Source: an uncultured delta proteobacterium (GTDB taxonomy: Bacteria > Desulfobacterota > WTBG01 > CAIYCZ01). From it: DNA of 64,000 nucleotides. This document shows positions 1-64,000 of this stretch, piece by piece. The stretch spans positions 53,399 through 117,398 of the forward strand of contig CAWDOY010000016.1 of the NCBI GenBank assembly GCA_963803975.1. The letters run 5' to 3'. The translations under genes were made by a program, and so were the position numbers. Under the pieces are notes generated by a model. It did not search any database, had not been told where the DNA came from, and was given only the letters and a program-made list of their open reading frames with translations. The stretch's first letter is position 1. Each line of letters begins with the position of its first letter.

Positions 1-17
1 ACGCAGGAATGTGAATC

Positions 18-518
18 ATGAGACACCTAAAGGCTGGAAGAAAACTGGGAAGAGAAACAAGCCACCGTCTGGCAATGTTCCGCAATATGGTAACGTCTCT
101 GCTGGAACATGAGCGGATCGAGACGACCGAACAGAAGGCCAAGGAGCTGAAGCGCCTGGCGGATAAAATGGTGACCCTCGGCAAGCGCGGCGACCTGCAC
201 GCGCGGCGCCAGGCCATGAAAGTAATCCGCACCGAGACGGTCGGCAAAAAGCTGTTTGATGAAATCGCCCCCCGCTTTAAAGACCGCTCCGGCGGGTATA
301 CGCGTATTATAAAGATCGGGCGGCGGGTGGGAGACAATGCCCTGGTCGTTCTTATTGAGCTGGTGGAGCAGGGCAAAAAGGAGCTGGAGAAGAAGGAGAA
401 AGAAAAGAAGCCCGCCAAGGGGAAAAAGCCGGCTAAAGAAAAAGCCGCCGCGGAAAAGCCGTGGAAAGAGAAGTTTAAAAAAGAGAAAGAGAAGAAAGCT
501 GAGAAAGAGAAAAAATAA
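18..518 (+). CDS. rplQ: 50S ribosomal protein L17 with Lys/Glu-rich C-terminal tail
   Basis: MRH...[34 protein letters not shown] signature. Confidence 0.98.
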
Positions 519-549
519 TTTTTTAACAGCAGAAGGTTGAGCATATACT

Positions 550-589
550 ACGCCTGAAGGGGCGAGACGCCCTTTCAGGCGTTTTTTTT
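550..589 (+). terminator. Intrinsic terminator after rplQ
   Basis: ACGCCTGAAGGGG...CCCTTTCAGGCGT hairpin followed by a T-tract. Confidence 0.85.
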
Positions 590-731
590 AAGTATTGATG
601 CAGCTGGTGCACGCTATTGATCACGGTTTTGTTTCGGCAAATTCTTGCGCGGACCGGGGCTTTGTTCTTGAAAATAAGCGGGATATATTTTATAAGGAAA
701 TATAGCAGCATGCTAAGGACGGGCACATCGT

Positions 732-1133
732 ATGGGAACACGGCAGATCGAGCGACTCTATAAAAAAATGATCACGTTTGAAGACGCCTCAGGCGGCCAG
801 GGAAATATTGATCCGCGGATCAGGTCTGAAATATTTCAAACCATCATGAATGAGATGGAAGGCCTCCTGAAAAAGCTGAAGCGCAGCAAACACGGCTCCC
901 GGCAAGCAGAAGAGCTCGGGCTGCAGATCCGCCGGCTTCTGCTCAAAGAGGTGCAGGTCATTATTGATGAGTATGTTCTTTCGCAGCAGAACGGCACGGT
1001 CGAGCGCTGGAAAGAGATGTATGGCGACATCCATTATTACATTAAGAATTTCTACTCCTACCGCACGGAGAGCCGGTTCAGGGGAAACGGCTCCATTGGA
1101 ACTGCCTGCGGGTTTTACGAAACAGACGAGTAA
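732..1133 (+). CDS. Hypothetical helical protein
   Basis: 133-aa ORF filling the gap between rplQ and cobB; no recognised motif. Confidence 0.6.
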   Translation: MGTRQIERLYKKMITFEDASGGQGNIDPRIRSEIFQTIMNEMEGLLKKLKRSKHGSRQAEELGLQIRRLLLKEVQVIIDEYVLSQQNGTVERWKEMYGDIHYYIKNFYSYRTESRFRGNGSIGTACGFYETDE

Positions 1134-1183
1134 CCGGAGGCCGGCAGAGATCCGGGTCCAGATGAATTGAAAGGGAGGACGCT

Positions 1184-1943
1184 ATGTCATTTGATGAAGA
1201 GATCACCACCCTGGCGCATGATATCGTGCGCTCGAAAAAAATTGTTGCCCTGAGCGGTGCCGGCATGTCTGTTGAGAGCGATATTGCCTCGTTTCGCGGA
1301 AAAGGCGGGCTGTGGGAGAAATATGACCCTGAAGAGTATGCCCACATTTCAACCCTGAAACACCATCCGGAAAAAGCCTGGATACTGCTTGGTGCCATGC
1401 AGAAGGAGATAGCCAGGGCAAAGCCGAACCAGGGGCACTATGCACTGGCAGAGCTTGAGCAGCTGGGGTTCCTGAAAACCATCATCACGCAGAATGTTGA
1501 CGGCCTGCACCACCTGGCAGGAAACAGGGATGTCATCGAGTTCCACGGCAACCTGCAGACGGTCACCTGCATGGATTGCGGCCATCACCTGTCAAGCTCA
1601 GAGATTTCACTTGACGATATTCCGCCGCGCTGCAGCAAATGTAAAGGGCGTGTTTAAACCGGACTGCATATTCTTCGGCGAGGCCATCCCGGTCGAGGCG
1701 CTTACCCGCGCGCATCAGGAATCGCGCACCTGTGACCTGATGCTGGTGCTCGGGACCTCAGCGGTGGTGTATCCCGCGGCAAGCATGCCCGAGATCGCCA
1801 AGAGCGCCGGTGCCCGGGTGGTGGAGATCAACCCCTCAGAAACACCGCTCACCCGGTTTGTCTCTGATTATATTATTCTCGGCAAGACCGGGGACGTATT
1901 ACCCAAGGTTGTAGAGAAAATCAAGACGCTGAAAAACGCTTAG
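1184..1943 (+). CDS. cobB: NAD-dependent protein deacylase (Sir2/CobB), with a frameshift near 1648
   Basis: GAGMSVES, TQNVDGLH, HGNL and CxxC..CxxC in ORF 1184-1657; KPDCIFFGE, GTSAVVYPAA and EINP in ORF 1494-1943; an extra G in the GGG run. Confidence 0.9.
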
Positions 1944-3232
1944 AATTCTATCTGGGTCTGCAGATAGAAATAATCCACATCTTTATTCTTACCCGTCGCC
2001 TGTCTGAATATATCCGCGGTGAAAAAGCGGTTGGCGCTTGCCAGAATATTCACCTTTTCAGACAGCTCATAGGATAAAAATAAATCAGTTTCACAGCCAA
2101 TGGTTTTGGAATAGCCGTCGGGTGTTTTGTCAGCCGTAAAGTGATGCCAGTCAAGACAGAGTGAAAGCTTCGGGCTGAGCTTTACTGATGATGCCACCGT
2201 GACCACCTTCATGCCGCTTGCGCGGATGTCTCCGATATCAATCCCGCTCACATCAGGAACCAGGCTTATATCACCGACCACCAGGGTGTCATTGTAGATA
2301 TTGCCGTGAAATTCACGCATGTCACCGTCCTGCGGATTTCCGTCACCGGTGCCAAAGGCATAGCCTACCCGCAGCGACGGCTCAAACGGCAGATTAAAGT
2401 CATAGGTCAGGTCGGCGTGGCCGCCGTAGGCGCGGATCTGGCCATCGTCTCCCCGGTTATTGTAGCGAACCTTGCCGAACTGGTACATCGGCTCAAACTC
2501 AAAGCCGAGCCGTTCCATTAGTTTTACGTCAAGCCTGGTCCCGGCAGTAAACCACAGCGGGCTTTCATGGAACAGATGATCATACAAATTCTGGAATCCA
2601 TGCCGGTTATAAAAGAAGTAAAAGTCCCAGGCAGTATTTTTAATGCCGCTGTAGGTTGAATAAAATCCGTACAGGCCCGGATTTCCCGCCTTGTTATTGG
2701 TAAAGCTCACCAGGCGTGCCGCGATCAGATCAACGGAGAGGTTGCAGAGCGGCTGAACGTTAATCTTTGCCCCGTCCCAGGTCAGGCCGCGATAGAAGTC
2801 GTCATTGCCGAGAAAGAATGCCGAGCCGTAGACAAAATCCTGGCGCCCGATTTTCAGGTTTATAGGAAGCTGTCCGAGTTTCGGGAATTCAATATAACCC
2901 TGGTACACGGAAAGCCGGTCCTCATTGTCATAGCCGCCCCAGCGGCCGTAAAACTGCGGCTCAAAGTAGAGCCGCACCCAGTCGGCGGGATTTGCCTCGA
3001 GGTGAATGCGGGTTCTGTTCAGGAGTTGTGTTTCGCTTTTGCCCGGATTATAGCTGAAATCATCCAGGGACTGGTTCTGGGTTGCATCATAGCGCAAGCG
3101 CACCTGACCGCCGATGTTTATCAGACCATATTTTTCTTCTTCTTTTTCTGCTTGTGCCAGTACCTTATCCGACATTAAAACACAGAGCAATAAAACTACC
3201 AGCAACCCGATCATTGCTTTCTTCATTGGCAA
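1940..3232 (-). CDS. Alginate export family outer-membrane beta-barrel protein
   Basis: Signal peptide, GGQVRLRY, KIGRQDFVYG, YAFGTGD, C-terminal Phe. Confidence 0.8.
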   Translation of the reverse strand: MPMKKAMIGLLVVLLLCVLMSDKVLAQAEKEEEKYGLINIGGQVRLRYDATQNQSLDDFSYNPGKSETQLLNRTRIHLEANPADWVRLYFEPQFYGRWGGYDNEDRLSVYQGYIEFPKLGQLPINLKIGRQDFVYGSAFFLGNDDFYRGLTWDGAKINVQPLCNLSVDLIAARLVSFTNNKAGNPGLYGFYSTYSGIKNTAWDFYFFYNRHGFQNLYDHLFHESPLWFTAGTRLDVKLMERLGFEFEPMYQFGKVRYNNRGDDGQIRAYGGHADLTYDFNLPFEPSLRVGYAFGTGDGNPQDGDMREFHGNIYNDTLVVGDISLVPDVSGIDIGDIRASGMKVVTVASSVKLSPKLSLCLDWHHFTADKTPDGYSKTIGCETDLFLSYELSEKVNILASANRFFTADIFRQATGKNKDVDYFYLQTQIEF

Positions 3233-3568
3233 GTCTCCACTAACATTGTATTGATGAAAGACTCATAAAATTCAAATTGAAAAAATATATATTGATGGAA
3301 TAATGCTGTCAAGTGCCAAGATATTTTATGGCCTTTTTCTGATCGTTAATGAGAAACAAAAGAAAATTTGAGCTTTATTGCGAGATATTTTATGACAAGA
3401 AGCTGGATTGGCGAGAATAACTAATTGTGGTTGAAGTGGTGATTAACCCAAGATGACATGCGTTATGATGCTCTGTTCATTTTAAACTATGTAGCCAAAC
3501 AGCCTATGCATAAATCCCTGCTGCCAAACAGAGATTTAAGTATGCACAAAAGTATGCCTCAATTGTTA

Positions 3569-4180
3569 TCAGGATTTTCTATTCCAAACAACCATGAACT
3601 TCCCATCCAGAAATACATTATAACCTGCAATGGTACATAAAAAAGTGGTGGCATGTTGTTTATGATGCTTGTAAAAAGGTTTAAATTCTAAAACATGGCA
3701 TCTGTCTGCCTTTAATACAATTTCCATCTTAGTCGCAAGTTTTTCTGCAGGCAGTTTAAGAATTATTGAGTGTGAGCCTCCTGCAAGCCTTATTTTTTTA
3801 TCAAGGATATATTTTATTCCCAACCCCGCTTCAAAATTTTTATTACCCTGTTCATCATAAGGAGGAATATCTTCCTTTTTCCCATCAACTTTCCAGGTGA
3901 GAACCTGACCATCGATGTTTAATATGAAGGGATATTCTGATTTCCCATGCATTGACTTCTTTGGTTCAAACCAGTAAAACCCCTCCTCATGGGTCTTGAT
4001 GGACGCTTTAATTATTACATCAGTAAACCCGATTGGTATCTGTTTTTCTTCTTTGACTTCGCTGAAAACCACTGCTCTATCTTTTTGCGATTCCGTTTTT
4101 ATCTTTTTCGGTTGGATTGCACATCCTATGAACGGCAAGGCAAAAGAGATCAGCATTACAACTATCAATAATCTTTTCAT
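3569..4180 (-). CDS. Hypothetical lipoprotein
   Basis: MKR + hydrophobic stretch + FIGC lipobox; co-oriented with the czc operon. Confidence 0.7.
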   Translation of the reverse strand: MKRLLIVVMLISFALPFIGCAIQPKKIKTESQKDRAVVFSEVKEEKQIPIGFTDVIIKASIKTHEEGFYWFEPKKSMHGKSEYPFILNIDGQVLTWKVDGKKEDIPPYDEQGNKNFEAGLGIKYILDKKIRLAGGSHSIILKLPAEKLATKMEIVLKADRCHVLEFKPFYKHHKQHATTFLCTIAGYNVFLDGKFMVVWNRKS

Positions 4181-4218
4181 TGCAATCCCCTTCTATATCG
4201 GGTGATTTAATAGTTTGT

Positions 4219-4560
4219 TCAGACAGCAGTTTCACCACGCTCGCCGGTACTGATACGTACGGCTGTTTGAACTTCAGACACATAGATCTTTCCGTCACCG
4301 CGCAGCCCCGTATGTGCGTTATGTTGAATAATGGAGATGATGCTGTCTGTTAATTCATCTTGACAGAAAATCTCAATTTTCATATGGGGTACATACTCAA
4401 CAAGGTCTTCCACTATGCGATTGCGAGCCCCCTTTGCCCTGCTGCGGCCAAAGCCCTGTACACTGGAGACAGTCAGTCCAGTGAGGCCTTCCAGAGTATT
4501 GAGAGCCATGGCCACCTTCGAAAGCATGTGAGGCTTTATATAAGCTATGATCTGTTTCAT
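4219..4560 (-). CDS. P-II family protein
   Basis: MKQIIAYIKP, VQGFGR, HTGLRGDGKIYVS..AVRISTGERGETAV. Confidence 0.93.
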   Translation of the reverse strand: MKQIIAYIKPHMLSKVAMALNTLEGLTGLTVSSVQGFGRSRAKGARNRIVEDLVEYVPHMKIEIFCQDELTDSIISIIQHNAHTGLRGDGKIYVSEVQTAVRISTGERGETAV

Positions 4561-4596
4561 GTTGTTTCCTCCTTTATTGTTCGAAAGCAGTTAGAG

Positions 4597-7500
4597 TTAT
4601 AATGTATCCTTGAGAACCTCTTCTTTTTCGATGCGAGCGTCTGCTCTGGTTTCAAACCAATCATAAAGAGTTGGTAACACGATCAAGGTGAGCAGGGTCG
4701 AGGTTATGAGACCACCCATCACAACCACCGCAAGAGGTTTCTGGATGTCTGCTCCTGACCCGGTGGCGTAGAGCATCGGGAAGTGACCGATGAAGCTAAC
4801 CAGAGCGGTCATCAGAAGAGGACGAAACCGGAGGTTACAGCCGGTCGTGACTGTTTCATCCACGCTTTTACCCTCGGCACGAAGCTGACGGAAGAAAGCA
4901 ACCAGCACCACGCCATTCTGGACTGCAATGCCAAGGAGAACGATGAACGCTACTGCTGATGAAACAGATAGATTCATACGGAAGACCCACACGGCGATAA
5001 TACCCCCTACTAAGGCAAACGGCAGGTTGAGCACCACCAGCAAGGAGTCTCGCAATGACCCGAGGGCAAGATAGAGGAACAAAAGAATCAGGAGCAGGGC
5101 AATGGGAACCACGATCGAGAGGCGCTGCATCGCCCGCTGCTGGTTTTCAAACTGTCCTCCGAACTCAAGAAAGTACCCCGGGGGTAACTCAGATTCAATG
5201 CGTGCCAGGGCCTGTTTCGCCTCAGCGACGAAACCGCCCAGGTCTCTTCCGCGGATGTTAGCTTCGGCTGCCACGCGACGCATGCTTTTTTCCCGGCTGA
5301 TCTGGGCCGGTCCCTCCACGGTGGAGATTTTGGCAACCCGGCTCAGTGGTACCCTCTCCCCGGCAGCCCCGCGCAATATAAGCCGTTCCAGGGATGAAAT
5401 ATCAGATCGTTCCGCGTCAGGGAAGCGAACCACGGTCGCGATACGCTGCTGACCGTCAACTACCCTGGTAGCCTCCTTTCCAGCTATTGCGGTTTCAATC
5501 AATTCGTTAACATCAGAAACATTAATGCCATAGCGGGCCAGTTCCTGTCGGTTGAGAGTAATTTCGACCTGTTCCATGCCGGAAACCTGTTCCACCCTAA
5601 CATCCTGTGCGCCTCGAAGTCCTGTGAGTACTCCTGCTATACGGTCTGCATAGTCCTTGAGCTTTTTAATGTCTGATCCATAGACCTTTACCGCCAGATC
5701 ACTTTTCACCCCGGAGATAAGCTCGTTCACACGCAGGGCAATAGGCTGAGAAAATGATAGGCGAAGCCCTGGAACGACAGATAGCTCCTTTTGCAAAGCT
5801 TCCACAAGTTCCGCTTTGTTTCGACCAGTTTTCCACTCTTTCCGAGGCTTCAACATGATAAATATATCAGTTTGCTCCGGTCCCATCGGATCCTCGGAGA
5901 TTTCCGCACGTCCTGTCTTGCTCACCACGGTGGTAACCTCAGGGAAACCAGCAAGTATTCTCTTTTCCATGAAAGTTCCAACGTCCTTGGATCCATCAAG
6001 TGAAGCATTCGGCAGCCGCACGGCATTAATTGCTATGGCTCCCTCATCGAGGTCCGGCATAAACTCTGTTCCGATCCTTGTTGCTATCAACCCGGCTGCG
6101 ATAAGGGTAATAAGAGATATTGATAAGGTAACGCTCTTTCGTCTTCTGGCAGCCGCAAGAAAATTCAGATAACCTTCATGAAAGCGACGCACAAGCCGGA
6201 ACTGTTTTTCATGTGACTGTTTCAGGATTATCTCAGACAGAACCGGCACGATGGTTAAAGCCACAATCAGAGAGATGAACATGCAAATTATCATTGTCAA
6301 CGCAAGCGGCATGAACATCTTTCCCTCGATTCCCTGCAGCGTAAATAGGGGCACCAGCACGACCATAATAATCATGATTGAGAATGTTACGGGACCTGCC
6401 ACTTCCAACACCGATTGTATGGTTACCTGCCGGCGAAGAGCCGGGTCACGGTGCTCTGCGAAGTGGCGGCGGATGTTCTCCGTAATGACGATCGAGGCGT
6501 CCACAACCATGCCCACTGAAAAGGCAAGACCCCCAAGGCTCATTAAATTTGATGTGAGTCCTATCCCTCCCATTATTGGAAATGTTAAAAGGTAGGTAAG
6601 CGGCAGGGAAACAACCACTATAAGAGCTGTGCGGAGCTCGGCCAGGAAGAGGAAGAGTACCAGAATCACGAAAATTCCTCCTTCCAGCAGTGCATCAACC
6701 ACGGTCTTAATACATGCCTCTATCAAAAATGTGCGGTCATAGAATACGTTGATGCGGGCGCCTTGGGGGAGGCTCTTCTGGATCTTTGGTATAGCTTCCT
6801 TCACGCGTGAGACAACATCTCTGGAATTCTCATCGCGCAGCATGATGACCATGCCGGCCACAGCTTCCCCTTTGCCATCGCGGGTGACTGCACCCTGACG
6901 GGGCTGAGGACCTATGACAACATCAGCAACGTCTCTAACATATACGGGTGATCCATTCTGAGCCTTGAGGACGATACTGTCAATATCCTCTGTGCTCGTA
7001 AGCAGGCCCAATCCTCTGATGTATGTCTGCTCCCACCCACGGACGATGAAGCCACCAGCCGCATTGGCATTGTTTTTCTCAATCGCCTCTACTACATCCC
7101 GGAGCGTCAGGTCATACTTCAGCAGAGCGTCTGGCCTGACCAGAACCTGATATTGTTTGACGAATCCGCCGAAGCTGTTAACCTCGTTTACTCCAGGGAT
7201 TGGTTTTAGTTGGGGAGTTACTATAAAGTTCTGAATGGTTCTCAGTTCCAGGGGAGAGAGAGTCTCGCTCTCCAGGGTGTATTGAAATATCTCTCCAAGT
7301 CCGGTGCTGGTAGGCCCCAGCTCTGGTTCTGCAAAAGAGGGCAAACTCTCCTTTGCTGTCTGGAGCCGCTCAAACACCTGCTGCCGTGCAAAATAGATGT
7401 TCGTATTATCTTCAAAAACCACAATGACCTGCGACAGGCCGGCTTTTGAAAGGGAACGGACCTGATTGACCTTGGGTACGCCGCCCATCTGCTGCTCAAT

Positions 7501-7701
7501 CGGATAGGTTACCTGTTGCTCCACGTCCACAGATGAAAGACCGGGTGCCTCGGTCAAAATCATGACCTGAACATTGGTCACGTCCGGGAAAGCATCGATG
7601 GGAAGCTTCGTCCACGCGATTGCACCTGCGACAATAAGAATACCGGTAAGGGCCAGTACCAGCACCCGCCGATGAAGAAGAAACTCGATAAATTTATGCA
7701 T
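4597..7701 (-). CDS. czcA: CzcA/CusA family heavy-metal efflux RND permease
   Basis: LPIDAFPDVTNVQV, NLMSLGG, GTEFMPDLDEG, RFRPLLMTA, QKPLAVVVMGG; 1034 aa. Confidence 0.95.
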   Translation of the reverse strand: MHKFIEFLLHRRVLVLALTGILIVAGAIAWTKLPIDAFPDVTNVQVMILTEAPGLSSVDVEQQVTYPIEQQMGGVPKVNQVRSLSKAGLSQVIVVFEDNTNIYFARQQVFERLQTAKESLPSFAEPELGPTSTGLGEIFQYTLESETLSPLELRTIQNFIVTPQLKPIPGVNEVNSFGGFVKQYQVLVRPDALLKYDLTLRDVVEAIEKNNANAAGGFIVRGWEQTYIRGLGLLTSTEDIDSIVLKAQNGSPVYVRDVADVVIGPQPRQGAVTRDGKGEAVAGMVIMLRDENSRDVVSRVKEAIPKIQKSLPQGARINVFYDRTFLIEACIKTVVDALLEGGIFVILVLFLFLAELRTALIVVVSLPLTYLLTFPIMGGIGLTSNLMSLGGLAFSVGMVVDASIVITENIRRHFAEHRDPALRRQVTIQSVLEVAGPVTFSIMIIMVVLVPLFTLQGIEGKMFMPLALTMIICMFISLIVALTIVPVLSEIILKQSHEKQFRLVRRFHEGYLNFLAAARRRKSVTLSISLITLIAAGLIATRIGTEFMPDLDEGAIAINAVRLPNASLDGSKDVGTFMEKRILAGFPEVTTVVSKTGRAEISEDPMGPEQTDIFIMLKPRKEWKTGRNKAELVEALQKELSVVPGLRLSFSQPIALRVNELISGVKSDLAVKVYGSDIKKLKDYADRIAGVLTGLRGAQDVRVEQVSGMEQVEITLNRQELARYGINVSDVNELIETAIAGKEATRVVDGQQRIATVVRFPDAERSDISSLERLILRGAAGERVPLSRVAKISTVEGPAQISREKSMRRVAAEANIRGRDLGGFVAEAKQALARIESELPPGYFLEFGGQFENQQRAMQRLSIVVPIALLLILLFLYLALGSLRDSLLVVLNLPFALVGGIIAVWVFRMNLSVSSAVAFIVLLGIAVQNGVVLVAFFRQLRAEGKSVDETVTTGCNLRFRPLLMTALVSFIGHFPMLYATGSGADIQKPLAVVVMGGLITSTLLTLIVLPTLYDWFETRADARIEKEEVLKDTL

Positions 7702-7709
7702 AGGACCTC

Positions 7710-9068
7710 CTAATCTGCGCAGCCTGCGCCCATCTTTTTGCGCAGAACGTCTGATTTGAGAAGAAACGAGCCGTCAGCAATGATCTTCTGTCCGGAGGTA
7801 AGCCCGTTGCGGATTATTACCTGATCCCCGAAGGTCTCTCCAAGCGTAACCGGACGGCGAATCCAATAGTCACCCTCTTTATGCACAAACACGAAAGTTC
7901 GTCCTTCGTCGGCAAGAACTGCAACTTTTGGCACGGTGACAACATTTTCTCCACCAGGCAGCAGCAGTTTAACATTCACAAACATTCCGGGTCTCAGTAA
8001 ACCTTCAGCGTTGGAGACCGTAATCCGTGCTCTGACAGTGCGAGTCTGCTCGTGCATCATCCCCGAGATAACGTCCAATGTACCTTGATACTTTTTGCCT
8101 CCTGTACCTTGTGCGCTGACCTCAGCAGGGATTTTGCTGCCACTTGGGTTAAGGGTAAGGGCATCAGACTCTTTTAGATTTGCCCACACCCAGACTTCAG
8201 AAAGATCGGATAAAACAAACAGCTCTTTCCCGGATTCCACATACTCGCCGCTATTTACATGCCCTTCGAGCACGGTGCCATTTTGCGAGGCTCTGACAGC
8301 GATAATTCCGGTCATAGTATTCGTTGCAGAGTTTCCCAGAAGTTCAATCTCTTTACTGGAAAGCCCTGACCGTGTAAGCCGTGTGCGTGTATTAGCCAGC
8401 TCAATCTCAGCTTCAGCTTGCCGTGTCTTGGCTTCCTGCATCTCAACTTCCGCAGAAATTTTCTTGGCAAAAAGGTTTGCCTCTCGTTCTGCGGTCTTTC
8501 GCGCAAGCTGTAAAACGGCCATCTTTTTCAGGTAGTCTGCTTTGGCTTCTGCAACTTCAGGGCTGTCTATCTCGAAGAGAATATCGCCTGCCGAAACCTT
8601 TTGGCCAATGTTGACCATCGTCCTGCGCACAATGCCCGGGAGTGGGCTGGAAACATGGACAGTTTTTGTATCATTAACCTGAACTTCACCGGTGAGGGGG
8701 AGAACCTTTGAAAAGGGCTGGGTTCCAACAAGGGTAGTATTAATAAGACCGGGTTTCTCGTTTTCAGCAATTACTGTTGGGCTGAGCTTGACTGCTCCGA
8801 GTTCATACCGGCATTCATCGCAGGTATAGTGGAGAATATCGTGCTCACATTTTGCGGTCCACATCTCGTCAACCGATCGGTCAAGATCGGATTTTTCCTC
8901 GCCATGTTCAGTTGCTTCAGCCCTGCTGCCGGTTTGTTCTTCAGTGTCCGCCGCCGCAGCTTTTGTAGAAGTTACCTCAGATGTTCCCTGGTTCCTGAAG
9001 CCAATTATCGCAACAACTACTACAAACAAGATGGCTGTAATTATTATCAAATTTTTTCTTTTTTTCAT
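7710..9068 (-). CDS. czcB: CzcB-like RND periplasmic adaptor subunit
   Basis: N-terminal anchor, barrel-sandwich hybrid motifs, LRPGMF; lies between czcC and czcA. Confidence 0.9.
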   Translation of the reverse strand: MKKRKNLIIITAILFVVVVAIIGFRNQGTSEVTSTKAAAADTEEQTGSRAEATEHGEEKSDLDRSVDEMWTAKCEHDILHYTCDECRYELGAVKLSPTVIAENEKPGLINTTLVGTQPFSKVLPLTGEVQVNDTKTVHVSSPLPGIVRRTMVNIGQKVSAGDILFEIDSPEVAEAKADYLKKMAVLQLARKTAEREANLFAKKISAEVEMQEAKTRQAEAEIELANTRTRLTRSGLSSKEIELLGNSATNTMTGIIAVRASQNGTVLEGHVNSGEYVESGKELFVLSDLSEVWVWANLKESDALTLNPSGSKIPAEVSAQGTGGKKYQGTLDVISGMMHEQTRTVRARITVSNAEGLLRPGMFVNVKLLLPGGENVVTVPKVAVLADEGRTFVFVHKEGDYWIRRPVTLGETFGDQVIIRNGLTSGQKIIADGSFLLKSDVLRKKMGAGCAD

Positions 9069-9080
9069 TGTAACCTCCCG

Positions 9081-10451
9081 TTATGATTTTATATAGTCAC
9101 CGATAAGCCGTTCTATATTGGCTTTTGCTTTATGGTAATCTGCCAGAGCAGTAACGTATTGTCGTTTTATTTCAAAAAACGTCCGCTGCGCATCTATTAC
9201 CTGCAAATAACTGAATTTACCCTCTCGATAACCTTCCTGTGCAGCATTAAATGCGCTCTGTGCTCCTGGTAACGCATTCTCTTTCAGTGCTGCTGCTGAT
9301 AAGTAGGCAGAGGAGAGTTCTTGATATGCCTGAGCAAGATCGGTGAGGACTTTTATCTGTGCTGCTTTACGTTGTTCCTCTGCTTTGCTTAAATTGTGTC
9401 GTGCTTCCAATCTTTCACCCTGATTGCGGTTAAAAAGGGGAATTGGCATAGAGATCCCCATAACAAATGCCGTGTTATTTGTTTCATTAAAGTATCGCGG
9501 TCCCGCGCCTATGGTAACGTCAGGGATGGCATTGGCATCCTTGAGCTTGATGTCAGCACGGCCTTTTGCAATTTCAGTATCCCAGCGTGCAATATCAGGG
9601 TTCCGGGAAACCAACTTATTTATCTGCTCCTGTTGAGGGATTGGCTCTACCGTATCAAACTCTCCAATAACCTTTTCAAACGCAGGTGAAGAACTTCCCC
9701 AGGTAGCAGCAAGCCTTTTCCGGGCTGTTTCCATTTCCCGTTTAGCCTGTTCCAGTTCGATGCGTATGGTAGTTAAAGCAACCTTAGCCTGGATTTCCTC
9801 TAAAGGAGCGACCTTTCCCGCTTTGACCCTTTCGACAACAGTCGTGTAGACCTGTTCAGATAGTTGAACTAAATCCCTGGTGATTGAAAGACGTTCCTGT
9901 GCTGCAAGGACGTCCCAAAAAGCCTTTGTTATGTCAGTAAACACATCCAGCCGTTTAGCCTCAAAATCCCATCCAGAGAGATCCTTTTCAAGTTCAGAAA
10001 GTTTCTTACGCTTAGAGCGCTTCCCGCCCAGTTCAAACAACTGATTGATTTGTATCGTGTTTTCAGACCCATTAAATCCTTTAAGCTCTCTGGTACCGCC
10101 AAAGTTTTCGACTTCTGCTGAAATCTCTGGGTTAGGTAAAAGTCCTGCCTGAAGTGTTCGGGCTTCTGCGGAACGCACTTCCCAGGAAAACATTATGAGC
10201 TCAGGGTTTTGCATCAAACCGAAGGAGAGGGCCTGATTTAATGTTAGAGCGCCGGTTGGTTCTTCGATCTCAGGAGATTGCCCTATAGAGCCGGATAGCT
10301 GTTGTGGCGGGTGAAAGGTTTTGAACTCATTTCCCAAATGACGCTGCTCTTGCCAGTCTGCTTCTTTGGAATAAGCTTCAGAGCAAAAAAAACTAATAAC
10401 TAATAGTAGTCCAAAGGATAAATACCTTAAGTACATAAAAATCCTCCACAT
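9081..10451 (-). CDS. czcC: CzcC/TolC family outer-membrane efflux protein
   Basis: QAGLLPNP, PIPLFNRNQG, GYREGKFSYLQVIDAQR. Confidence 0.92.
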   Translation of the reverse strand: MWRIFMYLRYLSFGLLLVISFFCSEAYSKEADWQEQRHLGNEFKTFHPPQQLSGSIGQSPEIEEPTGALTLNQALSFGLMQNPELIMFSWEVRSAEARTLQAGLLPNPEISAEVENFGGTRELKGFNGSENTIQINQLFELGGKRSKRKKLSELEKDLSGWDFEAKRLDVFTDITKAFWDVLAAQERLSITRDLVQLSEQVYTTVVERVKAGKVAPLEEIQAKVALTTIRIELEQAKREMETARKRLAATWGSSSPAFEKVIGEFDTVEPIPQQEQINKLVSRNPDIARWDTEIAKGRADIKLKDANAIPDVTIGAGPRYFNETNNTAFVMGISMPIPLFNRNQGERLEARHNLSKAEEQRKAAQIKVLTDLAQAYQELSSAYLSAAALKENALPGAQSAFNAAQEGYREGKFSYLQVIDAQRTFFEIKRQYVTALADYHKAKANIERLIGDYIKS

Positions 10452-10564
10452 GACACCTTGCAGGTCTTTGATTTTTTACAAAAGAGATCGTATGCAGACA
10501 GCACAATAATATGCTGACCAGCACGTTTAAAAGGGATAGTTACTTGACGGTGCCAGGGGAAGCT

Positions 10565-11020
10565 TTAAATGATTAGAATAACGGAGGTAATTGAAAGAAG
10601 GTTTTGATTTTGTGGAAATGGAGTAAAGGTAGAAAGAGATGCTTTACATAAACTATTCGCATCGGGCAGGTGTGATAAAAGTAAATTAGTTGCGGTCGGT
10701 ATTCTGATCTCTCGGGTTGAATTTCTCCCAGTATATCTTTCAGCGCTAACAGACAAAGGAATGTCAACACAGGTGTCCATATCAGAATTAATTGATGAAA
10801 GGTTGCTATCTGTAGAAGGACAACAGCCTTCATTAGCAATGGGCGATGATGATTTAAAGCACTGATTATTTAAAAGATACTCTATCTCAAGGTGATCATC
10901 CGCTGCATAGCATAAGACAAGACTCCCCCTATTCCACAGTGGTAGTGGTGACTGAAGGAGATATAAGAATAATATAGCAATAGCTGAGTATTTTTTTGTT
11001 TGCAATTTGTGCGACATCAC
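10565..11020 (-). CDS. Hypothetical Cys/His-containing protein heading the czc operon
   Basis: VLC...DHLEIE, CC and CVDIP motifs; first gene upstream of czcC. Confidence 0.6.
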   Translation of the reverse strand: MMSHKLQTKKYSAIAILFLYLLQSPLPLWNRGSLVLCYAADDHLEIEYLLNNQCFKSSSPIANEGCCPSTDSNLSSINSDMDTCVDIPLSVSAERYTGRNSTREIRIPTATNLLLSHLPDANSLCKASLSTFTPFPQNQNLLSITSVILII

Positions 11021-11164
11021 TATTTACAAAGAATTAATGATACGAGAAATAATAAATTATGTTTTCAAAACATTATCTATGCTGATTATATATAATATAA
11101 CAATATGGTAGCTGTCAAGTAACAGCTTAAAAACGCATAGAGCAATATCAGTATTCTTGATGTT

Positions 11165-11962
11165 TCATTGTGTTATAGGAAGATTTACTTTTTCAATATA
11201 GCCCTTAAACGAGCCCATGCCGCCGCCCTCGCTCACCTGGCGAAGTATGCCCTGCGGATCAGTGACCACAATCCCGGAAAGAAGCGTAACGTTCTGCGGC
11301 TGAAACACTTCAGGTGCAAGGGGCGTTGTGGCGCCGACGATTGCAACAGCGCGGCAGTTACGGCATGCCTCAAGAAGTCCCGGCAGGGTGTTGTTGAGGA
11401 TGGAAGTTGCGGTGATGATGGCGACGGTGCAGGAGGGAAGAAGTGCTGCAGCCTGGTCTTCAGCATACACGCCGGGAGTACCTTTCAACAGTGCTTCAAA
11501 TACCAGCAGCTCTTTTACTTTTGGTTTAAGCACCGGCATGAGCGGAGGGAAATAGCCGACCATTCCCACCCGGTCGTCCGTGCCGCAGGCCAGCACGTCA
11601 AGAATATCTCCCGCGAGCAGTTCTTCACGGTTACGGTTTATCAGCGCATTTGCCGTTGCCAGACCGACTGCCCGCTCCAGAAGATCCGGGGATGCGAGAT
11701 ACGCGAGGGTTGCAGACGCTGTTTTTCCTGCGACGGGCCGCTTGCCCTGGAAAACATCGCAGCCCGGGGGAAGGTATTCCTTAAAAGTATAGGCAACGCC
11801 GGCAGAACCGTCATCAAGAAGCACGGCCGTGTAGCACAGGCCGATACGCACATCTGCTACGGTGCGGTCATGAGCCGGGCCTGCGGCATATTCCCTGAGT
11901 TGTTGCAGAATCATAGGTTGATTATTGTTTGCAGTATGCTGTTCAGGCCACGCCCTGGGCAT
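11165..11962 (-). CDS. DUF364 / Rossmann-like putative metal-chelation protein (start may be about 11914)
   Basis: VRIGLCYTAV, AVGLATANA, VGMVGYF, ITATSILNNT, GATTPL. Confidence 0.85.
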   Translation of the reverse strand: MPRAWPEQHTANNNQPMILQQLREYAAGPAHDRTVADVRIGLCYTAVLLDDGSAGVAYTFKEYLPPGCDVFQGKRPVAGKTASATLAYLASPDLLERAVGLATANALINRNREELLAGDILDVLACGTDDRVGMVGYFPPLMPVLKPKVKELLVFEALLKGTPGVYAEDQAAALLPSCTVAIITATSILNNTLPGLLEACRNCRAVAIVGATTPLAPEVFQPQNVTLLSGIVVTDPQGILRQVSEGGGMGSFKGYIEKVNLPITQ

Positions 11963-11988
11963 CCGGGAGCGCCCTCTGAATCAGTCAT

Positions 11989-12453
11989 TTAGTTGGCGCT
12001 GCCCTTTGACTCATAATTTTTTATTGCTGCCTGCAGCGCGGCAATGCCTGAGAGAGAGCAGCTTTTGCTCATTTCAGGGACCCCTTCAAGCGCGATAATA
12101 ATGTCATCATCAGTGAGCTGCTTTGCTTCTTCAAGGGTCTTTCCCCGGGCAAGCTCGGTACACATGCTGCTTGCCGCAATCGCTCCGGCACAGCCATTGG
12201 ATTTAAATTTAATGTCCTGTATCTTTCCCGCTTCAACTTTAATCCAGAGTTCCATCTGGTCCCCGCACTCGGGATCGCCAATGAGGGCCGCCCCATCGGC
12301 TTCCGGAATCTCGCCGATATTCCGGGGGTTGGTCGAATGCTCCTGCACCAGCTCATTATAAAAAAGTATGGGCCCTTCCGGTATTAGAAACTCTTCTTCC
12401 GGCTCCGGCTCTTTTCTGTAGAGGTCCATCCAGTCATCAGATTTTTTGTTCAT
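11989..12453 (-). CDS. IscU/NifU-N family Fe-S scaffold protein
   Basis: NPRNIG, CGD, GC...IAASS, third Cys in KSCS. Confidence 0.88.
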   Translation of the reverse strand: MNKKSDDWMDLYRKEPEPEEEFLIPEGPILFYNELVQEHSTNPRNIGEIPEADGAALIGDPECGDQMELWIKVEAGKIQDIKFKSNGCAGAIAASSMCTELARGKTLEEAKQLTDDDIIIALEGVPEMSKSCSLSGIAALQAAIKNYESKGSAN

Positions 12454-12491
12454 ACCTTACCTGTCACCTCATGCCGTTAAAAACGTATCAG

Positions 12492-12528
12492 TCGCTGCCT
12501 TCGCCGAAGGCAGGGATTATATGCTTCA
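12492..12528 (-). promoter_or_regulatory. Candidate bacterial SECIS element
   Basis: CUGCCUUC-GGC-GAAGGCAG stem whose G-started loop lies 20 nt after the in-frame UGA; no adjacent U-tract. Confidence 0.5.
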
Positions 12529-12753
12529 CCCGCCTCCCGGTTTTGTGCTGCAGGACGGACTGTAGCAGGTCTCCTGCGTGCCGCAGTCGGAGCCGCTGGT
12601 CTCAGCGTTTCCAATTGATGGCGCGGACAGCAGCTTTTGCAGGTCAGCGCTGCTGCACTTTTTGCATTGCAGCGGATCGCTGTGGCCGCCGATAGTGGTT
12701 AAAATCTCGGACACCGCGCCACAGGTCCGGCATTTATATTCATAGATTGGCAT
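12517..12753 (-). CDS. FmdB family zinc-ribbon protein; candidate selenoprotein (UGA at 12526-12528)
   Basis: MPIYEYKCRTC...CKKCSS with AGGAGGTGA SD; GGG-UGA-S-I-UAA ending with a downstream hairpin. Confidence 0.88.
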
Positions 12754-12839
12754 TGTGCTTATCACCTCCTGTCAGTTGTTGATAATAACATTTTTCCCGC
12801 TATTGCTCAAGGTTTAGCTGCTGGTTACGGGCATGCCCC

Positions 12840-13502
12840 TTATTCCGCTCTCTTCCACACATCCTTGGTTGTGCCCTCGGTGGGGTGGATATGGAGAAAA
12901 ATTATCTCATCCGGCTCAACGCGGATGAAGTTGAAGCGCCGGACGATCTCCATGACCTCTGCCTGCAGTTCCTCTGCAGAGGCTGACCCTTCCCGGGGCC
13001 GCTCCTGCATCATCTTCTCAATCGCCTGAAAGATGCCGAACTGCTGTGCCCGCGCCACGACTTCTTCTTTATTATTATTTACATTAAACAGAGTGGCGGT
13101 TCCCTGTATTTGCAGGCTGCGATTGAGCTTGCTGTGGTCCATGGGGTGATAAATGCCGACCGCCACTAGGGGGTTTGAGCGGATGTTGCGGATTTTCAGG
13201 CCCGGTTCACCCGCAATCCAGATGGTCAGCCCGTCGCTGAAAAAATCAACCGGTGTTGCCCGCGGGATATTGTCATGAATGGTTGCCAGCACGCAGGCAA
13301 GGCCATGGTTAAGAGGGCAGCCAGGCTTGGTTGAAGTTCCGGGCTTGGAGCTTGCCTCATGGAGAAATTCCCGTATCTCCCTGTTCCAGCTGTTCCCTGC
13401 TTTTGGTGCTGTTTCTGAATACCGGCGATAGCTTCCGCATTCTTTTCCGCTGCGCTCATAGGGACTCCTTCTGTGTACTGTATGGTTAGCGTTCTGTTGC
13501 AT
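12840..13502 (-). CDS. Pyridoxamine 5'-phosphate oxidase-like (FMN split-barrel) protein
   Basis: VLAT....PRATPV, KIRNIRSNP.V, SLQIQGTA. Confidence 0.8.
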   Translation of the reverse strand: MQQNANHTVHRRSPYERSGKECGSYRRYSETAPKAGNSWNREIREFLHEASSKPGTSTKPGCPLNHGLACVLATIHDNIPRATPVDFFSDGLTIWIAGEPGLKIRNIRSNPLVAVGIYHPMDHSKLNRSLQIQGTATLFNVNNNKEEVVARAQQFGIFQAIEKMMQERPREGSASAEELQAEVMEIVRRFNFIRVEPDEIIFLHIHPTEGTTKDVWKRAE

Positions 13503-14124
13503 ATTTCATTTTCCAGGCATTCATGCCGCCGATCACGCTGTAGACATGGGCAAACCCGAGGGACTTGAGGTGTGAGCCGGCAATGTTTGAGCGGTAGCCT
13601 GCTGCGCAGACAACGCTGATATGGGTTTCTCTGTCCATGTCAAGTCCCTGTTTTATCAGCAGGGAAAGAGGGATGTGCACAGCCCCCGCAATGTGACCCT
13701 GCCGCCATTCATCATCCGTCCGCACATCAAGCACCCGGTGATCCGAATATTTTTCAAGCACCCGTTTCAGGCCGTGGATTGAGAGCTGCGGCAGAAACCC
13801 GGTTTCCTCGCCCTGAAAAACCCATTCCATAATCCCGATGCTGTATCCCGCGATGCGGGTATAGCCGGCCCCGGTGAACTGCGCTGCGGCCTGGTCAATA
13901 TCCTGTTTGCTGTTTGCCAGAAGCGCTATCTCCTGCTCCGGCTCAACGGCAATTCTCAGCCAGTTGACCGACTGCGGGGTCAGGCCGATGTTGATGCTTC
14001 CCGGGATGTGGGCAGCGCCAAAGGAAGGCGCATCGCGCAGATCAATAATAGTTTTGCCGGCAGCAACAAATGCTTTCAACTCTGCGTGGCCGAACTGCGC
14101 TATTTGAGGAAGATTTTTTTCCAT
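13486..14124 (-). CDS. Tandem rhodanese-domain protein
   Basis: IIDLR..FGAAHIPGS; VLDVR..EW..GHIAGA; active-site CAAGYRS in domain 2 only. Confidence 0.9.
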   Translation of the reverse strand: MEKNLPQIAQFGHAELKAFVAAGKTIIDLRDAPSFGAAHIPGSINIGLTPQSVNWLRIAVEPEQEIALLANSKQDIDQAAAQFTGAGYTRIAGYSIGIMEWVFQGEETGFLPQLSIHGLKRVLEKYSDHRVLDVRTDDEWRQGHIAGAVHIPLSLLIKQGLDMDRETHISVVCAAGYRSNIAGSHLKSLGFAHVYSVIGGMNAWKMKYATER

Positions 14125-14218
14125 AGCGAGCCCCCTTTTGTTTTGTGTATTACATTATGTACGAATATTTAAACAAATCAATCGAATCTTTGTGGTCAGC
14201 GAGGTGTTCATCTTAAGT

Positions 14219-14258
14219 AAAAATGGCGGAAAGAGTCACTTGCTCTTCCGCCATTCTG
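14219..14258 (-). terminator. Intrinsic terminator after ferredoxin
   Basis: AATGGCGGAA(A)GAG/CTCTTCCGCCATT hairpin with a flanking A-run. Confidence 0.7.
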
Positions 14259-14283
14259 CTTTTTAACAGGTTGCTGGTGCTTT

Positions 14284-14457
14284 TTAATCTTCCATTGAGA
14301 TGGCATTTTCCGGGCACTCATCCACGCAGGTGCCGCAGTCAACGCAGGTGTCGGCATCAATTTTGGCTTTCTCATTTACCGTTATTGCGTCCACGGGGCA
14401 CACCTCGGCGCAATTCCCGCACCCGGTGCATTTTTCAAGTTCAACCTTTGCTGCCAT
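14284..14457 (-). CDS. 2x[4Fe-4S] ferredoxin
   Basis: CTGCGNCAEVCP and CVDCGTCVDECP. Confidence 0.95.
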   Translation of the reverse strand: MAAKVELEKCTGCGNCAEVCPVDAITVNEKAKIDADTCVDCGTCVDECPENAISMED

Positions 14458-14922
14458 AGATAGTATCCTTTCCTTCAATACGTTAGCATCTCATGCTTCT
14501 CCGCGCGCAGAGAGCATTTCCAGGGTTTTGCCAGACCCCGGGCCTGGCGTTTTTGTTCTAAATTATATATGCACTATTTGCCGGAAACGTGCAACTGCTG
14601 TTGCAGGGGAGCATTGTTTTTAACCGTCATTGACGTGCCGTGTTTTTTTAGCACTGGCGCGGCACTGTTTTTTACTGCATTCTGCATCCGGCACATGGTA
14701 ATTCCTCCAGCGGGGACCCCGCTGCCAAACTCGCAGCCTCAACAGCCGATTTCAAAAAAAACCAGCAGCGTTAGCAGAGCGCCGGTCAATAGAACTTTTA
14801 CGTTCATATCGTGTTTCCTTTATGTTTAATAAAGACCTGAATTATGACCAGGGATGTTTCGAAAATCTGCAGGAGCGTATTTATACACGCCTGTCGCGAC
14901 TGAAGCCGCTCCAACCTCGTTT

Positions 14923-15225
14923 TTATTCTATCATTTCCCACAGGGTGATGGTGACCGGGCCGTCAAGAAGCTTTCCCGCCGCTGTCCATAAAGGTTTTTA
15001 TATAAGGCTTTTTCAGATGTTCATCAAGGTCTTTTTTATCCGCCCAGTGCTCGTAAAACATGAAGCTGGTTTTATCTTCCGCGGACTGATGCAGGATATA
15101 GGAAATGCAGCCGGGCTCTTTCCGGGTCGGTCCAATAAGGGCGGCAAGCTCCTGCTTCACCTGCGTTCTCCTTTCCCTGTTTTGCCTGCATCCGGGCAAT
15201 GACGCTTATGTTTTTGTTCAGCCAT
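14923..15225 (-). CDS. Antibiotic biosynthesis monooxygenase (ABM/quinol monooxygenase) family protein, frameshifted at both ends
   Basis: TRKEPGCISYILHQ..FMFYEHW...LDEH core; SD AAGGAGG + ATG at 15225 and LDGPVTITLW tail lie in other frames. Confidence 0.75.
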
Positions 15226-15260
15226 GGTAGACCTCCTTTAAAAAAGCTGTCAGCAGTCAG

Positions 15261-16133
15261 CTATATGTTGTTTTGTTCTGATGGCTCTGGCAGATACAGT
15301 TTTATCAACTCATCCCGCAAAAATTCAAACGCGCTGTCCACATCATCAAAAAAGTGGAACAGGTTCAGGTCTTCTTCGCTGATGGTCCCCCATTTGACCA
15401 TGGCGTTAAAGTTGATAATCTCATTCCAGTACTCGGTGCCGTACAGAATGATGGGCATATACTTTTTTGTTTTTTCCGTCTGTACAATGGTCAGCAGCTC
15501 AAACAGCTCATCCATGGTGCCAAAGCCGCCGGGAAATATAACGAGCGCTTTCCCCAGATAAAAGAACCAGTACTTGCGGACAAAAAAATAATGAAATTCA
15601 AAAGACAGCTCTTTTGTCTGAAAGGTATTCGGCGTCTGTTCGAAAGGAAGGCTTATGTTGAGGCCGATTGACGGGCCGCCGGCATTTTGCGCGCCGCGAT
15701 TGGCTGCCTCCATGATTCCGGGGCCGCCGCCCGAACAGATATAGAATCGCTTTGCAGGGTCTTCAATGCTGAGAGACCATTGGGTGAGCTTTTCGGCCAG
15801 CAGCACCGCCTCCTCATAATAGCGTGACATGGTCAGGCCGCGACGGGCCTGCTCGATTTTCCCCTTGAGCATTTCCTGCGGCGCAGCGCCCGCAGCGCAT
15901 TCATTTTCAATCTGCCGCAGGTTCTTTTCCGCCGCTTCCCGCGTCATGATTCTGGTTGAGCCGAAAAAGACGATGGTATTCCGTACGCGAAGGTGCCGGA
16001 AGCGGGCGGCCGGCTCAAGAAATTCACACAGGACCCTGACGGTCCGCGCGTCAGGGCTGTTGAGGAATTCAAGATTTTTATAGGCTTTTATTGGCCAGGT
16101 GAGATTGTTATCATTATCAGAACTGTTATTCAT
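15261..16133 (-). CDS. LOG family (TIGR00730-like) nucleotide phosphoribohydrolase
   Basis: GGGPGIMEAANRGA, FHYFFVRK, PGGFGTMDE. Confidence 0.92.
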   Translation of the reverse strand: MNNSSDNDNNLTWPIKAYKNLEFLNSPDARTVRVLCEFLEPAARFRHLRVRNTIVFFGSTRIMTREAAEKNLRQIENECAAGAAPQEMLKGKIEQARRGLTMSRYYEEAVLLAEKLTQWSLSIEDPAKRFYICSGGGPGIMEAANRGAQNAGGPSIGLNISLPFEQTPNTFQTKELSFEFHYFFVRKYWFFYLGKALVIFPGGFGTMDELFELLTIVQTEKTKKYMPIILYGTEYWNEIINFNAMVKWGTISEEDLNLFHFFDDVDSAFEFLRDELIKLYLPEPSEQNNI

Positions 16134-16171
16134 TGTTCAGCTCCCGGTGCTGCAGCATTTGATTAAAATTG

Positions 16172-16453
16172 AACCACAGAGGGCACAGAGAATTCTGTAT
16201 TTTCATCATATTGAAATAACACTCATGCCTGCTCTGTGTCCTCATAATTTTAAACACTTTATTTTATCTCATAATAACTGATTAAGCACTCAACTCTTAA
16301 TCTAAATGCCCCGCTCATAATGTGTATAATCGTTTTTTGTATTCAGCAAATAATTCTATATTGTTCAGCAAGGTTACTACGTAATCGTACATATAAACTA
16401 TAGCGTTTTAAATTATTGGAGAACACAGAGGTTTTCCTGAGTTCTCAGTGGTT
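16172..16453. repeat. Degenerate CACAGAG-type inverted repeat enclosing an AT-rich spacer
   Basis: AACCACAGAGGGCACAGAG, CTCTGTGTCCTC, GAGAACACAGAG, CTGAGTTCTCAGTGGTT. Confidence 0.5.
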
Positions 16454-16499
16454 TTATGCCTTTACCATGCAGGGTGTTGTTGTTTGATGTGCATTGATA

Positions 16500-17337
16500 T
16501 CACAGTAACTTGAAGGCATCAAGCAGCGGCAGCAGATGCATTCGCCCGTGCCTGCCGGCTTCAGGGGTTATCAGTATAGGGATAGAGCTCCAGGCTTATG
16601 TCGCCCTGGTACTTAAGCCGCGCCATGGCGGCAAGCACTTCCGTAAAATTGATAGCGCCGAGGCCCGGTATGAGATGATTGTGCAAGCGGTCTGCAGCGA
16701 TGTCTTCAATGTGCACGTGCCCTACCCAGGGGAACAGCTTTTCAAAGGCAGCAGCCGGGTTTTCGCCGGCACAGAAGAAGTGGCCGATGTCAAAATTGAT
16801 CCCCACGTATTCTGACGGGATAGCGTTTATAAATGAGAGCATCTGGCCTGAGTTCTCAATGAGCAGCAGCGGCTCCGGCTCAATCAGCAGACGAACCCCA
16901 AGCGCTTCAGCTTCAGGCAGCACCTGCTCAAGGCCCTTTCTGAAGAGACGCAAGGCATCCTGTTCCGGCAACACTCCGGCGCGTCCGCCCGGAGGGATAG
17001 AAATGTTTTTGCAGCCAAGCTCTGCTGCCAGGTGCAGGCAGCTCCTGGTATGCTCAATCCGGATGCTGCGCTGATTCCGGTCATCATCAATCCACGACGG
17101 CAGGATTACATCGCCGACAGCATAGAGGGTGAATGAGTTGAGGTTGGTCACCTTAAGATTCAGGCCGGAAAGCCGCTTCCGTAGCTGCGCGATGTCCGGC
17201 TTATGCCACTCGGGCGGGTAGAGGTGCGGCCGGTCACACATGATCTCAACTCCGGTAAAGCCGATATCAGCAATCATCTGCAGCGCGGTGAAGAGATCAA
17301 AGCGGGTGTAGGCATTGGTAGAGTAGCCGAAGGTCAT
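16500..17337 (-). CDS. Sugar phosphate isomerase/epimerase (xylose isomerase-like TIM barrel), C-terminus probably frameshifted
   Basis: GFTGVE, IEPEP, NFDIGH, HVHIED, PGLG.INF, SLELY; annotated ORF stops at 16561. Confidence 0.85.
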
Positions 17338-17354
17338 GGTAAACGTTATACTCC

Positions 17355-18074
17355 CTATGCAGGTGCCGGCCCGGAAGAAGACCTCTGCAGCTCAGCAGGA
17401 ACTGCCCCGCTTGAAGAGTCTTCCTTGAAAATATCTTCATAGGCAATGGTTACCGCGTATATGGTCCAGGGAATGGTAACAAACAGCCCGATGAACAGCG
17501 GAATACAGGCGACTGCATTTATAACCAGCAGCACGACGCAGAACGCAGCCATGCCGAACCAGTGCTTATTGACTTTCTTTCTGCTTATCTCCATGGCAGG
17601 CCAGAAATCTATATTTTTGTCCACGATGATATAGGGCGCAAACAGGTAGGCAACCGTCACATAAATGCCCGGCAGGACCAAGAGCAGGAAGCCAATGAGA
17701 ATAAATGTCGTTGAAACGATGGTGAAGAGCAGCAGCGGCACCAGATGCCTGAAGCCCCAGAAGAAGCGCACAAACTCTGTTTTCTGATTTCTGCAGAGCA
17801 TGAGGGCGATGATGATAAAACCGGCCAGAAGCGGGATGCTGATGACGGTGCTGCCAATGCCGAACGGAATAAGGAAGGTTGCCGCTGCATAGGCAATCAC
17901 GGCAATAACGGCAAATACAATGGACGGTCCGGCATCCTTTTTAAACAGCTCCCATCCTTTTTTCAGCCACTCGGTGATGGCGACCGGATAGTCACGGGCA
18001 ATCAGAGCCTGAAAATCCTCCACGCTTTTTTTTGACGGCGCAATAAAAAAATCGCTACTGGTAGTATCAGCCAT
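17355..18074 (-). CDS. Integral membrane protein of unknown function
   Basis: About 5 TM helices, LLVLPGIY...FAPY, AMEISRK. Confidence 0.75.
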   Translation of the reverse strand: MADTTSSDFFIAPSKKSVEDFQALIARDYPVAITEWLKKGWELFKKDAGPSIVFAVIAVIAYAAATFLIPFGIGSTVISIPLLAGFIIIALMLCRNQKTEFVRFFWGFRHLVPLLLFTIVSTTFILIGFLLLVLPGIYVTVAYLFAPYIIVDKNIDFWPAMEISRKKVNKHWFGMAAFCVVLLVINAVACIPLFIGLFVTIPWTIYAVTIAYEDIFKEDSSSGAVPAELQRSSSGPAPA

Positions 18075-18191
18075 ACGCCACCTCTCCGGTAATTTTTTGT
18101 TGATAAATCAATTTCATTGTTATAACTTTTTCAACTATACATCCAACGCTCCGGATAATGCAATAATTTCATAGGGAACCCGGGAATAGAC

Positions 18192-19589
18192 ATGAACGGA
18201 AAAGCTCCTGCGACAGAAGAACAGATTATTGACCGGCATATCGCAAGCTCCACAGAAGGCTTTGCCGCCCTGAAAACGATTACCGACTTCTGCTGTATCG
18301 GATGCGGCCTGTGCGCGAGCGTATGCCCGGAAAACTCAATCAAGATCGATGATATACTGAAAAAACCGGTTCTGTCCGGGAAATGCACCCGCTGCGGGCT
18401 CTGCTACCTTGCCTGCCCGCGCAGTTTTCTTCCCCTGTCCCGGATTAATGAACACTATTTTGGCCCGGAGCAGGGCGAGGAAGAAGAGCGGCTCGGGAAA
18501 TTTGTTGATTTTTTTGTCTCCCGCTCTCTTAACGAACAGATATACCGCGAAGGAACCCCCGGCGGCACAACCACGGCCCTTATCCATTTTCTCCTGGATG
18601 AGCGGCTATGTGGACGCAGCGCTTCTCACCAGAGGACGGCACCGTGATGTCCGCTACTGCATGCATCCGCAGCCGTATATCGCAACCTCGGCGGCAGAGG
18701 TGCTCGAGAGCTCCCATTCAAAATTTGAACTCAGCCCGGTGCTGGCAAAGCTTAAGGATCTGGGCAGCTATCAAAAAAGCGCTGTTGTCGGCACGCCCTG
18801 TCAGATCCTCGCTTTGCGCAAGCTCCAGGTTGTAAGCAAAGACCCGCTGCTGCGCGCGCGCATGCCGGAGCTTGCCCGGATTGCAGGGAAACTCACCGTA
18901 CCAATCACCTGCGCCATCTCCATAAACTGCTTTTTAAACCATACCAGCATGGACGGGCCTACGCCTGGCTTGGCATTGATGAGCGGCAGCTCATTCGCTT
19001 TAACGAAAACGTGTCCAAGGATCTGTACGAAAAAGCTTTTGCTGCGGGAAAAGACTGGCGCTGGTTTTTCCGCAACAACTATGTCACCGCAGACGGCTTT
19101 GAACAGGACTATGATGTCAACGAACTTGGCGTGCGGGTGCTTCCCAGCGGCTGCCTCCTCTGCAATAACCTGATTGTGAGCAAGCAGGCTGATGCAAGCA
19201 TCGGGTTTTTCGGTGCTGAGACAGGAGTTAAGGAGGTGGGCTGGAACACCATGGTAATCATGCACCCGGAGCTTAAGAAGGTTGTCGATGCAATGGTTGC
19301 GCAAGGAAAGCTTGAACGCAAACCCGTGTTGCGGGGTTACGGCAGAACACTGAGGAAAGTGCTGGAAAAGCTCATGCCGGCCCTTGATGTGATGGGCGTT
19401 GAAGGCTATCTGCAGACCGGGACATGGCGCTATCCCCGGCCGCTGCGGCTGGCAAAGGGGCCGCGCAAGACCTACATCCTCGGCCTTGAAATGCTGTACC
19501 TGGGGCAGACCATCAGGAGGAAATTTTTCACCGAGGGCCCGCTTAAAGCGCTGAAAAAGGCTGGGGCGTATATACCGACGGTGTACTAA
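18192..19589 (+). CDS. FrhB/FdhB-like (F420 dehydrogenase beta subunit family) protein with N-terminal 2x[4Fe-4S]; two frameshifts (about 18600 and 18955)
   Basis: CIGCGLCASVCP, CTRCGLCYLACP, GGTTTAL, SKF, VGTPCQI, C-L-C, DASIG spread over three frames. Confidence 0.8.
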
Positions 19590-19590
19590 A

Positions 19591-19678
19591 AGGGTTCGAG
19601 GATTCAAGGATTCGAGGGGTCAAGTGAAATATGTGTACATAATCATCAATCACTGGAACCCTAGACCCCTTGAACCCT
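19591..19678. repeat. Octamer-tandem inverted repeat between convergent genes
   Basis: GGTTCGAG GATTCAAG GATTCGAG GGGTCAAG TGA ... TCA CTGGAACC CTAGACCC CTTGAACC. Confidence 0.7.
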
Positions 19679-19682
19679 GCTT

Positions 19683-20957
19683 TTATGTTTTTTTTCTAAA
19701 TGCCGGGATATGCCTGGCACACAGCAGTGCGCCTGCAACGCAGGCGAGCCCGCCGAGCAGCAGGGTGTTTGGAGCTCCTATCCGGTGCGCCAGCCCCCCA
19801 GCCAGCAGGCTGCCAAAAGGCGCCATGCCCATGAAGGCCATGGTGTAAAAGCTCATCACCCGTCCCCGCTTATCATCATCCACAGTAGTCTGCAGGCTGG
19901 TATTGGACAGGGCCATCTGTACCATCAGTCCGAATCCGGTCATTAACATCAGCGCGAAAGAATATATAAACACCCGGGAAAAAGAAAACGCGATAAGGCC
20001 GGTGCCGAAGATAGCCGCTGCCACGGGAATAAGCCTGCCGGTTCCGGAAAAATCCCTGCGCGAGGCGAGAAAAAGGGCGCCGGTCAGCGCGCCGATCCCT
20101 GATGCAGCCATAAGAAAGCCAAGGGTTGACGGCCCGCCGTGCAGTATCTCCTTGGCAAAAATGGGCATGAGCACAACATAGGGCATTCCCACCAGGCTGA
20201 CGAGTGCGACCAGCAGCAACAGCGAGCGGATAGGGACATGGTTGTAGACATAGGTGAACCCTTCCCTGAGTTCCTGGAGAACAGGGGTCTTCTGCACGGT
20301 ATGCTCCTTGGGGGTAATGGTCATGGCCCTGAGCGCGGCGATGATGGCCAGGTAGGACAGTCCGTTAATGAGAAAACATATTCCCTCCCCGGTTGCGGCA
20401 ATTATAATTCCCGCAAGAGACGGACCAATCAGCCGCGAGCCGTTAAAAATTGCCGAGTTAAGTGCAATGGCATTGCCCAGATCCTCTTTCTGCTCGATCA
20501 TGTCAACAACGAATGACTGCCGTGCCGGCGCGTCAAATGCGTTCACCAGACCGGAAAAGAACGCCAGCGCCAGCAGATGCCACACTTCCACCGCGCCGCT
20601 CAGCACCAGCCCTGCCAGGGTCAGCGACTGCAGCATGAGCAGCGCCTGCGTGCAGATCAGCATGGAGCGGCGGTTCCACCGGTCCGCGTACACTCCGGCA
20701 ATAGGGGACAGGATAAAGGAGGGGATTTGATTAACAAAACCAATAACGCCCAGCATCATTGCCGAATTGGTCAGGCGGTAGACCAGCCAGCTCATGGCAA
20801 CCGACTGCATCCACATGCCGATCAGAGAAACACCCTGGCCGACAAAAAAGAGCCGGTAATTTTTATACTTTAAGGCCCGCAGAATCAGCTTTAAGCCGAA
20901 AGGTTCATACGCGCCTGCCGGTTCCCTGCCATCACCTGTAATTAAGCCGTTTGCCAC
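19683..20957 (-). CDS. MFS transporter
   Basis: NYRLFFVGQ.VS.IG.WMQ, GVYADRWNRR, RGRVMS; about 12 TMs. Confidence 0.93.
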   Translation of the reverse strand: MANGLITGDGREPAGAYEPFGLKLILRALKYKNYRLFFVGQGVSLIGMWMQSVAMSWLVYRLTNSAMMLGVIGFVNQIPSFILSPIAGVYADRWNRRSMLICTQALLMLQSLTLAGLVLSGAVEVWHLLALAFFSGLVNAFDAPARQSFVVDMIEQKEDLGNAIALNSAIFNGSRLIGPSLAGIIIAATGEGICFLINGLSYLAIIAALRAMTITPKEHTVQKTPVLQELREGFTYVYNHVPIRSLLLLVALVSLVGMPYVVLMPIFAKEILHGGPSTLGFLMAASGIGALTGALFLASRRDFSGTGRLIPVAAAIFGTGLIAFSFSRVFIYSFALMLMTGFGLMVQMALSNTSLQTTVDDDKRGRVMSFYTMAFMGMAPFGSLLAGGLAHRIGAPNTLLLGGLACVAGALLCARHIPAFRKKT

Positions 20958-21267
20958 TGTTACTGCTGCCTTTCCGGGTCAGTTTGAGAACGCTGTTCTA
21001 CCGTTGTAAGACCGTAATCTGCACGCAGGGCAGATAATTATACAATATCAATACTACCATATTTTTCAGCAAACCTGTAGCGATAGAATAGTGCAGCATT
21101 ACCGTGCCGGAGCGTGTCGTGACTGTTTTAGGAAAAATAAGAAAAAAAGCCTATTTTGGGCTTGAGTTACGGATAAAAAAGGTTTATATTTTCAACACGG
21201 TTAACTTTCTATACCGATATCTATTAGATTATCTCGAGGAGAAAAAGAATAAACCATGGAGTTAAGC

Positions 21268-21321
21268 ATGGAAGACGACCCTGCGGATACAACCTTGATC
21301 GGGAGGCACAGACTTTTATAG
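21268..21321 (+). CDS. Putative 17-aa leader peptide MEDDPADTTLIGRHRLL
   Basis: GGAG 6 nt upstream; overlaps the anti-terminator arm upstream of the Mg transporter (in-frame ATG also at 21256). Confidence 0.55.
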   Translation: MEDDPADTTLIGRHRLL

Positions 21322-21377
21322 CATGACTATATAGGTATAGCACACCGCCTCCTGTATCAATACAAGGAGGCTTTTTT
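21295..21377 (+). promoter_or_regulatory. Attenuator: SD-sequestering terminator hairpin with a competing anti-terminator
   Basis: GCCTCCTGTA/TACAAGGAGGC + T6 immediately before the ATG; TTGATCGGGAGGC (21295-21307) is complementary to the 5' arm GCCTCCTGTATCAA. Confidence 0.7.
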
Positions 21378-22742
21378 ATGAAAAATCCACTGCTCGTACC
21401 AGAGTTTCGCGAAATGCTCGCAGCAAACAATTTCGAAGAGCTGCAGAGCTTCTGCGAATCAACCCCGCCAGCAGTTGTAGCAGACTTCCTCGGAGCCATG
21501 ACTCCGCAGGAGGTGTGGGAAATACTACTCACTATATCCCCGGAAACACGCTCTCTTATTTTCAGCAGTTTTGATGAGGATGTCAGGATTGATCTGCTTG
21601 AGGTCCTGCACCATGATGAGCTCGTTGATGTTATTGCCAACCTGCCGGATGAGCAGCGGCTCAGCTTTATTCAGGAACTCCCCCTGGACATAGTAAAAAA
21701 ACTGAACTCATCTCTGCTTACGCTCCAGCCTGCAGAAGCAGCGCCGGCGCTAAAGCTTGTTGACGGCGCAACTGCACCGGCAGAGATGCGCATTCCGGCG
21801 ACCATCGAAGGTGTTGCTATCTACAACACCATCAATAGCAAGCTGCACCAGATCGACGCCATCGGGCGGCACAGCTGGATCAATGTTGTCAACCCGAAAC
21901 AGGAGGAGCTGTCCTTTCTCTCCCGGCAGTTCAGTATCCCCATGGACTTTCTGATGGCATCACTTGATATTGATGAGCGGGCGCGCATCGAGGTTGAGGA
22001 TGACGCAACCCTCATCATCTTGAAAATCCCGGTCTTTGATGAAAGCAATCCTGATGTTTTATATGTTACGCTGCCCATAGGCATCATCCTGCTCAAAGAC
22101 CGCATTATTACGGTATGCGCCAAGGAAACTGATATTCTCGCTGATTTTATTGATAACAAGATAAAGCATTTCTCAACCGCCAATGTTCACCGGTTTATCC
22201 TGCAGATATTTCTGCGCACCGTGCTCATGTACCTGCAGTATTTAAAGCAGATACATAACGCAAGCAACATTATCCAGAAAAAGGTCGAGCAGGCATCTAA
22301 AAACCAGCAGCTTATCAAACTACTGAATATCGAGAAGAGCCTCGTCTACTTTACCACGTCGCTGAAATCAAACCAGCTCATGCTGGAACGGCTGCAGAAG
22401 ATGAAAATCCTGAAGATGGACGAGGAAAATGAAGACCTGTTTGAAGATATAATAACGGAGAGCAAGCAGGCAATCGAAATGGCAAACGTTTACAGTGACA
22501 TCTTAAGCGGCATGATGGATGCCTTTGCCTCGATTATCTCAAATAATTTAAACATCGTGATGAAAATCCTTACCCTCATCACCATCATCCTGTCGATACC
22601 CGTGGTATTTTCCAGCCTCTACGGGATGAATGTGAAGCTGCCCTTCCAGGAATCGCCATTTGCTTTCTTAATCGTAATAGGCAGCTCTCTGGTGCTGGCG
22701 CTTATCGGCATTCTTATCTTTATCAGGAACAAATGGCTTTGA
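21378..22742 (+). CDS. corA: CorA family Mg2+ transporter with N-terminal MgtE_N-like domain
   Basis: YGMN motif, two C-terminal TMs, DERARIE, ISNNLN; N-terminal PAVVADFL helical region. Confidence 0.88.
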   Translation: MKNPLLVPEFREMLAANNFEELQSFCESTPPAVVADFLGAMTPQEVWEILLTISPETRSLIFSSFDEDVRIDLLEVLHHDELVDVIANLPDEQRLSFIQELPLDIVKKLNSSLLTLQPAEAAPALKLVDGATAPAEMRIPATIEGVAIYNTINSKLHQIDAIGRHSWINVVNPKQEELSFLSRQFSIPMDFLMASLDIDERARIEVEDDATLIILKIPVFDESNPDVLYVTLPIGIILLKDRIITVCAKETDILADFIDNKIKHFSTANVHRFILQIFLRTVLMYLQYLKQIHNASNIIQKKVEQASKNQQLIKLLNIEKSLVYFTTSLKSNQLMLERLQKMKILKMDEENEDLFEDIITESKQAIEMANVYSDILSGMMDAFASIISNNLNIVMKILTLITIILSIPVVFSSLYGMNVKLPFQESPFAFLIVIGSSLVLALIGILIFIRNKWL

Positions 22743-22840
22743 AACAGGGGGATTGCCGGGGCAGGTAATTTCAGGGATGTTACCGGGAGGGCAGCAGGGT
22801 TCAGGGGCGCTCAACCCGGCTGCCCTGAGGTGATGGCAGT

Positions 22841-23539
22841 TTATTCAGATGAGAGGAAATTTTTGTAGCGCCGTTTAGCCCACACGGTCGCGCCGAGCGC
22901 AACAGCTGCAGCGCCTGCCAGCAGCAGGACACTCCACGCATCGGGTTTTATCAGCGTTTTTTCCACGCTGTATTCAAGTGCCGTCATGATAACCACACCG
23001 GGCAGCAGCCCCACCAGCGTCCCTGCCATATAGTCCCGGAAACGCATGCGAAAAGCACCTGCCACCAGGTTGACCACCGTGTACGGGGCAGCCGGCAGAA
23101 AGCGAAACAAGGCAACCATGAGAAACCCGTGCTGCATAAGCCTGCTCTCTATGGCGCGGGCCCTGCTGCCGGCAATGCGGGACACGGTTTCGCTGCCCAT
23201 GCCCCGGCCGATTACATAGCACAGGCCAGCACTCGCCAGGCAGCCCAGCAGCGCGTATGCCGGCCCGAGAAACGGGCCGTAGATGAGGGCGGTGACGGGA
23301 ATAAGGACCACAATGGGGAACATGACCAGCCCGCCGAGCACATACACGGCAATAACCTGGAGCGGCCCGAAGGCCCCGGCGCTTAAGTCCTTCATAAACG
23401 GCAGCACGCTCGCCGGGTCGGCGAAGCTTTTAAGCGGCGTCCAGTGCCATGCCGCGGCAAGGCCGCAGAGGGCGAGCAGCACGCCGAAGAGCTGCAGCAG
23501 CTTTACGGTTTCAGGTTTTTGCGAAAAGAGATCAGACAT
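22841..23539 (-). CDS. TVP38/TMEM64 (VTT/DedA) family membrane protein
   Basis: YVIGRGMG, FRFLPAAPYTVVNLVAG, YMAGTLVGLLPG. Confidence 0.88.
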   Translation of the reverse strand: MSDLFSQKPETVKLLQLFGVLLALCGLAAAWHWTPLKSFADPASVLPFMKDLSAGAFGPLQVIAVYVLGGLVMFPIVVLIPVTALIYGPFLGPAYALLGCLASAGLCYVIGRGMGSETVSRIAGSRARAIESRLMQHGFLMVALFRFLPAAPYTVVNLVAGAFRMRFRDYMAGTLVGLLPGVVIMTALEYSVEKTLIKPDAWSVLLLAGAAAVALGATVWAKRRYKNFLSSE

Positions 23540-23571
23540 TTTCCCTGTATGCCTTTTTAAAGTACTACTAA

Positions 23572-23722
23572 CAGGTTGTTGAAAAAATAATCTTTTCCAG
23601 GCTGGTTAAAAACATCCAGATGCAAGGCGCGCGAAATCCTGAGGAATGAGTCGTACATTACCGTACGTCGCAATGACGAAGGATGAGCGCAACGAAGCAG
23701 ATGGGTGTTTTTCAGCAGCCTG
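23572..23722 (-). mobile_element. MITE-like element, copy 1
   Basis: TIRs CAGGTTGTTGAAAAA / TTTTTCAGCAGCCTG; CTAA on both sides; close homolog at 31496-31647. Confidence 0.8.
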
Positions 23723-23834
23723 CTAAAAAGTATGATATGATACATGCTCCAATGTCAATCCATATCTTTTGTTTCCTCCTTGACACCTTCAAAGCTCCCA
23801 TATATTAATTGATATAACGTAATTGCCGGAAACG

Positions 23835-23930
23835 CTCCTCCCCATTGATGGGGGAGGTCGGGGTGGGGGTGATTGAAATAAATTTCCGCCTCACACCCTC
23901 CCCGTTTTCCCCTCCCATCGAGGGCGGGAA
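23835..23930. repeat. REP-like GC-rich paired palindromes
   Basis: CCTCCCCAT..ATGGGGGAGG..GGGGTGGGGGTGA then TCACACCCTCCCCG..CCCCTCCC..GAGGGCGGG. Confidence 0.6.
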
Positions 23931-24101
23931 AGGTTTGGGGAACCCCCGCAGATTGTTGCGAGGAACTGAAGCACAGCGATAGCCATACAGCTGTATGATG
24001 AACTCCACACGCTAAATACTCAATGTCTGAGAATAAGTAAAATTAAAAATTCACATAACCAGACTTCCGATAAAGAAACAGCTTCTTTTGGCTTTCAGCA
24101 G

Positions 24102-24809
24102 GTGTTGGTGAAGGAAAAGGCACACCTGGTGCAGCGCCATTTTGACTCCATCGCCGCTAAATATGACTTCATGAACACCCTGCTGAGCTTTGGCCTTCAC
24201 TACCTGTGGAAGAGGGCAGCCGTGAAGATGATGAAGCTGCAGCCGGGGAGCCGGGTCATAGATGTGTGCGGCGGCACCGCTGACCTTGCCATCCTTGCGG
24301 CACGCTGCGTGGGCCCGGAGGGCAGGGTCATAGTCTATGATTTCAACCGGGCCATGATGGAGGCGGGAAAAGAGAAGGTGCATACTGCGCTGCTTGATGC
24401 CCGGATAAAATATATTCAAGGGGATGCCGAGCAGATTTCGTTTCCGGACGGGCAGTTCGACGCGGCCATGGTGGGGTTCGGCATCAGGAACCTCACCCAC
24501 ATGGAAAAAGGCTTTGCGGAGATGTACCGGGTGCTGAAGCCCGGCGGCACACTCATGTGCCTGGAGTTTTCCCGGCCGGCAAATCCTCTGTTCAGATTCC
24601 TGTATGATACCTATTCATTTTATATCATGCCGATCATTGGAAAGATTTTTACCGGCTCCCGCACGGCCTATACCTACCTGCCCGAATCAATCCGTCTGTT
24701 CCCGCAGCCGGATGAGCTGAGCGCGATATTACGGAACATCGGTTTCTCTACGGTCACCTGGCGCAGGCTCACCAATGGCATTGCTGTCGTGCATGTGGGG
24801 GTGAAATAG
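24102..24809 (+). CDS. ubiE: Demethylmenaquinone methyltransferase (UbiE/MenG); true start probably upstream (about 24023, frameshifted)
   Basis: YDFMNTLLSFGLH..WK, DVCGGTAD, FGIRNLT, RVLKPGG, YTYLPESI; in-frame TASFGFQQV lies upstream of the annotated start. Confidence 0.93.
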   Translation: MLVKEKAHLVQRHFDSIAAKYDFMNTLLSFGLHYLWKRAAVKMMKLQPGSRVIDVCGGTADLAILAARCVGPEGRVIVYDFNRAMMEAGKEKVHTALLDARIKYIQGDAEQISFPDGQFDAAMVGFGIRNLTHMEKGFAEMYRVLKPGGTLMCLEFSRPANPLFRFLYDTYSFYIMPIIGKIFTGSRTAYTYLPESIRLFPQPDELSAILRNIGFSTVTWRRLTNGIAVVHVGVK

Positions 24810-24820
24810 AACCTCCTGAG

Positions 24821-24849
24821 AAGCGGTGTCGGCAATGGCCCCGCTTTTT
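24821..24849 (+). repeat. Direct repeat / terminator, left border of the TA islet
   Basis: AAGCGGTGTCGGCAATGGCCCCGCTTTTT. Confidence 0.8.
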
Positions 24850-24942
24850 AAGTTGCATATATGCGCAACAATAATCTTTTACTTGAAAAAAACAAGGTTT
24901 GTAAATAGAATATAACTAACAGCTTATAGAAGGGAATGTCTG

Positions 24943-25170
24943 GTGCAGATAATATTTTCACGTCATGCCAAAAGGAGAGCAAGACTTTATAAAATACCAG
25001 AATCAAGAATACGGGACATTGTGAGGAATGCTGAATTGTCCCAAGGTAGAAATGAAATCACAAAAAAGATAGCAGGTTTTAAGTATCCTCTTAAAATAGC
25101 TGTGCAGGTTGAAAGAAGTATAATAACAGTGATAACAAATTATCCTTTTAAGAAGGGGCAAAAAAAATGA
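24943..25170 (+). CDS. DUF4258-like putative RNase toxin
   Basis: IIFSRHAKRR...VITNYP; overlaps the DUF2283 gene. Confidence 0.7.
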   Translation: MQIIFSRHAKRRARLYKIPESRIRDIVRNAELSQGRNEITKKIAGFKYPLKIAVQVERSIITVITNYPFKKGQKK

Positions 25171-25394
25171 AGGTATATTATGATAAGGAAGTAGATGCGT
25201 TATATATAAAACTGGGGGTAAAACTGCCGGATGGTGTTGTGGAAATTTCAGAGGGGGTTAATTTAGACACAACAGCAGAAGGCAAACTTGTCGGCATAGA
25301 AATCCTTAATGCTTCTAAAAAAATGAATATTAAAACTATATTATCTTACACCCTTGAATTTGATAAGAAAACACTTTCGCAAAAGGTTGCTTGA
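25167..25394 (+). CDS. DUF2283 domain protein (putative antitoxin)
   Basis: MKVYYDKEVDALYIKL...LD....GKLVGIEILNASK. Confidence 0.9.
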   Translation: MKVYYDKEVDALYIKLGVKLPDGVVEISEGVNLDTTAEGKLVGIEILNASKKMNIKTILSYTLEFDKKTLSQKVA

Positions 25395-25411
25395 CAATGC
25401 ATGCCATTTGA

Positions 25412-25573
25412 AAAATCCTATTAATAAAGTTCAAGAATGATCACTTGCTGGAATTAGCCATTGCCTCACGAACAAAGATTATTGTGACGCACAATATAAA
25501 AGATTTCAAAGGGGCGGAAGGCTTTGGGATACGATCAATAACCCCGAGGGAACTCCTGGAGGAGATAGTATGA
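25412..25573 (+). pseudogene. C-terminal remnant of a PIN-domain toxin
   Basis: DHLLELAIAS..KIIVTHNIKDFKG.EGFGI..ITPRELL; no N-terminus; stop overlaps the next ATG. Confidence 0.75.
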
Positions 25574-25806
25574 GCGCTTTAAGTTTGCGATTGCCGCAAT
25601 CAATACACCACCATATCAGGGAAATTGCCAGAAAGGAGGGTGTATCAATTAACCAGTTTATTTCCTCGGCAGTATCAGAAAAAATATCTGCTTTGATGAC
25701 GGAAGACTATTTGAAGAAAAGAGCTAAAAGAGCAAAGAAAGAAGATTTTAGAAAAGTATTAGCTAAGGTTCCAGGCCGCAAGCCGCTTTCCGGCGATGAG
25801 CTGTAG
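25570..25806 (+). CDS. Ribbon-helix-helix (HicB-like) antitoxin
   Basis: LSLRLP.SIH..I...A.KEGVSINQFI..AV.EK. Confidence 0.85.
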   Translation: MSALSLRLPQSIHHHIREIARKEGVSINQFISSAVSEKISALMTEDYLKKRAKRAKKEDFRKVLAKVPGRKPLSGDEL

Positions 25807-25860
25807 TGTTCAGCTCACAGTGCATTCCAGGAACATAAGGACAAAAGCGCATATTTTATA

Positions 25861-25889
25861 AAGCGGTGCCGGCAATGGCCCCGCTTTTT
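25861..25889 (+). repeat. Direct repeat / terminator, right border of the TA islet
   Basis: AAGCGGTGCCGGCAATGGCCCCGCTTTTT, one mismatch to the left copy. Confidence 0.8.
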
Positions 25890-26016
25890 TTGCTATTGAA
25901 TATGCGACGTAGGTAACGGTAACAAGATGAAAAATATAATTGCAGGAACTAAAAACTGATGAAACTGAACTGGGCAGAGCGGTGGGCGGTCCGCTTGCAG
26001 CCGCCCGTTCTTGCCT

Positions 26017-26481
26017 CTATTGTTTTTGCTGTTTTATAAAATCCTCCAGTATGATCGCGGCTGCCAGTGAGTCAATCTGCCGGGGATCGACTTTGAAATT
26101 ATAGCGCGCAGAACTTTTCATGCGCTCTTCCGCTTCAAACGATGAGAGTGACTCATCCTGCCGGTACAGGGGTACGGGTTTCAGGGCTGCCTCAAGCTTT
26201 TCCCCAAAGGCCAGTATGCGCCTGGTCATGGTTGTTTCCTTGCCGTCCAGCAGCCGGGGCACGCCCAGCACCACCGCGGTAACTGATTCCTCCCGCACCA
26301 TGCGCAGCAGATCCTGCAGCAGCGCCGTATCGCTTTTGTAATTAAGCCGGGCATAGGGCAGGGGATAGGGGTCCTGTGCGGGAGAAAACATTGCCAGCCC
26401 TACAGCTTTTGTTCCGTAATCGACTGACAGTAGCTTCTGGCCGATTGATTGCGCGGGTTCTTTCGGGTCTGTGGAAGACAT
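26017..26481 (-). CDS. ruvX: YqgF/RuvX family pre-16S rRNA nuclease
   Basis: DYGTKAVGLA, VLGVP, QDESLSS.EA, IDSLAAAIILE. Confidence 0.9.
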   Translation of the reverse strand: MSSTDPKEPAQSIGQKLLSVDYGTKAVGLAMFSPAQDPYPLPYARLNYKSDTALLQDLLRMVREESVTAVVLGVPRLLDGKETTMTRRILAFGEKLEAALKPVPLYRQDESLSSFEAEERMKSSARYNFKVDPRQIDSLAAAIILEDFIKQQKQ

Positions 26482-26604
26482 GGAGCATATATAATACGCC
26501 GAGAGGACGGGGGCAAGAATTTTTAATGCCTCGATTGAAGTGCTATCCCCCGCAGAATACCCTGTACCGGGTTGATTGTGGCAGGGAGTTTACCTGTCAC
26601 TCCG

Positions 26605-28455
26605 TCATATTAAACACTTTCCCTTCATTGTATGTGGCTGACCAAGGCCGGCAGCCTTCAGAACCGTGGGAGCAATATCGAGGCTTTGCGGGTTAGTTTT
26701 TTTTATCCTGTAATTGGAAAACAATATACCGGATACTAACGAAGGGTCGACAATGTGGTCACCGCTCCATTTTTTCAGGTTGGGCTCTAAAAGACTCCGG
26801 GGAGCTCCCCCGATTGCTGTCTGCCAGCTCATACGGTAACCCGTATTAAAACCAACGACCAGATCAGGTGCTGCTGCACGATATTCACCGTTGTATAGGG
26901 CATCCGCAGCATACATCTGTTTGATAACGCTGTCCAAAGAGGAGGGATCTTTAAGAGCTTGCAGGCCCTGAGCAATCTTTCTTGCCAGCGTTGCCGCCTC
27001 GCTGCCGGGCTGTACAATGCCGCGACCCTCTCTTCCCTTGAGGTTTAGATAGATGCTTGAGAACCCCAGAGAATATGCTGCGGTTTTACTCCAGTCAACA
27101 TGTCTGAACAAAGCTCCGCCCTCTTTATCTTCAGGGTCAGGTTTCTCACGAAGCACCATGTAGCTGTTTTCGATAAGCCAGCGATTCAGATTGACCCCCT
27201 GGCGAAAGGTAGTAAAACCATGGTCTGACAGGATAAGCAGCAGTGTTTTATCATCAACATGACCGCGCATGATTTCGCCGATGATGCGGTCCGCCCGCTT
27301 GTAATAATCGCGAATAATGCCACCGTACTTTTGCGCGCCTTTTTTTTCGTACAGCGGATGTCCCGTATCTTCAAACCGCCAGAAGATGTGCTGTATCCGG
27401 TCCGTGGTATCTATGACAAAGGCGCATACACCTTCCCGGAATTTGCTGAGCGTGTAGTGCAGCATTTTCTCGCGCTCATCCATGATCTGCGCACACATAT
27501 CAATAAAGGCATCATCGCTGATCACTCCTTCCGTGAGGGGCTTGGTATCCTCGGGAATGCCCTGGGTATAATAAGGCCCGCCGACAGCATCAGCAAGCTC
27601 CCGGGAAAATCCTTCAGGAGCTGATATGCTGAAACGCGGGTTAACGGGATTAATCTGGAGCGGGGAGAGATAGATGGTTATATGGGGGTCAATGCTGACA
27701 AGATAAAACCTGGCGGCCGCGGAGATTCTGCGTGAACCTTTGACGGGAAACTCCAGCTCTATCCAGCCTGACCATTCTCCCGGCCGCAGGGAGAAGGTCT
27801 GGTGTGCAACCATAATGCTGATAGCGGTTTTATCGCTGGTGATAATTTTTATAGGAATGGCTGCTTCCCTTCCCTGTTCATTATACGGGCCGCTGATCTC
27901 TGCCTCAGCTGTCGCGCCGTTAAAAAGCAGGCGGACGACCTTATCTGCTCCCTCAACTGTTTTATCCGGGAGCCTGGTTGAGAAGCAGGTGTATCGTCCC
28001 AGCTCTCCTCTTATATCAGGCACGCCAAGGCCGGACAGTACGGTGCTGCTGCCTGCAGCCGGAGGAAAGGTCATGGGCCAGCGCAGGGCATATGACGGGA
28101 TGCCTGCTGCTGCCGTGTATTCCCAGAAAAACTTTGCCTGGCAGGGCGGTTCAAAAACCGTTTCCCTGCTGCCTGAACAATTTTTGCGGCCGGGTTGCAG
28201 AATTGACAGCTCCGGCAGATAATTTTTCTGATTGCGCTGAATGAAATCAAAGATGCCGTGGGTGCCTGAGTCGGTTCCCGTTCCGATATCACACCAGGCC
28301 ACCGGGCTCTGGGGCGGGTTTGAGGTAGAGAGCCGGGCATATGACCCCTGCTGTCTGAGCGCAGCGAGGTTGGGAAGGTCTCCCTCCTGCATATAGTGCT
28401 CAGCAAGCCGGGGATCCATTCCATCAATCCCGAGAACGATTATTCTTTTATACAT
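26605..28455 (-). CDS. Alkaline phosphatase superfamily (type I phosphodiesterase/NPP-like) protein
   Basis: VLGIDGMD, PPQSPVAW...TG, DRIQH, ILSDHGF, SGDH, DIAPTVL. Confidence 0.88.
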   Translation of the reverse strand: MYKRIIVLGIDGMDPRLAEHYMQEGDLPNLAALRQQGSYARLSTSNPPQSPVAWCDIGTGTDSGTHGIFDFIQRNQKNYLPELSILQPGRKNCSGSRETVFEPPCQAKFFWEYTAAAGIPSYALRWPMTFPPAAGSSTVLSGLGVPDIRGELGRYTCFSTRLPDKTVEGADKVVRLLFNGATAEAEISGPYNEQGREAAIPIKIITSDKTAISIMVAHQTFSLRPGEWSGWIELEFPVKGSRRISAAARFYLVSIDPHITIYLSPLQINPVNPRFSISAPEGFSRELADAVGGPYYTQGIPEDTKPLTEGVISDDAFIDMCAQIMDEREKMLHYTLSKFREGVCAFVIDTTDRIQHIFWRFEDTGHPLYEKKGAQKYGGIIRDYYKRADRIIGEIMRGHVDDKTLLLILSDHGFTTFRQGVNLNRWLIENSYMVLREKPDPEDKEGGALFRHVDWSKTAAYSLGFSSIYLNLKGREGRGIVQPGSEAATLARKIAQGLQALKDPSSLDSVIKQMYAADALYNGEYRAAAPDLVVGFNTGYRMSWQTAIGGAPRSLLEPNLKKWSGDHIVDPSLVSGILFSNYRIKKTNPQSLDIAPTVLKAAGLGQPHTMKGKCLI

Positions 28456-28503
28456 TATGAAATAACGGGTTCAATTGACTGCAGTTTTGCTGCCAATGAG
28501 TTA

Positions 28504-29458
28504 TTATTTATCGGCAGCAGTGCCTGCCGGTTTAGACCTGGTTTTGTCTGTCTGAGGGAACATGAGTGAAGCGATGATGGAAACAATCAGTGTCAGGGCA
28601 ACTACCCCCAGGGCGACTGTCACCGGAATTTCGTAGACATTGCTGAGAAGCATTTTGACCCCGACAAAAGCAAGGATCACTGAAAGGCCGAGGTTGAGGT
28701 AGTGGAACAGCTCCATGACCCCTGCCAGGGCAAAATAGAGCGCGCGCAGCCCCAGGATGGCGAATACGTTTGATGTGTAGACAATGAATGGGTCGGTAGT
28801 GATTGCAAGTATGGCAGGGATGGAATCCAGGGCAAAGACCACATCGGTTGTTTCAATGACCAGCAGCACCACAAACAGCGGGGTTGCCAGAGCTTTTTTG
28901 TTTTTTCTGATAAAAAATTTACCCTCTACGTAGTTTTCCGTGATTGGCATCAATTTTCGGAACAGTAACGAGCACCGGGTTCTTCTCCGGATGGATCTCC
29001 TTTTCCTTTTCGAAAGCCATCTTGACCGCGATGATGATCAGAAAGACGCCAAACACATATATTATCCAGTGAAACATGTTGATAAGGGCGACACCGGTAG
29101 CAATAAAAATGGCGCGCATGATCAATGCGCCGAGGATACCCCAGAAAAGGACTTTATACTGATACTGGGAAGCGACGCGAAAATAGGAAAACACCATCAG
29201 GAAGACAAAAAGATTATCCACGCTGAGGGAGCGCTCAATCAGGTACCCGGTCAGAAACTGCAGAGCGGTATCCGTTCCGCGCCAGAAATAAATTACCACA
29301 TTAAAGAGCAGCGCCACTACAATCCAGATAGCACTCCACCACAGAGCTTCCTTAATCTTAATGGTGCGCGCCCCCCGGTGAAATACGCCGAGGTCCACGG
29401 CGAGCAGTATCAGCACTAAGATATTGAAACCAACCCACAAAAGTATCTGGTGTGACAT
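28504..29458 (-). CDS. TerC/Alx family membrane protein, frameshift near 28965
   Basis: GYLIERSLSVDNLFVF and ETTDVVFALDSIPA..SNVFAILGLRALYF lie in two frames. Confidence 0.9.
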
Positions 29459-29657
29459 GGAAGTTCTCCGGGTCCTTTAAAAAATAAGCCAGGGTCTTTA
29501 TAGATAGTTATTTATACTAAATCAGGGGGCAATTAGGAAGGAAAAAGCGGCTGGCGAAAACAGCGGCAGGTTGTGTTTGAACAATAGGTTGGAGGTTATT
29601 GCGTGTTGCTTCAAAACATTTTTAGCAGCGCACGTCAGAGAGTTCCTCGGCAGCAGC

Positions 29658-31454
29658 CTATAATGGTGCCACAAGAGATGCTATGTGTTTTACAAACTTC
29701 TGATTGTTGACTTTCGCCCAGACCCCGGGAAACAGTTCCAGCAGGAGCTGCAATTCAGTCTGTCGCGCGGCAAGGTATGCGACAACACCGGGGGCAATAA
29801 CCGGCTTGTATTCGTTTACCCTTTTAGCTGCGCCGCCATGCCCCCACGTCCCACGGTTAAGGTAATCCCGCAACAAGTTGCCCGTGACGACAGCGTCCTG
29901 CAGGTCGCCCAGGTGATCCTGCAGCGTCTTGATTTCTTCAATCAACTGTTCGGTATCCCGACCTAACACCTCGCGAAAGAACTCAAGCGCATAGCGCAGG
30001 CCCTTAAAGGCGATGCGCAGCCGGTGCAGCTGTTCCAGGGGCGGATCAGGTCCCTGCAGCAATTCTTCGAAAGCGCGCACTGCTGCGAGTTGCTGATACA
30101 GCACCACCGGTAATACATGGCGAATGCGCTGCGGCAGCGGTTCGCCCCGGCGCGAAAATGGAGGCAGCGCAGCAGCGCCGGGTTTTTTAAGAAAAGCAGC
30201 AAAGCGTTTTTTGAAGCGAACATAGCGGTCACTGTCCAGAAAGGCGAGCAGCTGTTCGCGGTCTTTTTGATGCTTCCCCTCCAGCACAGCAAGCAGTGGC
30301 TGCAGCCCGTTCTGCTGCTGTGGCGGCAGAGTATCGATGTAACGGTCTGTTTTTTGTCTGAACACATCCAGATCGCGGACCGCGCCAAGAGTGCGGCCGA
30401 CGCGCCGGAGCTCTTTGGCAAAGCGCTGTATCTCATGTTTATCCAGGTGCTTCCCGAACACCCGTATAGCCGCTCGCATGCGCCTGGTCGCGACCCGCAT
30501 GTCATGCAGTTCTTCAGGGTCCTGCCCCAGGCGCGTTCCCGGCTCATGGAAGACCATTCTTTTAAAGTGGAAATAGAGTGTCTTGCGGGCGCCTTCAGCC
30601 ATGGTATCATTAATTTTCAGCCCCGGCTTTTTGGGAGGCTTGCGCGGGTGCGGCTGGACAGCTGCCGCTGCCGGTTGCCTGCGCGTTTCCGCGGGCAATG
30701 CTGCAGCTGGTACCGGCGGATTTTCCTCTGCCGATACCGGGGCGCTATTTTGATCTTTGAGGGCGGACAATGTTACGTCATCAGCATTCACCGGGGGGGA
30801 CTGGGTGGCCGGTGTGTTTATCGCCGGGGCTATTGTTTCACCACTCTGAATGAGGGTACATGCACGCTCAAATTTTGATCGTGATTCTGGGGTCAGAGCC
30901 CACTCTTGCTCAAGGCAGTCCTGAATCATTGCCAGGTCAGGTTCCGTACCTTCCGGCAACAGCTCGACTTCAAGCTCAAAGTACACCTGCTCTCTTTCGT
31001 TTACCTGTAACCGGACTTCATCGAGGCTTAACTCGGCCACAGTCCGTTCACTTGGACTGCTCATACATCGGACCACACGTACTTGCCGCAAATCAAACAG
31101 CATGACCATCGGCTCATGATTGGTGAATTGAAGAAGGAGGTCACGTGCCTGACCATCAGGCCACTGCGCCGGCGGTTCATCACGCGCAAGAGAAACCTCA
31201 AATTCTTCACGCTTATGGACCGCTCCATCGGCACCCGCCAGCTGTTTTAGTGTTATTAAAATGGTGCCGTTAGACTCTCTTTTGCGGCAGGAATAACCGG
31301 CCTTCTTGATAGCGAGGTCCGCGGTGTCCCAATAACTGTCGTGGACCATTTTGGTCTGGGGGGAGGAAAGCATAAAGCCGGCGAGCTGGTCGATCACCTG
31401 TAAACGCCGAAAGGCTTCTTCATCTGGAATTGCAAATTTAGCTTCGATTTCCAT
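29658..31454 (-). CDS. CYTH-CHAD fusion protein (polyP-associated)
   Basis: EIEAKF, D.YWDT, ELEVEL, SKFER (CYTH); HDMRVATRRMR, RDLDV, HRLRI..K.LRY..E, QDHLGDLQD (CHAD). Confidence 0.92.
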   Translation of the reverse strand: MEIEAKFAIPDEEAFRRLQVIDQLAGFMLSSPQTKMVHDSYWDTADLAIKKAGYSCRKRESNGTILITLKQLAGADGAVHKREEFEVSLARDEPPAQWPDGQARDLLLQFTNHEPMVMLFDLRQVRVVRCMSSPSERTVAELSLDEVRLQVNEREQVYFELEVELLPEGTEPDLAMIQDCLEQEWALTPESRSKFERACTLIQSGETIAPAINTPATQSPPVNADDVTLSALKDQNSAPVSAEENPPVPAAALPAETRRQPAAAAVQPHPRKPPKKPGLKINDTMAEGARKTLYFHFKRMVFHEPGTRLGQDPEELHDMRVATRRMRAAIRVFGKHLDKHEIQRFAKELRRVGRTLGAVRDLDVFRQKTDRYIDTLPPQQQNGLQPLLAVLEGKHQKDREQLLAFLDSDRYVRFKKRFAAFLKKPGAAALPPFSRRGEPLPQRIRHVLPVVLYQQLAAVRAFEELLQGPDPPLEQLHRLRIAFKGLRYALEFFREVLGRDTEQLIEEIKTLQDHLGDLQDAVVTGNLLRDYLNRGTWGHGGAAKRVNEYKPVIAPGVVAYLAARQTELQLLLELFPGVWAKVNNQKFVKHIASLVAPL

Positions 31455-31495
31455 GGTTATGCGACAAACACGTTAGGCGGAATGAGCAACACTAA

Positions 31496-31647
31496 CAGGC
31501 TGTTGAAAAACACCCATCTGCTTCGTTGCGCTCATCCTTCGTCATTGCGACGTACGGTACAGTACTCTTCATTCTTCATGATTTCCCACGCCTTGCATCT
31601 GGATGTTTTTGACCAGCCTGGGAGAAAACTACTTTTTCAACAACCTG
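31496..31647 (+). mobile_element. MITE-like element, copy 2
   Basis: TIRs CAGGCTGTTGAAAAA / TTTTTCAACAACCTG; flanks CTAA and TTAG. Confidence 0.8.
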
Positions 31648-32242
31648 TTAGAATAGCCGGCAGGGAAAAAGCCTTTTTAAAATAAGCCGTCTTTTTAGCA
31701 AGCACCTGTTCCGGGATGCTCTTAAGAAAACCACCGGTAACACATATCTTCACGCCGGCTTCACTGATGATAACCTTTTCGATATGTATCTGCTGATTGT
31801 GAAGCCGGTCCAGGCCGTCGACAATCCGGATGATGGCAGCAAGTTTAGAAACAACGTCACGGGTCTGCGCAGAAAGGACCTGAAACTCCGGCTGGTCATC
31901 CGGCTCTGCTTTCCGATGAAACCGTGCTACCAATGCAACAATACGTTGATCTTCTTTACTGAGGGGCAGTTGCGCTTTCTCAATCATGCTGAAGGCCCGC
32001 TTATGATGTTTTGTCTGTCCCTCACTCCAGCCGATATCATGCAGAATACAGCCATATTCCAACAACACCCGATACTGTTGGGCCATGGTATGCAAGCCCG
32101 CATTTTTCAGCTCATCAAAAAGCTTTACGGCTACATGGGCCACATGCAGCGCATGGGCCGGATCAGGATCAAAGCGCCGGCAATACGCCAGTATCTCGTC
32201 GCGGATTGTTTTTGTGCTGATGATGGCTGCGTGTCCGCTCAT
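31637..32242 (-). CDS. Standalone HD-domain protein resembling the Ppx C-terminal domain
   Basis: HALHV, LHDIG, HHK, ARFHRK, IRIVDGLDR parallel the Ppx C-terminus in this window. Confidence 0.85.
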   Translation of the reverse strand: MSGHAAIISTKTIRDEILAYCRRFDPDPAHALHVAHVAVKLFDELKNAGLHTMAQQYRVLLEYGCILHDIGWSEGQTKHHKRAFSMIEKAQLPLSKEDQRIVALVARFHRKAEPDDQPEFQVLSAQTRDVVSKLAAIIRIVDGLDRLHNQQIHIEKVIISEAGVKICVTGGFLKSIPEQVLAKKTAYFKKAFSLPAILTGC

Positions 32243-32246
32243 GCTT

Positions 32247-32663
32247 TTATTTCACCGTCTGGCTCTGCGCAGCAATCTTTTTTGCCCGCGCCGGAGCCGG
32301 CGCAGCCTGGCGCTTGCTGTGCTTCCCTGTGCCCCGCGTTTTCTTCTCCTGGGTATCCAGCATGTTTGCCTTCAGGTCCGCAATGAGCTGGTCGATTGCC
32401 TTGAGATCTTTCAGCCGCCCCTTTTGTGGCTTCAGTTTAAGGCTGCGGACCTGCCGCAGCCATTCCGGAACCTTATCGCGGATTTTTTTTCGGGGGAGGG
32501 TCACAAGGCAGGCGAGAAAGGTCTCGATATTTCCCTCCCTGCGCAGGATGAAATTCTCGGCCACGTCACGTGCCAGAATGCGCAGGAGTTTTAATTCGCG
32601 CGACAAATCATCGTGAAGATCTTCCCCGCCGCCGGTCTTCTGCATGTCACTTTGTTTCACCAT
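32247..32663 (-). CDS. Hypothetical basic protein
   Basis: 138 aa, tightly packed in the operon, LKLKPQKGRLKDLK. Confidence 0.7.
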   Translation of the reverse strand: MVKQSDMQKTGGGEDLHDDLSRELKLLRILARDVAENFILRREGNIETFLACLVTLPRKKIRDKVPEWLRQVRSLKLKPQKGRLKDLKAIDQLIADLKANMLDTQEKKTRGTGKHSKRQAAPAPARAKKIAAQSQTVK

Positions 32664-33344
32664 TTAAACCTCCAATGACTCCTCTACTTTCGCGCAAATA
32701 TCCCGCGCCACCGCCCGGATTGAACGATTGCCGTTGACCAGGTGAAAACCATATTCAACCTGCATCAGGCTGAACTCTCTCTGGATAAGCCTCTGATAAT
32801 TGACAAAGCTGTTCAAAATATCGCGGGATATCCCCATATCTCTCCCTGATTCCCAGTATTCAAGGGTGGCGTTCTTGCGCAGGTTCCGCTCCACGAGCTG
32901 CCCAGGGCTGACCTTCAGGTAAATAACCAGATGGGGCACGAGGGCAATGCTGTAGAGGGAGCGAACCCACTCCCGGGCCGCGCCGCGAACGATTTCCCGC
33001 GCCATGAGCGTGTAGATGTAGCGGTCGGCAAGCACGATGAATCCGGCTCGCAACGCCGGTATGATGATATTTTCCAGCTGATCGGCAAAGTCGGTGGCAT
33101 AAAACAGGCTTCGCGTGACCTCGCTCAGGACATTCCCCTGCTTGGCCTCGTTGAGCTCTTTGGAAACCAGGGTTGAGCGGACCAGCCCCACGTTGCTAAC
33201 GGCATGTCCGCTATTCTCCAGGTAATCCCTGAGCAGATCAATCTGGGTGGAGCGGCCGGAGCCATCAGCTCCTTCAATAACTATCAGCCTGCCGGAAAGC
33301 TCTGTGCAATCAACGTCGGGAATGCCTTCCCCGTAAAATTTCAT
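32664..33344 (-). CDS. Thymidylate kinase-like protein B (Walker A K-to-R)
   Basis: IVIEGADGSGRST, ADRYIYT. Confidence 0.85.
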   Translation of the reverse strand: MKFYGEGIPDVDCTELSGRLIVIEGADGSGRSTQIDLLRDYLENSGHAVSNVGLVRSTLVSKELNEAKQGNVLSEVTRSLFYATDFADQLENIIIPALRAGFIVLADRYIYTLMAREIVRGAAREWVRSLYSIALVPHLVIYLKVSPGQLVERNLRKNATLEYWESGRDMGISRDILNSFVNYQRLIQREFSLMQVEYGFHLVNGNRSIRAVARDICAKVEESLEV

Positions 33345-33371
33345 ATGCCTCCTTGAATGCGGGCCGCATGC

Positions 33372-34070
33372 TCATATCTGTGTTTTCCAGCGGTACCGCG
33401 GCAGATCGAACCTGTCGGTGACCATCTCACGGACCCGCGCCTGCTGCTCTTCGATAGGTAACGTGCCGTCCATGGTGACAAACTCAAACTCCTCTGCCAC
33501 GGCAAGGTACTCCTGGTATATCTTTCCCTGAAACAGGCGAAAACTTTCGTAGGGGTCCGCAGACAGGCCCAGGTCCATCCCCGCTTCGAAATATTTAAGC
33601 TGGGGCCTGCCGGAAAGAATCCGGTTAAGGGAAACCTCAAGCGGGGTGTTGAAAAAAAAGGTAAGGTCGGGACGGCGGGCAAAGCCATAGAGGTTGCGCA
33701 GCCATTGCCGGGAGCAGCCCCGGACCGCATCCCGCGCAAAGGCGGTATAGATGTAGCGGTCGCAGAGGACCAGATAACCAGCTTTCAGAAGGGGAAGCAG
33801 CTGGCGCTCGTAGCGGTCGGCAAAATCAGTGCAGTGAATGAGACTGAACGTTGTGGGTGTAAGGAGCTGCCTTTTTTTGCCCTTGCTGGTTGCCTTCTTG
33901 ACAATGACCGAGGAGTTCCACTCGCTGAAGAAAACTTTGAGCCCCCGCATCTCAAGCCAGCGTTTCAGCAGGTACACCTGGGTCGACTTGCCGGAACCGT
34001 CAAGCCCTTCAACCGCAATCAATTTACCAAGGGGCTCTTCGCTGACGCTCTTTTTTTTCCTATCAAGCAT
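33372..34070 (-). CDS. Thymidylate kinase-like protein A
   Basis: IAVEGLDGSGKST, CDRYIYT, PDLTFFF. Confidence 0.88.
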   Translation of the reverse strand: MLDRKKKSVSEEPLGKLIAVEGLDGSGKSTQVYLLKRWLEMRGLKVFFSEWNSSVIVKKATSKGKKRQLLTPTTFSLIHCTDFADRYERQLLPLLKAGYLVLCDRYIYTAFARDAVRGCSRQWLRNLYGFARRPDLTFFFNTPLEVSLNRILSGRPQLKYFEAGMDLGLSADPYESFRLFQGKIYQEYLAVAEEFEFVTMDGTLPIEEQQARVREMVTDRFDLPRYRWKTQI

Positions 34071-34590
34071 AGATCCTCTTGAGCGATTTGCGGGCCTTTT
34101 TCAGACTGCTGCTCATTGCATCGGCTCCCGTATCTGCAGTAAGCCCGGAAAGGCGCTGCCCGGCCTTTGCCAGCCCCTTGCCGGCCCGCTTTACGCGCTT
34201 CTCCATCTTGGCCTCAGCTTTCTCTAAGGCGGTAACCGTCTTAAGAAGTTCTGCTGCAACCTTCTTTCCGCTTTTGCCCTGCAGGTCTTCGCCGACCCGC
34301 TTCTTGCAAGCCCTGCCGAGTCCATCCACCTGCTCCCTGATCGCTGCTGCCGCGGACTTGAGCCCTGCAATCTGCCGGGCGCGCTCAGCGCTTTTTTCCG
34401 CTGTCATCGCGGCCGCCTGCCTGATAATGGACGGGATGGTCTGCGGGTTTATTCCCTGGATGCTTTTCAAGCCCGCTTCTTCTGCCGCGGCAATCCGGTC
34501 AAAGCTATCATAACCAGCCTTGATAAAACGCTTTGCCAGTATTTCCCCGACACCCTTAATCTGCTGCAGTTCTTTCATGATCTTCTTCAT
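34063..34590 (-). CDS. Helix-hairpin-helix domain protein with Lys/Ala-rich C-terminus
   Basis: IKGVG...AKR and IQGINP HhH motifs. Confidence 0.75.
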   Translation of the reverse strand: MKKIMKELQQIKGVGEILAKRFIKAGYDSFDRIAAAEEAGLKSIQGINPQTIPSIIRQAAAMTAEKSAERARQIAGLKSAAAAIREQVDGLGRACKKRVGEDLQGKSGKKVAAELLKTVTALEKAEAKMEKRVKRAGKGLAKAGQRLSGLTADTGADAMSSSLKKARKSLKRIYA

Positions 34591-34843
34591 GGTTGCCCCT
34601 TCAAATGATTTTAATAAACAGCATAAGCACTATATATCTCTCGCCTCACCCCAGATACGGTGAGCTAAACCCGTCAGCAAAACCTGACACCGATTATATA
34701 CGGCGAGTTTCTGGCAATCTTTCCAGAAGGCGCGCTCCTGGGAATCGCTTCGCTTATCTATCCTGTATCTACCAATTAATGCACGGGGCAAATTTGCTGC
34801 CGGCCTTCACCGCATGCGCCCTGCTGTATCCGCCGTTATACCG

Positions 34844-36469
34844 CTAATTAATCTCAACCTGGTAGCCGTAAACTTCATTAAAAAGATCCCTTTTTGGCAT
34901 CAGCGCCCATCGATAGAAGGAGCGCTCTTTAGCAGGCGGAAGGTTGAGTATTATGCGATTGCCCCGTGTTTTTATTGAGAGGGGCATTTTTTGTGCGGCA
35001 TGGTCCCTGTCGAGTGCATCCGCCACCCGTACTATTGCAGCAAGCTTAAGGATGATTTTTTTCTCTTTAGAGTCCATATTCTGGAAATTTTCATGCTGTC
35101 CCTTGGGAAAGGATTTCCGGTGGTAGCGGGCGATGTTGGCTGCAATCAGCTTATCCCGCGCTGAGAGGCCGACAATATCTGATTCAGAAATAAGGTAATA
35201 GGAATGTTTGTGGTGGCGGGAAATGCTGACAAAATAGCCGATATCGTGGAGCAACGAAGCGATTTCCAGCAGCAAACGCTCTTTCTCGCCCAGGCGGTGA
35301 ATATCCTGCATTGCGTCGAAGAGCTCCAGCGCGTAAGCAGTAACCGTGGTTGCATGGTTTCGGTCAAATTCGTATTTTTCCCCGACCGCCATGACGGCGC
35401 TGATTAACTGCTGGTATTTTTTAAGCTTATGTACCGGCTCTTCTTTTCTGAAAAGCTCAATGGCGAGTCCGTCTCTCACCCCAACGCCCGGGGTATAAAT
35501 CCACTCTGCCTGAGCCATCCGGGCAAAGCTTAAATAAACCTGGGCTGCAGGCAGTATCACATCCGCCCGGTCCGGTCGCAGGCGGAATTTTTCCACCCTC
35601 TCGTTAAAGCTGTACAGCGCCAGCTCGCGTATGACCCTGGCCAGGGTCTCGCAGGAGATGCGCTGGAAGCCGGTGCTGTTATCAACAATACCCCAGTCGG
35701 TCTGCTCAAGCAGCCACACCACGCTGTCAATATTACCTCCGGTCGCAATAAAGCGGTCGATTTTTTTCGTGCCCAGGCTGTGGCGGAGGCGATTGTGGGT
35801 GAGGTTGATATATTCCTGAATGATGCCGTTGAATTTTTCCTGGCTGTCATGGCAGTGGTTTTGAAGCTGAATCAAGCGGACTGCGCCGAGCTTGTGGGTA
35901 AGCGAAAACTGAACCTTGCCGTCCTCAATCAGGCTCACCTCAACGCTGCCGCCCCCCACCTCAATGTGTTCGACATTCAGTCCGGCCAGCTCCATGCGGT
36001 CAAGGATAGCAGTGATTATCAGGCGCGCTTCCTCGCTGCTGTCTATAATCTGAACATCAATGCCGGTTTCCTGGACCGCGCGCTCAATGAAAGCAGCTCC
36101 GTTTGATGCCTCCCGGACGGCACTGGTAGCAACTGCAGCGACTTTAGAAACTGCGGCGCGGTCGATGAGCTGACGGAATTCCTTCATGGCTTTGAGTGCG
36201 TCTTCGAAGCTCTGGCTGAGGATTTTACCGTTATGGAAAACATCATGGCCCAGGCGGATCGGCTTGCGCAATGTTTCAATCGTCTGTATCGCGCCCTGTG
36301 CATCCTGCTCGAAAATATGCATGCGCAGAGCATTTGAACCAATATCTATTGCAGCGACTCTGCTGTGCAGGTTGTTTTCCACGGCGCACCTGTTTTCTGA
36401 ATACGCGGCGTGCGGGGATCGTGCGTTCTCACCGGCGTCCGCGCGCAGGATGGTATTCGTAAGCATCAA
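34844..36469 (-). CDS. ppx: Ppx/GppA exopolyphosphatase with HD domain
   Basis: AAIDIGSN, ATSAVREASN, EEARL, GGGSVE, R.DRADVI, LHDIG. Confidence 0.94.
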   Translation of the reverse strand: MMLTNTILRADAGENARSPHAAYSENRCAVENNLHSRVAAIDIGSNALRMHIFEQDAQGAIQTIETLRKPIRLGHDVFHNGKILSQSFEDALKAMKEFRQLIDRAAVSKVAAVATSAVREASNGAAFIERAVQETGIDVQIIDSSEEARLIITAILDRMELAGLNVEHIEVGGGSVEVSLIEDGKVQFSLTHKLGAVRLIQLQNHCHDSQEKFNGIIQEYINLTHNRLRHSLGTKKIDRFIATGGNIDSVVWLLEQTDWGIVDNSTGFQRISCETLARVIRELALYSFNERVEKFRLRPDRADVILPAAQVYLSFARMAQAEWIYTPGVGVRDGLAIELFRKEEPVHKLKKYQQLISAVMAVGEKYEFDRNHATTVTAYALELFDAMQDIHRLGEKERLLLEIASLLHDIGYFVSISRHHKHSYYLISESDIVGLSARDKLIAANIARYHRKSFPKGQHENFQNMDSKEKKIILKLAAIVRVADALDRDHAAQKMPLSIKTRGNRIILNLPPAKERSFYRWALMPKRDLFNEVYGYQVEIN

Positions 36470-37131
36470 TTCAGTCCCTCAAGGTTGTGATGCTTTATTA
36501 TTTTCCCCTCAACCATAAATATCACTTCCTCGCAAAGGTTGGTGGATAAATCAGCGATCCGTTCAAGGTTTCTGGCAATACGCATCAGGTCAAGACATCG
36601 CGGAATATTAGCGGGGTCAGCCCGCATCAGCTCGATGAGTTCCTGAAATGTTTTATCGCGCAGGCTGTCTATTATGTCGTCCCGCTCGCACACTAAATTA
36701 GCCAGGGCCTGATCTTCATTAATAAATGCCGTGATACTATCTGTCACCATCTGTGCCGCCACTGAAGCCATTTCCGGTATATCAATCAAGGGCTTAACAG
36801 CCGGAGTCTCCAGCAGGCGAAGGCTGCTTTGAGAGATGTTTACCGTATGATCTGCCATCCGCTCCAGGTCTTCGTTCATCTTGAAAACCATGAGAATGGT
36901 CCTCAAGTCCTTGGCCATGGGCTGGTACTGGGCAATGAGCGACGTGCACAGTTCATCAAGCCGTATGTCCAGGTCATTGGCTTTTGGCTCGTCTATTTGT
37001 ATGACCGAGTCAAGCAGCTCCCGGTCCCGTTTTACCAGTCCATTGATACTGCTGCTAATCATGTGCTCTACCAGCGTGGCAAGCTCTACGAGGACCTTTC
37101 TTAATTCACTAAGCCTTTCATCCAGTACCAT
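36466..37131 (-). CDS. phoU: Phosphate signalling protein PhoU
   Basis: QPMAKDLR, DLERMADH, NLERIAD. Confidence 0.95.
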   Translation of the reverse strand: MVLDERLSELRKVLVELATLVEHMISSSINGLVKRDRELLDSVIQIDEPKANDLDIRLDELCTSLIAQYQPMAKDLRTILMVFKMNEDLERMADHTVNISQSSLRLLETPAVKPLIDIPEMASVAAQMVTDSITAFINEDQALANLVCERDDIIDSLRDKTFQELIELMRADPANIPRCLDLMRIARNLERIADLSTNLCEEVIFMVEGKIIKHHNLEGLN

Positions 37132-37281
37132 GATGGTTTCCTCTATAACGATGTATTTATTCTATATTTAGATAGCACAAAAATAGTCACAAAGCATGCA
37201 AGGTATTGCGCAGTGTGCTCTGTGGTTTGCATCTTAGCCCTACGATTCATAAATTCGATGTCGAATTTACTCACTCAGGAC

Positions 37282-38041
37282 TTAGCCAAACTTCCCGCTC
37301 AGATATTCCTCGGTGCGCTTGTCTTCAGGTACGGTGAACAGCTTTTGCGTGGGTCCGAATTCAATCAGATCGCCCAGATAGATGAATGCCGTAAAATCCG
37401 AGGTGCGGGCTGCCTGAGCGATATTGTGAGTAACCAGGATGATCGTCACCGTCTCTTTGAGCTCAATCATTAATTCTTCTATATGTGCTGTTGATTTCGG
37501 GTCAAGGGCCGAAGTCGGCTCATCGAGCAGCATGATTTCCGGCTTCATGGCAAGGGCCCGGGCAATGCAGAGCCGCTGCTGCTGGCCGCCGGAGAGAAAG
37601 GTCCCCTTTCTTGTACAGGCTGTCCTTCACTTCGTTCCACAGGGCGGCTTTGCGCAGCGATTCCTCAACAATGCGGTCAAGCTCGGCCGCAGCTATTTTA
37701 ATTCCGTTCAGCTTGTAGCCGGCAACGACATTATCATAAATATTCATGGTAGGGAAGGGATTGGGCCGCTGAAAGACCATGCCGATTTTGCGCCGGGCAA
37801 GAATCGGATTCAACGCATAAATATCTTCATTTTGCAGCAGCATCCTGCCGGATACGGTGGCATTGGGTATGAGTTCATGCATGCGGTTAATGCACCGGAC
37901 CAGGGTTGTTTTGCCGCATCCCGAAGGGCCCATCATGGCGGTCAGTTTATTCCGGGTAATTTCCAGCGAGATGTTTTTCAGGATTTGATTGTCCCCGAAA
38001 TAGGCACAGAAATTTTCAGTTTTTAAAACTGGACTTTCCAT
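37282..38041 (-). CDS. pstB: Phosphate ABC transporter ATPase, frameshift at about 37603
   Basis: [20 protein letters not shown], then LSGGQQQ / [11 protein letters not shown] in another frame; extra G in GGGG. Confidence 0.93.
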
Positions 38042-38871
38042 TTTTTTATCATCACCTTTGCAAACGCGTTAAGCAGCAGCACAAAGACCCCCAGCACCAG
38101 GGAGGCACCCCATGCGATGGCGTGCCATTCAGGATACGGGCTTGCCGCGTAATTGAAGACCAGCAGGGGCAGAGAATTTACCGGCTTAAGCAGATTGAGA
38201 TTCATAAAAGGATTGCCGAACGCGGTAAATAATAATGGCGCGGTCTCACCCGCAACCCGCGCAATGCTCAGGATAACGCCGGACACCACGCCGCTCAGCC
38301 CTGCCGGCAGCACAACTTTAAGAATTGTTTTGTAATAGGGCACCCCCAGTGACAGGGATGCTTCTTTCAGGGAGTCAGGAATAAGCTTCAACGTTTCTTC
38401 GGCTGACCGGACAATGACCGGCAGCATCATTATGGCCAGAGCAATACCGCCGGAAACCGCGGAAAAGGTCCTGAGCGGCATCACGATCCATACATAGGCG
38501 ATAATGCCGATGACAATGGACGGGATGCCCTGCAGTATCTCAACGCAGAGCCTCACCAGGTAGGAAAGCCTGCCCTCCTTATGTTCAGAAAGATAAATTC
38601 CCGCGCATATCCCCAGGGGGATAGCTAGCACGCAGGAAACGCCCAGCAGCATACCGGTTCCCACAATGGCGTTGGAGATGCCGCCCCCGGTCTCCCCGAC
38701 GGGCTTGGGGAGGTTAGTGAGAAACTGCCAGTTAATGACGGCGATGCCGTTTTTAAAAATATAAAACAGTATAAACAGAAGCGGCAGCGCCGAGCTGAAC
38801 GAAAAAAGGATCACGGCTGCTTTAAACAGACGGTCTTTATAGAGCCTGAAACGAAACCGGTCCTGCTGCAT
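38023..38871 (-). CDS. pstA: Phosphate ABC transporter permease PstA
   Basis: GIPSIVIG, EASLSLG, ARVAGETAPLLFT. Confidence 0.95.
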   Translation of the reverse strand: MQQDRFRFRLYKDRLFKAAVILFSFSSALPLLFILFYIFKNGIAVINWQFLTNLPKPVGETGGGISNAIVGTGMLLGVSCVLAIPLGICAGIYLSEHKEGRLSYLVRLCVEILQGIPSIVIGIIAYVWIVMPLRTFSAVSGGIALAIMMLPVIVRSAEETLKLIPDSLKEASLSLGVPYYKTILKVVLPAGLSGVVSGVILSIARVAGETAPLLFTAFGNPFMNLNLLKPVNSLPLLVFNYAASPYPEWHAIAWGASLVLGVFVLLLNAFAKVMIKKWKVQF

Positions 38872-38872
38872 A

Positions 38873-39850
38873 TTAAACCTGCACGCTCATCTTTTTTATG
38901 ATCTGTTTACCGATAATATTTATGACCAGGGTGACCATGAAAAGCAACAGCCCGATCTCGACTAAAGAAGATAAGTATAGAGTGCTCGTTGCCTCGGTAA
39001 ATTCATTGGCAATAACGCTTGCCATGGTATTGGCCGGCGCAAAGATGCTGCCGGGGGATGAAATTTGAGTTGCCGATGACCATGGTAACCGCCATGGTCT
39101 CGCCGATTGCCCTGCCCAGGGCGAGGATGTTACCGGCGGTTATTCCTGAAACCACGTAGGGGAGAATAACTCTGCGTATGACCTCAAACCGCGTGGCACC
39201 AAGCGAATAGGCTGCTTCCTTAAGCTCGGTGGGAACAAGCCGTATCACCTCTCTGCCCAGCGATGCGGAATAGGGGATAATCATGATGGCGAGGATGAGG
39301 GACGACGTCAACATACCAACCCCATAGGGTGTAACGCCAAGCTTTATTTCAATATACCGTACTATAGGCACCATGATGAAGAGCCCCCAGAACCCGTAAA
39401 TGACCGACGGTATCCCTGCCAGCAGCTCGACCGCGCTGCGCAGCATTGAGGAAAGAAAGTCCTCCGCAGCATATTCCCCCAGATAGATAGAGAGTGACAG
39501 GGAAAAGGGCAGGGATATTAGCCAGGGCCATGAAAGAAGTAATAAGCGGTTCCGACCAGGAACGGCAACGCGCCGAACTCTTCGGTCACGGGGTTCCATG
39601 TTTTCGATAATAAAAATTTTAAGCCGAATGCTTTAATAGCGGGGAACGATTCTATGACAAGCGTAAGCAAAATGCCGGCGAGGAGCAGGACCATGCATAG
39701 TGCTGAACCATAGAGTATTGCGCGGAAAATAGATTCAGGCGTGTTAAACGGATCAAACTGCCACTGTTTCGTTTTTTCCTTGTGTTTTGCAGCATCGAGA
39801 AAATCAGCCACTGATATTGCCCCTGTATTGCTTTCAGTCTCCATGCACAC
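38873..39850 (-). CDS. pstC: Phosphate ABC transporter permease PstC, two frameshifts
   Basis: WNP..EEFGALPFLVGT, ELLAGIPSVIYG, GRAIGETMAV in separate frames. Confidence 0.9.
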
Positions 39851-39865
39851 CTTCTTCTATACCAT

Positions 39866-39904
39866 AAAAAAGCAGGGAGGGTAGAAACACTATCTACCCT
39901 CCCT
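39866..39904 (-). terminator. Hairpin between pstS and pstC
   Basis: AGGGAGGGTAGA / TCTACCCTCCCT stem + U-tract on the minus strand. Confidence 0.7.
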
Positions 39905-39916
39905 CTTCGATTACCG

Positions 39917-40973
39917 TTACTGTTTCAGCAGGGGCGCACCATTGTAAACAACCGATCGTAAAATCTTTTCCCCCTTGGTTATCGCGCTATTCGGGATAGG
40001 GGCGTACTTCATCGGTTCAGCAATCTGCTGTCCTTCATGGAGCATCCACCACAACAGCTTTACCAGTTCTTCCGCCCGTTCTTTGCTTCGATCAGAAGAA
40101 TAATTCTGCTCTTTATAGAGTATCAGCCAGGTAAAGCCGCTTATGGGATAGCCGTCTGCCGCATCGGTATCAGTGAGCGAAACCCGGGTATCATCCGGCA
40201 TATCAATATTGGCGGCGGCGCTGGTCGACTTGATGTTCGGCTCAATGAAATTTCCCGCCTTATTCTTAATGATGCCCGCCGGCATATTGTTCTGCATGGT
40301 ATAGATTAATTCCACGTAGCCGATCGCACCGGGAGTCTGATTGATGAGGCCGGCCACGCCGGGATTGCCTTTTGCGCCGAGCCCTACTGGCCAGTTGAGG
40401 GATTTATCAGTGCCCACTTTAAATGCCCAGTCCTTGCTCACCTTGCTCAGGTAGTCGCTGAAGATGAACGTGGTGCCGCTGCCGTCTGAGCGGTGCACAA
40501 CGACGATACTCATGCCGGGAAGCTTGACCGTCAGGGTTTATTGCCGCAATCCGGGGATCATCCCAGCGGGTAATTTTCCCGAGAAAAATATCCGCTATCA
40601 CGTCCGGGGTGAATCGTAACTGCGGCTTTTCCGGCAGATTATAGGTAACCACCACAGCGCCGAGGCAGGTCGGGATATGCAGGATAGGGACTTCGGCCTT
40701 TTTCATTTCCCGTTCATTCAAGAAGGCATCGGTGCCGCCAAAATCAACGGTCTTGCTGATAAGCTGCTGGATCCCGCCGCCGGAGCCAATGGCCTGGTAG
40801 TTTATTTTTACTTTATGTGCCTGGTAATAGGTATCAAACATCTTTGAATACAGCGGATAGGGAAACGTTGCTCCCGCTCCCAGCAGCTCCTTGGACTCTG
40901 CGCGGACAGGGCAGGGGGAATAGACCAGCATCATCAGCAGTGCTAACACTGCGCAGCATAATAGTTTTTTCAT
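39917..40973 (-). CDS. pstS: Phosphate-binding protein PstS, frameshift at about 40529
   Basis: GAGATFPYP, GSGGGI, HRSDGSGTT, GAIGYVE, YPISGFTW. Confidence 0.94.
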
Positions 40974-41010
40974 TTCGTGTCTCCTTTGTCTGTTGGTTGA
41001 CATTCGCTCT

Positions 41011-42274
41011 TTAAAACTTGAAGTTTAAATCTGTCTGCAGCAGGTGTTCCGGACGCGCCGGGCCGTGGATCTGCTCTGAGTAGAAATAGTTGAGCGTAAA
41101 GTTCACATTCTTTTTCAGGCCGTAAACAAAGCTCCCGTGCGGTCCCCTGGCGTCGGTTGCGCCCTCATAAAAGTCAGAATCAGGCAGAATATCAAGCACT
41201 GAGTCGCGCTCCAGGCGGCGGTAGTCAACGCTGAACTGCCACTGTTTGGGGTCCTTTACCTTTTCATCCCCGAAGTTAAACCCCACCAGAAATGCCTGGT
41301 TGTTATCTGACGGGTCAGGGTTGTTCACATACTCGCCGAACAGGCTTGCGTAACGCACCAGACCGAATGGCTCCTTGAAGCCCAGCTGGAATGTTGATGT
41401 AAAGGCGTCAAAATCATATTTGTACACGTCTTTCCCGGTCGTTTTGTTTTTCACCCGGGTATTTGATCCTGAAGAATATTTCAGCTCGGCACCCTCTACA
41501 TTATCAATTCCGTAATAGCCGAAAGCCCATTTCAGGCTGGTCCCGTAGTTGATTTTCCAGTCAAATCCCGGCTGAATAATCCACATGAACGGGTCTGAGG
41601 TATCCTGGGCATTTTCCTCAAGCACCATCACCCCGACGTTTGTGAACAGACCGAAATTCCTGTTCAAATTATAGGTAAATTCTCCGGCGCCGCCTTCAGG
41701 CGTGATGTCGGAATCCCAGATCAGCTGCGACACGGTGAACAGCGGATTGCGGAACTTGCCGCCGATCAGCTTGATCCCGATATCCTTATTATTAAAGCAC
41801 CGTTTGGGCGTATATTCAATATTGGCATAGTCAACATTGATGTCCTTCTTTTCATTGCTGCCGCCGAAAGTCTGGTTGGTTGACCGGGGGTCACCGGTGC
41901 CGGTGGCCAGGCCGAACATGAATTTCAGGTCATCAGCCACCTGGGTTTCTATGCCGAGCCGGACCCTGAAGCGTCCCCGGTGACGCTCATCCTGCTCGTC
42001 CCGGTCGGTCCACTGGTAGCGCAGGCGGAAGTCGCCCGTCAATTTTGTCTTCTGCACCCACTCGGGCAAAACCGGCGAAAACTTGCCTTCCTTGGTCTGC
42101 TTGGTAACTTCTTCCTTGGTCTCGCGCAGTATTTTATCTCCTTCAGCCGGCGACAGTATTCCCTTTTCAACCAGCTTTTCCACGAGAACATCAACCTCAC
42201 CCGCGCGCGCCGCGGCTGCTGTGCCGAGCACCAGCGCTGTAACTATGTATAAAATGATTAGATATTTTTTTCAT
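41011..42274 (-). CDS. Putative porin (likely phosphate uptake); A7 run frameshifts the signal peptide
   Basis: LVEKGIL N-terminus, GDFRLRY, C-terminal FKF; directly upstream of pstS. Confidence 0.8.
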
Positions 42275-42345
42275 ATCACAATACTCCTTGTTTAAGGGTT
42301 TCGCATACAGAGAACTACGAGCAGCCTCCTTGGATTCATTATTGT

Positions 42346-42879
42346 TTAGGCAGGTTTAGGCGGTGTATATTTTGTCAGCTCTACCAGCATGGTGAATGGC
42401 GCAGGGAATACAAAATCACCCGGATTCTCTACCCCCGTCACCAGCACCCCTACCGTGACAAACCCAAAGCTTGAGTTGATATCAACTTTCCGCACAATCT
42501 TCAGCGGCGAGGCTTTGCTGTCAACGATTGCCTTAGGGGCCTGCGGGGTTGTGGTATTAAGCGCATAGGAGGCGCCGATCATCAGAAAGTCCAATTTAAA
42601 CAGAAAATCAGAGGATTTTGCAGTTGGCGTAAGGGTCAGGGTGAGAGTCCCAGCAGGTGCTTCCTCTCCTGTACCCAGTGCAATAATCGTGAACAGATAC
42701 AGAGGACCAAATTTCTGCGCATCAAAAATGTCGCCCACAAAGAACGGAAACTGTTCAGAATACCCGGGCGTGGCAAAGACTAACTCCTGGGCCTGGGCTG
42801 CAGATGGTGCAGTCATGGACGCCGATAGCGTGATAAGGACTGCCAGCGTTAACCAGATAATGTTTTTTCTGTGTTTCAT
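42346..42879 (-). CDS. Hypothetical secreted protein heading the porin-pst operon
   Basis: Signal peptide ending AQA, SD AGGAGG. Confidence 0.7.
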   Translation of the reverse strand: MKHRKNIIWLTLAVLITLSASMTAPSAAQAQELVFATPGYSEQFPFFVGDIFDAQKFGPLYLFTIIALGTGEEAPAGTLTLTLTPTAKSSDFLFKLDFLMIGASYALNTTTPQAPKAIVDSKASPLKIVRKVDINSSFGFVTVGVLVTGVENPGDFVFPAPFTMLVELTKYTPPKPA

Positions 42880-43096
42880 ACTATCATTCCTCCTAATATG
42901 ATGAATTTAAAATAGGTCTGATGATAAAAAGTACTCTTTAAAAGAATCGTTAAGCTGGCTGTGCACGAGGTTGGATTGTTTTCATGTCATTTCTTTCCCT
43001 CCTTTTTAGTTGAAGTGTTGTATTGTTTATACGGTTCAACTACTTACCTGCTACTGATGTAGCGCCTGCATATTGTTAGATTGAATATTTCAGGTG

Positions 43097-43135
43097 CATT
43101 AAGAAGGTATAAAGATTGTGTTAATATTGTGTTAA
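43097..43135 (-). promoter_or_regulatory. Putative Pho box upstream of the porin-pst operon
   Basis: TTAACA-5-TTAACA-5-TTTATA-5-TTAATG, 11-bp period. Confidence 0.75.
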
Positions 43136-43250
43136 TTCTGCTTGTCCATATTGCTGCCAATGCAAACGCATAATTAATTGGTGAACTGGGGCGTTGGCTG
43201 CTGGCTATCTGGCAGGCAACAATCAGGGGCGATCCCCCATTTTTAACAGC

Positions 43251-44333
43251 CTATGCATTCATAAAAACTTCTGCGGGGTAGTAAGCTGTGCGCTTCCCGG
43301 TGCTGAACAGCACCGGCCTGTTGTGCCTGGGGTTGCTGTTTTTTTGCAGATTAAGTTTAAATTCTGAACCGTAAAGACCAAAAACATCCGCGTAATTAAA
43401 CGCCGTGCAGGGCATAAGTGCCAGCGTCTGAACCGGACGATTGCCTTGGAAAGCCTCCCGTATCATGGTGGATGATGCTGCAAACGGCATACCGGGAATG
43501 AACGCTGCCGGGATGTCGGTTTCAACGGTGCAGTCACGGGCTCCCCGTTCAATAAAAATTGCTGAAATGCTGTGCAGGGAGGGGTTAAAATAATATGTTT
43601 CATCGGCAATCTTTTCTTCCAGTTTCTGCAGGGTATCAGCTTCCCCGGTTCTGGGATTAAGGCGATGGTAGTGATCAGCGCCAACAATATAGAAGAGATC
43701 AATGCTCTGGTCCGGGTTTAACGAAGCTATTTTAAACAGGTTCATTTCTCCGTCACAGTCATTCTCCAGGGCAATGGATGAATAGCTGAAAAATGGTGCA
43801 AAAATTTTTATTACTTCCTCCCCTATGAGGTGACGTATCTCCGCAGGGGCCAGCGCTGGCTTGCGGGGATCGCTGCCGGAAATGACATAGATAATGTTAT
43901 CCAGCCTGAAGCGCACCAGGGCGGACAAACCGCTAAGCAGATGTGCCCAGTGGAATGGATTGGCGGCAACAGGGTAGATTCCCACGCGCAGCGTTCTGCT
44001 TACCAGCGGTTTTACAGGATCGTGAGGAGCAGTGCGTATTGCAGCATGAGGGTCAAGTATCTTTCTGTTCAACAGATATTCCGCCTGGTCCAGCAGTTGC
44101 GCGAGGCTGGACAGAATTTCAGTAAACGGGTAACTGGTGAGCGGCAGGTTGAGCATCTGCGACATATCCAGCAACTCCTGATACGCTCTTGTTCTGACTG
44201 CCTCTACTGCAGGATTGCCGCAGCTTCCTGCCTCCGTGTCTATTGCCGGACTGACGGATTGCATAGTAATCTCCTTGGTGTGATTTTTAAATTTCCATGC
44301 AGCGCCCGATCTCTCAAGAGATGAGCGCTGCAT
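43251..44333 (-). CDS. Divergent NadD-like nucleotidyltransferase with N-terminal extension
   Basis: GIYPVAANPFHWAHL, YIVGAD, SSTMIR. Confidence 0.72.
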   Translation of the reverse strand: MQRSSLERSGAAWKFKNHTKEITMQSVSPAIDTEAGSCGNPAVEAVRTRAYQELLDMSQMLNLPLTSYPFTEILSSLAQLLDQAEYLLNRKILDPHAAIRTAPHDPVKPLVSRTLRVGIYPVAANPFHWAHLLSGLSALVRFRLDNIIYVISGSDPRKPALAPAEIRHLIGEEVIKIFAPFFSYSSIALENDCDGEMNLFKIASLNPDQSIDLFYIVGADHYHRLNPRTGEADTLQKLEEKIADETYYFNPSLHSISAIFIERGARDCTVETDIPAAFIPGMPFAASSTMIREAFQGNRPVQTLALMPCTAFNYADVFGLYGSEFKLNLQKNSNPRHNRPVLFSTGKRTAYYPAEVFMNA

Positions 44334-44408
44334 GGAAAACCTCTTATCAGGGGGTGCGCTGACAGAGGCGGGAGGGGTCCCTATGTGAGGTTATTATTAA
44401 TGGAAGCG

Positions 44409-44436
44409 TGTTAAGGGAGAATGAAGGTGGTATGAA
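44409..44436 (-). promoter_or_regulatory. Putative Pho box upstream of the NadD-like gene
   Basis: TTCATA-5-TTCATT-5-TTAACA. Confidence 0.6.
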
Positions 44437-44554
44437 TTTTCAGAGAAAAATGGTTATGCGGAAGTTTTAATCGAAAGGGTTAAGATGAATTTCAGGATTT
44501 GTCCCGGAGGGCTCAGCACTTCTGTGATACCGCTGCGCAGAGGTACGATGTGTT

Positions 44555-45535
44555 TCAACTGGTAATGAGATATGCTGCAGCCGCAATCCCGGCAGAACAG
44601 GGAATAGTGAATAACCATGCCCAGACAATCTGCCCTGCAACACCCCACCGCACTGCAGTCATACGTCTCAGCGACCCCACACCGGTGATGGCACCGGTAA
44701 TGGTATGCGTGGTGCTCACCGGGATGCCGAGAAAGGTGGATAGAAATAACGTAATAGCCGCCCCGGTTTCTGCGCAAAACCCGTCAACCGGGCGGAGTTT
44801 GGTTATTTTTTGTCCCATCGTCTTTACTATCCTCCATCCGCCGAAAAGCGTCCCCGCTGCAATTGCGGCATGGCAGGATAAAACCACCCACAGGGGGATG
44901 TAAAATTTATCGCCGATCATTCCGGCAGTGAAAATAAGGCTGGCAATTATTCCCATGGTTTTTTGCGCATCATTTCCGCCATGCCCCAGGCTGTAACAGG
45001 CAGCTGAAATGAACTGGCCTTTCCTGAAAAGATGGTCCACTTTATAGGGCGATTGATTTCTGCAGCTCCAATATACTATTAAGCCAAGACCGATGCCTAA
45101 CAACAAACCAAGAACAGGAGACACAAACATAAACACCACTGTTTTAAAAATACCGCTGTAAATCAGTGCCGGCAATCCTGCCTTAACCAGGGCAGATCCA
45201 ACGAGCCCTCCCATGAGTGCATGTGATGAGCTGGTTGGAAGGCCCCAGTACCAGGTAAGAAGGTTCCAGATGCAGGCTCCGGTCAGGGTTGCGAATATAA
45301 TGTGGTTATCAACAATAGAAATATCAATAATCCCTTTGCCGATGGTGTTGGCTACATGCAGGCCAAAAAACAGAAATGCTACAAAATTGAAAAAAGCAGC
45401 CCAGATAACAGCCCAGCGGGGAGTAAGAACGCGGGTTGAAACAATGGTGGCGATGGAATTAGCTGCGTCGTGGAAGCCGTTGAGAAAATCAAATGTTAGG
45501 GCCAGCAAAATTAAAAAGATGACGGTAATGTCCAT
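44555..45535 (-). CDS. pit: PiT family inorganic phosphate transporter
   Basis: NGFHDAANSIAT, GLPTSSSHA, HGGNDAQK, PVSTTH. Confidence 0.95.
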   Translation of the reverse strand: MDITVIFLILLALTFDFLNGFHDAANSIATIVSTRVLTPRWAVIWAAFFNFVAFLFFGLHVANTIGKGIIDISIVDNHIIFATLTGACIWNLLTWYWGLPTSSSHALMGGLVGSALVKAGLPALIYSGIFKTVVFMFVSPVLGLLLGIGLGLIVYWSCRNQSPYKVDHLFRKGQFISAACYSLGHGGNDAQKTMGIIASLIFTAGMIGDKFYIPLWVVLSCHAAIAAGTLFGGWRIVKTMGQKITKLRPVDGFCAETGAAITLFLSTFLGIPVSTTHTITGAITGVGSLRRMTAVRWGVAGQIVWAWLFTIPCSAGIAAAAYLITS

Positions 45536-45696
45536 AACTGATTGAGACTGGTTTATTTTGTTTGTACTATAAAAAATTCAGAATAGTGCATAAGGGTTAC
45601 ATGACAGCATTGATTTTAATACGGGCTATTTGAATCTGTTTTTTTATAACACAACAGTATCTTATGACAAAATGATTAATTCTCAGGGGACACTGT

Positions 45697-47433
45697 TTAT
45701 TGGGAAAGATTGACGGGCAAGGTTATGATAATTTTAGTACCCTGGCCCGGTGTGCTTGTCACTTCTATGGCGCCGCTGTGCAGGAGAACGATATGTTTGA
45801 CAATCGAGAGGCCCAGGCCGGTGCCGCCGAGCTGCTTTGAGCGGGAGGCATCTACAACATAAAACCGCTCAAAAATGCGTGGCAGGTGCTCCCGGGGAAT
45901 ACCGATGCCGGTGTCCTGAATTTCTATCAGGACATGCCCGTTGCGCTGCAGCAGGCTTACGGTTATGCCGCCTTTTTCAGTGTACTTAATGGCATTATCA
46001 AGCAGGTTGACAAAGACCTGCTCCAGCTTAAAAGCATCTGCCATTATATCCGGCAGGGCCTGGTCGGCACTAATGGTTAACGAGAGGCCCTTCTCCCTGA
46101 GCCGGGGCTCAAATATTCTCTGCATCTGCTCGAGCATGATTTTCAGATCACAGGCTTCCAGGCTCAGGGCAGCGCCTTTTTCCTCAAGCTCGGAGAGCAG
46201 CAGCAGATCTTCCACGATATTAATCAGCCGGTCAGTATTCCTTCTGATGATGTTCAGGTAGCCGCGGTTTTTATCATCTATGTCATCTTCGATTGTTTCC
46301 ACAAAACCTTTGATGGCGGTGAGCGGGGTGCGCAGCTCATGGGATACATTCACCACAAAATCCTTTTTTATTTTTTCCACCCGCTTAAGCTCGGTTACAT
46401 CATGGCACATGACTACTGTTTTATCCTGGGAGGCAAGGGGGGTGGCGCTGCACAGGAAAGCGCTGTCCTGAATGGTGATTTGATCCTCACAACGGGTTTT
46501 TTCCCGTGCGACCCGGTCAATGAGGGCGCTGAATTGCGGCTCTCGGATAACTTCCCAGTACAGCTTGCCTTCGACTGCAGATGCCTGCAGCGCTTTTCTG
46601 ATGCTCTCATTGCTCAGTACAATGGTTCCCTTCCGGTCAAGCACCAGCAACCCTTCCTGAATAGAAAAAATGATGTTGTTCAGCTCTTCCTTCTGGGAGG
46701 TTATCTCGGCAAAGAAGCTGCTTAGGGTGTCGCTCATTGCGTTGAAGCTGTCCCCAAGCTCTTTTAATTCATCAGCTCTTTTCAGGAATACATGGGCAGA
46801 GAAATCTCCTGCTGCCACCCGCCGCGAAGCGGCAATAAGCTCCCGGATCGGCCTGGTCAGGTTGTAAGAGTAGAACAGCGCAATGAGCAGGGACAGGATG
46901 CTGATGACCAGCACGCTGTAGAGAACGCTCAGCTGCAGCCTTTCCAGCAGGGTATTGATATCCTGCATGAACAGGCTGACACGAAGCACTCCGAGCGTTA
47001 CACCCTTTTGTTTTATGGGAAGAGCCACATAGAGCATTTCCTGCTGCACCGTGCTGCTGAAGCGCACTGCTTGTCCCACTTGTCCCTGCAAAGCCTGGAT
47101 TATCTCAGCCCTGAGATTATGCTTCTCCATGTCCCGCGGATTTTTTTCTGAATCCGCCACCACCACGCCGGACGGATCAATGACGGTAATCCTGGTCTTG
47201 ATATGTTTTCCCAGGTCCTTGACAAAGGCATCAATCTCCGGGAAGCGCTTTTCCGCGACCAGCGGGGTTATCTTTGTTTCCAGGGTAAAACAGAGGTGCG
47301 TGAGGTCACCGGTCAGCGACTCTATGTAGTATTCCCTGATGGTCCTGAAGGAAAAGAAGAGTATCAGGACCGAGAGCAGTATAATAATCAGCAGGTAGCC
47401 GCCCAATGATTTGGCAAACAGAGATTTTTTCAT
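45697..47433 (-). CDS. phoR: Sensor histidine kinase, PhoR-type (HAMP-PAS-HisKA-HATPase)
   Basis: FVVNVSHELRTPLT, NLLDNAIKYT, GGTGLGLSIVKH; phosphate gene context. Confidence 0.9.
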   Translation of the reverse strand: MKKSLFAKSLGGYLLIIILLSVLILFFSFRTIREYYIESLTGDLTHLCFTLETKITPLVAEKRFPEIDAFVKDLGKHIKTRITVIDPSGVVVADSEKNPRDMEKHNLRAEIIQALQGQVGQAVRFSSTVQQEMLYVALPIKQKGVTLGVLRVSLFMQDINTLLERLQLSVLYSVLVISILSLLIALFYSYNLTRPIRELIAASRRVAAGDFSAHVFLKRADELKELGDSFNAMSDTLSSFFAEITSQKEELNNIIFSIQEGLLVLDRKGTIVLSNESIRKALQASAVEGKLYWEVIREPQFSALIDRVAREKTRCEDQITIQDSAFLCSATPLASQDKTVVMCHDVTELKRVEKIKKDFVVNVSHELRTPLTAIKGFVETIEDDIDDKNRGYLNIIRRNTDRLINIVEDLLLLSELEEKGAALSLEACDLKIMLEQMQRIFEPRLREKGLSLTISADQALPDIMADAFKLEQVFVNLLDNAIKYTEKGGITVSLLQRNGHVLIEIQDTGIGIPREHLPRIFERFYVVDASRSKQLGGTGLGLSIVKHIVLLHSGAIEVTSTPGQGTKIIITLPVNLSQ

Positions 47434-48110
47434 GATTCTATTTTATAGCCTATGCCCCGCACATTTTTTATAAATTTACCGGCGGTGCGCAGCTTATCCC
47501 GCAGATTTTTTACGTGGACGTCCACGGTCCGGTCAAGCACTGCCTTTTCCCTGCCCCACAGATAATCAAGTATCTTGTCCCGGGAAAAGACCCACCCCGG
47601 CTTTGATGCGAGCACTTGTAAAATCTTAAACTCGGTTGAGGTGACTTCTATTTTTTCTCCCGCAACCTTCACTTCAAACTTTTCCGTATCAATCGTGAGG
47701 ATGCCGCCTATTTCAATTTTCTGCGTGACTTCTTTCTGTGTCAGACGCCGCAGGGCAACCTTCACCCGGGCCACCAGCTCTTTAGGGGAAAACGGCTTGG
47801 TCACATAGTCATCCGCCCCCAGCTCAAGGCCCAGAATTTTGTCTGTCTCTTCCGCTTTTGCCGTGAGCATGATGATGGGGATGGCTGCAAGCGCATCCTT
47901 TTTCTTCAGGTGCTTGCAGATTTCAAGCCCGTCAGCATCAGGGAGCATCAGATCAAGTATGACCAGGTCAGGGGTTTGTGCTTTGAGGAAGGCAAAAAAT
48001 TTTTCAGCAGTGGTAAACCCATGCGTGATAAAACCAGCTCTTTTGAGGTTGACGGTGACGAGCTCTACGATATCGGGCTCATCATCTACGATGGCGATAA
48101 CTTTACTCAT
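47430..48110 (-). CDS. phoB: OmpR family response regulator, PhoB/PhoP-type
   Basis: DLMLPD, GADDYVTKPFS, RTVDVHV..LR.KL; coupled to phoR. Confidence 0.9.
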   Translation of the reverse strand: MSKVIAIVDDEPDIVELVTVNLKRAGFITHGFTTAEKFFAFLKAQTPDLVILDLMLPDADGLEICKHLKKKDALAAIPIIMLTAKAEETDKILGLELGADDYVTKPFSPKELVARVKVALRRLTQKEVTQKIEIGGILTIDTEKFEVKVAGEKIEVTSTEFKILQVLASKPGWVFSRDKILDYLWGREKAVLDRTVDVHVKNLRDKLRTAGKFIKNVRGIGYKIES

Positions 48111-48210
48111 GGTCGGTATTCTCCGCGATTAATGCTTACAGTACATCAAGGTAAAAAAACTGATCCGCTGAGAGCACTATTTTTGCTCTATACCATTAAA
48201 ATCTTCTGTT

Positions 48211-49137
48211 TCAAACAAATAAGCGTTGCTGCCTGCGCTGGTCAAGCCGGGTTATGCCTGCAGCCTGCGCTGCGCGTACGGCATCCTGATATTCAGCCCC
48301 GGTTATGGCGCGTCCCAGTTCGGCAAACCGTGCAGCATCACCGCACGGCCGGTACTGGTCCATGATGTTGACATAGGTGTTTTTAGAAACCTCGTCAGCC
48401 AAAAACACCATGAGCTTGTTGGTGCCGGCTTTTCCTTCCGGCATGACCAGGTGCCGGACCAGCAGCCCGCGCACGGCCACTCCATCCTCATCTATCTCAA
48501 GGTCCCCGACCTGGCGATGCATCTCTTTTACCGCGGCCCGCGCTGTTTCCGGATAATCAGGGGCTCTGCAGTATCTGTCGGCAATATCCGCGTCCGCAAA
48601 CTTCAGGTCAGGCATGTAGATGTCAAAGATATCGTCCAGCAGGGCAAGCGTTGCAACACTGTCATAGCCGCTGGAATTATATATCAGGGGAACATGCAGT
48701 CCCGCATCAATTGCAAGGGGCAGGGCTTCCAGTATCTGCGGGATAACATGGGACGGGGTAACAAAGTTGATATTGTGTACTCCGCGCTCCTGAAGCCCTA
48801 CCATGATTGCGGCAAGGCCTGCCGGTTTAACCTCATAGCCCTCGCCCTGATGGCTGATATCATAATTCTGGCAGAAGACGCAGCGCAGGCTGCAGTGGGT
48901 AAAAAAGATCGTGCCGGAACCATTGCGGCCCACCAGCGGTTCTTCCTCACCAAAGTGAGGGCCATAGCTTGACACCGCGGCATAGCGGCCGGTGCGGCAA
49001 ACACCCAGCTCGTCTTTGAGACGGTTGACGTTACAGTTGCGCGGGCATAGAACACAGCTCGTTAAAATTGAAAGAGCTGCTTCAATCCGCTCCTGGAGGA
49101 TGTTCTCCCGGTACGCTTTCAGATAGGCAGGTTCCAT
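48211..49137 (-). CDS. Radical SAM protein (PflX-like)
   Basis: CVLCPRNC, GSGTIFF..CSLRCVFCQN, RHLVMP. Confidence 0.9.
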   Translation of the reverse strand: MEPAYLKAYRENILQERIEAALSILTSCVLCPRNCNVNRLKDELGVCRTGRYAAVSSYGPHFGEEEPLVGRNGSGTIFFTHCSLRCVFCQNYDISHQGEGYEVKPAGLAAIMVGLQERGVHNINFVTPSHVIPQILEALPLAIDAGLHVPLIYNSSGYDSVATLALLDDIFDIYMPDLKFADADIADRYCRAPDYPETARAAVKEMHRQVGDLEIDEDGVAVRGLLVRHLVMPEGKAGTNKLMVFLADEVSKNTYVNIMDQYRPCGDAARFAELGRAITGAEYQDAVRAAQAAGITRLDQRRQQRLFV

Positions 49138-49176
49138 GGTATACGAGCTGTCAGCTTTCAGCCATCAGCGGTCAGT

Positions 49177-49803
49177 TTATTCCTGCCGCAGAACGACAAC
49201 TTCAATTTTACCAGCCAGCTTTTCTTTAAACAGCGCCGCATCCTTTTCAGACCCGACTATGGCGTTAAAATGCATGGGGATGGCTATTGCCGGCTTGATG
49301 GCAAGCGCTGCCTGCACTGCTTCCTCAGCAGTCATCACGTAGGTGCCGGAGACCGGCAGGAGCGCGATATCGGTTTTAATGCTGTTCATTTCCGGGATGA
49401 AATCAGTGTCTCCCGCGTGATAGATGCGCACCCCTTCGATTGTCACAATAAAACCGAGCATGCCCGAGGCCTTCGGGTGGAAAGTTTTATTCGTATTGTA
49501 GGAGGGCACTACTTCGACTGCTATATTCCCGACAGTCAGCTTGTCCCCCGGTTTCACCACCCTGATGCTGCCTTTCAGCTTTTTGGCTGTTGCCGCGTCG
49601 GTCACAATCACCGTATCTTTTTTCTGGATTTTTTTAATGTCATCTTCCGAGCAGTGGTCAAAATGGTCATGGCTGATAAAGATGATATCAGCCGGCACTG
49701 CGGATTTTATCTGAAAGGGATCAAAGTAGATTACTTTCCCGCTGTCAATCCTGAAGCCGTCATGGCCCAGCCAGTGAATCTTCTTTATGACATCCTGTAT
49801 CAT
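49177..49803 (-). CDS. MBL-fold metallohydrolase
   Basis: ISHDHFDH, YHAGDT, IPMH. Confidence 0.92.
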   Translation of the reverse strand: MIQDVIKKIHWLGHDGFRIDSGKVIYFDPFQIKSAVPADIIFISHDHFDHCSEDDIKKIQKKDTVIVTDAATAKKLKGSIRVVKPGDKLTVGNIAVEVVPSYNTNKTFHPKASGMLGFIVTIEGVRIYHAGDTDFIPEMNSIKTDIALLPVSGTYVMTAEEAVQAALAIKPAIAIPMHFNAIVGSEKDAALFKEKLAGKIEVVVLRQE

Positions 49804-49914
49804 AGACTCCTCCCTGTGGCTCTGTTCTTAAAAAACTGAGAATGGAAAAATTATCAGACATCCTCATAGGGATGTCAACAGCTAATAACGACAAACAGGG
49901 TGTTTCAGCTTGTT

Positions 49915-49953
49915 TTCACGCATTTTTCATAAATTCTTAACATGCAGTTAACA
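49915..49953 (+). promoter_or_regulatory. Putative Pho box upstream of the MTase-PSD-GT operon
   Basis: TTCACG-5-TTCATA-5-TTAACA-5-TTAACA. Confidence 0.72.
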
Positions 49954-50031
49954 ATCCTTTTCTAAAATATACAACAAAGGAAATAAGGTGCGGGCGGTAT
50001 ATCTCATCGAACACAACAAAGAGGTTATAGA

Positions 50032-50727
50032 ATGGAATCATTAAGCCTGAGCGAAGAGCTTTTAAAAGACATTTTTAAATATGCAAAACCGTTGGGGCAT
50101 AACGAGGACAACAAAAATCTCAATCTTGGTTTCGGCTTCCTTTACTATGGCATGGTGCGGGCGCTGAGGCCGCGCCATATTGTGGTCATCGGCTCTGGTT
50201 TTGGTTTCAGCGTGGTGTGCCTTGCCCTGGGAATAAAGGATAACAGAAATGATGGCATGCTGAGCTTTGTTGACCCGTCCTATTCACTCCTGAAAGACGG
50301 CCCCTTTAAAACCATCGGGGGAAATGGACAGTGGAGCGATCCGGAAAAGGTTAACGAGCACTTTAAAAAATTTTCCGTAGAGCAGGTGGTCACCCATTAC
50401 AAATACCCGAACGACCGGTTCTTTCGCTTCTATGATGAGCTGAAGCTGCCGGAGATAGACATCGCATTTATTGACGGCAACCATGCTTTCCGGGAAGTCA
50501 AATATGACTTTCTCAATGTACTGAAGCATTCGCACAAAAACACCTATATTTTTATGCACGATACCAACATCTACATCCGTGAACTCATTCGCCATGCAGG
50601 GGTCAAACGGTGGCTCAATGTTTTAAAACATGAAGAAGAGTTTTTCGAGATAGTTAATTTCCCCTTTTCATCAGGGGTGGCCCTGGTGCGGGTATTACAG
50701 GAGAACATATGTCATCACATGCAATGA
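50032..50727 (+). CDS. Class I SAM-dependent methyltransferase (Methyltransf_24-like)
   Basis: VVIGSGFGFS, IDIAFIDGNH, FMHD. Confidence 0.85.
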   Translation: MESLSLSEELLKDIFKYAKPLGHNEDNKNLNLGFGFLYYGMVRALRPRHIVVIGSGFGFSVVCLALGIKDNRNDGMLSFVDPSYSLLKDGPFKTIGGNGQWSDPEKVNEHFKKFSVEQVVTHYKYPNDRFFRFYDELKLPEIDIAFIDGNHAFREVKYDFLNVLKHSHKNTYIFMHDTNIYIRELIRHAGVKRWLNVLKHEEEFFEIVNFPFSSGVALVRVLQENICHHMQ

Positions 50728-51404
50728 TTGGCCCTTTGGCAGGGGCTATTCTCATCTTGAGCTATATGTATTGGCGCTATGAGTGGTTTTTTCGCAATCC
50801 TCCGCGAAAACCGCCCGAAGAATCGGGCCTTGTGAGCCCTGCAGACGGCACGGTGGTATATGTTAAACAGGTGCTGCCCGGTGAGGAGGTCCTCACGATT
50901 AAGAAAGGATGCGGGGTCACTATCAGTGACATTGTGCACGAAGATCTCACCTATCCAAAATTTGTGATCGGCATTTTCATGAGTCCATTCGATGTGCACT
51001 ATAATCGAGCGCCGCTGTCAGGACTGGTGGAGTTTATCCGTCACCACCCTGCGGGAATGAAAAACTTCTACATGCGGCCGATGCACCTGAGAACCATATT
51101 CCGGAAAAAGCCGTACTTTAAAAACAGCCTGCATATTCTCCATAATGAAAGAACGGTCACAAAACTCAATTGCCTGTATCGAGGAATTCCGCTTCCCTGC
51201 TATCTGGTGCAGATAGCAGGGAAAAGCGTAAACAGGATAGAAAGTTATATGCGCCCCGGCGCTTCCATTCGCAGAGGCGAAGTGTTTGGAATGATTAAAA
51301 TGGGCTCCCAGGTTGATGTCATTGTGCGCCAGGCCGCAGGCATGCAGGTGAAGGTCAAGCCGGGGGACCGGGTCCGTGCCGGAGAAACCATTCTTATTGC
51401 ATAA
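50724..51404 (+). CDS. psd: Phosphatidylserine decarboxylase family protein
   Basis: FFRNP, SPADG, FMSPFDVH.NRAP, NER, GSQVD cleavage site; ATGA coupling to the MTase. Confidence 0.88.
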   Translation: MIGPLAGAILILSYMYWRYEWFFRNPPRKPPEESGLVSPADGTVVYVKQVLPGEEVLTIKKGCGVTISDIVHEDLTYPKFVIGIFMSPFDVHYNRAPLSGLVEFIRHHPAGMKNFYMRPMHLRTIFRKKPYFKNSLHILHNERTVTKLNCLYRGIPLPCYLVQIAGKSVNRIESYMRPGASIRRGEVFGMIKMGSQVDVIVRQAAGMQVKVKPGDRVRAGETILIA

Positions 51405-51420
51405 GGTATAAGGTCAGATT

Positions 51421-53883
51421 ATGAAAAAAAATCTCAGAAGCGCAGCAATGACCAGGACTATCGTGAAAGCTGATCTGCATGTGCATTCAAAGTATTCCAA
51501 ACGTCCGACCGAGTGGATTCTGCAGAAAATAGGCTGCCCGGAGAGCTTCACCGAACCAACGCATCTATATAATGTTGCAAAGCAGCGGGGCATGTCGCTG
51601 GTAACTATAACCGATCATAACATCATTGACGGCTGCCTTGAGATAGCCCATCTCCCCGGCACATTCATCAGCGAGGAAGTGACCACCTATTTCCCCGATG
51701 ACGGGTGCAAGGTGCATGTCCTGGTGTACAATATTACCGAAGCAGCACACGAAGATATTCAGAAGATAAGGGAAAACATATTTGACCTGGTAAACTATCT
51801 TAACGAGCAGCACATTGTGCATGTGATAGCCCACCCTTTGTACGCGGTGAATGAGCGCTTAACCATCGAGCATTTTGAAAAACTGCTGCTTCTTTTTAAG
51901 AATTTTGAATTGAATGGAGCGCGCGACGAGCAGCAGAACTCTTGCCTGAAGCTTATCCTCTCTCAACTGCAGCCCAGGGATATTACACAACTTACTGAGA
52001 AACATCGGATCGTGCCCCAGTTCCCGGTCCCCTGGTTAAAAAATCTAACAGCCGGCTCTGATGATCACAGCTCTATAAACATCGGTCGGTCATACACTTA
52101 CCAGGAAGGGTCTGACTGGATTGAAGATTTTTTACTCGGCATCGAGGCAAACAGGGCACAAGGGTTTACCAGAACTGCAAGCCCTCACACCCTGGCACAT
52201 GACATTTACAGTATCGCCTATCAGTTTTATAAGAAAAAATTGGGTTTTGAACGCCATGTAAACAAAGATATGCTGCTGCGCTTCCTCGATCAGTTTCTGC
52301 AGGGAAATCCCGAAGAAGAGAAAGGGTTGTTTGCCCGGATTTATCTTCTGTGGCACCAGACAAATCACCCCGGGACTAATGACGGCGCGCAGCCCCAGAC
52401 GATAGAGGGTGCCCTGCGCTACGAAGCACAAAAACTTCTTCTCGATGATCCGCAGCTGGTAAACGCTTTTAAACGCAGCAAAGATGATGCGTACCATGTC
52501 GAGAAGACCTGGTTTTATTTTGTGAATCAGGTATCAGACAAAGTGTCTTCACAGTTTGCAAACCATTTCCTTGATCACCTCACCAGTGCAAACATTTTTA
52601 ATATATTTCAATCCATTGGCTCTGCGGGGGCCCTTTACACGCTGCTTTCGCCGTATTTTCTGTCATTTTCGCTGTTTGCCCGCCAGCGGCAGTTCAGTAA
52701 AAAAGTCCAAGAGCGGTTTACAAAACACAGTTCCTCAGATTCCGGTAATAATGGAAGGGCAAAGATCGCTCACTTTACCGATACGTTTTATGAAGTAAAT
52801 GGCGTTGCCATAACACTGCAGCAGCAGGTGGAGCTTGCCATGAAGTCAAACAAAGACCTCACGGTAATTACCTGTGATGCTGAGCATAACCTTGCCATGC
52901 CGGGGGTAAAAAATTTCAAGCCGATTGGTGTGTATGATCTGCCGGAATACCCGGGGCAGAAGCTTTTCTACCCATCACTGCTGGAGATGCTCAATTACTG
53001 CTATGAAGAAAATTTTACCCATATCCATTCCGCAACACCGGGGCCGATAGGGCTGGCCGCTCTGCTGGTGAAGCATATTCTGAAGCTCCCGTTCAGCGGA
53101 ACCTATCACACAGCGCTTCCCCAGTATGCGCAATACCTCACCGGAGATGCCGCTATTGAAGAACTGATGTGGAAATATATGCTCTGGTATTATGACCAGA
53201 TGGACTTTATTTATGTCCCGTCCCGGAGCACCGGGGATGAGCTGGCAGAGAAAGGCATCAGCCCGCAAAAGATAAAACTCCTGCCGCGCGGGGTTGATAC
53301 GAATCGTTTCAATCCGTCAAAACGCAACGGATATTTTGAGCGCTACCCCGCGGTGAAAACTGGCCTCAAACTGCTCTATGTGGGGCGCGTGTCCAAAGAA
53401 AAAAACCTGCATGTATTGGCAAACGCTTTTAAAATGCTGGTGCAGCTTATGGATAACGTGACGCTGGTAATTGTCGGGGACGGGCCATACCTTGCGGAAA
53501 TGCAGGAGACCATGAGCGGGACGCCCTGCGTATTTACCGGATACCTTGAGGGTGAGGAGCTGGCAGCAGTCTATGCATCGTGTGATTTATTTGTCTTTCC
53601 GAGTACCACGGATACGTTTGGCAATGTGGTATTGGAGGCGCAGGCCTCCGGCATTCCCGTTATTGTTACCGATGAGGGAGGCCCCCGGGAAAATATAATT
53701 CCGGGAGAAACCGGCCTGGTAGTAGAATCCGATCATGAGCTGAGCCTGCTTGAAGCAATCCACGGGCTCCTGTCAGATCCGCAACGCCTGCGGCTCATGG
53801 GAAATGCAGCCCGCCAGTACATGGAAAGCCGCTCATTTGAAGGCGTCTTTGATACAGTGTGGGAACTGTATCAGAGCCAGTAA
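51421..53883 (+). CDS. PHP-domain / GT4 glycosyltransferase fusion
   Basis: DLHVHS, TDHN, AHP, GSDDH; TDTF..VNGV, ATPGPIG, YHT, YVGRVSKEKN, DTFGNVVLEA. Confidence 0.9.
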   Translation: MKKNLRSAAMTRTIVKADLHVHSKYSKRPTEWILQKIGCPESFTEPTHLYNVAKQRGMSLVTITDHNIIDGCLEIAHLPGTFISEEVTTYFPDDGCKVHVLVYNITEAAHEDIQKIRENIFDLVNYLNEQHIVHVIAHPLYAVNERLTIEHFEKLLLLFKNFELNGARDEQQNSCLKLILSQLQPRDITQLTEKHRIVPQFPVPWLKNLTAGSDDHSSINIGRSYTYQEGSDWIEDFLLGIEANRAQGFTRTASPHTLAHDIYSIAYQFYKKKLGFERHVNKDMLLRFLDQFLQGNPEEEKGLFARIYLLWHQTNHPGTNDGAQPQTIEGALRYEAQKLLLDDPQLVNAFKRSKDDAYHVEKTWFYFVNQVSDKVSSQFANHFLDHLTSANIFNIFQSIGSAGALYTLLSPYFLSFSLFARQRQFSKKVQERFTKHSSSDSGNNGRAKIAHFTDTFYEVNGVAITLQQQVELAMKSNKDLTVITCDAEHNLAMPGVKNFKPIGVYDLPEYPGQKLFYPSLLEMLNYCYEENFTHIHSATPGPIGLAALLVKHILKLPFSGTYHTALPQYAQYLTGDAAIEELMWKYMLWYYDQMDFIYVPSRSTGDELAEKGISPQKIKLLPRGVDTNRFNPSKRNGYFERYPAVKTGLKLLYVGRVSKEKNLHVLANAFKMLVQLMDNVTLVIVGDGPYLAEMQETMSGTPCVFTGYLEGEELAAVYASCDLFVFPSTTDTFGNVVLEAQASGIPVIVTDEGGPRENIIPGETGLVVESDHELSLLEAIHGLLSDPQRLRLMGNAARQYMESRSFEGVFDTVWELYQSQ

Positions 53884-54048
53884 TTCTCTACTGCTATTTA
53901 TTTTGGCAGCACTTTTTAACAGCTCTCTTGCCATCATCTCCAGCCGTACATTTCATGTGGAGCTATTTTATTATACTGCCCTGATATGCATACCTGCTGA
54001 CTGTTGACCCGCCCTGATTTTACGAGCCCCCTTAAAATTCTTTAAAAA

Positions 54049-54092
54049 TTAATAGAACGTTCATTTTCTCTTCATAATGCCATGGTACTATT
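54049..54092 (+). promoter_or_regulatory. Putative Pho box + extended -10
   Basis: TTAATA-5-TTCATT-5-TTCATA, then TGGTACTAT. Confidence 0.55.
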
Positions 54093-54217
54093 CTTTTCAT
54101 AATAGGTCCCTCCCTATTTATATACCCCTGATCTATCTCCCTTAGGCATTCAGTAGCTGCGGGGAGATAGATGAGGGTTATAAAAAGAACCACTAACTAA
54201 TCAATAGGAGGTGCAGC

Positions 54218-54391
54218 ATGAATGAAAATATCCTGGACTCAAAATTGACACTGCTGGTAGAGGAATATATAGACAAATTTATTGAGATCCCTCCAATTTT
54301 TTGTAATACCCTGTCTGAAAACAGAAAAAAGGAAATGATCCATCAAGCCTTATTAACCAATACGCCCATAGAGAACCTGCAGGCAGCATAA
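54218..54391 (+). CDS. Unannotated 57-aa small protein MNENILDSKL...IENLQAA
   Basis: SD AGGAGGT, promoter upstream, terminator downstream. Confidence 0.65.
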   Translation: MNENILDSKLTLLVEEYIDKFIEIPPIFCNTLSENRKKEMIHQALLTNTPIENLQAA

Positions 54392-54431
54392 AGCCAGAGA
54401 ATAACAGTCTGCGCTTCCCGGGCATCCTACG

Positions 54432-54475
54432 AGCTTTACGGGGCATGAAAGTTGCCCGTGAAGCTTTTTTATTTT
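54432..54475 (+). terminator. Intrinsic terminator
   Basis: AGCTTTACGGGGCA / TGCCCGTGAAGCT + T-tract. Confidence 0.75.
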
Positions 54476-54915
54476 ATCTGCCTGGCTCCATCCGGCTTGT
54501 CCCCTCACTCTCAGCACAAAAAAATAAAGGCATTAGAGATGCCCACTGCATCCTCTCCAATGCCTTTCAAATAATCCCCTTATGCCGTGAAAATAAATCT
54601 CTCTTGTACCTAATACTCAGTAATTTTTTACCTATTAGGGAGAGGTTTTATTTTAGACACGCACACAGGAGACAAAACTTACTTTTTTATTCTGCTTAGT
54701 TTCATGGTTTCAACGTTCCTTTATTGAAAATACAGTGTCCTATTGGCTGTGGGTAATACAAATTAAAGAATTATTTGTCTGAGCAGCCGGGGATAATCCC
54801 TGTTTATAATAAAACAGTTTTCTCCGGCTGCGTTGCATGATACCGGGCGGCGCAGGCGCAAGGGGTAAAGCGGCCTGCCAGTACCAGGGAAGTTTTGACC
54901 GGGAGTAACTTGAAA

Positions 54916-55083
54916 TTAGTACAATATTTCCGCGAAGAAACGACATGACCACAACGTATAAAGAGTTTTCATCCAGAGTACCATGAGAGTAAATACAATC
55001 AGACCAAGCATCATCTCGTTGAAATCAAAGTCAAAATCAAAATTGTTCATTCCGGCAAAAAGTTTTTTCATCATCTTGATCAT
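54916..55083 (-). CDS. Small single-TM protein
   Basis: SD GGAGGTG; hydrophobic LGLIVFTLMVLW. Confidence 0.5.
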   Translation of the reverse strand: MIKMMKKLFAGMNNFDFDFDFNEMMLGLIVFTLMVLWMKTLYTLWSCRFFAEILY

Positions 55084-55123
55084 AGGCCTCACCTCCCTTC
55101 TCATATGTATAGTTTGTTAAATC

Positions 55124-55417
55124 TTAATTGTTGAAACTCTCCTGAATTAGACGATCTGCAGACTCAGATGCATTGCGCTCTTCATGTATATCATCAGATA
55201 ACAAGTTAAGAAGTGGACATTGACAGAAATAATTATATCCATAATGCAGCGAGTACGGGCACTTCCAGACATTATCATCCATACAGATAATAAGGCCGCT
55301 GGCAATGAATCTGGTCTTTATGTGGTTGGAACATCCGCAGTTCCGGCATGAAAAATCCTCCGGACACTCACCGGGGTTCATTGTTTCGATTGCGCTGTTA
55401 TGAAGGTACTGTGCCAT
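55124..55417 (-). CDS. Small Cys-rich hypothetical protein
   Basis: C..DFSC, C....WKCPY...YG..YFCQCP. Confidence 0.55.
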   Translation of the reverse strand: MAQYLHNSAIETMNPGECPEDFSCRNCGCSNHIKTRFIASGLIICMDDNVWKCPYSLHYGYNYFCQCPLLNLLSDDIHEERNASESADRLIQESFNN

Positions 55418-55461
55418 GCGGTGTGCCTTTCATCTATAAACGCGAAAGAGGTTAGGGTATT

Positions 55462-55500
55462 AAAAGTACAGCAGGTGCCGGCTGGCACCCGCTGTACTCT
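55462..55500 (-). terminator. Terminator after the PHP phosphoesterase
   Basis: AGTACAGC.GGTGCC / GGCACC.GCTGTACT stem with an A-run. Confidence 0.65.
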
Positions 55501-55516
55501 ATTTTATCTGCAGGTT

Positions 55517-57136
55517 TTACTTTTTTATCTCTACAAAAATCGGATTGGAATAGAACCACAGATCCTGGTAAGCTTTTTGGCCATCATTTGTGCCCTGGAG
55601 GTCATCAATGAGCGGATTACCGTCAGCATCTGTCTCATTCGGGATATTTATCGGCAGGTTGGTGCCTCTGAGCCTGAAGTACATGTTATTGCGCACATTG
55701 TTAAAATAGAATTTAATCACCGTCCACCCATCCTCATCTTTTTCCCAGCTGGTATTATCAAACTGGGCAATTATTTTTGTACTCTCGTTGGTGTCTTTAG
55801 AATATGCAGGTGTTCCAGCCGTTGCCATGCCGGTTACATCGCCGGCAATAAGATCAATGTGGTCAACCGTAACATTATCACCATTATTATTAACTTTGGG
55901 GCTCTTGAATCGTATGGTAAACCTTATACCACTGCCCTTTTTGATCTTCATGGTTTCACCCATAGAAGCAGTGTCCTTAGGGCCTTTAAAGAGAGATCGT
56001 GCACTAAAATCAAGCTTGTTGATAAGGTCGCCGTGTACGGCAAATACGTTACCTGAGCGAAGACCGTTAACAATTTCTTCTAAAGAATACTTTTTATCGG
56101 AATCTTCATCAGTAACAAAAGTATGGGTTTTTGCATACTCGCCTGGCCAGAAATCAGCATCATCAGCACTGCTGTGAAAGTCGGAGTTGACATATGTCCA
56201 GAAATGGCGACCTTCGCCAAGGAGCGAATCCCACAGGCCACCGACCTTGGCAATCATATAATCTGCGCCGCCATAGGTGCGGGCTTTATACGTAATATCA
56301 TTACCATTGGCATCCTTGAATGGACCGTTACCGTAGCCACCACGGGATGATTCTTTCTGATGGCCGGGGATTCCCTCAAATCCGAAGCACACATCGGGAG
56401 CTGCGTTGTTAAAGTCGCGAATATGTGCAATGGTGTATTTCAGCTTCCGGGATGGGTGATTGAAGAGAAAGTAGCTTGTGTCCCTATAGTTGTCCTGCAG
56501 CCACTGAGCACCGGCAACTGCGTCAGCATGGGTAACATTTTTCTTTACCAGGCCTTCAGCAGCACGGCTGGTATCTTTATCGCTCTGATCAAACATATAT
56601 TCAAAATCGCTGATTGGTACTGCATCCTCAGCAACAATACCCACGCTTGCATGCTCATGAGAGGGGCAATTCCATTCAACGCCCTGAATTATTCCCTTCT
56701 TTTTATATTCGTCACGGAATTCCAGAATCAGGGGGAACGAATAGTCTTGAAGGGACTGCCAGCGCCACATGGCCTGATGGCCGCCAGACATTATGAGATC
56801 GCCAAGAAAAACAGTGGGGGGAGTGATCGAGGGATCATCCCAGTAGAGACCTTCAGGATTTGTGGTATACGCACCACCGTGCTCAGAATTAGCTATCCAG
56901 TTCAAACCAAAGACATCAAATGCATGGTAGAAAACATCTGCCTCAGTATGGCTGCCGTCTGTCAGCCAGGTATGGTTGTGAAAATCACCAGCCATCCATT
57001 TACCTCTCACCTGCTCCTCTTGATCCTGTTTGGCATTAACCGAAGAAACACCGGTGATCATGAGAAACAGCCCTGCTGCCATAAGCAGTGACATGGTTTT
57101 AGCTCTACTTTTTTTGTAATGGTTTAAAAATTTCAT
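55517..57136 (-). CDS. Secreted PHP-like metallophosphoesterase
   Basis: Signal peptide, GDFHNHT..TDG, SEHGG, G.EW, NHPSR, NSDFH, WFYSNPIF. Confidence 0.82.
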   Translation of the reverse strand: MKFLNHYKKSRAKTMSLLMAAGLFLMITGVSSVNAKQDQEEQVRGKWMAGDFHNHTWLTDGSHTEADVFYHAFDVFGLNWIANSEHGGAYTTNPEGLYWDDPSITPPTVFLGDLIMSGGHQAMWRWQSLQDYSFPLILEFRDEYKKKGIIQGVEWNCPSHEHASVGIVAEDAVPISDFEYMFDQSDKDTSRAAEGLVKKNVTHADAVAGAQWLQDNYRDTSYFLFNHPSRKLKYTIAHIRDFNNAAPDVCFGFEGIPGHQKESSRGGYGNGPFKDANGNDITYKARTYGGADYMIAKVGGLWDSLLGEGRHFWTYVNSDFHSSADDADFWPGEYAKTHTFVTDEDSDKKYSLEEIVNGLRSGNVFAVHGDLINKLDFSARSLFKGPKDTASMGETMKIKKGSGIRFTIRFKSPKVNNNGDNVTVDHIDLIAGDVTGMATAGTPAYSKDTNESTKIIAQFDNTSWEKDEDGWTVIKFYFNNVRNNMYFRLRGTNLPINIPNETDADGNPLIDDLQGTNDGQKAYQDLWFYSNPIFVEIKK

Positions 57137-57276
57137 GATGCCTCCTTTTGTTGTCTTGCGTGCTGTGTTTCTTATTGTTTTGCTGCCCGCTTATCAGTGT
57201 GATTAAGGCTGTCTTGTCTCTCACCTCCTTTCATTTATTTTCTGCAGCCATTTTTATCATGTCACTTTGTGGATTC

Positions 57277-57304
57277 TATAAACGGCGCATGAATTTTTAA
57301 TGAA
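57277..57304 (-). promoter_or_regulatory. Putative Pho box upstream of the secreted phosphoesterase
   Basis: TTCATT-5-TTCATG-5-TTTATA. Confidence 0.55.
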
Positions 57305-57407
57305 GATGGTGAATTGATGTCAGGAGGCGGCAGGGGCACCGGGATATGATTGCGTAAGACGGTTTTTTGCGGGATGGGCCGGAATGAAATTCCGGCGGCG
57401 TGTGATC

Positions 57408-58397
57408 TTAATCAGCGGTCAGCAGTCCCTTCAATAATGGGGATAAATTATTCTTATTCGTCTCCCGCCACTTTTTCCATGCAGCCGGGTCTTGTCCCAG
57501 GTCCTTACCCGTTATCTTTTTCAGGGCTTCCTCTGCGTTATGCCGCACCACCGCATCGACATCGTTGAGCGATGCTATGAGCGCGTCAATGGACGCAGGG
57601 TCTTTTATTTCGCCGAGCGCGGCGGCAGCATGGGATCGCACATTCCACGCGGAATCATTAAGCGCAGCGGTCAGCGGAGCCGCTGCCTTCGGGTCTTTTA
57701 TATTGCCGAGCGTCTCTGCTGCCTGGGCGCGGATTTTCCAGTTTGCGTCCCTGAGCAGCGGTATGAGCGCTGTTGTTGCGCGGCTGTCACCGATGACACC
57801 GAGGGCCCAGACCGCCTCTTTGCGGACATTTTGATATACGTCGGAAAGCGCCCTGATAAGCGGCTCAACCGCACGCTTGTCCTTCAGTTCTCCAAGGGCA
57901 AGCGCCGACAGCCAGCGCACATCAGAATCATCATCCCGCAGGGCGGCAATGAGCCCGTCAATGGAGCGCGAGTCCTTTAATTTTCCCAGAATCCACACAG
58001 CGCGCTCGCGAATCCAGGGATCCTCATCCGTGAGACAGGGCAGGAGATGCGGAACTGCTGGTTTGCCGATTTTCACCAGGGCTTTGGCTGCAGCTTCGTC
58101 GGGAGACATGTTGAGGAACAGATACCGTGTTCCCAGCATGCCAATCAGAAACGGAACAGCTGTGACCGCTTCTTCTCCCAGATTACCGAGCTGATAACAT
58201 GCGCGTGCCTGTTCTTCTACATCATGGCTGTATAGACGCTCGACCTGTTTGCGCACGTCAACAGGAAAATCAGCCGGAATTTTTTCGCGCGGGATGGCGG
58301 TGTAGGCATAGCAGTGCTGTCCGGTTACTGATATCCCCAGTATCGCCACGGCTGTTATGGCAATAGTACAAAACAATGCGGCCCTTTTCCGTTGCAT
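57408..58397 (-). CDS. Secreted HEAT (PBS lyase-like) repeat protein
   Basis: Signal peptide + repeated L.D....VR..AA.ALG.I.D. Confidence 0.88.
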   Translation of the reverse strand: MQRKRAALFCTIAITAVAILGISVTGQHCYAYTAIPREKIPADFPVDVRKQVERLYSHDVEEQARACYQLGNLGEEAVTAVPFLIGMLGTRYLFLNMSPDEAAAKALVKIGKPAVPHLLPCLTDEDPWIRERAVWILGKLKDSRSIDGLIAALRDDDSDVRWLSALALGELKDKRAVEPLIRALSDVYQNVRKEAVWALGVIGDSRATTALIPLLRDANWKIRAQAAETLGNIKDPKAAAPLTAALNDSAWNVRSHAAAALGEIKDPASIDALIASLNDVDAVVRHNAEEALKKITGKDLGQDPAAWKKWRETNKNNLSPLLKGLLTAD

Positions 58398-58443
58398 GTA
58401 TCAAACCTGTTATGAATACCGCGTTTGCTGTTTGCCGAAACCG

Positions 58444-58997
58444 CTACTGCGGGAACGACAGACTGATGGTATAGCTGAAGGGCAGGTCGCCCTGGGAAAG
58501 CCCCCAGTAGCCTGACAGCAGATACACCGCGATGCCCGGAGCATACACGGGAATTATTATCTCGCATGAATCGTGCGCCGTCGTGCTGTACACGGTGCTC
58601 CAGTAGGGCACCAGTTCCCGTCCTTCATAGTGTGCTATACCAATGCCCTGGAGCCGGTCGCCGTCGCCGCCGTCATCGGTCAGCTTTATGTACAGCTTGT
58701 CGCCGGTCCAGCCAATCGCAAAAATTATGCTGAAATCCATGCTCAGCGGCATGGTATTGGTCAGCTGCTTCTGTATGGGAAAATCTTTCATGCCCTCGGT
58801 TATGCTGTAAACACCGAAGGTATAGGGGGTTGCGGCAAGCGGTGCGACGCCGGCTTCACGCTCTGCTGCAGCGTGCTTGCGAGCAGCTTATCTGCTGCCT
58901 GCCCCGTGCTGTATGCCGCCAGCGGGCAGAGCAGCAGAAGCACCAGCAAAACCCCCCTGAGTAACTGCTGCGTAATTGTCGTGTTGTCAAGTGTCAT
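58444..58997 (-). CDS. Hypothetical secreted protein, frameshift at about 58795
   Basis: Signal-peptide ORF 58800-58997 abuts ORF 58444-58791. Confidence 0.5.
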
Positions 58998-59028
58998 AAA
59001 CCTAACAGTCTCCTGTGTGCGATGGTGG

Positions 59029-59583
59029 TTAATGTAGGTTGTAGCTCACTATTTTGAAGTGCCCGCCCAGTTTGATTATTGAGCCGAACAGCTTGAGTTC
59101 CTTTTCCGCGCCGCTTTTGTCCCGCGCAATAATGACGGCGTCCTTATAAACGGTGCAGTTCCGGTACTCCTCCATGATGTGCTTGTATTTTATGCGCTTA
59201 AAGCTGAAGGTCTGGCCGGCGTACTTGGCGAGCATCTCCTGCAGGCCGTAGCGGGATTTGGTGTTCACATCCTTCCAGACATAATCATAGCGCTTCTGCC
59301 ATTGCGGAATCCTGCTGATGGGCAGCTCCGGCCAGATATAGGCACGGTACTCCTGTTCATCGAGGCGCAGGGCGTCAAGCGCTTTGCTGTCGTTTTTTGC
59401 CACAGCCTCCAGCACGCGCTTCCCCAGGTCGTCCATGGAGGAGGCGGCGTTTTTCAGGGGCGGCGGCGTTCCGGCAGCCAGAAAAAAGCTCATGGCAATA
59501 AAGCACAAAAGGTGCCGCAGGGCGGCCCCGGCCGTGCGGCCGGGACTGCCCTGCAGGCGGTATTGCAGATGACGGGAAGCCAT
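59029..59583 (-). CDS. Hypothetical exported protein
   Basis: 184 aa, coupled to the upstream gene. Confidence 0.6.
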   Translation of the reverse strand: MASRHLQYRLQGSPGRTAGAALRHLLCFIAMSFFLAAGTPPPLKNAASSMDDLGKRVLEAVAKNDSKALDALRLDEQEYRAYIWPELPISRIPQWQKRYDYVWKDVNTKSRYGLQEMLAKYAGQTFSFKRIKYKHIMEEYRNCTVYKDAVIIARDKSGAEKELKLFGSIIKLGGHFKIVSYNLH

Positions 59584-61325
59584 TACAGAATGTCTCCCGA
59601 GCTGAGGTCGCGCTGCACTTTCTGTATGATCAGCCGCAGACCGAAACTTGCCTTGCTGCTGATCCTGTCGAGCACGGGCAGTATCTGTGCCTTCTGCTCG
59701 TCTGAAAGGGTTATGACGCCTGAGCTGGCGGCTGCTTCGACAGCCGGCAGCAGGGTATCCAGCGCCGCGGCGGCATCCTCCTTAAGGCTTTCATCAGCGT
59801 TAATAATCGAGTTTACTTCACCGGCATTATAGTAGTACAGCCGGGTATAAAGCACGCCTTTAAGGCTGTGTCCCATTACGTTGTCGCGGAACGCGCGCAG
59901 GGTATCAAGCTCGCGGCTCTGCGCGCCCAGCACCTGGGTAGCGGGGCAGGGGCCGGCAGGCGTTGTTGTGGTTGTCGTCGGGATAGTGGTCGTGGTCGTA
60001 TTAGCCGGTACCGTGGTTGTGGTGGTTGGAACCGCCCGCGGTCCGTAGGTGGTCCAGGGCTTTCTGGTCCAGTCATCATCGGGATCCACTGCACCAATAT
60101 AATTGGTTGCCACAGATAAAGCTGTTGCCTGCAGGCGGTGCTGCGACAGGAACTGTACCATCCGCAGCCGGGGAACCGGCAGTTGGTCTGAAGTCAGGTT
60201 TCAGTACATCATAGGGATTGCCCAGCTTTGGGTCAACTTCCTTGTTGTTCTGCATGGTGTTTTTCATGAACTGCTCGGTGGTGAAAGGCAGGCTGCCTGT
60301 TTCCTTGTCGCTGGCATCAGTGTCGAAATTCGGGTTGTTGTTGAAAAAGATATTGTTGTCAACAACGAGGCCCCCATTTTGTGCCTGCGTGAAGGTTGCA
60401 AGGCTGTCAATATTGACGCCGGATTTTTTGAAACCCGTGACAATAGAGTTTCTTATGTTGCCTGCGGTGCCGCGGCGCAGGAGCATGCCATTGGTACTTC
60501 CTTCACCGAAGTCCGGATCACCGGCAAGGGTCATATTATACAAGGTAGGGTTAGAGCGGGGTTCTGCATCATTTGTTTTATCCAGGTTATCTGCTTCGAT
60601 ACCATTATCAGCCTCATCGCCAAGCTGCTGCATTACGATAAACTGGCCATTGCCGATCCATCCGTCAGTCCAGTCAAGCGAGTCATCACCGCAGGCGGTG
60701 ATAATGATGTTTTTTATATTGACCGTGCCGCCGAAAAACTCCACGCCGTCATCTTTACTGTACGCTACCTGAACATGGTCAACGGTGGTGCCCCTGCCAA
60801 CGCCCTGGAAAGCGATGCCGTTCAACTCGTTGTCCGGGCTGAATTGGATGCCGCCATACTCCACGCGAAAATAGCGCAGGGTTCCGCTGTTGTCATTTTC
60901 ATTACAGTCCGCACCTGAGCAGCCAAACGTGCCTGTATCGCCTTCGCCCTCTTTGGTACCACCCGGCACATTCAAGGTGGAATAGCCGTTAATGATAAGA
61001 CCACCATTGTCAGCGCGGGTACGTGAGTTGCCGGCTGATCACTGGTGTAAATCACCGGTTTGTCCTCAGTGCCAATAGCAATCAGCTTTGCGCCGCGATC
61101 GACAATCAGGGTGCCCAGAGTTGCTTTTTCACCAAAGACAGTTACGCCGGCATTGATCGTGAGGGTTGCGCCGGAGCGAACGAACACCGGGCCCTTTAAA
61201 AGCACATCCTCGGCCCAGGTGGTATTTGCGGTGATTTCACCTTCAACGGTCTGCACTGCAGCAGCCTGGCCGGCAAGCACGACTGCGAGCATAAGTGCCA
61301 TGATAAAAGTTACAAGTTTTTTCAT
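59583..61325 (-). CDS. Secreted beta-helix-type protein with Thr-rich linker and CFI-box-CTERM-like tail, two frameshifts
   Basis: GEIT.NTTW, GATLTI.AG, DNSGTLRY.RVEYGG, DDGVEFFGG, YIGAV; TTTT linker; C......LDTLRAFRD....G....RLYY. Confidence 0.75.
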
Positions 61326-61485
61326 AAAAAATTCTCCCTTCTGTTGTTACCTGTTTTGAATTTGCGATAGGTGGTGGAATAGTAATGAATTTTTGTGTAA
61401 TGAGCTGTTATCACCTCCCTTTCAAGTCTGGTTAGGGTTAGTAAATTCCCTCCCATTATGGGTCTATTCTTCGTATTGCGGCTGC

Positions 61486-64000
61486 CTACCACTTATAGGA
61501 TAGTCCCAGTTTAAAAGTTCTTCCCTCGCGGTAGGCCCACCAAATCTGGCCGCCCTGCGTGTATTTCACCGGTTCATCACTTATGTTCTGGACAACAAAG
61601 CGCAAATCCATGTTCTTATTGAGCTTCTTAATCACAACCAGGTCGAATCGTTCCGTTCTATCCTGAATAATGTCCGGCAGTCCCAGCCCCCCCACTGCGT
61701 ATACCCGGTCATCGGTAAACCGGTATGAGAACCGTGTGTCCAGACCCCAGTTGGGATTATTGAACTCAAGGGCAAGGTTTACCAGATTCTCGGGCTGACC
61801 CACCAGAGGGCGCGTCAGTGAGGTGGGGACAAACCCGGCACGCGGTTCAACCGTGGTTTCAGACTCACTGTATAAATAGCTTCCCCAGAGCGAGAAGTAC
61901 TGAAGCGCCGGGTTTATGAATCCCAGATTCTTTCGAAACTCAAGCTCTACGCCGCGCAGATACGCATCGGTCGCGTTGACATAGGACAGCCTGAGCTGGG
62001 TGGTGAGCTGGACGGTCGGCTCAATGGCATTTTCAATATCCTTATAGAAGACACTGCAAGCCAGGAGGTCGGTTTTATCGAAAAACCACTCGGCTCTGAA
62101 CTCATAGTTTTCTATATTTGCTACCTGCAGGTCCGGGTTACCCTTTATGGCGTATCCGCCGATGACATCGGTAAACTCAAACGGGGCCAGCTCATGGAAC
62201 TCCGGACGGTCAACGGTCTTGCTGTAGTTCAGCCGCAGATTTACGGTACTCAGCGCCGACTCGATCGGGCTGTATTTAAGCCCGTACGAAGGGCCACCAT
62301 TTTATCTTCTTTCAGGCAGGGTGGTTATGGTCTCGGAAGGTTTAAACAGATTAAAGGTAAGTACGTCGATAGAGTTGCGCTCAAACCTGCCGCCGGTGGT
62401 AAACTGGAACTTTTTGAAAAACGTCAAATCCAGTAACGCATACCCCGCAGCTATTGAGGCGGAGGCAATGTATGAGTCAGTGGGCCGGGTGGTTTCCGTG
62501 AGTTCTATTTCATAGGGATTGATGTTGGGGGGAACAAACAGTTCCTCCACCGGCGCGGTTGTATTAAGCTTGGTGACGTTGCGCTTGTCATAGGCAAACC
62601 TGCGGGATTGAAAATCGCGCTTGCGGTAGTTGTAGGCACCCCCTGTCTCGAAACTTTGGTACCAGCCATGACGGGCTTCCGGGCAGGGTAATGTTCCAGT
62701 CAAGGGATGCATCGTGCATGCGCTCGTCCTGGCTGGTCCACATGCGCAGGGGATTTTCAGTATCAGGGGCAAAATTAAATTCTTTTTTTTGGGAGTCATA
62801 TAAATACAGATAATCCCGCAGGTCAGGGTCATACAGGGTTGCCAGAGCATAGTTATAATGCCATTTGATTTTACTCTGCAGCAGGGACTCAATAGTGTGG
62901 TCTCCGGCAAGCTGTCCGGTATAGATCTGTTCTTCCAGCCAGCGCAGGCGCGTGCCCTGTATGTCTGTTGACTTGTCGCCGTTATAGCCGGTGTAAATAC
63001 GCGCTTCATCGGTTGCATTGCGGTCATAAAACTGGCTGATATAGAATTTGTGGTCCGGACTTATATCAAAACCGGTATTCAGCATCGCGCTTTCCTTGAT
63101 GTACTGCATCGACCGGTTGAACTTGTAGCTGTTTTGTGCCTGGAGTTCACCGGTAGCGCTGGTGGAATAGACATTCTGCTGTTCGTCCGGCCGGTTGGCA
63201 AATTCGTTTTTATATTGCAGGAAAAGGATGGCCCCCACCTGTTGAACCGGTTGCCCACATAAAAATTATAATCACCCCCGAGCGGGGCGCTTTTTTCGTA
63301 GGTGCTGTATATGTTGGGAAATGACTCGCCAAACCGCTCCAGCTCATTGGGCAAAAACCCCTCCTTGCCGATAACGCCCCTGCGCCGTACATTTTTGTCC
63401 GGGGAATTCGGGAAGGTCGCGCGTGCCGTCGTCGTACCCCAGCCAGTCTTTGGCGCCGCCGCGATAGGTGAGGTAATTCTTGAACGACGTCTCGGTATTG
63501 AAGATTGCCGTGGTGGAAAGCTTCATGGTGAACTTATCTGGGATCGCCCTGGTCTGGATCTGGCACAGGCCGCCGGCAAAATCTCCCGGCAGTTCGGAGA
63601 AAACGTCTTAACCACATTGATATACTCAACGATACCGGCAGGGAACAGATCAAGCGGAACTTCCAGTTCGTTGGGCCTGGTAGAGGGGAGTCTGAATTGT
63701 TCAGCGTGGTCACATTATACCGTTTTGGCATACCCGAACCTGCATGTATTGCCCTGTTCGACGACAACTCCCGGCATGCGGGTGAGAATTCCGGCAACAT
63801 CAGATTCGGGTAATTTCCCGGATGTGGTTACCCTGCCCCGCAGCCATGACGTCCATTATGTTTTTTGAAGCCTTCTGCCGGGCAAGCGCAACAATCGCGC
63901 TTGCCTGTTTTGCCTTGCCCACCACCTTCATATCTTCGATCTGCACGGTCGCAGGATTTGCCATGCTGACATTATGTGTTTTCACCCTGTCCGGGACGAC
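61486..64000 (-). CDS. TonB-dependent receptor, multiply frameshifted, N-terminus outside the window
   Basis: Plug-like pieces, SKTVDRPEF.ELAPF, GNPDL, FYKDIENAIE, C-terminal GLSYKW. Confidence 0.82.

Follow-up and report, generated by a model that had tools for sequence, protein, structure and literature searches.

A tandem pair of thymidylate kinase-like genes in a bacterial phosphate and polyphosphate gene cluster probably encodes a two-subunit, PPK3-type polyphosphate kinase

Introduction

The closest described relative of the gene pair reported here is PPK3 of the archaeon Sulfolobus acidocaldarius (SaPPK3), a polyphosphate (polyP) kinase consisting of Saci_2019 (cPPK3; AAY81315.1) and Saci_2020 (rPPK3; AAY81316.1) (J Biol Chem 2026, PMC12995831; preprint bioRxiv 10.1101/2024.08.28.610084). 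According to the accessible text of that article, Saci_2019 catalyses both the formation of polyP from ATP and the production of ATP out of ADP plus polyP, and Saci_2020 is inactive alone and boosts activity 6- to 10-fold. The enzyme favours ATP formation, polyP being synthesized only at a high ATP/ADP ratio. Neither protein makes dTDP, and a third gene encodes the true thymidylate kinase (Tmk). PPK3 is held to derive from Tmk independently of PPK2 and is predicted in 'a few bacteria', and most of its carriers are said to have neither PPK1 nor PPK2. The inactivity of rPPK3 is ascribed to a lost DRX arginine, as stated for Saci_2020 and STK_15420; the term 'Walker A' is absent from the main text as accessible. 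Data S1 of the same article, which states 47,545 genomes, has no entry for Geobacter, Geotalea, Syntrophus, Syntrophobacter or Desulfomonile as far as row 31,788. In the open-access literature searched, we found no characterised bacterial PPK3.

Three further reference points are relevant. Sulfurisphaera tokodaii STK_15430, deposited as a dTMP kinase and reassigned as a cPPK3 homologue (PMC12995831), has been solved without a partner (PDB 2PLR, 4NZY, 4RZX and 5H70), and its neighbouring gene (L120) has a Walker A arginine together with DGY. PPK2 enzymes (PF03976) are likewise P-loop kinases that use polyP and favour nucleotide phosphorylation, and their two-domain members, too, contain a partner domain that is inactive (PMC12995831, accessible text). 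Canonical Tmk (PF02223, TIGR00041) shares its fold with the gene pair. Here we describe a pair of Tmk-like genes in a 64,000-nucleotide window of a contig from an uncultured delta proteobacterium, and compare it with these systems.

Organization of the locus

Two adjacent genes on the minus strand, designated A (33372..34070; 232 aa) and B (32664..33344; 226 aa), are predicted to encode a PPK3 catalytic-type (cPPK3) and a partner (rPPK3-type) subunit, respectively. Both passed the Pfam Thymidylate_kin model, and their products were 40 % identical across 192 aa. The translation of A carries GLDGSGKST (Walker A lysine K28) and DRY at 104-106, along with E50-W51-N52-S53-S54, K65, H79, R86, R113, R117, R150, R155 and K159. 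That of B carries GADGSGRST (Walker A arginine R31) and DRY at 107-109 and retains R56, R116, R120 and R153, with the equivalents of W51/N52, H79, R86, R155 and K159 of A replaced. At the site of TREPGG in the Tmk of this genome, the alignment placed EWNSS in A and GLVRS in B. The initial annotation had described adjacent Tmk-fold genes with these two P-loops, both keeping DRY and lacking REPG, located between ppx/HhH and HD/CYTH-CHAD genes and downstream of pstSCAB-phoU; each of these observations was confirmed, with both ORFs intact and the gene order supported by Pfam. Comparison with a relative (G003) indicated purifying selection on both A (dN/dS 0.092/2.46) and B (0.10/1.70), at dS values near saturation.

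On the minus strand the genes follow the order porin, pstS-pstC-pstA-pstB, phoU, ppx, HhH protein, A, B, a 138-aa ORF, HD protein, CYTH-CHAD and terC. The putative porin (41011..42231; Porin_5) lies 7 bp upstream of pstS, and the phosphate ABC transporter genes pstSCAB (37282..41003) were recognized by tblastn with G003 proteins and by the Pfam models PBP_like_2 and BPD_transp_1. These are followed by phoU (36466..37131; PF01895) and ppx (34844..36469; PF02541 and PF21447), a member of the Ppx/GppA exopolyphosphatase family whose start is likelier at 36382, where homology to the G003 protein begins. A lysine-rich HHH_5 protein of 175 aa (34063..34590) precedes A, its stop overlapping the A start by 8 bp. 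Directly after the B stop, with a gap of 0 bp, is an ORF for a basic helical protein of 138 aa (32247..32663), followed by a stand-alone HD protein resembling domain III of Ppx/GppA (31637..32242; PF21447) and a CYTH-CHAD protein (29658..31454; PF01928 and PF05235). All of these features are on the minus strand. The gaps from the HhH gene through A, B and the 138-aa ORF to the HD gene are -8, 27, 0 and 4 bp, a spacing that fits a single transcript.

The 138-aa ORF had no Pfam or NCBIfam match and an Atlas search gave nothing usable; it contains a conserved stretch, [LV][KS]xKPxKGRx[KR]D[LV], and was present in six of the ten phylum loci described below and in one wider locus (L005). The HhH gene was found in three of the same ten loci and in one (L048) of the 73 wider PPK3-like loci among the best 80 listed. 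That either of these two proteins binds polyP is a guess. There was no remnant of sixA between ppx and the HhH gene, which are separated by a 253-bp gap (34591-34843); in G003 a sixA gene occupies this position (L004, 12898-13377).

As assembled, pstS, pstC, pstB and terC are frameshifted. Contigs from other runs are one base shorter at or near these places, a single extra base being present in the window at 28970, 37607, 39050, 39521, 39546 and 40531, so that the frameshifts are probably assembly errors and the genes are likely intact. A promoter scan of the cluster was uninformative (10 sites against 13.8 expected), and terminator-like sites numbered 29 against 16.6 expected, one of them directly after pstS. 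Contigs from RNA libraries span parts of the cluster, though contigs by their nature cannot demonstrate transcription. Between the HD and CYTH-CHAD genes lies a MITE-like element of 160 bp with long terminal inverted repeats (31492-31651), which gave 101 BLAST matches in the genome, 80 of them of at least 130 bp. No Rfam match was found within 28000-43500, this element included. Elsewhere in the genome, a distant SixA-like gene (27 % identity; C9:127541-128017) adjoins a copy of the repeat element, and another Ppx/GppA-like gene, broken across two frames (C3:143396-144350), is adjacent to ORFs that resemble guaB and guaA.

Family placement of A and B

The S. acidocaldarius proteins used for comparison were recovered from genome loci, their identity being confirmed by the primers given in PMC12995831 and by accession. 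A shared 48 % identity with Saci_2019, compared with 23 % for Saci_2020 and 22 % for the Tmk of its own genome. The corresponding values for B were 36, 33 and 25 %, and since B is only 33 % identical to Saci_2020 against 36 % to Saci_2019, its placement rests on the phylogeny. STK_15430 was the top sequence match of both proteins and is 45 % identical to A. The best PDB match of A was 2PLR (E=3e-59), with other Tmks reaching 7e-16 at best, and that of B was 2PLR/5H70 (E 8e-36), with other Tmks at 3e-10 at best. The structure model of B (pLDDT 90) had 5H70 as its top fold match (TM 0.84).

An IQ-TREE phylogeny was built from 87 rows, comprising 74 PPK3-type domains and 13 Tmks, hand-picked from the 216 domains of a FastTree analysis. 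The PPK3-type rows were split from the Tmks at 100/100. Within them, one clade at 100/99 united the 36 B-type rows, to which B and Saci_2020 belong; in it the Sulfolobales-type partners lay on a long branch. The A-type rows formed one clade in FastTree (0.869) but not in IQ-TREE, where the branches were weak and the clade appeared in 16 % of bootstrap trees, with the bootstrap unsettled. Saci_2020 scored 140 bits against a profile of non-Sulfolobales B-type proteins and 105 bits against the A profile. Motifs common to the A-type rows nevertheless speak for a catalytic-type subgroup. Lysine occupies the Walker A position in all 101 of them, and EWN was found in 87 of 90 A-type and 11 of 11 Sulfolobales-type A rows, whilst xEP was present in 13 of 13 Tmks. 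In alignment with Saci_2019 itself, K65, R86, R105, R113, R117, R150, R155 and K159 of A were common to both proteins, and columns with at least 85 % conservation among bacterial A-type proteins are nearly all occupied in Saci_2019 by an identical or similar residue, the listed cleft residues included.

The locus has in common with SaPPK3 the tandem arrangement of c before r next to ppx and CHAD genes, the Tmk fold with the dTMP-site motif replaced, a separate canonical tmk, catalytic-type residues common to A and Saci_2019 and a partner in the Saci_2020 clade; an A2B2 assembly may be a further likeness, as modelled below. It differs in that B has GADGSGRST and DRY where Saci_2020 has GIMSSGKTT and DGY, and in an N-terminal FYGEG extension of B that contacts A in the model. 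The cluster in the window is moreover bacterial and lacks sixA, and it adds the HhH, 138-aa and stand-alone HD proteins, a CYTH-fused CHAD and the upstream pst-phoU block. From canonical Tmk, with which A and B have the fold, P-loop, DRX and lid arginine in common, both differ in lacking xEP and the dTMP-binding residues and in belonging to another clade and neighbourhood. Membership of PPK2 was rejected, PF03976 matching neither A nor B nor anything else in the genome. The TIGR00041 model failed as a discriminator between Tmk and PPK3, because Saci_2019 passes its cut-off of 83 bits, which A (80) and B (75) miss.

The partner subunit

The arginine at the Walker A position of B, pointed out in the initial annotation, is not peculiar to this locus. 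GxDxSGR[ST] was found in 120 of the 120 best-scoring B homologues. Over 32905-33776, a contig assembled from a different run departed from the window at only two letters, whereas a lysine codon would need three changes. The substitution is thus real, and sequencing error or a private mutation is excluded as its source. Partner groups were taken from the FastTree analysis, leaving out duplicates, domains shorter than 165 aa and six divergent rows. In the 85 non-Sulfolobales partners so defined, Walker A arginine occurred in 84, DR in all 85 (81 DRY, 4 DRF), R116 and the lid residue R153 in all 85, R120 in 82 and the B-specific R56 in 83. Judged by these sequences, K-to-R is the usual partner form in the PPK3 family, spread over many bacterial phyla and Nitrososphaeria- and Thermoplasmata-type archaea.

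The 11 Sulfolobales-type partners looked different, with DGY in every case and Walker A arginine in seven and lysine in four, Saci_2020 being among the latter. As DRX arginine loss was seen in 11 of 11 of these and in none of the 85 others, we read it as a trait of the Sulfolobales-type subgroup and not of the family, and B as a variant of rPPK3. The published rPPK3 trait of a lost DRX arginine does not apply to B, which keeps D107-R108-Y109, and the explanation of inactivity offered in the accessible text of PMC12995831 consequently does not carry over to it. The DGY form, nested in the B clade on its long branch, looks derived from the sequences at hand, which would make the sole characterised partner subunit atypical of its family.

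Replacement of the Walker A lysine by arginine generally cripples phosphotransfer, and our search for literature on this change found nothing specific to the Tmk-type fold. In one fused homologue (P0241) the B domain has no P-loop motif at all (GSDYSGHYQ), which fits a non-catalytic partner role. Together with the missing equivalents of W51/N52, H79, R86, R155 and K159, this favours B being a non-catalytic activator.

ESMFold2 modelling of an A2B2 complex gave a score of 0.62 against 0.00 for the best of three controls, a result that may reflect likeness to solved Tmk-type dimers; the threshold applied was attained by 116 of 157 solved complexes, as opposed to 2 of 215 mismatched pairs, figures that are only rough for this purpose. 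Runs agreed in at least 82 % of contacts, with a partner pLDDT of at least 84. The modelled interface is formed mainly by helices A71-90 and B73-92, tightest between A73-85 and B76-88, with B5-10, 155-161 and 175-178 also taking part. This is presumably the ordinary Tmk dimer surface, and for that reason the model may pass on the strength of solved homodimers and not of real binding between the pair.

Genome background and distribution

The genome has three PF02223 matches, two of them being A and B and the third, which is stronger, lying on contig C43. The last has TREPGG, scores 167 bits against TIGR00041 and is followed by a DNA polymerase III delta-prime gene, identifying it as the canonical tmk-holB; the separate tmk whose presence the initial annotation had proposed to confirm is therefore there. 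Neither PPK1 (searched as two domains) nor PPK2 was found in the genome using Pfam and tblastn with proteins of relatives. With the genome estimated at 98 % complete, the absence of both is likely, though not proven.

The pair is patchily distributed, occurring in two of 41 relatives and in ten of 301 genomes of the phylum, each of the ten with exactly two adjacent matches. In a scan of GTDB, we considered the best 80 loci among the matches listed, which are not a census; 73 were PPK3-like and seven were Tmks. These 80 come from Acidobacteriota, Verrucomicrobiota, Chloroflexota, Nitrospirota, Planctomycetota and Bacteroidota as well as from several archaeal groups. Of the 73 PPK3-like loci, 67 contained a B-type gene. 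Among the remaining six, one has a CHAD gene next, another lies at the end of its contig, a third carries a partner with the lysine and three are divergent. The lysine-bearing case (L067, Gastranaerophilales) keeps GSGKST in both genes of the pair. In L074, L076 and L077 (Vicinamibacterales/Acidobacteriota), A has diverged and its partner can hardly be recognised; L077 also has a PLD-like gene close by. Outside these loci, a close homologue of B with 75 % identity was found in Geobacter sulfurreducens, which provides a named, cultured host.

Neighbouring ppx, CHAD, sixA or HD genes were seen in 48 of the 73 PPK3-like loci among the best 80 listed and in all ten phylum loci, compared with none of the seven tmk loci; neighbourhood statistics with ppx/CHAD had been proposed as a check in the initial annotation. 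The counts derive from fetched DNA of up to 6 kb per side and home-built profiles, and they include non-independent kin and a small control. For PPK3-like loci of at least 12 kb in the same set the figure was 27 of 40. No such neighbour was seen in 25 of the 73 loci, some of which are short contigs. Gene fusions joined A to B (P0241, P0484), A and B to the HD domain (PF21447) that is stand-alone in the window, as a cPPK3-rPPK3-HD tandem (P0252, P0265, P0272), and Ppx to A (P0488). Eight loci, most of them from Verrucomicrobiota, have a gene for a ROK-family kinase after B and often ahead of ppx (L005, L009, L012, L017, L020, L023, L030 and L047); it might encode a polyP-dependent sugar kinase.

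Among 60 pair-carrying genomes, mostly MAGs and a non-random sample picked by similarity, 20 had PPK1, 42 had PPK2 and 16 had neither. Within the phylum, PPK1 was present in two of ten carriers compared with 31 of 301 genomes. The idea that PPK3 strictly replaces PPK1 and PPK2 is unsupported by these data, as just 16 of the 60 carriers lacked both, contrary to the 'most' given in the accessible text of PMC12995831.

Proposed function and alternative explanations

Taking sequence, motifs, phylogeny and neighbourhood together, we consider A and B to be a PPK3-type two-subunit polyphosphate kinase, with a probability of about 0.85. The initial annotation suggested that the pair forms a polyP-dependent kinase of heteromeric type wrongly annotated as dTMP kinase; this is supported here and agrees with the biochemistry reported for the homologues Saci_2019/Saci_2020 (PMC12995831), whereas the alternative of a polyP sensor found no direct support. 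The relationship to PPK2 that it had drawn holds for the shared P-loop fold only, since PPK3 is reported to have arisen from Tmk independently of PPK2 (PMC12995831, accessible text). The family is one already described, with bacterial members predicted in the same text, which limits how surprising the pair is. Since A and B fall in the family of both PPK3 subunits, they are likely this bacterium's polyphosphate-to-ATP enzyme, and an organism seemingly without a polyP kinase likely has one. More widely, homologues of A and B are annotated as dTMP kinase, and thousands of such entries are probably PPK3 subunits.

By analogy with SaPPK3 (PMC12995831, accessible text), A would bind ADP or ATP at its intact P-loop and hold polyP in the basic cleft found in place of the dTMP pocket, shuttling phosphate reversibly between polyP and ADP with the ATP direction favoured and polyP made only at high ATP/ADP. 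B would join A, probably as A2B2, activating it by oligomerisation and raising its rate. B itself is likely inactive or weak, given the change of Walker A lysine to arginine and the replacement of several A-specific cleft residues. Around the pair, Pst and PhoU would handle phosphate uptake, Ppx would degrade polyP and the CHAD protein would bind it, CHAD domains being polyP-binding according to the accessible text of PMC10892726 and in agreement with the initial annotation. The cluster as a whole may thus form the organism's unit for phosphate uptake and for polyP storage and mobilisation.

The alternative that lies nearest concerns the role of B alone and overlaps with the above: within the same PPK3 complex, B could keep a working ligand site and act as an allosteric nucleotide or polyP sensor, an extension of the polyP channel or a second active site. 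We regard this as a tentative possibility, clearly less probable than a non-catalytic activator. The near-fixed DR, R116, R153, R120, R56 and Walker A arginine of the 85 partners, the lysine position being taken by arginine and not by random residues, exceed any obvious scaffold need, and the tested DGY partner, nested on its long branch in the B clade, looks derived. The general effect of a Walker A K-to-R change on phosphotransfer nevertheless speaks against it, as does the lack in B of the W51/N52, H79, R86, R155 and K159 of A. Saci_2020 still activates having lost DRY (PMC12995831, accessible text), and the fused partner domain of P0241 has dispensed with the P-loop. A more specific and equally speculative version holds that the usual PPK3 partner is no dead scaffold, its Walker A arginine, DRY and extra arginines forming a nucleotide- or polyP-sensing site that sets direction or rate. 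If so, B would regulate the sole polyP kinase found in this genome, with the two small basic accessory proteins as additional components of the complex that have yet to be described.

A different specificity for the pair as a whole, for instance as a polyP-driven NMP/dNMP kinase or a (p)ppGpp-type enzyme, appears unlikely. The identity of A to the tested Saci_2019 is just about 48 %, PPK2 classes are generally known to vary in acceptor at similar distances, and the neighbours include Ppx/GppA, HD, NUDIX and ROK proteins; against this, the conserved columns of bacterial A-type proteins, cleft residues included, are nearly all matched by the same or similar residues in Saci_2019, and Pfam and tblastn searches found no other PPK in the genome. 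Least probable is the reading given in databases, that A and B are extra thymidylate kinases. Both do pass Pfam Thymidylate_kin and their homologues bear that name, but in both proteins other residues stand in place of xEP and of those typical of Tmk at the F/R/H and Y-Q positions, a canonical tmk-holB is present, the phylogeny separates A and B from Tmk at 100/100, and neither Saci_2019 nor Saci_2020 yields dTDP (PMC12995831, accessible text).

Fused and eukaryotic-type homologues

A 794-aa protein (P0350) from an EukProt transcript of the protist Ancoracysta twista combines SPX, cPPK3 and DUF2252 domains, with GLDGSGKST, WNSS and DRY intact. Besides this, we found a second protein with the arrangement SPX-MFS-cPPK3-DUF2252, its cPPK3-like domain likewise intact in these motifs, and a protein named for the rotifer Rotaria sordida with the P-loop and WNSS (P0428, 1297 aa; P0487, 1350 aa). 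The SPX-fused cPPK3 could possibly be a eukaryotic, phosphate-regulated, single-subunit PPK3, though contamination may account for it. In the literature searched, no paper was found that brings together the SPX domain, thymidylate kinase and polyphosphate, and the fused form is likely more novel than the pair in the window. Fusions of about 1200 aa with the order MFS, cPPK3-like and DUF2252/APH were also observed (P0331, P0334, P0339, P0363, P0441, P0453, P0470 and others); the named ones are from Elusimicrobiota, and they show about 45 % identity to P0350 over its C-terminal three quarters. In other homologues the cPPK3-like domain was fused to NUDIX or lay within very large InPase proteins (P0341, P0370, P0371, P0387 and P0388; P0328, P0358 and P0376). 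No partner domain was seen in these NUDIX and InPase proteins, and P0328 additionally carries ART-PolyVal.

Follow-up and report, generated by a model that had tools for sequence, protein, structure and literature searches.

Three adjacent genes on the + strand (hereafter, the trio) encode a methyltransferase (gene 1), a divergent paralog of the phosphatidylserine decarboxylase (PSD) family (gene 2) and a PHP-GT4 fusion protein (gene 3), and probably form an operon for phosphate-starvation lipid remodelling, in which gene 3 is a glycolipid synthase and genes 1 and 2 are a functionally linked head-group pair. They lie within the window, the whole 64,000-nucleotide (64-kb) stretch of DNA that was analysed. 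The predicted role of the operon would be to swap membrane phospholipids for phosphorus-free lipids. The methyltransferase-PSD pair is new; the gene 3 type is not, since the type of Dde_3613 from Desulfovibrio (Oleidesulfovibrio) alaskensis G20 has already been studied.

Gene 1 (50032-50727, +, 231 aa) was assigned by Pfam as a class I SAM-dependent methyltransferase (Methyltransf_24), gene 2 (50709-51404, +, 231 aa, with an alternative start at 50724), also by Pfam, as a divergent member of the PSD family, and gene 3 (51421-53883, +, 820 aa) is a PHP-GT4 fusion of the two-domain type of Dde_3613. The methyltransferase stop codon TGA occupies 50725-50727 and ATGs in the PSD frame stand at 50709 and 50724, so that genes 1 and 2 overlap by either 19 nt or 4 nt (ATGA); a GGAG is found 5 nt upstream of ATG 50709. 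The gap between genes 2 and 3 is 16 nt, and the tight coupling of three genes described in the earlier note was thus borne out. Both gene junctions were spanned by contigs assembled from RNA libraries, which is weak operon evidence because such contigs are no proof of a single transcript. The terminator-like hairpin directly 3' of gene 3 (53891..53909, +) is weak as well, since the hairpin count for the region equals the shuffle expectation.

The predicted Pho box at 49915..49952 (+), located 80-117 nt upstream of the gene-1 start, consists of four TT[ACT]A[CT] units (TTCAC, TTCAT, TTAAC, TTAAC) at an exact 11-bp spacing; the units face gene 1, and the last of them stops 12 nt short of TAAAAT (49964..49969, +), a candidate -10 hexamer recognized by reading the sequence and not picked up by a consensus promoter scan that requires a -35 hexamer. 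A matching four-unit box (TTAAC, TTAAC, TTTAT, TTAAT) at 43098..43135 (-) precedes ORF 42346-42879 (177 aa), a porin gene and pstSCAB-phoU, and the two arrays, at 49915 (+) and 43135 (-), were the only four-unit arrays in the window, in agreement with the likeness to the pre-pst box seen in the earlier note. Three-unit boxes were found at 44410..44436 (-) before ORF 43251-44333, at 54049..54075 (+) before the 57-aa ORF 54218-54391, and at 57278..57304 (-) before a gene for a secreted CehA/PHP-like metallohydrolase (55517-57136). Genome-wide (4.25 Mb, both strands) there were 10 three-unit matches, merging to 8 sites, compared to 3, 4, 1, 1 and 5 matches in five genomes simulated with a second-order Markov model; 5 of the 8 sites fell within the phosphate gene island at 43.1-57.3 kb of the window, each upstream of a same-strand gene. 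The island also holds a phoR-like histidine kinase gene (45697-47433, -) and a phoB-like response regulator gene (47430-48110, -), both assigned by Pfam; the latter starts 1.9 kb from gene 1, in keeping with the 2 kb to phoBR noted earlier. Their best NCBIfam scores were below cut-off (PhoB TIGR02154, 243.6 bits versus 296.2; PnpS, 372.3 versus 400, and PhoR, 292.1 versus 334.2). The box arrangement was kept before the orthologous gene in locus L011. Of the 80 other loci, only three, L011, L046 and L065, had the strict box pattern, and repeats in lineages other than these were judged by eye, as for the four-unit 11-bp array of TT[ACT]A[CT]-type units before a pstS-like gene in L025. Homologous loci of other lineages adjoin pstS, pstC/A, pstB, phoH, ppk or ppx genes. 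Phosphate starvation would probably activate the trio by way of the predicted PhoB sites.

Gene 3 comprises a PHP phosphoesterase domain (51457..52245, +, about residues 13-275), a helical linker (52246..52755, +, about residues 276-445, from DSSP of the model) and a GT4 (GT-B) glycosyltransferase domain (52768..53883, +, about residues 450-820, from Pfam). The PHP match was below threshold in Pfam (15.3 bits, cut-off 26.4, E 0.027), and the predicted fold (AF2 model, pLDDT 80.4) confirmed the domain; the top Foldseek matches were all PHP domains (7ug9, E 5e-8; 7rty, 5zb8, 2anu and 3e38). Residues D18 H20 H22, D65 H66 N67, E86, H99, H138 and D214 D215 H216 were invariant in alignments of 16 and 18 homologs. 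Within the modelled linker, one moderately hydrophobic helix (residues 402-420, Kyte-Doolittle 1.32 over 19 residues) is likely a membrane-association segment. Pfam matched Glycos_transf_1 (123.3 bits) and Glyco_transf_4 (76.3 bits) at residues 459-799, the best NCBIfam match of the GT4 domain was GlcN_PG_synth (135.2 bits, cut-off 480), and PDB profile matches were to PimB', BshA and MshA. Of 598 pattern matches across species-representative genomes, 554 encoded a relative; the best 120 protein clusters listed were at least 56% identical, and gene 3 shared 52% identity with the Desulfovibrionaceae members L080 and L083. The full-length fusion was not found in the same-genus relative G001 (91% complete, 610 contigs).

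Gene 2 matched PS_Dcarbxylase at 136.3 bits (Pfam cut-off 22) and, unlike the housekeeping PSD, fell under every NCBIfam PSD cut-off (best 121.9 versus 183). It is of the same family and length as the short Psd/Asd-type housekeeping enzyme (PF02666) and retains the same SPADG, VH.NR and G-S motifs (SPADGT, VHYNR and GSQ in the paralog alignment), which provide the Asp-His-Ser site of self-cleavage and the pyruvoyl group. It differs from the genome's own housekeeping PSD in being 32% identical to it, in three insertions conserved among paralogs, so that the unusual insertion reported earlier is real, and in its place in the tree, where all 43 paralog PSDs fell in one separate clade (UFBoot 94 / SH-aLRT 99). 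Its N-terminus is weakly hydrophobic by hydropathy. A housekeeping psd and pssA are present elsewhere in this genome (on C1 and C8, respectively) and in 17 of 17 other trio genomes, and at least two PSD genes were found in each of the 17 trio genomes tested. The housekeeping psd adjoins pssA in most other trio genomes; the paralog is instead paired with the methyltransferase.

Gene 1 scored 59.8 bits against Methyltransf_24 (Pfam cut-off 26.3), confirming the class proposed from the sequence, and each of 21 aligned orthologs matched that family only. The predicted fold (AF2 model, pLDDT 78) resembles cation-dependent O-methyltransferases, with SafC, TomG, CCoAOMT and Rv0187 as top Foldseek matches (E 3e-11 to 1e-9, TM 0.6-0.7), and clusters of the CmcI / rhamnosyl O-methyltransferase family are among its Atlas neighbours. 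Gene 1 lies outside the usual Pfam families of phospholipid N-methyltransferases. From the model, it looks like an ordinary metal-dependent O-methyltransferase, which counts against the preferred reading.

Of 80 species loci identified through the fusion, 26 had the full trio; the other loci comprised 1 cut by a contig end, 2 with the methyltransferase and a decayed PSD, 6 without upstream DNA and 45 with neither gene. Among 26 metagenome loci with a PSD at least 47% identical, the methyltransferase was directly upstream in 22, while 3 had no upstream DNA and 1 (L107) had no methyltransferase; the synteny of the trio is thus conserved. Each of the 6 trio genomes examined had a single copy of the methyltransferase, the one at the trio, and all 17 fusion-bearing genomes that lack the trio were without it. 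In the databases, two singleton proteins unite the methyltransferase and PSD domains. In two metagenome contigs (L097 and L101) the pair instead adjoins a classical PlcP-like Metallophos gene with a GT4 gene next after it; the encoded Metallophos proteins resemble LpxH, though they score under its cut-off, and the stand-alone GT4 is 31% identical to the GT4 domain of the fusion, with the same best NCBIfam model (GpgS, NF053787; 143.1 bits for L097, below the cut-off of 480). Five other metagenome contigs (L098, L106, L108, L112 and L116) with the pair and at least 900 nt of downstream DNA showed neither the fusion nor a PlcP-like gene there.

We propose the following scheme. The PHP half of gene 3, its metal ligands all invariant, would perform a PlcP-equivalent, phospholipase-C-type step that frees diacylglycerol and recovers the phosphate head group; we know of no PHP-family phospholipase C. 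The GT4 half would glycosylate the diacylglycerol, and the hydrophobic helix would anchor the enzyme at the membrane. Genes 1 and 2 would serve this remodelling too, as one functional pair: the PSD paralog would self-cleave at G199-S200 to become a pyruvoyl enzyme and decarboxylate a serine-type (alpha-amino-acid) lipid head group, and the O-methyltransferase-like product of gene 1 would modify the same lipid using S-adenosylmethionine. It is likely that the pair tailors a lipid head group in an undescribed way. More tentatively, and with less than even confidence, we suggest that it draws on the diacylglycerol/phosphatidylserine pool to produce, in addition to the glycolipids, a second lipid that bears an amine, and is not a mere housekeeping duplicate for PE. 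None of the enzymes of the operon would join a serine-type head group to a lipid that lacks phosphorus. Desulfovibrio makes both monoglycosyl- and glucuronosyl-diacylglycerol (MGDG and GADG) without the pair, which is therefore not needed for them. OlsF-like genes were found in trio and non-trio genomes alike; therefore the pair is not simply an ornithine-lipid substitute.

An alternative that we consider rather unlikely is that the pair feeds the glycolipid route: the PSD paralog would turn phosphatidylserine into PE, perhaps methylated by the methyltransferase, and under phosphate stress freshly synthesized CDP-diacylglycerol-derived lipid would pass through PE and the PHP (or PlcP) phospholipase C into glycolipids, the product of the pair being an intermediate and not a new membrane lipid. 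Phosphatidylserine is available, since pssA passed its cut-off in all 18 trio genomes; every PSD catalytic motif is kept in the paralog, the phospholipase-C step that accompanies the pair comes in two non-homologous versions, and the operon would cover all steps from phosphatidylserine to glycolipid with no extra genes. However, the housekeeping psd already converts phosphatidylserine to PE, the divergence of the paralog (identity, conserved insertions and own clade) exceeds what a regulatory duplicate would need, the fold and Pfam family of gene 1 do not point to a phospholipid N-methyltransferase, and in Desulfovibrio and Desulfobacteraceae the fusion does without the pair. It is less probable still that the two proteins have separate jobs on different target molecules, the methyltransferase O-methylating the sugar of the glycolipid and the PSD paralog being only a stress isozyme. 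The nearest folds, metal-dependent O-methyltransferases acting on vicinal hydroxyls, and the rhamnosyl O-methyltransferase-type Atlas neighbours would suit such a role, as would the GT4 gene that was always near the pair wherever a partner was seen; but the methyltransferase and PSD paralog stood together in 22 of the 23 loci that had sequence upstream, their genes overlap, their domains are joined in the two singleton proteins, and fusion-bearing genomes without the PSD paralog also lacked the methyltransferase.

Two further alternatives bear on the operon as a whole. The box at 49915 may not control the trio, whose expression would in that case have other causes, the box being a chance AT-rich repeat or serving the divergent MBL-hydrolase/radical-SAM/phoB/phoR genes; it does lie in a 228-nt divergent intergenic region, where a strong sigma-70-like promoter (11/12 matches, 49878-49850) faces away from the trio, and the nearby regulators are below the PhoB and PhoR cut-offs. 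We regard this as improbable given the orientation of the units towards gene 1 and their distance from TAAAAT, the concentration of sites ahead of same-strand genes in the island, the arrangement retained in L011, and the phosphate genes beside homologous loci of other lineages. To the idea that the fusion is a glycoside-phosphate synthase and phosphatase making a soluble solute, by sucrose-phosphate synthase/phosphatase logic, with the trio unrelated to membrane lipids, we give hardly any credence. The GT4 families do include sucrose-phosphate synthase-like enzymes, and PHP enzymes are often phosphomonoesterases; yet a G20 mutant in the same two-domain type is without glycolipids, a hydrophobic helix separates the PHP and GT4 domains, enzymes of lipid metabolism (PSD, OlsF-like and Lgt-like) are encoded nearby, and the closest GT4 models (GpgS, PimB' and MGlcDAG synthase) are those of lipid-acting enzymes.

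Our preferred reading, a remodelling operon with a linked head-group pair, can be set beside several described systems. BtaA/BtaB is a phosphate-starvation route (to DGTS) in which an amino-acid-type head group is placed on diacylglycerol by S-adenosylmethionine-dependent class I-fold enzymes, and it is a possible model for a SAM enzyme and a decarboxylase acting on PHP-released diacylglycerol. The BtaA family (PF11899) had no match in this genome, control genomes being equally silent; gene 1 is instead Methyltransf_24 / COMT-like, and DGTS synthesis proceeds without a decarboxylase, whereas the trio has the PSD paralog. In P. aeruginosa the GlcNAc-phosphatidylglycerol synthase GpgS, likewise of the GT4 family, adds a sugar to a membrane lipid (PMC12713373); its model scored best for the GT4s of gene 3 and L097, both far below cut-off, and, unlike gene 3, GpgS has no PHP domain and acts with a deacetylase and a flippase.

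Dde_3613, from the same phylum, has the same two-domain make-up as gene 3, a link drawn from an automatic annotation line in the supplement (N-terminal PHP domain plus group-1 glycosyltransferase for this "Agt homolog") and from the domain architecture of the family (Bosak et al. 2016, PMC5193443). In that paper, the mutant made no MGDG or GADG at low phosphate and grew poorly there; PHP, phosphoesterase, phospholipase and PlcP had 0 occurrences in the main text. Desulfovibrio loci (L079, L080 and L083) lack the methyltransferase and PSD paralog, unlike the trio. The earlier proposal of a membrane-remodelling operon gains from the phosphate-related context in many lineages and from the requirement for the G20 family member in low-phosphate glycolipid synthesis; its claim of a new pathway fails for the PHP/GT4 part, and the methyltransferase-PSD pair may, as it suggested, yield a new decarboxylated or methylated lipid. 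Our literature search found no paper linking a methyltransferase or PSD to PlcP/Agt-type remodelling. In the PlcP-Agt pathway of Proteobacteria (e.g., Methylosinus, SAR11 and Agrobacterium), the gene for the metallophosphoesterase PlcP usually lies immediately 5' of agt (PMC9239053), and the passages on it mention neither a methyltransferase nor a PSD. The predicted logic is the same, a metal-dependent phosphoesterase freeing diacylglycerol from which a GT4 enzyme makes MGDG and GADG under phosphate limitation. The phosphoesterase of that pathway, encoded directly before the transferase, is Metallophos (calcineurin-like), whereas that of the trio is a PHP domain fused to the transferase. The analogy with PlcP/Agt that had been drawn earlier is strengthened by the two loci where the methyltransferase-PSD pair adjoins a Metallophos and GT4 pair.

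The earlier note had described three tightly spaced genes behind a repeat box close to a phoB-like gene, and the open reading frames, the junctions between them and the box itself bore this out. By ORF and Pfam assignment, gene 1 (50032-50727, + strand) encodes a Methyltransf_24 methyltransferase, gene 2 (50709-51404, + strand) a PS_Dcarbxylase family protein, i.e., a paralog of phosphatidylserine decarboxylase (PSD), and gene 3 (51421-53883, + strand) an 820-aa protein with a GT4/GT-B glycosyltransferase at residues 459-799. The gene 1 stop codon (50725-50727) falls inside the gene 2 reading frame, so that the two overlap; candidate starts of gene 2 are 50709 (with GGAG 5 nt upstream) and 50724 (the ATGA of the earlier note), and 16 nt separate genes 2 and 3. 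Contigs from two sediment metatranscriptome runs of a single study match the trio with roughly 99% identity. They cross from gene 1 into gene 2 (50403-51294) and from gene 2 into gene 3 (51265-51537); these contigs show presence in an RNA library, and neither a single transcript nor regulation. None of the contigs from the four RNA-library runs covers 49808-50158, which carries no evidential weight.

By its gene content the window is a phosphate gene island. Divergent from it, and upstream, are genes for an MBL-fold hydrolase, a radical SAM protein, phoB-like and phoR-like proteins and a PHO4/PitA transporter; farther along the - strand are a porin gene, pstS/C/A/B, phoU, ppx, and genes for CHAD-CYTH and nucleotide pyrophosphatase-type phosphodiesterase proteins. 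The genes for the MBL-fold hydrolase and the 308-aa radical SAM protein (48211-49803, - strand) lie between the box and phoB, in the order also seen in L011 (the homologous locus of a same-family genome); a strong sigma-70-like promoter (49878-49850, - strand) precedes them, and they may be co-transcribed with phoBR. Another radical SAM protein, of 432 aa (e.g., L020:7454-8752), directly adjoins the gene 3 homolog in 23 of 80 loci, all without the methyltransferase-PSD pair; equating it with the radical SAM gene of the window (48211-49137) was rejected, there being no similarity at E 1e-5. The genes pstS, pstC, pstB and terC (28.5-29.5 kb) are apparently split into overlapping frames, with frame breaks in the window at 36474, 37607, 39050, 39521/2, 39546, 39866 and 40529/31. 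At each of these positions contigs from four DNA runs (four studies) were one base shorter than the window, and the pst breaks are probably single-base insertion errors of the assembly and not broken genes. For the RNA-library contigs, no indels were reported within the trio.

The box units ahead of gene 1 (TTCAC, TTCAT, TTAAC and TTAAC) begin at 49915, 49926, 49937 and 49948. With an array defined as TT[ACT]A[CT] units at exact 11-bp spacing, the window holds two four-unit arrays, this one and one at 43135 (- strand), which precedes ORF 42346-42879 together with the porin and pst genes. Three-unit arrays lie at 44436 (- strand; upstream of a same-strand gene), at 54049-54075 (+ strand; upstream of a 57-aa ORF, 54218-54391, with a good ribosome-binding site), and at 57278-57304 (- strand; upstream of a 539-aa metallohydrolase gene, 55517-57136). 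Of the five island arrays, one each precedes gene 1, the pst cluster and a gene for a secreted phosphoesterase-like protein; the other two precede further ORFs. Scanning the whole genome (4.25 Mb) gave 10 three-unit matches, which merge into 8 sites, 5 of them within a 14-kb stretch of the island; five simulated genomes gave 3, 4, 1, 1 and 5 matches. The box is beyond chance expectation and marks the island, and direct repeats of 11-bp period occupy, as in Pho boxes, the -35 region of phosphate-regulon genes of the same genome. We infer from sequence that PhoB binds this predicted box; the phoB-like regulator had PhoB as its top NCBIfam match, below cut-off. What points to induction of the trio by phosphate limitation is a predicted Pho box and a phosphate gene neighbourhood. 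One of the 3 sites outside the island is within a transposase-like region, and two are ahead of membrane glycosyltransferase-like genes, namely three-unit arrays at C44:11473 (- strand; before genes for an ArnC-like GT2, a small membrane protein and an ArnT-like protein) and at C34:20552 (+ strand; before a gene for a 551-aa TPR membrane protein) on two other contigs of this genome. These two may be chance matches or may mark envelope genes of the same regulon.

Beyond this genome, L011 has a three-unit array ahead of its gene 1 ortholog and four more arrays close by; the strict box pattern had sites in only 3 of the 80 homologous loci. By eye, Syntrophobacteraceae loci have conserved GTAAC / ATCAY / GACAT units with an 11-bp period about 100 nt upstream of gene 1, and locus L025 has a four-unit array of like kind ahead of a pstS-like gene; on this visual judgement, other lineages seem to use GTAAC/GTCAC-type units. 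Within the window, the 57-aa ORF sits in an AT-rich 1.6-kb gap 3' of the trio. The 539-aa protein (- strand) resembles a signal peptide at its N-terminus and carries a metallohydrolase domain of the CehA/McbA (PHP-like) family (55.4 bits vs a cut-off of 80), and a 47% identical homolog adjoins the trio in locus L027; it may be a secreted phosphoesterase induced by phosphate starvation.

The Pfam PHP model (PF02811) fell below its gathering score on gene 3 (15.3 bits vs 26.4; E 0.027), matching residues 18-74 only. An AlphaFold2 model of residues 1-450 (mean pLDDT 80.4), when searched with Foldseek, returned top PDB matches that were all PHP phosphoesterases (probability 1.00, E 5e-8 to 2e-5), with RNase AM, PsfC, EndoQ, TM0559 and BVU_3505 among the named ones. 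Metal ligands of PHP proteins form a conserved set of His/Asp/Glu motifs, and D18, H20, H22, D65, H66, N67, E86, H99, H138, D214, D215 and H216 were invariant in two alignments of gene 3 homologs. Judged by modelled fold and conserved ligands together, the N-terminus of gene 3 is a PHP domain. Residues 255-437 are helical and include one moderately hydrophobic helix (402-420); the GT4 domains are clear by Pfam, their acceptor and sugar not being readable from sequence. A protein search with this PHP-GT4 fusion scored 7997 candidates, 3318 of them at E 0.001 or better. The best 120 of the 3318 were 56-98% identical and mostly 773-877 aa long, and the named ones, from Syntrophobacteraceae, Desulfomonilaceae and Desulfobacterales, were called just "glycosyltransferase". 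On contigs of one genome per species, a fusion relative was encoded at 554 of 598 pattern matches, with Desulfosarcina, Desulfobacter, NaphS2 and Solidesulfovibrio/Desulfovibrio among the carriers. Five loci of same-order or same-class relatives (L005-L009) encode 607-615-aa proteins that align to gene 3 residues 14-628, i.e., the PHP domain, the helical linker and the first GT4 lobe only. These adjoin genes for OlsF-like, PIN-PhoH and MJ1255-family glycosyltransferase proteins, and look like a truncated fusion variant of other phosphate-starvation lipid islands.

Gene 1 had Methyltransf_24 as its sole family match in 21 of 21 orthologs. Its structural model (pLDDT 78) had as closest folds the cation-dependent O-methyltransferases SafC, TomG, CCoAOMT and Rv0187 (Foldseek, E about 1e-10), and family and fold agree in placing it with the cation-dependent class I (COMT/CCoAOMT-like) O-methyltransferases. 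Such enzymes have an Asp/Asp/Asn metal site; at the level of sequence, D148, H151, H176, D177 and N179 were invariant or nearly so. Phospholipid N-methyltransferases of the PmtA and PEMT types belong to the Pfam families Methyltransf_11/25 and PEMT, none of which matched at E up to 1 in the 21 orthologs. A PDB sequence search gave no match to the methyltransferase, and an Atlas search returned generic methyltransferase clusters only.

Gene 2 matched PF02666 at 136.3 bits and retains SPADGT, VHYNR and GSQVD, i.e., the G-S self-cleavage site and the Asp/His motifs. G199-S200-Q201, D46 and H97 were invariant among 13 PSD paralogs, and align to GSR, SPADGT and VHVNR of the housekeeping enzyme. The paralog was 32% identical to the housekeeping PSD of its own genome, from which three conserved insertions set it apart, and it was under cut-off for all 14 NCBIfam PSD equivalog models (best 121.9 vs 183 bits); a PDB sequence search gave no match. 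The earlier note had asked for a housekeeping psd and pssA elsewhere in the genome, and both were found: the psd, on contig C1, passes two NCBIfam PSD models, and pssA, on C8, is above cut-off. In the 17 other trio genomes tested, pssA was always present along with two or more PSD genes, one of which mostly adjoins pssA. The idea that trio genomes are without pssA, and that phosphatidylserine (PS) is then not the substrate, was rejected, pssA being present in 18 of 18, so that PS is available. In an IQ-TREE phylogeny of 101 PSDs the 43 paralogs formed one clade (UFBoot 94 / SH-aLRT 99); since the groups were defined by the identity gap, this confirms coherence and is not an independent prediction. 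Among metagenome loci the identities of PSD paralogs were bimodal, at 47-59% (26 loci) vs 39% or less.

A second conserved module lies beside the fusion in Desulfosarcina/Desulfobacteraceae (L049:3-4139, L072:1-3206, L045:794-3292), and consists of an 816-aa protein without a family match (its Atlas neighbours were "hypothetical protein" only), a 338-371-aa PSD-like protein under NCBIfam cut-offs, and an Lgt-like protein. In five of the 17 trio genomes (G043, G045, G046, G052 and G055) it is also present, 4-17 kb away from the trio, and it could be another head-group pathway.

Conserved synteny, the check proposed for the trio, was found: in the 80 species loci of the fusion both genes of the METHYLTRANSFERASE-PSD pair were directly upstream in 26, 45 loci were without either gene, 6 were without upstream DNA, 2 had the methyltransferase with a decayed PSD and 1 was cut by a contig end. 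In the two decayed cases (L035:4626-5001 and L036:3501-4046, both Syntrophobacteraceae) methyltransferase and fusion are intact and a remnant of the PSD paralog is left between them, of 54 aa (52% identity) in one locus and 172 aa (28%) in the other. On a FastTree phylogeny of the fusion, pair carriers occur in several clades, all in the same half (Syntrophobacteraceae, Desulfomonilaceae/Syntrophales, Desulfobacca, and the window together with L011); the Desulfobacteraceae/Desulfosarcina half had none. In 17 of 17 genomes that carry the fusion but no trio, the methyltransferase was absent throughout, and in 6 of 6 trio genomes it was single-copy and at the trio. It was directly upstream of the PSD paralog in 22 of the 26 metagenome loci; 3 were without upstream DNA, and L107 had no methyltransferase in 1.8 kb upstream. 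Of the same 26, 8 have the fusion directly downstream, two (L097 and L101) instead lie beside a Metallophos gene followed by a GT4 gene, 5 have at least 900 nt of downstream DNA with neither arrangement, and the remainder are contig-cut. Two singleton database proteins with both methyltransferase and PSD domains could be real fusions or frameshifts. A literature search on the pair found no publication.

A decarboxylase of phospholipid head groups induced when phosphate is scarce is a paradox, and one would expect from it either a new lipid or a new feed of diacylglycerol into glycolipids. We tentatively favour, short of an even chance, a branch making a second, amine-type lipid, because Desulfovibrio makes both of its glycolipids without the pair, because OlsF-like genes occur with and without it, because PS is available everywhere, and because a Pho-controlled decarboxylase producing phospholipid is paradoxical. 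We give a somewhat lower chance to a feeder role, in which PS passes to PE and then to a phospholipase C. Replacement of ornithine lipids by the pair was rejected, OlsF-like genes (610-711 aa) being equally frequent with and without the trio (9 of 17 genomes tested in each group); the genome of the window has no OlsF-like gene. In four genomes with complete or long assemblies (G046, G066, G067 and G069, those of L025, L069, L072 and L078) OlsF-like genes are 3-10 kb from the fusion, which fits a clustering of phosphate-starvation lipid genes. BtaA (PF11899) had no match in the window's own genome, nor in any of 14 control genomes.

A more specific proposal, which we hold to be unlikely, is that both enzymes of the pair, the methyltransferase-like one and the PSD paralog, together make a new amino lipid free of phosphorus, starting from diacylglycerol that the PHP (or PlcP) step releases. 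The SAM enzyme would join an amino-acid head group, SAM-derived or of serine type, to diacylglycerol, the PSD paralog would then decarboxylate it, and the product would be a phosphate-less analogue of phosphatidylethanolamine; the second PSD-like gene, with the Lgt-like diacylglyceryl transferase and the 816-aa protein of the same islands, would give a related lipid. This proposal fits the tight pairing, the tie to a step that produces diacylglycerol and the extent to which the paralog has diverged; against it is the methyltransferase fold, that of an ordinary O-methyltransferase. Separate jobs for the two proteins, the methyltransferase O-methylating a sugar and the PSD paralog serving as an isozyme, appear less probable still. 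Phosphorus-free lipids are central to bacterial phosphorus economy, and in anoxic sediments they are used to recognise phosphate limitation; the trio carriers include Syntrophobacteraceae, Desulfomonilaceae, Syntrophales and Desulfobaccaceae, groups commonly present in peat and freshwater sediments. Were the amino-lipid proposal true, anaerobic sediment bacteria would have a hidden class of lipids, the decarboxylated diacylglyceryl-amino-acid lipids.

The glycolipid part of the operon is already established in Desulfovibrio. Bosak et al. (2016; PMC5193443) name Dde_3613 of D. alaskensis G20 a "glycosyltransferase group I, Agt homolog", and report that its transposon mutant makes neither MGDG nor GADG, with poor growth at 10 and 2 uM phosphate; the main text has 0 occurrences of PHP, phosphoesterase, phospholipase or PlcP. 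Gene 3 resembles Dde_3613, by the annotation of the latter, in being a fusion of about 800 aa with a PHP domain at the N-terminus and a group-1/GT4 domain at the C-terminus; the closest named Desulfovibrionaceae members (L080 and L083) are 52% identical to gene 3 over about 800 aa, Dde_3613 being likened by annotation. By this likeness gene 3 is assigned to an experimentally anchored family, because the Dde_3613 mutant is without MGDG/GADG; for synthesis of these glycolipids by the GT4 domains present in gene 3, the backing is the genetics of the G20 family member. The earlier reading of a new phosphorus-sparing pathway is to be divided: an operon for phosphate-starvation lipid remodelling is partly supported, and novelty of the core enzyme falls away, gene 3 being of a type already known from Desulfovibrio. 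Interest centres on the role of the PHP domain (as a phospholipase C of anaerobes in PlcP's place?) and on the conserved pair; a literature search on the trio or on PHP-type phospholipase C found nothing relevant.

In the proteobacterial PlcP-Agt pathway the phospholipase C is PlcP, a Metallophos (LpxH-related) protein, whereas the trio has no Metallophos match and the N-terminus of gene 3 is PHP-fold. The order described for PlcP-Agt is a metallophosphoesterase gene and then a GT4 gene (PMC9239053), and L097 and L101 are alike in gene order and family, with a Metallophos gene and then a GT4 gene adjoining the pair. Their Metallophos proteins are LpxH-like, under the LpxH cut-off; the GT4 beside them shares 31% identity with the GT4 domain of the fusion, and both have the same top NCBIfam model. 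In our reading of these two loci, PlcP has taken the place of the PHP domain by non-orthologous displacement, which supports a phospholipase-C role for the PHP domain and also a functional tie of the methyltransferase-PSD pair to this process.
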